Of a DNA stretch of 20,914 nt, positions 1 through 20,914 are shown piece by piece; within the stretch, counting starts at the first letter, position 1, and each line of letters opens with the position of its first letter. This DNA comes from Macrostomum lignano (lineage: Eukaryota), in NCBI GenBank assembly GCA_002269645.1, contig NIVC01002880.1, positions 1 to 20,914 of the forward strand, read 5' to 3'. The position numbers and the translations under genes were made by a program. Under the pieces are notes generated by a model, which worked only from the letters and a program-made list of their open reading frames with translations, did no database searches and had not been told where the DNA came from.

Positions 1-2692
1 GAGGCTAAAACATGCTGAGTTGGCATCTGGCACCCCCCAGGCCATAGCTAGGCCTAGCTGGCAGTTTAAGCTGGGGTATCAGTAAATTGAAAATTTCAAT
101 TTCATTACTGCCTTGACGATGACCTATAAGGGTCAAAATGCATTGGCAATTAAATTAAAATAAAAAAAAACAAATTAATATTTGTTTGCTCATTCATTTT
201 ACTCAATTCTTATTTGTTTAATTTAGTAAATAATCATAGAAATCTCTGAACAAAATCAAAATGTAGGCCTATATAGATAGGCTTACCTATCATTAAATTA
301 GGCCCTACTATTATTGGCATTTTATTTCAATAGGGCTAATACCAATTGCCAAGTCAAGATACTAGCCTAGTGGTTGACCTAGGTCTATTCAACACTTATA
401 GTTACCCAAGAACAAGATGGAATCCTTGCTTGGGCCTTGTGGCATTGTAAAAAGGATAGGATAATGTAGGTGCATATTCTTGTAATAGCCATAATAGCAT
501 ACAACATGCAAACTGTGCATATGTCAGCTGAAAATAGGAGAACTTGAGCACACTTGTATGGAAAATTCAAAGCCTGTGATTAAAATGAAAGAAGATGTGC
601 AGTCAAGCACTAGGCCTAGACCCATAGACTAGCAGGTTTTATCACAATTATAAACCATGTTTTCTTTCCATTAGGCAGTCTTATGAGAAACGTAACAAGT
701 GTCACATCTTGCTGAAGCCATAGGAGTATAATATAGGCCTAGGCCTATGTATGCCTGGTCTAGGCCTAGGTTAATGAGGCGGAGGTCCAACTCTAACTAG
801 AGACCACTAGACCAGTAGAGTAGCCATACACGGCATACAGTTATTTGATTTATCACTAGGCCTAGTTATAAATTAACAGCACAGCAGGATTACGCCTGTA
901 AGTGATCATAAGAATACATAGTCATTGTATTGTATAAGGTCCTAAGTATATCATTTATCAATTGTCCGCTCGATTGATCGTTCTGGGACTAAACTGAGCC
1001 AAGCTATGATGTGATAATAATATTATTATACCTGCATGGTTTAAAAAATAATCACGAAAAAAAATTAAAATTCTCTACTATAATTTCTGAAGTTTTAACA
1101 CATTTCAAGTTCTGAGTTTTATTGCTAGTGTTTAAAGAAAATATCTTTGCGAAATAATTGGTTACAGTTAAATTTTTGTTCATTTTGAATGTCTTAAGAC
1201 AATTTTATGTCTGCATTTATCTAGCGTATTGTAAATATTTAAAATTAGGTGAGCACCTGCAGAGTACTACTAGAGTAGCAACGGTTAGCAAGTTGAGTAG
1301 CCTTGGTGGTGCGTGTGCTGTTATCCCGCGGGGATTGTTGCTTGATTTAATTGTCAATAAAGTTGCACTTACGTCTATGAATTGATATACGGAAAATATT
1401 AGGCCCCTATTAGTGTCAATTTTCAAAGTGAATGCCCCATATTACTATTTGTATTGTATACAGTCCAGATAAGCCTATGCCCCATATGCTTTTTGTATTT
1501 TTTAGCTTTTATCTAGACTTAGAGCCAATAGAGCTTCATTAATGCTAACTGTCTTGTATAGTTTGTAATTATAACTTCTATAACTAAAATTGTAGAGTCA
1601 AGAGTCTAGGGTATATGCCTAATCCCTATCTCTGGCTATGCCTATGCCTAGAATATAGTTATAGTTATACAATTTCAAACCTATTATTTTCTTACCACTA
1701 TAGAGAAATAATGGTTTTTATTTAATCTTTTTCCTAGTCCAAGGCTTAAAACCTTTAGGTCTATGCCAGAAAATAATTCTAACTAGGCATAAGTGGCTAT
1801 CTCCTAGTTTACTGCATTAGGGCCATTCTATATAATTATGGTTGTAACATGACAGGCTATTTTTACTTATAAAATGAAATCTAATCATTGAATATACTAA
1901 ACCAATATTTTCAATAAAATATTATTTTGTCAAGAATATGTTTATATAGTTTTATATATATATCATCAATAGTATAGATGCTATTAAACCTTGAATGGCA
2001 CTTATGGTTGTAACAATAGGATTTTTGACATATAGAAACTAAAAGGTAAAAGTCTTATAACATTTTTCATTTTTGATATTTTGCAATACATTTTTTAAAT
2101 TTGACTAAGATTGTCTAAGAACATCTTAAGAAATCATACTCTTTTATTAGAATATATAAACTTATAAAGGCAACAAAGATACAAAAGAAAAGGCAGCCTT
2201 ATAGTCGTAACATTATGGTCGTAACATATTTTTTCTATCAATTCAGTAACTTTGAGTTACCAATATATTAAAAATATACTAGATTATATAGTCACTAATG
2301 TTTTTATCTGATTATGCAAATACTATAATTTTATCTATATTTTGTTTCAACCTTCCAAAGCTTTTCATTTGTTTTCAAGAGGTACACAAAGTTAATGATG
2401 TCTTTTGCTTAGAAAAATGTCCAAATTTTTACAAAAATGGCTTTTTGCCAATTGATAACATACTAATCCAACGTTTTATCATTTATTTATTCTTAGATTG
2501 TATATATTACATATAAAAAAAATTAGGCAAAAAAATTGGCTGATAAGGCAATGGCAAGTAAAAATATTGATTTTTTTTTATTTTCCAAATATGTCTATCT
2601 TATATAAAATGAGCCATTAAATTATTTTTGTGTAGAAAATGAAAAGTTACATATTTCAATAGTTGATAGTAGTTAGAGGGCAGTCCAAAGTA

Positions 2693-2925
2693 TCAATAAT
2701 AATGCACAGCCACAACCCAATATAGGAATTTCCCAAGCTCCTTTTTCGGGAAGAGGCGGCGCCACAGGTACTCATTGAGGTGGGTCTCAAACAGGGTATT
2801 GCTGGTGCCATACATCGCCCTGAATTTGGCCTTGACATATGCCCAAGACTTCTCAATGGTGTTTGTGTGGATAGTCAAGTTGTGGGGGTCCACAAAGTAA
2901 AGTTGGTGATTGTAGTTGGTGCTCT
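2693..2925 (-). pseudogene. Merlin / IS1595(ISXO2)-family DDE transposase C-terminal remnant
   Basis: Translation NYNHQLYFVDPHNLTIHTNTIEKSWAYVKAKFRAMYGTSNTLFETHLNEYLWRR matches the family pattern NH..FVDP....HTNTIE..W...K......G.....L..YL.E..WRR. The upstream part of the transposase is not recognisable. Confidence 0.8.
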
Positions 2926-3834
2926 AGGCCTCCTAGCCATATGGGCAGTCAGTAGGTAGGCTAAAAATTTTGAAAGTAGGCAAATAATTTATTTAACACA
3001 GTAAACTAGAAGATTGCCAGCCTAAGCAGTAATGTAAATTTATTATTGTATTTATAACTTTCGTTAATAACTTATTTTTAATGACAATGTAACTTATTTT
3101 TATTTTTAAAACATCTTGTATCTAATTAAAAATCATTATCATATCATTTTTCCCAAAAAAAGTTTGCATTTTGCATTGATTATCTATTTATATCTTGATT
3201 TATGCCTTGATAAATTTATAGCCATATGTCTAGGCCTAATAATAGGCCCATCCTAATGTTCACTATGAATGTACATTAGGATGCATGACTACTATAGGCC
3301 TAGTCTTTATATCATGCCTATGTAGGAAAAAATCTTTTTGATGACAGTATCCATTCCTAAAGGTATTTTGCTAAAAAAATTGACAATTTAAGCTAATACA
3401 ACCAACAACTTCATAATCAAAACTCATAGTCTTATAGGAATGATGGATAAAAGCTAATTTTCTTTATAAAGTTAAATGTTTCAATACAAAAATTGATTTA
3501 TAGGCTACTTTTATATTGTTAATTAGTAAGAGTGCTATAGGCCAGACTTAAAGATATAGTAAGCTAGCTCTAGCCTATAGGCTGGAGTTTGCCAACCTCT
3601 GATTGACAATAGGCCCTAAAAGCTGATTTTAAAAGTTTGTTTTATTATCTGAATATCATACTCCAAGCATAGTTGCTATAGTATTAGATTAAATGATTTT
3701 TGTCTATTTTTGTTTTAAATATATAATAAAATAAAATTGTCTAATAAGTAAAGTTAATCAAAATAATCACCTTTGGTGCTGATAACTTCAAATGGCATTT
3801 ATCAGCACTTTATCAGTTATCAGCACCTGCTCCA

Positions 3835-4668
3835 GATAGCAGGATTATACAAACTAATGTTGCTGAGTATAAAAACTCCTATACAGACAGCAGGATTATA
3901 CAAACTAATGCTGCTGAGTATAAAAACTCCTATACAGACAGCAGGATTATACAAACTAATGCCGCTGAGTATAAAAACTCCTATACAGACAGCAGGATTA
4001 TACAAACTAATGCTGCTGAGTATAAAAACTCCTATACAGACAGCAGGATTATACAAACTAATGCTGCTGAGTATAAAAACTCCTATACAGACAGCAGGAT
4101 TATACAAACTAATGCTGCTGAGTATAAAAACTCCTATACAGACAGCAGGATTATACAAACTAATGCTGCTGAGTATAAAAACTCCTATATAGACAGCAGG
4201 ATTATACAAACTAATGCTGCTGAGTATAAAAACTCCTGTACAGACAGCAGGATTATACAAACTAATGTTGCTGAGTATTAAAACTCCTGTACATATAGCA
4301 GGATTATACAAACTAATGTTGCTGAGTATAAAAACTCCTGTACAGACAGCAGGATTATACAAACTAATGTTGCTGAGTATAAAAACTCCTGTACAGACAG
4401 CAGGATTATACAAACTAATGTTGCTGAGTATAAAAACTCCTGTACATATAGCAGGATTATACAAACTAATGTTGCTGAGTATAAAAACTCCTGTACAGAC
4501 AGCAGGATTATACAAACTAATGTTGCTGAGTATTAAAACTCCTGTACAGACAGCAGGATTATACAAACTAATGTTGCTGAGTATAAAAACTCCTGTACAG
4601 ACAGCAGGATTATGCAAACTAATGTTGCTGAGTATAAAAACTCCTGTACAGACAGCAGGATTATGCAA
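3835..4668. repeat. 51-bp tandem minisatellite, about 16 full copies plus a partial
   Basis: Unit CAGCAGGATTATACAAACTAATG(C/T)TGCTGAGTATAAAAACTCCT(A/G)TACAGA; AGGATTA recurs every 51 nt from 3841 to 4657. Confidence 0.97.
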
Positions 4669-4913
4669 AATATATTTCTGAAATGTAAAGCAGCTTTCTA
4701 TTAAAAAAACTCGACCTTGTATTGATCAGAACGAACTTGAGTGTGTGGGTTTGGGCTGCTGCAGTGAGCTACTGAGCTCCAGCAGGAAGGCATTGCTCTC
4801 TTATCTCAAGTGTGGAGGTCATAGGGCAGATTGTGCCAGTAGTAGGGCGAATTATGATACTGCCGCACTAGCACTGGCGAGATAGGCGGCAATGCAAATG
4901 TACAGGGAAAAAT

Positions 4914-5225
4914 ACACTGCGGAGATATGAGCCCTATCTCTGTGCATTGGGGACGGCTAAGCACTGCAGAGATATGAGCTCTATCTCTGTGCATTGGGGA
5001 CGGCTAAGCACTGCAGAGATATGAGCTCTATCTCTGTGCATTGGGGACGGCTAAGCACTGCAGAGATATGAGCTCTATCTCTGTGCATTGGGGACGGCTA
5101 AGCACTGCAGAGATATGAGCTCTATCTCTGTGCATTGGGGACGGCTAAGCACTGCAGAGATATGAGCTCTATCTCTGTGCATTGGGGACGGCTAAGCACT
5201 GCAGAGATATGAGCTCTATCTCTGC
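4914..5225. repeat. 47-bp tandem repeat with internal palindrome (7 hairpin copies)
   Basis: GAGATATGAG starts at 4922, 4969, 5016, 5063, 5110, 5157 and 5204; units contain AGAGATA-TGAGCTC-TATCTCT (the first copy is a variant). Confidence 0.95.
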
Positions 5226-5456
5226 TTAACACAGGAGTGATAGGAGAAGAGGCGGCCTATTTCTTTACACTGGAGATGGTTAACACTGCAGAGATAGGAG
5301 GAGAGGCGGCCTATCTCTTTGCATTGGGGTGGTTAACACTGCAGAGATAGGAGGAGAGGCGGCCTATCTCTTTGCATTGGGGTGGTTAACACTGCAGAGA
5401 TAGGAGGAGAGGCGGCCTATCTCTTTGCATTGGGGGTGGTTAACACTGCAGAGATA
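5226..5456. repeat. 53/54-bp tandem repeat related to the 47-bp unit (3 full copies plus degenerate and partial copies)
   Basis: TAACACTGCA starts at 5281, 5334, 5387 and 5441; each full unit contains AGAGATAGG-aggagaggcgg-CCTATCTCT. Confidence 0.92.
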
Positions 5457-5496
5457 AGATGTTAATCTATGTAATTGGAAATAATGTTTGCGAAAG

Positions 5497-5590
5497 AGCC
5501 AATCACAGAGCCCGGAGTGGGATGGGTGGTTTGGGGTGGTTCGGTCGAGGGTATATAAGCCCCGAAATTGACAAGAAAGAATTCTCAATT
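5497..5590 (+). promoter_or_regulatory. Putative Pol II promoter of the PC4-like gene (CCAAT box, TATA box, Inr-like)
   Basis: AGCCAATCAC near 5498, GTATATAAG at 5551-5559 and TCAATTT about 30 nt downstream of the TATA box; ATG at 5664. Confidence 0.6.
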
Positions 5591-5663
5591 TTTCAAATCC
5601 AAAATTTCATCCGAAATTTTCCTCAGCTTTTAACTTTTGTGAGTTTTCAATTGCGAAAGGAAA

Positions 5664-6439
5664 ATGGACATCTGTGAAGGCTATAAGGCACAAGTCCAGG
5701 AGTTTGAAGGACAAAAATTTATCGCTATTCGCAATTTTACCGACACGGCAGCACGGCAAGTCTGAAGCCAGGCGTCCCAGGATTCAACCTGAATGTTCAC
5801 CAATGGAAGAAATTGAAGGAGGTGAAACGCTCACTTGTGATTTCTGCACGCAACAACGAGCCCAAGGTCGTGAAACTCGGCTTCGATAAGTTTGTGGAAG
5901 TCAAAGGCGGCATCATTTGGCTCAAACGGCTGCCGGAAGATTGCTGCGAGGAGTTTTTGAGACGAAACGCCGTACCACTGACTCCGCCGCTGTGGCAGAA
6001 GCTCTGGAAAATCGCCTCCTGGATCGACGGTCAGCTGGTGGCTCCCTTGAGGAACACAATGCAGTACGAGCTGGAGTCTGATGAGGAAGAGGAGGAAGAG
6101 GACAAGAAGCTCAAGTTGGAGGCTGACCAGGACACGAAGCCCATAATGGAGACTGATGAGGGCGGAGATCATGCTGATGACGAGGACGTTAGCTCGCCCA
6201 CAAGGCCGCGCATTGTGACTGAGCCAATCACATCCACACCGATACCTTCGGTTGATTCTGATGCTGGACTGCTTCCGCAGCGGGACACCAACCTTGAGGA
6301 AGATCCGGTGTGGTATCAGTTCAGGGCGCATGCAGCGGCTTCGACGGTGAGCAGCAGCAGCAGGAAGCGAAAGCTGCCATTTCAACTTCGTCGGCAGGAC
6401 GCGATGAGGCTGCAGCCCAATGTTCGCTTTGATAACTGA
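5664..6439 (+). CDS. Tandem PC4-like (ssDNA-binding/coactivator fold) protein with acidic and basic low-complexity tail; one -1 frameshift at T4 5735-5738
   Basis: Adding one T joins ATG 5664 to the long ORF: MDICEGYKAQVQEFEGQKFIAIRNFYRHGSTASLKPGVPGFNLNVHQWKKLKE..., matching PC4 ([20 protein letters not shown]...KPGRKGISLNPEQWSQLKE). A second diverged copy follows: KLGFDKFVEVKGGIIWLKR...RNAVPLTPPLWQKLWKIASWIDGQL. Repaired length is 258 aa. Confidence 0.75.
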
Positions 6440-6645
6440 ACAGCTAGAATGCTTTGAATGCATTGGACTAACTAAATTACTTTTAGCTTGCACATGATTA
6501 TCCAGCCTGACGGCACTATGCTGTTTTTTATCTCTGCTATTTCTGAAATGCTGGTGTGCGAGTGTTTTAGTGTTCGTTTTTATGGATTGTTTGCTTTCGG
6601 AAAATACACCGACTGTTACGATGTTAGAGGTTTCAATCTGACAGT

Positions 6646-6651
6646 AATAAA
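6646..6651 (+). terminator. Putative polyadenylation signal of the PC4-like gene
   Basis: AATAAA about 200 nt downstream of the stop at 6439, in AT-rich intergenic DNA. Confidence 0.4.
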
Positions 6652-6688
6652 TTAATTTGCCACTCGTTTCTCTATCATTTAATTGGAA

Positions 6689-6695
6689 TATAAAT
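6689..6695 (+). promoter_or_regulatory. Putative TATA box upstream of the integrase/structural cassette
   Basis: TATAAAT 65 nt upstream of the integrase ATG (6760); the AT-rich context makes a chance match possible. Confidence 0.35.
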
Positions 6696-6759
6696 TTCTA
6701 CTTAAGAAAAAATACTGTACAGCTAGAGCAGGTGGATAGGCACGTATCTTGATAAACCC

Positions 6760-7830
6760 ATGATGGAGAAAATTTATTTGAAACCTGAGCAACCGGCTAG
6801 TTTTTCTTGTGCCTCAAAGTTGCTGCATGAAGTGAGGCAAAGAGGTGATCGAATATCTGCAAAGAGCATTGAGCAGTGGCTCAGCGAGCAGCCAGTGCAC
6901 ACTCTGCACAAGCCAGCTAGGAGGCGATATCCAAGGGCCCCAATCATAGTGCGCGCAATCGATGATCAGTGGGAACTTGACTTAGTGGAAATGATTCCAT
7001 TCGCAAAGCATAATAAAGGCTACAAATATATTCTCACATGCATTGACGTGCTCTCAAAATGTGCTTGGGCCAAGGCACTGAAAAATAAATCTGCTGCAGA
7101 AGTGAAGTCAGCATTCGAGAGCATACTGAGAAGTTCAAAGCGCCAGCCACGCACAGTTCGCACAGATCAGGGGAAGGAATTTATCAACTCCACTTTCCGT
7201 CAATACTGCATTGACAGAGGGATTCTGGCTTTCCCAACTAACAGCGAGCAGAAGGCAGCTGTCATTGAGCGATGGAATCGAACTCTGAAAAGTAGAATGT
7301 GGCGCTACTTCACCTACAAGAGCACACTGCACTGGCTTGATGTGCTGCCTAAGCTGGTAAAATCCTACAACAATACCTACCACAGAAGCATCAAAATGGC
7401 ACCCACTAGTGTCTGCAAAGAGAATGAATCTGAAGTGTGGATGAACCTGTACGATGGAAAAGCAGTCGAGACTCTAGAAAAATTAAAGAAGCCTAAGTTC
7501 GCTGAAAACCAGTCAGTGAGAATTTCCAATGCTCCACGGATATTCAAAAAGGGATACAAAGCGAGCTGGAGTGAGGAAGTGTACACCGTGGTGAGCAGAG
7601 CCCCAAAACATTATCCCTACATGTACAAGATTAAAGACATGCGGGGGCAAGAGATTCGAGGACTCTTCCATGAGCACGAGCTGCAGGCTGTCCCGGACTC
7701 ACAGCGGCTGTATGTGATTGAGAAGATCCTGAAAACGGAGAAGCGGAAGGGAAAAATTCGCTATCTGGTGAAATGGGCGGGCTACGACTCGACTGGCTGG
7801 GTGGATGAAAAAGACTTAAGAAAGGTTTAG
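6760..7830 (+). CDS. Polinton retroviral-like (rve, DDE) integrase with C-terminal chromodomain
   Basis: Catalytic motifs WELDLVEM / VRTDQGKEF / AAVIERWNRTLK; YNNTYHRSIKMAP; C-terminal YVIEKILKTEKRKGKIRYLVKWAGYDSTGWVDEKDL chromodomain. Uninterrupted 356 aa. Confidence 0.96.
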   Translation: MMEKIYLKPEQPASFSCASKLLHEVRQRGDRISAKSIEQWLSEQPVHTLHKPARRRYPRAPIIVRAIDDQWELDLVEMIPFAKHNKGYKYILTCIDVLSKCAWAKALKNKSAAEVKSAFESILRSSKRQPRTVRTDQGKEFINSTFRQYCIDRGILAFPTNSEQKAAVIERWNRTLKSRMWRYFTYKSTLHWLDVLPKLVKSYNNTYHRSIKMAPTSVCKENESEVWMNLYDGKAVETLEKLKKPKFAENQSVRISNAPRIFKKGYKASWSEEVYTVVSRAPKHYPYMYKIKDMRGQEIRGLFHEHELQAVPDSQRLYVIEKILKTEKRKGKIRYLVKWAGYDSTGWVDEKDLRKV

Positions 7831-7858
7831 CTTTGGCACAGCCCTCATCATGTAGTTT

Positions 7859-8677
7859 ATGATTATAATGCGAACTATTTTGATTAACAGTGAGCATGCT
7901 GAAGGTACTCCTAGTGACTTTAATTTTTACCTGCCTTCACCTATTTACTTGGATCGAAATGTGGACTATGAGGCAGGTCTGGCTGAAATCCATCTGCCTG
8001 CTGCATGGTTCAATGTTGACGAGCCTTACTGCTTCACTGTCTCAGATGGAAGAGAGCATGAGGCCCTGGTTCTTCAACCCGGACGCTTTGCTAGAGTGGA
8101 GGAGCTGGTGGAGCGCCTGAATGAGCTGCTGGCCAACTCTGATTCGCTGTTCTTTGATGCAATGAGTGACAGGGAGTCTGAGATGGAGGCTGATGAGTCC
8201 GGCCTGATGGGGCGTAGTGGCAACAGGGAATTTGGTATGAAGTTCGAAATCCGCAACTCACGAACTGTGGTGCACAACAACACTGCGAGAGCAGAGCTGT
8301 TTCTTCCATCTAGTAAAATTCTGCATTGGCTGGGATTTGGAAACCAGGCTGTGAAAATCCAGCCAGGGAGCCGCGTATCCGAGCATTGCATTGGCTGCCC
8401 GCGCACCAGCTTAATCAATGTGCACTGCAGTATCGTTGAGTCAACTAATTGCAACTGGAGCTCCTTGTTGAGAACAGTTGGAATGAAAGCTGGCATTGAA
8501 TGGGGCAACTATCAAACAAAAATATTTAAGAAAACAATATTCTTCCCGATTCAACGAATCAGTCTTCTTCACAGCATTCGAGTTCAGCTGCGGGACATCT
8601 ATGGTTGCCCACTGATTGCACAGACTCACAGCCCTGTTCTGCTTACAGTTCAAATTCAGGAGAAACGCATTCAATGA
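7859..8677 (+). CDS. Minor capsid protein (penton, single jelly roll)
   Basis: N-terminus INSEHAEGTPSDFNFYLPSPIYLDRNVDYEAGLAEIHLP and C-terminus INVHCSIVE...FFPIQRISLLHSIRVQLRDIYG fit Polinton penton patterns; position between integrase and MCP. Confidence 0.82.
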   Translation: MIIMRTILINSEHAEGTPSDFNFYLPSPIYLDRNVDYEAGLAEIHLPAAWFNVDEPYCFTVSDGREHEALVLQPGRFARVEELVERLNELLANSDSLFFDAMSDRESEMEADESGLMGRSGNREFGMKFEIRNSRTVVHNNTARAELFLPSSKILHWLGFGNQAVKIQPGSRVSEHCIGCPRTSLINVHCSIVESTNCNWSSLLRTVGMKAGIEWGNYQTKIFKKTIFFPIQRISLLHSIRVQLRDIYGCPLIAQTHSPVLLTVQIQEKRIQ

Positions 8678-9051
8678 ACTACCAGCAGCTAATCCAGCAA
8701 TATTCGGGGGTGAGGACAGGACACGAAAAGCCTGCACTCTATGGCTGTGGGAGCTTCCCAGGGATCATGACATACCAGCCTCCGCCAGCGGCTATATCAT
8801 CATCATCAGCCTCGACGCTTAGCAACGTCAGGCGCAAAAGAAATACTGAAGCAAGTCCGAAACGATTGAAGAAAAAGAAGGGCACCCGAAAGGCAACTGG
8901 TGGAAATCGCAGTAAGAGGTCGAGCAAGGCTAGTGGGAAAAAGCTTAAGAATAGGAAGACGAAAGCAAAGAAGAATAGAGCAGGCGGAGGAAAGCGAAAG
9001 CAAAAAGTCAGCAAGAAAACTGTGAAACGCGTGCTCGACTCTCTGTCATAG
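8674..9051 (+). CDS. Lys/Arg-rich basic protein, putative genome-condensing core protein
   Basis: ATG overlaps the penton stop (ATGA, 8674-8677). 125 aa with a YGCG motif and a strongly basic C-terminal half (RRKRNTEASPKRLKKKKGTRK...); position directly before the MCP. Confidence 0.65.
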   Translation: MNYQQLIQQYSGVRTGHEKPALYGCGSFPGIMTYQPPPAAISSSSASTLSNVRRKRNTEASPKRLKKKKGTRKATGGNRSKRSSKASGKKLKNRKTKAKKNRAGGGKRKQKVSKKTVKRVLDSLS

Positions 9052-9053
9052 AC

Positions 9054-10336
9054 ATGGCTTACGGATTCAATCCCAGACTTGATTTATTTAAGACGCCCGT
9101 TCTACAAACCTGCATTGAAAAAGCTACTTATGTTGATATTCACCCAGTTAATTCCATTGTTGCAAACTCTCCCATTGAATTTGACTGCCACCAATCTGCC
9201 GATGAATATACAGATCTGCTTAATTCTTTTCTTTATATTCGCTGCCGCCTTGTGAGACTGGATGGGGGTTTGCTGAGGGAGGATGTTCGAGATGGAGATG
9301 GCATCATCACCGAGCGCAGAGACAGTGACGTGCACCCAGAAAATTTTGTTCTGTCTACAGCCTTCTCAGATGTAATTGTGAGCATTAACCAGCGAGTGGT
9401 GTCTGGTGGAGACCAGCTCTATCCCTACCATGCGTACTTCAAAGCACTAATGAGCTCATCCGATGCCCAGCAACTAAAACTTTACCCTGCTGGCTTCCTG
9501 GAGCCGAACTCGGCAGCTGAAGAGCACACGGAGAGCCACAGGGAATCCCAATGGATGGAGTATGCGGGGCCGCTCTTCAGCGATGTTTTCCAGTGCCCAG
9601 TGTTTCTGCTAAGCAATCTGCACCTGCACATCAAACTGGTCCCCAGCGATGGGGCCTTTGCCATCAGAACCCCGAATGCAAACAACGCGGCATACCGAAT
9701 GGAAATCTCTCACAGCATTCTGCATCTTCGCCGAGTCAAAGTGATGCCCCACATCAGCCTGGCCCATGAGCAGGGGCTGACAAACCAAAATGCACTGTAT
9801 CCCATCGAGCGAACTGAAATGCAGAACTTCATCCTACCCCAGGGTATTCAGTCAAAAAACATTGAAGGATTCACTCATGGAAAATTGCCGAAGTTCATCA
9901 TGCTGGCCTTCGTGAGCCACCGAGCATTCAACGGTCATCATCACGCGAGCCCGTTACAGTTCCAGAGCTTCAACCTTAGCCGATTGGCTCTAAAGAAAGG
10001 TGGGGAAACCGTGTGCCACGGCGCCTTCACACCTGAAAACAATTCCTTCGTAAGAGAATACTTGCACTACCTGAAAAGCTGTCAATCTGCAAGCCACACA
10101 AACTCGGTCCGTGGATCCCCTACCAGCTCTTCTCCAACAACACCACGGTGTTTGCATTCGATCTCACACCCGAGGGAGCGGCTCTGTGGTACGGACAGAA
10201 GGAGGGCAACCTGCGGCTGGAGATTCGCTTCCAACAGGCTCTGAATGAAGCGGTGTCCCTGATTGCTATGTGCCTGTATGACTCGCTGATTGAGGTCACC
10301 AAGCACCGAGAGCTTTTGCTGGACTATTCCTCTTAA
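9054..10336 (+). CDS. Major capsid protein (double jelly roll, hexon-like); one -1 frameshift at about 10074-10112
   Basis: N-terminal RLDLFKTPVLQTCIE...IHPVNSI...PIEF, internal HPENFVLSTAFSDVIVSIN, LPKFIMLAFVSHRAFNG and LQFQSFNL. The C-terminal FAFDLTP...GNLRLEIRF...YDSLIEVTKHRELLLDY lies in the -1 frame (10148-10336). Repaired length is 427 aa. Confidence 0.93.
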
Positions 10337-10341
10337 TTGAC

Positions 10342-10854
10342 ATGGATGCAATTCAACTACTTAATCTCGCCAGAAAATTTTTGCCTTACCAAAAATTTCT
10401 CATAGTTACTTTACATTTGCGCTATAAAAATTCTCTGCCCTTGAATGTAAAAAGAAAATTTAGATCATCAATTTCCTTTGAAAACAAGTTTGTTTTTGTC
10501 CTACTTCAGCACAATGGCTCATTTGGTCACTGGGTGGTGTGCTATGTTGGGCAAGGAAATCGCATTGAGTTGTTCAACTCCCTCGGCTGGGAACCTGAAA
10601 TTTTATCTTTGGTTTATAATTTGTTTCGAGAGATTAAAACAACTGGCTTTTGGCTCCGAAGCAATATAAACAGAGTTCAATGTGCTAACTCTAATAAATG
10701 CGGAATGTTTTGCATCTATTTTGCTTATCAAAAGTTTCTGTTCAATCGGTCATTTGAGGGGATTTTGAAGCATTTGCATGCTAATGAGAAAAATCATTTG
10801 AATGATAGAATCTTACAGAGGTTTGAAGCCAACTTAAGAAAAAGATGTCCGTGA
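10342..10854 (+). CDS. Adenain-like (Ulp1/C5 clan) maturation cysteine protease
   Basis: GHWV (His), IELFNSLG (acidic position is Asn), NRVQ (oxyanion Gln) and KCGMFCIYF (Cys); 170 aa. Confidence 0.9.
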   Translation: MDAIQLLNLARKFLPYQKFLIVTLHLRYKNSLPLNVKRKFRSSISFENKFVFVLLQHNGSFGHWVVCYVGQGNRIELFNSLGWEPEILSLVYNLFREIKTTGFWLRSNINRVQCANSNKCGMFCIYFAYQKFLFNRSFEGILKHLHANEKNHLNDRILQRFEANLRKRCP

Positions 10855-11524
10855 TTTCTAATATTTATGCATTAAACATGGGAGAAAAGCAAGTTTGCTA
10901 CGATATCCGCCTCAGGCAGGGAAGCTGCATGATTGTCTGCGGGCCCACCAATGCAGGAAAAACAACCTTTGTCGAACACCTGATCCAGTACAGAGACGTC
11001 ATGTTTGATGTGAAGCCTGGCAGAGTTCTGTGGTACTATGGGATCTCACAGGCAGGCCATGCAGAACTGAACAGCCTAGGTGTGCAGCTGCGCCAGGGAT
11101 TTCCCACCAACATCGAGGCAGCACTTAGGCCCAATGACCTGGTTGTTTTCGATGACTTAATAGAGGAAACTTCAAACTCTGCTTCAATGCGAAATTTTTT
11201 CACAGGAATCGCACATCACTTGCCGTGCTTTTTGGTGATGCTGACTCAGAATATATTTTTCAAGGGAAAAGAGTCGCGAACAATGAGCTTGAATGTAATG
11301 TACTTAGCTATCTTGAAAAACCCCGAGACCAGCTGCAGATTGCAGCACTGGGCAGGCAGTGCTTTACAGAGAAGCCCGGCTTTCTGCTGTCAGTGTTCAA
11401 GCACGTGACCGCGCAGGGCAGGGGAGCCTACCTGTTCCTAGACTTTCACCCATCAACTCCCGATGAGCTGCGAGTGCGGGCCAGAATTCTGCCCAACCAG
11501 CGACCCCATCTTGTATTTGCTTAA
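10845..11524 (+). CDS. A32/FtsK-HerA-like genome packaging ATPase; one -1 frameshift at C4 11321-11324
   Basis: Walker A GPTNAGKT, Walker B LVVFDD and HHLPCFLVMLTQN. Adding one C restores ILKNPRDQLQIAALGRQCF...GAYLFLDFHPSTPDELRVR. Repaired length is 226 aa. Confidence 0.93.
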
Positions 11525-11565
11525 GAAAGTGAAGCTTGTTTTTATCAGCTATTGTTTTCATCGCA

Positions 11566-11904
11566 ATGGAAGTGCTTGATTCATATGCAAGTCTTTTTGC
11601 GGTTCTTGCGTCACCTAAATATACCGTGCGCTTCAAGCGGCTGTTGATAAAAAATTGTCCAAAAGAAGTGCGTTATTTTCTTGTCGAGGCCTGCCATAAT
11701 CTCTTACAAAACAATCTATCGTTTTCGCTCGATGAAAAAGCTGTTCTTGCAAAGTCAAAAGAGATAATTCGAAAAATTACTCACAAAAGAAGAAAGACAG
11801 ACTTGTTGAAGGCTGGCTTCATCAAAATACTCCCGATTCTGCTTAAGCTGGTAAAGAAGAAGAAGCAAAATGAACAAATTTTCAGAAATGGTTCTGATTC
11901 CTAA
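11566..11904 (+). CDS. Conserved Polinton/adintovirus small basic protein (resembles the 'cupiennin-like' ORF; putative membrane-active virion protein)
   Basis: Pattern RLLIKNC..EVRYFLVEACHNLLQNNL.....EK..L.K.K..IRKI...RRK..LLKAGFIKILPILL; position after the ATPase; first ATG at 11566. Confidence 0.6.
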   Translation: MEVLDSYASLFAVLASPKYTVRFKRLLIKNCPKEVRYFLVEACHNLLQNNLSFSLDEKAVLAKSKEIIRKITHKRRKTDLLKAGFIKILPILLKLVKKKKQNEQIFRNGSDS

Positions 11905-12490
11905 AGCAGAGTATGAGATGTTGATGCAGAATTTGAAGCCAAATGAGACTACCACTGAAGCTGACTTGAAGCAGGCTCAGAAGAAATGCGATGACATCTT
12001 GTATGCCGAGGATTGTCCAGAAGATGTGAAAACCGCCATGTACCAAAGTGCAATGCAAAGTTTGCTGGCCAAGCGCAAGCACGCTGGAAAAGAAGGAGCA
12101 CGCAATACTGAAGCCAAGTTGATGAAAACAGAGACACCCCAGATAAGCACCTGGGAAGAGAAGATCAGCAAGTCGGTGCCACAGAAATTCAAAACCAGGG
12201 CTCGCAGTCTGTGGACGATCCTGTCCACCAATCCAGAGCTGATTCGAGTTTGTGAAAACGGGGAGGTGGAAATCGCAGGCACGTCAATCCCTTCCTCAAA
12301 CATACTGGACTTGATTCAGCACACAGTGAGGGATTCGCCATGTGAGCGTGAACCAGTTGGGTGGAACGAGTTCATCGATTTTCTGCAGCAGAAAAAGCTT
12401 AATGTTCCGCTTTCCGCTGTTGGTAAATCAGTTAAGAAGAAAATGGCAACCAGCAGAGGGGTGAACTGGAGAAAGAACAGGAGAGTCTAG
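11870..12490 (+). CDS. Conserved Polinton/adintovirus protein (resembles the 'GasderminX' ORF), function unknown; start may be ATG 11888
   Basis: MVLIP start, DILYAEDCPEDVKTAMYQ, SVPQKFKTRARSL, GEVEIAGTSIPSSNILDLI and PVGWNEF..FL....NVP match the recalled family pattern; syntenic after the cupiennin-like ORF. Confidence 0.6.
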   Translation: MNKFSEMVLIPKAEYEMLMQNLKPNETTTEADLKQAQKKCDDILYAEDCPEDVKTAMYQSAMQSLLAKRKHAGKEGARNTEAKLMKTETPQISTWEEKISKSVPQKFKTRARSLWTILSTNPELIRVCENGEVEIAGTSIPSSNILDLIQHTVRDSPCEREPVGWNEFIDFLQQKKLNVPLSAVGKSVKKKMATSRGVNWRKNRRV

Positions 12491-12540
12491 TCAAGGGGTA
12501 CGGGAGCAACACAGCCTGGCTGAAATTGCCTGCCAGAAAA

Positions 12541-12549
12541 GTATATAAG
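12541..12549 (+). promoter_or_regulatory. Putative TATA box of the nuclease-like/TBP-like unit
   Basis: GTATATAAG, identical to 5551-5559, about 40 nt upstream of ATG 12591 in the intergenic gap. Confidence 0.55.
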
Positions 12550-12590
12550 AAGGTGGACTGACTCCGAAATTTTCGAAGGAAAGCTGCATC

Positions 12591-13442
12591 ATGAACTACA
12601 TTGACTTCCAAGGATTCCCGTGCAACAGCACAAGCAAAAAATTTGTTGTGAAGGAGTTGGCAGTTGTTCAAATCAGAGCGGGGAGCTACCACATTGCTCA
12701 CCATGTGTACGCACCTCCGTATCCATGGGAGAGAGTCTCACCTGACATGCGAGTTTACTACAGACAGCTATCTAAGAGTCTGCACCAGTTTAAGTGGAAT
12801 GATGGAACCCGTCCGTACATGGAACTGGCGGAAGACATTCTGAGCATTGCCAGTGGTCCGATCTGGTCAAATGGGGAAAGGAAGTCGATTTTTCTGACTG
12901 AGCTGCTTGGAAGACAGGTTTATAACCTAGAAGATTTGGGAGCACCCTCGACTGAAGATTCAGATACTGGCTGTGCAGTGAGAAATTCGTTGCTGCACTA
13001 CAGTTGGCTTAAGCCAAAGTTCTGCATCAACTTAAGAAGCGAGCAGTGTCCGTGGCACACGAGCAGTAAAGTTGGCAGAAGCAGATTTGGTGAAGAAGTT
13101 GACGATCGAAATGAGCCCACCAGCTACAGCCCTAAGAGTGACCAATCTGGTTGGCGGAGTAGATCTGAGACTGGATGGTGGCAGGGGCGCTCAGCTGCCT
13201 CTACGGGAACTGGCTCTCAGCATGGCTCATGTGATCTACCGGCCCGTCTGGCCCCGGGTGCTCATCAAGCGGATGCGGATTCCCAGAGTGACTCTCCTAC
13301 TCTACCCTACTGGGCAACTGAGCATCTGCGGTGCCAAGACCCACGCAGACGCCAAAAGGGCTGCCCGTCGCTTCGTGGCTATGCTGCATCGGAGAGTGCC
13401 GGCTCAACTGCTGCCTCATCAAACAATTTGTGTTCGAATTAA
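12591..13442 (+). CDS. DEDD-fold / Maelstrom-like nuclease-related Polinton protein; recognisable part is about aa 1-160, and the tail overlaps the TBP-like gene out of frame
   Basis: IDFQGF...FVVKELAV...YAPPYPW...LHQFKWNDG..PY...SNGERKSIFL..LLG..VYNLEDLGAP...CAVRN pattern seen in Polinton accessory genes. Confidence 0.6.
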   Translation: MNYIDFQGFPCNSTSKKFVVKELAVVQIRAGSYHIAHHVYAPPYPWERVSPDMRVYYRQLSKSLHQFKWNDGTRPYMELAEDILSIASGPIWSNGERKSIFLTELLGRQVYNLEDLGAPSTEDSDTGCAVRNSLLHYSWLKPKFCINLRSEQCPWHTSSKVGRSRFGEEVDDRNEPTSYSPKSDQSGWRSRSETGWWQGRSAASTGTGSQHGSCDLPARLAPGAHQADADSQSDSPTLPYWATEHLRCQDPRRRQKGCPSLRGYAASESAGSTAASSNNLCSN

Positions 13443-13683
13443 AACTATTACTGCTCATGGACAGCTCCCAGTTCATTCCGCACTTTCCTTATTAATGTTA
13501 AAATCAATTATCCCAAACGCCGAATATGAACCAGAATCCTTTTCTGCTTTAATTTTCAATTTAAACTTTTGTAAATGTCTGCTTTTTCACAGCGGCTCTT
13601 TTGTTCTCAGTGGAGCTCGGTCCTTGAATCAGTTGCATACCGATAGCATGCGTCTACTCAATGTAGTTCTTTCCATTGAATAA
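13111..13683 (+). CDS. TATA-binding protein (TBP) core-domain homolog, 190 aa from ATG 13111 (frame is open from 13036)
   Basis: Both TBP repeats align by eye: LRVTNLVGGVDL...LPLRELAL...IYRPVWPRVLIKRMRIPRVTLLLYPTGQLSICGAKTHADAKRAARRF and VRIKTITAHGQL...AEYEPESFSALIFNL...KCLLFHSGSFVLSGARS. TBP comparison: LQNIVSTVNL...LDLKTIAL...[47 protein letters not shown] / IQNMVGSCDV...SYEPELFPGLIYRM...LLIFVSGKVVLTGAK. Confidence 0.9.
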   Translation: MSPPATALRVTNLVGGVDLRLDGGRGAQLPLRELALSMAHVIYRPVWPRVLIKRMRIPRVTLLLYPTGQLSICGAKTHADAKRAARRFVAMLHRRVPAQLLPHQTICVRIKTITAHGQLPVHSALSLLMLKSIIPNAEYEPESFSALIFNLNFCKCLLFHSGSFVLSGARSLNQLHTDSMRLLNVVLSIE

Positions 13684-13684
13684 A

Positions 13685-13745
13685 AATAAAGTCAAGTCAA
13701 GCAATTTGCCGCAAATATTTCAATGATTAGTGAAAAGTGAATAAA
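13685..13745 (+). terminator. Putative polyadenylation signals ending the plus-strand cassette
   Basis: AATAAA at 13685-13690, immediately after the TBP-like stop, and again at 13740-13745. Confidence 0.55.
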
Positions 13746-14265
13746 AGGATAAACTTGGTATTCTTTACATTCATTTTCCCAGGCAGACAGCTATGGAACA
13801 CTTCAAAAACGTATTTAGCCCATCACCAAAAGTATCGCAAAACGCATATCAAATCCGAAAGTAAACAATACTACCATCGTTATAACAAACGATGTGCACC
13901 GAGAGAAGAGAAATAGAAAAGTGATAGAGAAAATATGATTAAAACGCTGATTGAATTTACAGGAACAATTTGTGTCAGATAAAAACCAAAAACACATTTT
14001 AAACAAGTAGTACACAAAGCAAACAAAAATGAATTAATATTGTATGAGCGCACTTGCCACACAGCTTTATAAAAAGTAAAACTTAAATTGATATCAATAT
14101 TTCACGCCGCAAAAACAAATTGACAGCTAAATCTAGCGCAATTAGCCAAGCATACAAATTTGTAAAAGTTACTACATGCAAGTCACTACATTTAAAACAG
14201 AATTTGGCAATTTAAACAACTCTAAAAGCAAGAAAAAGTACTAAACAGTCTGTTAAACACCCGCA

Positions 14266-17200
14266 CTAGACCAGTCGGATGCGCTTCAGCTGATCGTGGG
14301 ATGCGGGCGTCAGCGCATAGTGTCCGTAGGGCAGGCTTCGATTACTGCTAAGCCACACTCGCTTATCCTCCCACACCGATAGGCTTCTTTTCTCCATGAC
14401 CGACGTGAAGATTTCGTGTTTCTTGGAAACAATCGCTGTCATGGCAACCATCTGCTCTTGCTTGGACTCGAACGCGTCGACATAGTTCGCATGCGAAATT
14501 TGCTGTCTTACTACTGACTGCTTCACGCCTTTGGCAGTTTTCTTGATCTTTGCACTCGAATTCTCGGCAGGGAGAAACGAATAAAGTTTTGGACGCAAAA
14601 GAATCCACTCCTGGTAAATTCCACCAGCAGATTCATCTTTAACGCAGCCCAGCTTTCCTTTTAACTCTTCAGAGAAATGCGGATGGTCTCGAGAATAGTT
14701 GGATGTGTCAAGTATTTTTTCCTCTCTAAGCTTCGGGATTACCTCCGATGTTAAATCATGATTCTTGAAAGCTAGAAAAAATGAGTCAGTATCACCTCCG
14801 CAAAGCATCATGTCTCTGGAACCGTCTGAATGACAGAACAGCGGTCGGAGCCTGTCATATAGTAGGCTGTACATGGCCATCTTAGAGAGATCGAGAACTG
14901 CCTGGCCAACGAAAATGGCCTTGTCAAGCGTGACTTTATCTTTTTTGAGCTGAAAAATGCTCAACGACTCATTGATAATCGAGAATGCGGCACAGTTTGG
15001 TCGAGAGGCGCAAGTTTCTGCTTGAGTCTGGTTAGTGCAAATTCGAACATCGCATCTTTTTCGAACGTTCTCCATAGTTTTTCCAAAGAGAGAATTGTTT
15101 TTCAATTTGTAAAAATCCTTAGCAAACTCGGAAGTTGCCAAAGCTCTTTTTTCATTGTTGCTGGCAATGTACGGCGCGAAAATATTTTCCTGCTTGAACG
15201 AAATCATTTTTTTGACGCACTTGATCCGCATTCCGTGTTGCAGGTAAAATCTTAAAACGGTGCTGTGAACTACGTAAGAATCCTTGTCGGTACAGGTGAG
15301 TAGAAGCTTCTCCGTTGCTTGAAACTTAGCTTCAGCATTGCCAGTTCGCTGTTCAGCAATCTCTTTCCATAGTTCGGCCATGTACGGCGAGAATTGATCT
15401 GGCTGTGGTTTTGATTTTTCAGGTGCAAACGGTAACTCCTGAGTCGAATCGTGAATCTCAGCTGGGTATTCTAGATCGAGTTGAACAAGGTAGGCGATCT
15501 CGGCTTCTGGATTGAGTGACAGAAACCGATTGGAGTCCCAGAACTGGATTTCCTGTTCCGGTACCCACCTGAATTCCCTGCATGGAAGCGGAAGCGACAG
15601 GGCAAAGCCATACAAGTTGTTCATATCGATCGGCATGAGGCTTACACTCTCTTGCTGATCATCATAACCTGGCAAGCTAGGATTATTACCTTTGACGCAA
15701 TGCACATTAATGAAGGACATGCCTCCTCGTATTCCCTTCTCAAACAGATGATACATGTCAGCATCAGTCAGCTGCTCTAGAACCACTCCAGTCGACTTTA
15801 GAGCTGAGTCGTAAGACAAACCAGGAGTAGTAAAGTAGTGTACCGGATCCAATCCGTCCTCTTTCAGACTGGCCTGTCGGAATGTCTCGAAAATGTCAGC
15901 CAGCTGCCTTACATCCATTTCAAGATAGGCGAGCATATAATCCTTCAAACTTTTGCATTGAAATGCCGCCCATGCCGCTCTTGCTCTATTGTAGTCGTCG
16001 TCGGAAATTCCCCTATCGGAAAGTCGATTAAAAAAAGCATCTTTAGGCGGCAAAACCGACTGCTCGAGAATCTCAAATCCTGTGAGGTAATCATATGGGA
16101 AAATCCCTTTTTTTCGAAGTAGCTCTCTTGAAAGATGTGGTCTTGACTCAAGCATTTGCATTGTCAGCTTGCATTCAGCTTCGGGAAGATTAGCAAACAA
16201 ATTGGACAAACTTCCCTTCAAAAAGCAGAGCGAGTCGATGAACTGAATTGTAAACATGATTGGCACAACTTTTCCGTTCTTTACGTAACTTGCAACAGGG
16301 AATTCCGCCCTTAGTGACAAGTATCGCTCGGATGATTGCGGAACAACACTAAGTTTCCAATTTTTCATGCTCCCAAGCGCAGTGGAAAGTAGAAGATGAA
16401 GGTCGTAGCCGCCTAAGTTGTGAAAAACCAGGGGCAGAAACCGGCGTCGGAGCTGTGCTCGCAGGTTGCATTCTTGACATGCTGCACCTTTGTACTGTCC
16501 ATTTAAATGATCGTGGTCAAAATGTTTATCTGTAGAACTTTTAAAGTTCTTCTTGCAGTAGTGACATACCTCAGCAGAATTGAAATCATCCATGACGGTC
16601 GCGGATGATCGGTCAGCCGGCTGGTGGCTATGCTTCTGGTTCCAGTGAAATATATCCTGAGCCAGGCTTTCAAGAGATTTGAGAAAACCAAGGATACACT
16701 CATCAGGGTCCGCATTGCAAAAGACCTTGTACATGTCTCCTTCTGGCCTAAGCGGAGGTCCTGTCATGCCTTCACGAGGCACTGCAAGAAAAGCTGCTGC
16801 ACATGGTTCATGCTTTGAGATCAGGTTAGCAGGGTCTGTGTTCGCTCGCAAAATGGCTTCCAGGTCGGCATAGGCAACGAATGGTGGACTGACAGTGTTT
16901 TGACAGTTTCGGAACTTTATTTCATTCTGTCCTGGAACTGGAAGCGTTTCTTTGACAGGATTTTCTGCAGTAATGCTGCATTCGTTCCTGTGCTCTTGAA
17001 GCCTCTCGTTGCTATAAAATGATGTTAAACATTTCGTGCACCACTTCCTCATGGCGGGACCATTACGACTGTTCATTAACCTGTCAAAATTAGTAATTGC
17101 ACACCAGTGCTCCGATCCGTAGCTGTCTTTAACTAGCAAAAGCATGAGGTGTCTTCGGTCATCTGACTCATGCTTGCGGCGACGGAGAAGAGTCACACTG

Positions 17201-17915
17201 CCCTGCTGCCAAGAGAACGCAGAAATGCAAATTCCTGGATTGTTAGACTCGACGCGATCGATATCAGCGACACTCACTGGCATGGAGATTTCTGCAAAGT
17301 CCAGCTCACGCAACCATTCATCGTAAGAGGATATTCTGTTGGGCGATTTCTGAACTTTCGGATCGGCGCTGTGCAGTGCAGCGAGACAGGCGTACAGGAA
17401 ACAGTCTTTGCCTGTGCTCGGTGGATTGATAACAGCCTTTTTGTTCTTCAAACTGGCAGGAAGATTGAATCTAACGGCTCTGCCCTGGCGAAATCGAATT
17501 GGATTGTACCTGGCAAGGTTGATGTCTAGAAAATTAATTTGTTTAATTGTCCAGCCACTGCCGTTCGTATTAATCATACTACAGATCCTCTCCAACTCCT
17601 GCTCCTGCTCAATCAACCAGTTGTTTAAACGGCCTGCTTCACCACCTAGGTCTAGGGCCTGCATTTTACAGCTTATCCATCTGTCCTCTTCGGCAAGCAT
17701 CTCCCCATCTCTTATTCGGACCATTCGAATATTCGCCTTTAGCTGAACTTTGTAATGATGTCTTGAAATTCTTTGCTGAACTGCCTCAATAATTTTGTCT
17801 CCAGCTTGGACAAAAAATTCTGACGGAAGCGTGTCTGGGTGACTCGATCTGAGCCTCAGTATTTCCAGTGATTGATCATAGGCTTGGGCAACTCTGCTGA
17901 AGCTGACTGTTGAAC
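14266..17915 (-). CDS. polB: Protein-primed family B DNA polymerase (pPolB), main exon; ORF track calls 14266-17724 but the frame is open to 17928
   Basis: ExoI YADLE, zinc-finger/endonuclease VII-like CHYC...HFDHDHLNGQYKGAACQECNL, ExoII FHNLGGYDLH, KGIFPYDY, motif A IDMNNLYGFAL, motif B KLKNNSLFGK, motif C GDTDS, LRPKLYS and KTAKGV. No internal stops over more than 1150 aa. Confidence 0.97.
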
Positions 17916-17956
17916 CTGGTTTGTGGTTTTAGGATAATATTTTTGTTTTTTGCTGC

Positions 17957-18147
17957 CTATAGTTTCAAATATCAAAGATACTAAACTAAACGTCTGTACC
18001 CAAGCATACATGTACAACCCTACCGGTATAAAGTCTTTTATCTCCCCTTCTCCCATTCTTTGGACTAAAATTTTAGACTGCATAATATACATCGCATTGA
18101 TAAGAAAATTTTTAAGTAAGTTGAAAAGGATAAATAAAGGCACTTAC
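17957..18147 (-). other. Predicted spliceosomal intron in polB (alternative acceptor would give 17916-18147)
   Basis: Donor AAG|GTAAGTG at 18148/18147; AT-rich body; acceptor TTTGATATTTGAAACTATAG|G at 17957/17956 or AACCAG|GT at 17916/17915; both are phase-1 compatible. Confidence 0.65.
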
Positions 18148-18544
18148 CTTGGTGTGCATCAGTCACCGACTCGCTGTTGGCTGCTGACTCGCTGCTGGCT
18201 GCTGACTCGCTGCTGGCTGCTGACTCGCTGCTGGCTGCTGACTCGCTGCTGGCTGCTGACTCGCTGCTGGCTGCTGACTCGCTGCTGGCTGCCGACTCGC
18301 TGCTGGCTGCCGACTCGCTGCTGGCTGCCGACTCGCTGCTGGCTGCTGACTCGCTGCTGACGTCATGGTCCACCCAAGGGTGGTCATACTCGATCCACGA
18401 GTGGTCATCCTCCATCCACGAGTGGCCATTCTCCATCCATGAGTGGTCATTCTCCATCCATGAGTGGTCATTCTCCATCCATGAGTGGTCATTCTCCATC
18501 CATGAGTGGTCATTCTCCTGCTCCATCCAGGAGTGCTCAACCAT
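18148..18544 (-). CDS. Predicted first exon of polB, encoding (DHSWMEN)n and (SSESAA)n repeats
   Basis: ATG at 18544; the ORF runs into a consensus splice donor in the phase needed to join the polB frame. Confidence 0.55.
18170..18361. repeat. 18-bp tandem repeat, about 10 copies
   Basis: Unit CTCGCTGCTGGCTGC(T/C)GA. Confidence 0.95.
18362..18540. repeat. 21-bp tandem repeat, about 8 copies
   Basis: Unit CATGAGTGGTCATTCTCCATC with degenerate edge copies. Confidence 0.93.
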
Positions 18545-19507
18545 AGAAAAGGCAAGCAGTTAAAAGCTGACAGTGTTTACTGGCTGCAACTGAGTGTCAT
18601 AAGCAACTGGGAGTGAATATTTGAAATCTTTTTTCGTAAGTCTTTATTGCTGCAATACTGGTACAATATCCACACTTACAAGCTAGTAGATGCTGGTTAT
18701 ATTTTTTTGGTTCTCCCTTAAGCTAGCTCTCTGCATGCATATTCTATTGATCCCTATTCGTAAAAGTTCGTTTCTATTTGCCTCCTACGCAGACTCAATC
18801 GGTAAAAAATGCAAAATGAAGCCAATAGTTAATTAACAAACCAATCACCGAGTGGAAAAATGCTGACATTATATATATATTTTTTAAAAAAATATCGAAT
18901 TCACATGGTGCAATCATAGTCAATAAACAATGCATGGAACAATGAATTACAAATACAGACGAGAGTTTAGAAGCAGAAATATAGCTGAAAAGTTCAATAA
19001 TTAAAGAATGAGGAAACACCGCATCAAAGCAGTAGAAAGAAAATTATACCTAATCAATCGCACCAAGCATACGAAACCATCACCAATTTATTGAAAGTAT
19101 GTTATGTTGATTTTAATTTGTTAAATTCAACTGTATAATGTTTCACCTACTTTTCAAATAATTTTTTTTTACCTCGGATACCAAAAAAATATTGGTTGCC
19201 ACTACGAGCTACGAGCTTTTTTTAAAACTAATTTGGAAATGAAAACTGAAAACTTATAAGCAAGATTCCTAGAAGCGAATACAGAGTTATGAGATGATCA
19301 AATCATTAATTAATGTACCTACTTTCAACTTTAAAAAGCTAGTTGAAATAAAGTTTTAGCAATAACTAGCAATCTTCGCCCCCGATGGGGACATCTAGAT
19401 AGAATCTCTGTTCTCTACAAGTATCAATAAGATGGCCAAACAAAGCCTTCACATAGTCAATAGAAAAACTGCTCAGATGAAGTGCAATGCAAAAAGAAAA
19501 CATCCTA

Positions 19508-19740
19508 AGACAGCAAGCATCCCCCTAGATAGCAAGCACCTCCAGATAGCAAGCACCACCAGATAGCAAGCACCTCCAGATAGCAAGCACCACCAGATAG
19601 CAAGCACCCCCAGATAGCAAGCACCCCCAGATAGCAAGCACCCCCAGATAGCAAGCACCCCCAGATAGCAAGCACCCCAGATAGCAAGCAACCAATTGAT
19701 AGCAAGTATTGATCCTATACTAAATAGCAAGCATCCACCG
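19508..19740. repeat. 17-bp tandem repeat, about 11-12 copies
   Basis: Unit AGATAGCAAGCACC(C/T/A)CC; starts at 19527, 19544, 19561 and onward. Confidence 0.93.
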
Positions 19741-19842
19741 GACAATAAGTAGCAAGTGCAACAATTTCCTTAGCTTTATAATGGCTCCTTTGTGATTGGC
19801 ATGACGCTTCTTTTTACGTTTGAAATTGTGTCTCCTATGTTT

Positions 19843-20817
19843 GACTTGGTGGCTCTTTAATGTTCGACATGCTGGCTCTTTAATGTTCAATATGGTGGCT
19901 CTTTAATGTACGACATGGTGGCTCTTTACTGTTAGACATGGTGGCTCTTTAATGTTTTACATGGTGGCTCTTTAATGTTTGACATGGTGGCTCTTTAATG
20001 TTCGACATGGTGGCTCTTTAATGTTTGAAATGGTGGCTCTTTAATGTTTGACATAAAGTCACATATATGTTTGACATGGTGGCTCTTTAATGTTCGACAT
20101 GGTGGCTCTTTTATGTTCGACATGGTGGCTCTTTTTAATATCTGACATGGTGGCTCTTCTATGTTTGACATGGTGGCTTTTTAATGTTTAACATGGTGGC
20201 TCTTTTATGTTTGACATGGTGGCTCTTAAATGTTTGACATGGTGGCTCTTAAATCTTTGACATGGTGGCTTCTAAATGTTTGACATGGTGGCTCTTTAAT
20301 GTTCTTCATGGTGGCTCTTTAATATTCTACATAGTGGCTCTTTAATTTTCGACATGGTGGCTCTTTAATGTTCTACATGGTAACTCTTTTATGTTTGATA
20401 CAGTGGCTTTTTAATGTCTGACATGTTGTCTCTTTTATGTTTGACATGGTGGCTCTTTAGTGTTCAACAAAGTGGTTCTTTTATGTTTGACATGCTGGCT
20501 TTTAATTGTTTGACATGGTGGCTCTTTAATGTTCTACATGGTGGCCCTTTAATGTTCGACATGCTGGCTCTTTACTGTTAGACATGGTGGCTCTTTTAGG
20601 TTTGACATGGTGGCTCTTAAATGTTTGACATGGTGGCCTCTTTAATGTTTCACATGGTGGCTCTTTAATATTTGACATAAAGTCACATATATGTTTAACA
20701 TGGTGGCTCCTAAATGTTTGACATGGTGGCTCTTTATGTTTGACATGGTGGCTCTTTTATGTTTGGCATGGTGGCTCTTTAATGTTCGACATGGTGGCTC
20801 TTTAATGTTCGACATGG
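19843..20817. repeat. 23-bp tandem minisatellite, about 40 diverged copies
   Basis: Unit GACATGGTGGCTCTTTAATGTT(T/C); the variant block ACATAAAGTCACATATATGTT occurs twice (about 20051 and 20675). Confidence 0.96.
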
Positions 20818-20914
20818 CCCTATTGGAATAAATGTTAAAAACCCGCGGATGCGCGCTTTGGAAAAGAGTCAAACTATTTTACCGCGCTTTAGGATTATTA
20901 GAGATGTTCCGAAA

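Follow-up and report, generated by a model that had tools for sequence, protein, structure and literature searches.

A Polinton in the genome of Macrostomum lignano encodes a homolog of the TATA-binding protein (TBP) that is real, element-encoded and under selection, and two other Polinton families in the same genome also carry a TBP-like gene. Most genes of the capsid module are preceded by a strand-specific box, which is reported here as new. From sequence comparisons we give a probability of roughly 0.6 to the reading that the Polinton-encoded TBP binds a box with a TAAG core and would recruit host TFIIB and Pol II to most genes of the capsid module. The window (the whole stretch of DNA analysed) comprises 20,914 nt of contig NIVC01002880.1; its element belongs to family A, and the two other families are termed B and C.

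Three other copies diverge from the window copy at 19373; two of these were seen to continue for ~2.2 kb to a right inverted terminal repeat that is absent from the window copy, and one other copy (contig C530) has inverted terminal repeats with AGTAGT ends and a 6-bp target duplication. The hallmark Polinton set of protein-primed DNA polymerase B (pPolB), rve integrase, protease and packaging ATPase is present, the ATPase being recognized by weak P-loop matches only. The plus strand encodes PC4, the integrase, putative minor and major capsid proteins, the protease, the ATPase, three proteins of no known family and the TBP:

4839..19373, no strand assigned, extent of the Polinton in the window (by comparison with other copies)
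4839..5456, plus strand, left terminal repeat, beginning AGTAGTAG
5665..6439, plus strand, PC4 (p15 coactivator, ssDNA-binding), frameshifted here; PF02229 in two other copies
6760..7830, plus strand, rve integrase with chromodomain (Pfam)
7859..8677, plus strand, putative minor capsid protein, without Pfam match, assigned by position
9054..10244, plus strand, putative major capsid protein, without Pfam match, assigned by position and size; frameshifted near its end
10342..10854, plus strand, adenovirus-type cysteine protease (Pfam)
10878..11408, plus strand, P-loop packaging ATPase (weak Pfam P-loop matches), frameshifted near its end in the window copy
12591..13442, plus strand, ORF12591, upstream gene of no known family whose tail overlaps TBP
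13111..13683, plus strand, viral TBP, 190-aa intronless ORF with two lobes (Pfam, matches to solved TBPs, structure model)
13455..13470 (TBP codon about 117), no strand assigned, fixed mosaic junction (identity drop between subfamilies)
13679..13690, plus strand, two AATAAA signals, the first (13679-13684) overlapping the TBP stop, the second (13685-13690) after it
14266..17724, minus strand, pPolB with an endonuclease VII-like insert (Pfam), convergent with TBP

We take 7859..8677 to be the minor capsid gene partly on a presumed similarity, and 9054..10244 to be the major capsid gene partly on presumed motifs. The ATPase Met at 10878 is kept by other subfamilies. The TBP, integrase and pPolB frames are open in the window copy; frameshifts near 5760, 10110, 11320 and 12460 affect PC4, the major capsid gene, the ATPase and ORF11870, respectively, and some of these frameshifts, or the missing right end, may be assembly errors. 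PC4, a second transcription-related or ssDNA-binding factor of host type, is found in families A and B (in the latter at L036 6011-6448) at different positions in the element. Tandem arrays with units of 51 nt and 23 nt flank the element on the host side (3780-4690; 19700-20800), and 47-nt and 53-nt arrays lie inside the left terminal repeat. One contig of run X1, whose RNA type is a guess, skips 17913-18146 with CT..AC ends, i.e. a GT-AG intron on the minus strand, which would splice the pPolB frame to an upstream exon rich in repeats and is the sole hint of transcription. Assembled contigs from two runs of one study end in the gap between TBP and pPolB and those from three other runs span it; we did not count them as evidence.

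The original prediction saw at 13111-13683 a complete two-repeat TBP core, intronless and with AATAAA at its stop, in an element without an RNA polymerase, and each of these points was borne out. PF00352 matched the ORF in two stretches (E 7.9e-25; 87 bits against a curated cut-off of 22.9), 35 solved TBP sequences were matched (best E 2.1e-18), and the structure model (pLDDT 96.1) has the saddle fold, with TM 0.79-0.84 to solved TBP structures. Viral TBP-fold proteins from BFVD match this model more weakly (best E 2e-11, 8-20% identity), the ESM Atlas matches are generic TBP clusters only, and a database protein 99% identical to the Polinton TBP carries the source label Macrostomum lignano, a laboratory flatworm. 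No RNA polymerase subunit was found among the 13 window ORFs scanned with Pfam. The protein consists of the 190-aa core, the N-terminal extension being absent, and shares about 27% identity with host TBP. An AATAAA near the TBP stop is also present in diverged subfamilies. The host TBP core is likewise intronless, with a single open frame of 219 aa; the core domains of host TBP and host TRF2 lie in one long open frame each, on three contigs each.

In families A and B, ORF12591 invariably lies before TBP, and it overlaps the N-lobe by 110-130 codons. In the window the overlap covers the first 110 TBP codons in another frame, and this frame is open in 9/9 family A and 2/2 family B copies tested. 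We found no Pfam or PDB match for ORF12591 and its structure model has a pLDDT of 35; its start presumably resembles a DEDD/Maelstrom-like nuclease.

Residues of the DNA face and of the stirrup were mapped with the yeast contact list in Table 1 of PMC12529657 and an alignment with host TBP (A1). N69 (N12 in the Polinton TBP), V71, L114, F190 (F144), L205, F207 (F159) and V213 are kept. The second Asn, N159, is T112, so that the original prediction was right about both Asn positions, and it was right as well about a short insertion after strand 1, which has 6 residues and is specific to family A, family B being without it. It had also taken all four intercalating Phe positions (F99, F116, F190, F207) to be aromatic (W, Y, F, F), which had to be revised: F99 is replaced by P48 and F116 by Y65, leaving three of the four aromatic (Y65, F144, F159). 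W47 as the equivalent of F99 was rejected, since ungapped alignments to human TBP and to host TBP (A1) place W47 at R98 and P48 at F99. A further alignment (A4) shifted the host row by three columns near F99, and for this reason we rely for the register on the ungapped match and on a predicted strand at 50-55. Pro at the F99 position is common to families A, B and C, preceded at position 47 by W, H or R.

From the canonical polar set (N69/N159, T124/T215 and P191) only N12 is kept, next to T112, C73, S167 and S145; V122 is replaced by S71, V161 by T114 and V203 by K155, where the yeast numbers V203, E186 and E188 are those we take to apply. Judged by the changes V122 to S, V161 to T, V203 to K and P191 to S or N, the DNA face of the viral TBP appears more polar than that of the host protein. 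The TFIIB-contacting stirrup, predicted to be kept, is indeed retained as E140-P141-E142 and is invariant across all 19 rows of A1, a statement about sequence only. Ten positions of the DNA face and stirrup (N12, V14, P48, Y65, C73, T112, E140, E142, F144 and F159) are invariant between families A and B despite ~38% identity. Compared with host TBP, family A retains most of the basic helix-2 patch (K82, R86, R87, R94), most of which family B has lost. The changes F99 to P and N159 to T could weaken DNA binding; in KSHV ORF24 all four Phe are required, according to the accessible part of PMC12529657.

The genome contains 152 matches to the Polinton TBP, a number that does not equal the copy number, since the host TBP gene itself lies on three contigs; among the 150 matches listed, at least 25 are identical and full-length. 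Full-length intact matches of family A are 74-100% identical, and those of family B about 38%. We sampled 20 TBP-centred 10-kb stretches across the identity range and found a Polinton core gene within 10 kb of TBP and the same upstream gene at 20/20 loci, with a capsid gene in view at 16/20. Family C was found with the family B capsid protein as query (about 35% identity); it had been chosen as a distant-capsid control lacking TBP and proved to carry TBP-like genes. At 5/7 of its loci a TBP-like frame lies upstream of pPolB (local profile E 4e-12 to 3e-6), the other two not covering the region; Pfam placed one of four such frames above the cut-off, gave weak matches for two and missed one. These frames lack an in-frame start and N69, and they may be spliced. 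The gene order of family C is different (L069, L072, L081, L086: TBP-like, pPolB, ATPase, minor capsid, integrase, capsid), and some members also have deoxynucleoside kinase and dUTPase genes.

Among 27 metagenomic contigs found by capsid protein, which are mostly short, there are two in which a TBP gene (Pfam E 8e-10 and 6e-7) adjoins genes for capsid and protease:

L088 1714-2181, no strand assigned, metagenomic TBP gene of only about 156 aa, adjoining capsid/protease genes
L098 559-1134, no strand assigned, metagenomic TBP gene, adjoining capsid/protease genes

The TBP of L088, family C and the database protein P0166 share an R-P-T-M-L motif. Neither viral contigs nor metagenomes yielded a relative in pattern scans with the TBP alignment, and capsid scans of viral contigs yielded none either. 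As family C and the metagenomic cases were found by profile only, searches used to annotate Polintons may routinely miss such TBP genes.

Selection on the TBP gene is purifying, which answers the question raised in the original prediction: among 10 family A variants the whole-gene dN/dS is 0.10-0.58 and below 1 in 45/45 pairs. Relative to the window copy it is 0.09-0.28 for codons 1-110 and 0.09-0.23 for the rest (7/9 pairs computable, 2 saturated), and the values per half among family A pairs are mostly 0.1-0.3, the second half being saturated in 10 pairs. In a tree of 41 rows, families A and B form one clade with database relatives (100/99), on a long branch far from host TBP and TRF2; host TRF2 groups with rotifer TRF2 (100/99), apart from the Polinton clade. 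A single clade of families A, B and C was not recovered in this tree, where family C joins a metagenomic row among the long branches. The distance in the tree between families A and B and the host proteins, together with dN/dS, points to one or more old viral lineages rather than a recent host retrocopy. The view of a captured, diverged TBP thus stands as far as divergence, residence in the element and purifying selection are concerned, and is not supported for capture from this host.

These data bear on the reading that the gene is a neutral passenger, either a host retrocopy or a frame held open only by the overlapping gene. The first 110 codons do overlap another open frame and the gene is intronless, although the host TBP core is so too. 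The half of the gene outside the overlap nonetheless has a dN/dS of about 0.1-0.4 at saturating dS, the protein sits at about 27% identity to host TBP on a long separate branch, and TBP is found in three families with different gene order. Copy context, dN/dS and the tree largely refute this reading, which we regard as highly improbable.

Within the TBP gene of family A, identity between subfamilies falls from about 95% to 46-71% at 13455-13470, roughly 20 nt beyond the dual-coding overlap. On the left side of this junction the subfamilies form two groups, each with ~95% internal identity. On the right side synonymous sites are close to saturated, and each of the nine elements sampled has a pPolB gene of its own, with 50-78% pairwise identity in the C-terminal part. 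Each family A TBP is thus a shared N-lobe joined to one of many C-lobes. The dual-coding overlap may be the last long block of homology that allows crossovers.

Turning to the DNA, no 8-mer of the left arm is more over-represented than CTTAAGAA (6 observed against 0.15 expected). WTAAGAA has 9 occurrences on the coding strand of the family A element, each at most 160 nt from a start codon, and none on the opposite strand, whereas plain TAAG in the left arm of the window shows no strand bias (24 versus 28). The sites, together with a promoter of host type, are:

5498..5559, plus strand, host-type promoter, CCAAT box then TATATAAG, before the PC4 gene
6701..6708, plus strand, CTTAAGAA box, 59 nt before the integrase gene
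7815..7822, plus strand, CTTAAGAA box, 44 nt before the putative minor capsid gene
8525..8532, plus strand, TTTAAGAA box, 149 nt before ORF8674 (140 nt in family B)
8944..8951, plus strand, CTTAAGAA box, 110 nt before the putative major capsid gene, inside a small basic ORF
10833..10840, plus strand, CTTAAGAA box, 45 nt before the ATPase Met at 10878
11520..11527, plus strand, CTTAAGAA box, 46 nt before ORF11566
12544..12551, plus strand, TATAAGAA box (the site given as GTATATAAG in the original prediction), 47 nt before ORF12591
13031..13038, plus strand, CTTAAGAA box, 80 nt upstream of the TBP start codon, present in all sampled subfamilies of family A

Five family A sites lie 44-59 nt before the integrase, minor capsid, ATPase, ORF11566 and ORF12591 genes, and the other four 80-160 nt before TBP, the major capsid gene, ORF8674 and ORF12591; no box was found upstream of the protease gene (10342..10854). 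The zone of 40-62 nt before an ATG makes up 3% of positions and holds 5/9 family A sites (p 3e-6, the zone having been chosen post hoc). Boxes of families B and C are of the TATAAG type. In family B, four of the genes that have a box in family A are preceded by TATAAGAA or CATAAGAA; in three related elements of family C, TATAAG is found at 14 places on the coding strand and at none on the opposite strand, with 7/14 sites in the same zone (3/7, 3/4 and 1/3 per element; p 6e-4, 1e-4 and 0.07, the elements being related). The small basic ORF that precedes the major capsid gene contains a box in all three families (107 nt before the gene in B, 158-166 nt in C).

A subfamily with 74% identity retains the motif at 5/7 sites, against a mere 18% of 7-mers that show full conservation. 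At the capsid gene, two subfamilies have CCTAAGAA. Many box sites fall within coding sequence, and shuffling of synonymous codons revealed a modest excess of boxes in families A (6 versus 2.0, p 0.008) and B (3 versus 0.9, p 0.03), and none in family C (p 0.17 and 0.53). The PC4 gene stands in both A and B behind a CCAAT-like box and TATATAA, and the family B TBP gene has TATAAAAG 53 nt upstream; we infer that 5498..5559 is an early promoter. The original prediction had named GTATATAAG as the viral target, which we abandon: the copy at 12541 is not kept and reads TTTAAGAA in two distant subfamilies, that at 5551 sits after a CCAAT box as in an ordinary host promoter, and the recurrent box of the element is WTAAGAA.

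We propose the following course of events. The early genes (PC4, and in family B also the TBP gene) would be transcribed by host TBP from ordinary CCAAT/TATA promoters. The viral TBP, with its polar DNA face and one intercalating Phe fewer, would then prefer C-T-T-A-A-G-A-A or T-A-T-A-A-G, and its retained E-P-E stirrup would bind host TFIIB; we assign the stirrup to the host factor because no viral TFIIB was found, PF00382 giving 15 low-copy matches in the genome and no multicopy family, although a very diverged TFIIB could escape such a search. Transcripts would start ~30 nt downstream of the box, giving leaders of 15-30 nt; by the general layout of Pol II promoters, an octamer at a fixed 45-60 nt before the ATG fits a -30 element with short leaders. 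The family A TBP gene has its own box, which could produce positive feedback and does not fit a simple early-to-late switch. Redirection of host Pol II and TFIIB, as originally predicted, remains the best reading on account of the kept stirrup and the lack of a multicopy TFIIB, with a different target from the one then named.

The invariance of the stirrup is also what one would expect of a decoy or repressor, i.e. a poor DNA binder that mainly sequesters or obstructs host factors (TFIIB, TFIIA, TAF1 or Mot1), or one that sits on the boxes and keeps integrated capsid genes silent, the boxes being read by host TBP. The loss of F99 in all three families, the change of N159 and the helix-2 patch of family A agree with this. 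TATAAG is moreover near canonical and wild-type TBP has been crystallised on a G(-26) variant (title of PDB entry 1qn5), so host TBP could read the boxes of families B and C. We nevertheless find such a role unlikely, as the DNA-face residues are as invariant as the stirrup and a pure protein decoy would not need them, family B has lost most of the patch, and the family A box departs from TATAAAAG at three positions.

Another machine might use the boxes instead, either host TBP/TRF2 alone or the polymerase of a helper virus, of the baculovirus/nudivirus type, which initiates at TAAG; in that case the viral TBP would be a non-specific supplement that boosts or protects transcription, or have a role linked to Pol III or replication. 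TAAG is the core of baculovirus late promoters and matches the box, and a TATA-type strand bias is also seen in metagenomic Polinton fragments with no TBP gene in view (these being fragments only). That it is WTAAGAA and not plain TAAG which is strand-biased tells against this, as do the spacing of 44-60 nt, which suits a -30 element better than a start inside the motif, and the fact that families A and B keep contact residues that are altered rather than host-like; we hold this possibility to be rather unlikely. The reading in which the viral TBP itself binds the boxes is favoured by their spacing, by a DNA face that is altered yet invariant, by the kept TFIIB-contacting acids and by the lack of a multicopy TFIIB.

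With cellular members of the TBP family (PF00352) the Polinton protein shares the two-lobed saddle, N69, F190, F207, an aromatic residue at F116 and the acidic TFIIB stirrup; it differs in residing on a mobile element and in F99 to P, N159 to T, P191 to S, V203 to K, V122 to S and T124 to C. Host TRF2 keeps only F207 of the four aromatics in register, and its changes are unlike those of the Polinton TBP. Among viruses, beta- and gammaherpesviruses have a TBP mimic that works with host Pol II (KSHV ORF24, EBV BcRF1, HCMV UL87), and ORF24, with polar changes at V122, T124 and V161, reads TATT with host Pol II (accessible part of PMC12529657). Common to both systems are a virus without polymerase, a TBP-like protein with a polar DNA face and an own TATA-like box, in herpesviruses before late genes and in the Polinton before genes that may be late ones. 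ORF24, as described in the same part of PMC12529657, is a multidomain protein of 752 aa that makes direct contact with Pol II and depends on five further viral factors; it lacks the TFIIB-contacting acidic residues and keeps the four Phe, whereas the Polinton TBP is a 190-aa core with the stirrup kept and F99 lost. No herpesvirus-type partners were found among the ORFs scanned with Pfam. By analogy, the Polinton TBP most plausibly works like a herpesvirus TBP mimic, yet stands outside that system.

TBPs of Nucleocytoviricota (mimi-, phycodna-, asfar-, irido- and poxviruses) and mirusviruses share the viral TBP fold. According to the accessible part of Ravarani 2020 (PMC7221094), nearly all such TBP-carrying viruses also encode TFIIB, and conservation of the stirrup acids is poor (~40%); in contrast, the Polinton has an integrating genome of ~17 kb and both stirrup acids, and the search described above found no virus-encoded TFIIB that would make a TBP-TFIIB pair. 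The premise of the original prediction that viral TBPs go with a viral RNA polymerase is not supported as it stands, since the herpesvirus mimic uses host Pol II (PMC12529657, in part) and most phycodnaviruses lack an RNA polymerase (PMC5294985, in part), some phycodnaviruses being among the TBP-fold matches in BFVD. With Polintons, Mavericks and adintoviruses (MELD viruses) the element shares pPolB, rve integrase, protease, ATPase, capsid-like genes, AGTAGT ends, terminal repeats and the 6-bp target duplication. A gene label "TBP" already stands in the legend of Fig. 5 of Starrett 2021 (PMC8502044) on MELD viruses, and in this respect full novelty is not supported. The accessible part of that paper and of its preprint names TBP only as a figure label, and that of the paper holds no analysis of a TBP family, selection or promoters, whereas in the present genome three families carry TBP as a fixed gene, together with a matching box.

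In the literature within our reach, from which most subscription papers fall out, we found no analysis of TBP in Polintons. A term search of the four supplementary files of Ravarani 2020 (PMC7221094) gave no Polinton, Maverick or adintovirus, and neither TBP nor TATA turned up in the searched text of Jeong 2023 (PMC10748475) or of two preprints from 2026 that deal with Polinton-like viruses; TBP is mentioned only in mirusvirus-like elements in the accessible part of PMC10675990.

A Polinton TBP with its own box likely steers host RNA polymerase to the genes of the element, as the arrangement of gene and sites suggests. We think it possible, though we incline slightly against it, that many animal Polintons possess a one-protein switch, composed of a bare TBP lineage with Pro for F99, a TAAG-core box and host TFIIB and Pol II, with no other viral factor. 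If true, this would be the smallest known orthogonal system of promoter recognition, and it would explain how capsid genes of a silent integrated Polinton are activated without a helper virus. The finding of family C and the metagenomic TBPs by profile only means that Polinton annotation may routinely overlook such genes. Natural TBP variants that lack a supposedly indispensable Phe and are still under selection bear on the ways in which the specificity of a TBP may be altered. One small protein and one matching 8-bp site would offer a direct and testable mechanism for the switching on of capsid genes in integrated Polintons, and bear on whether these elements need a helper virus.
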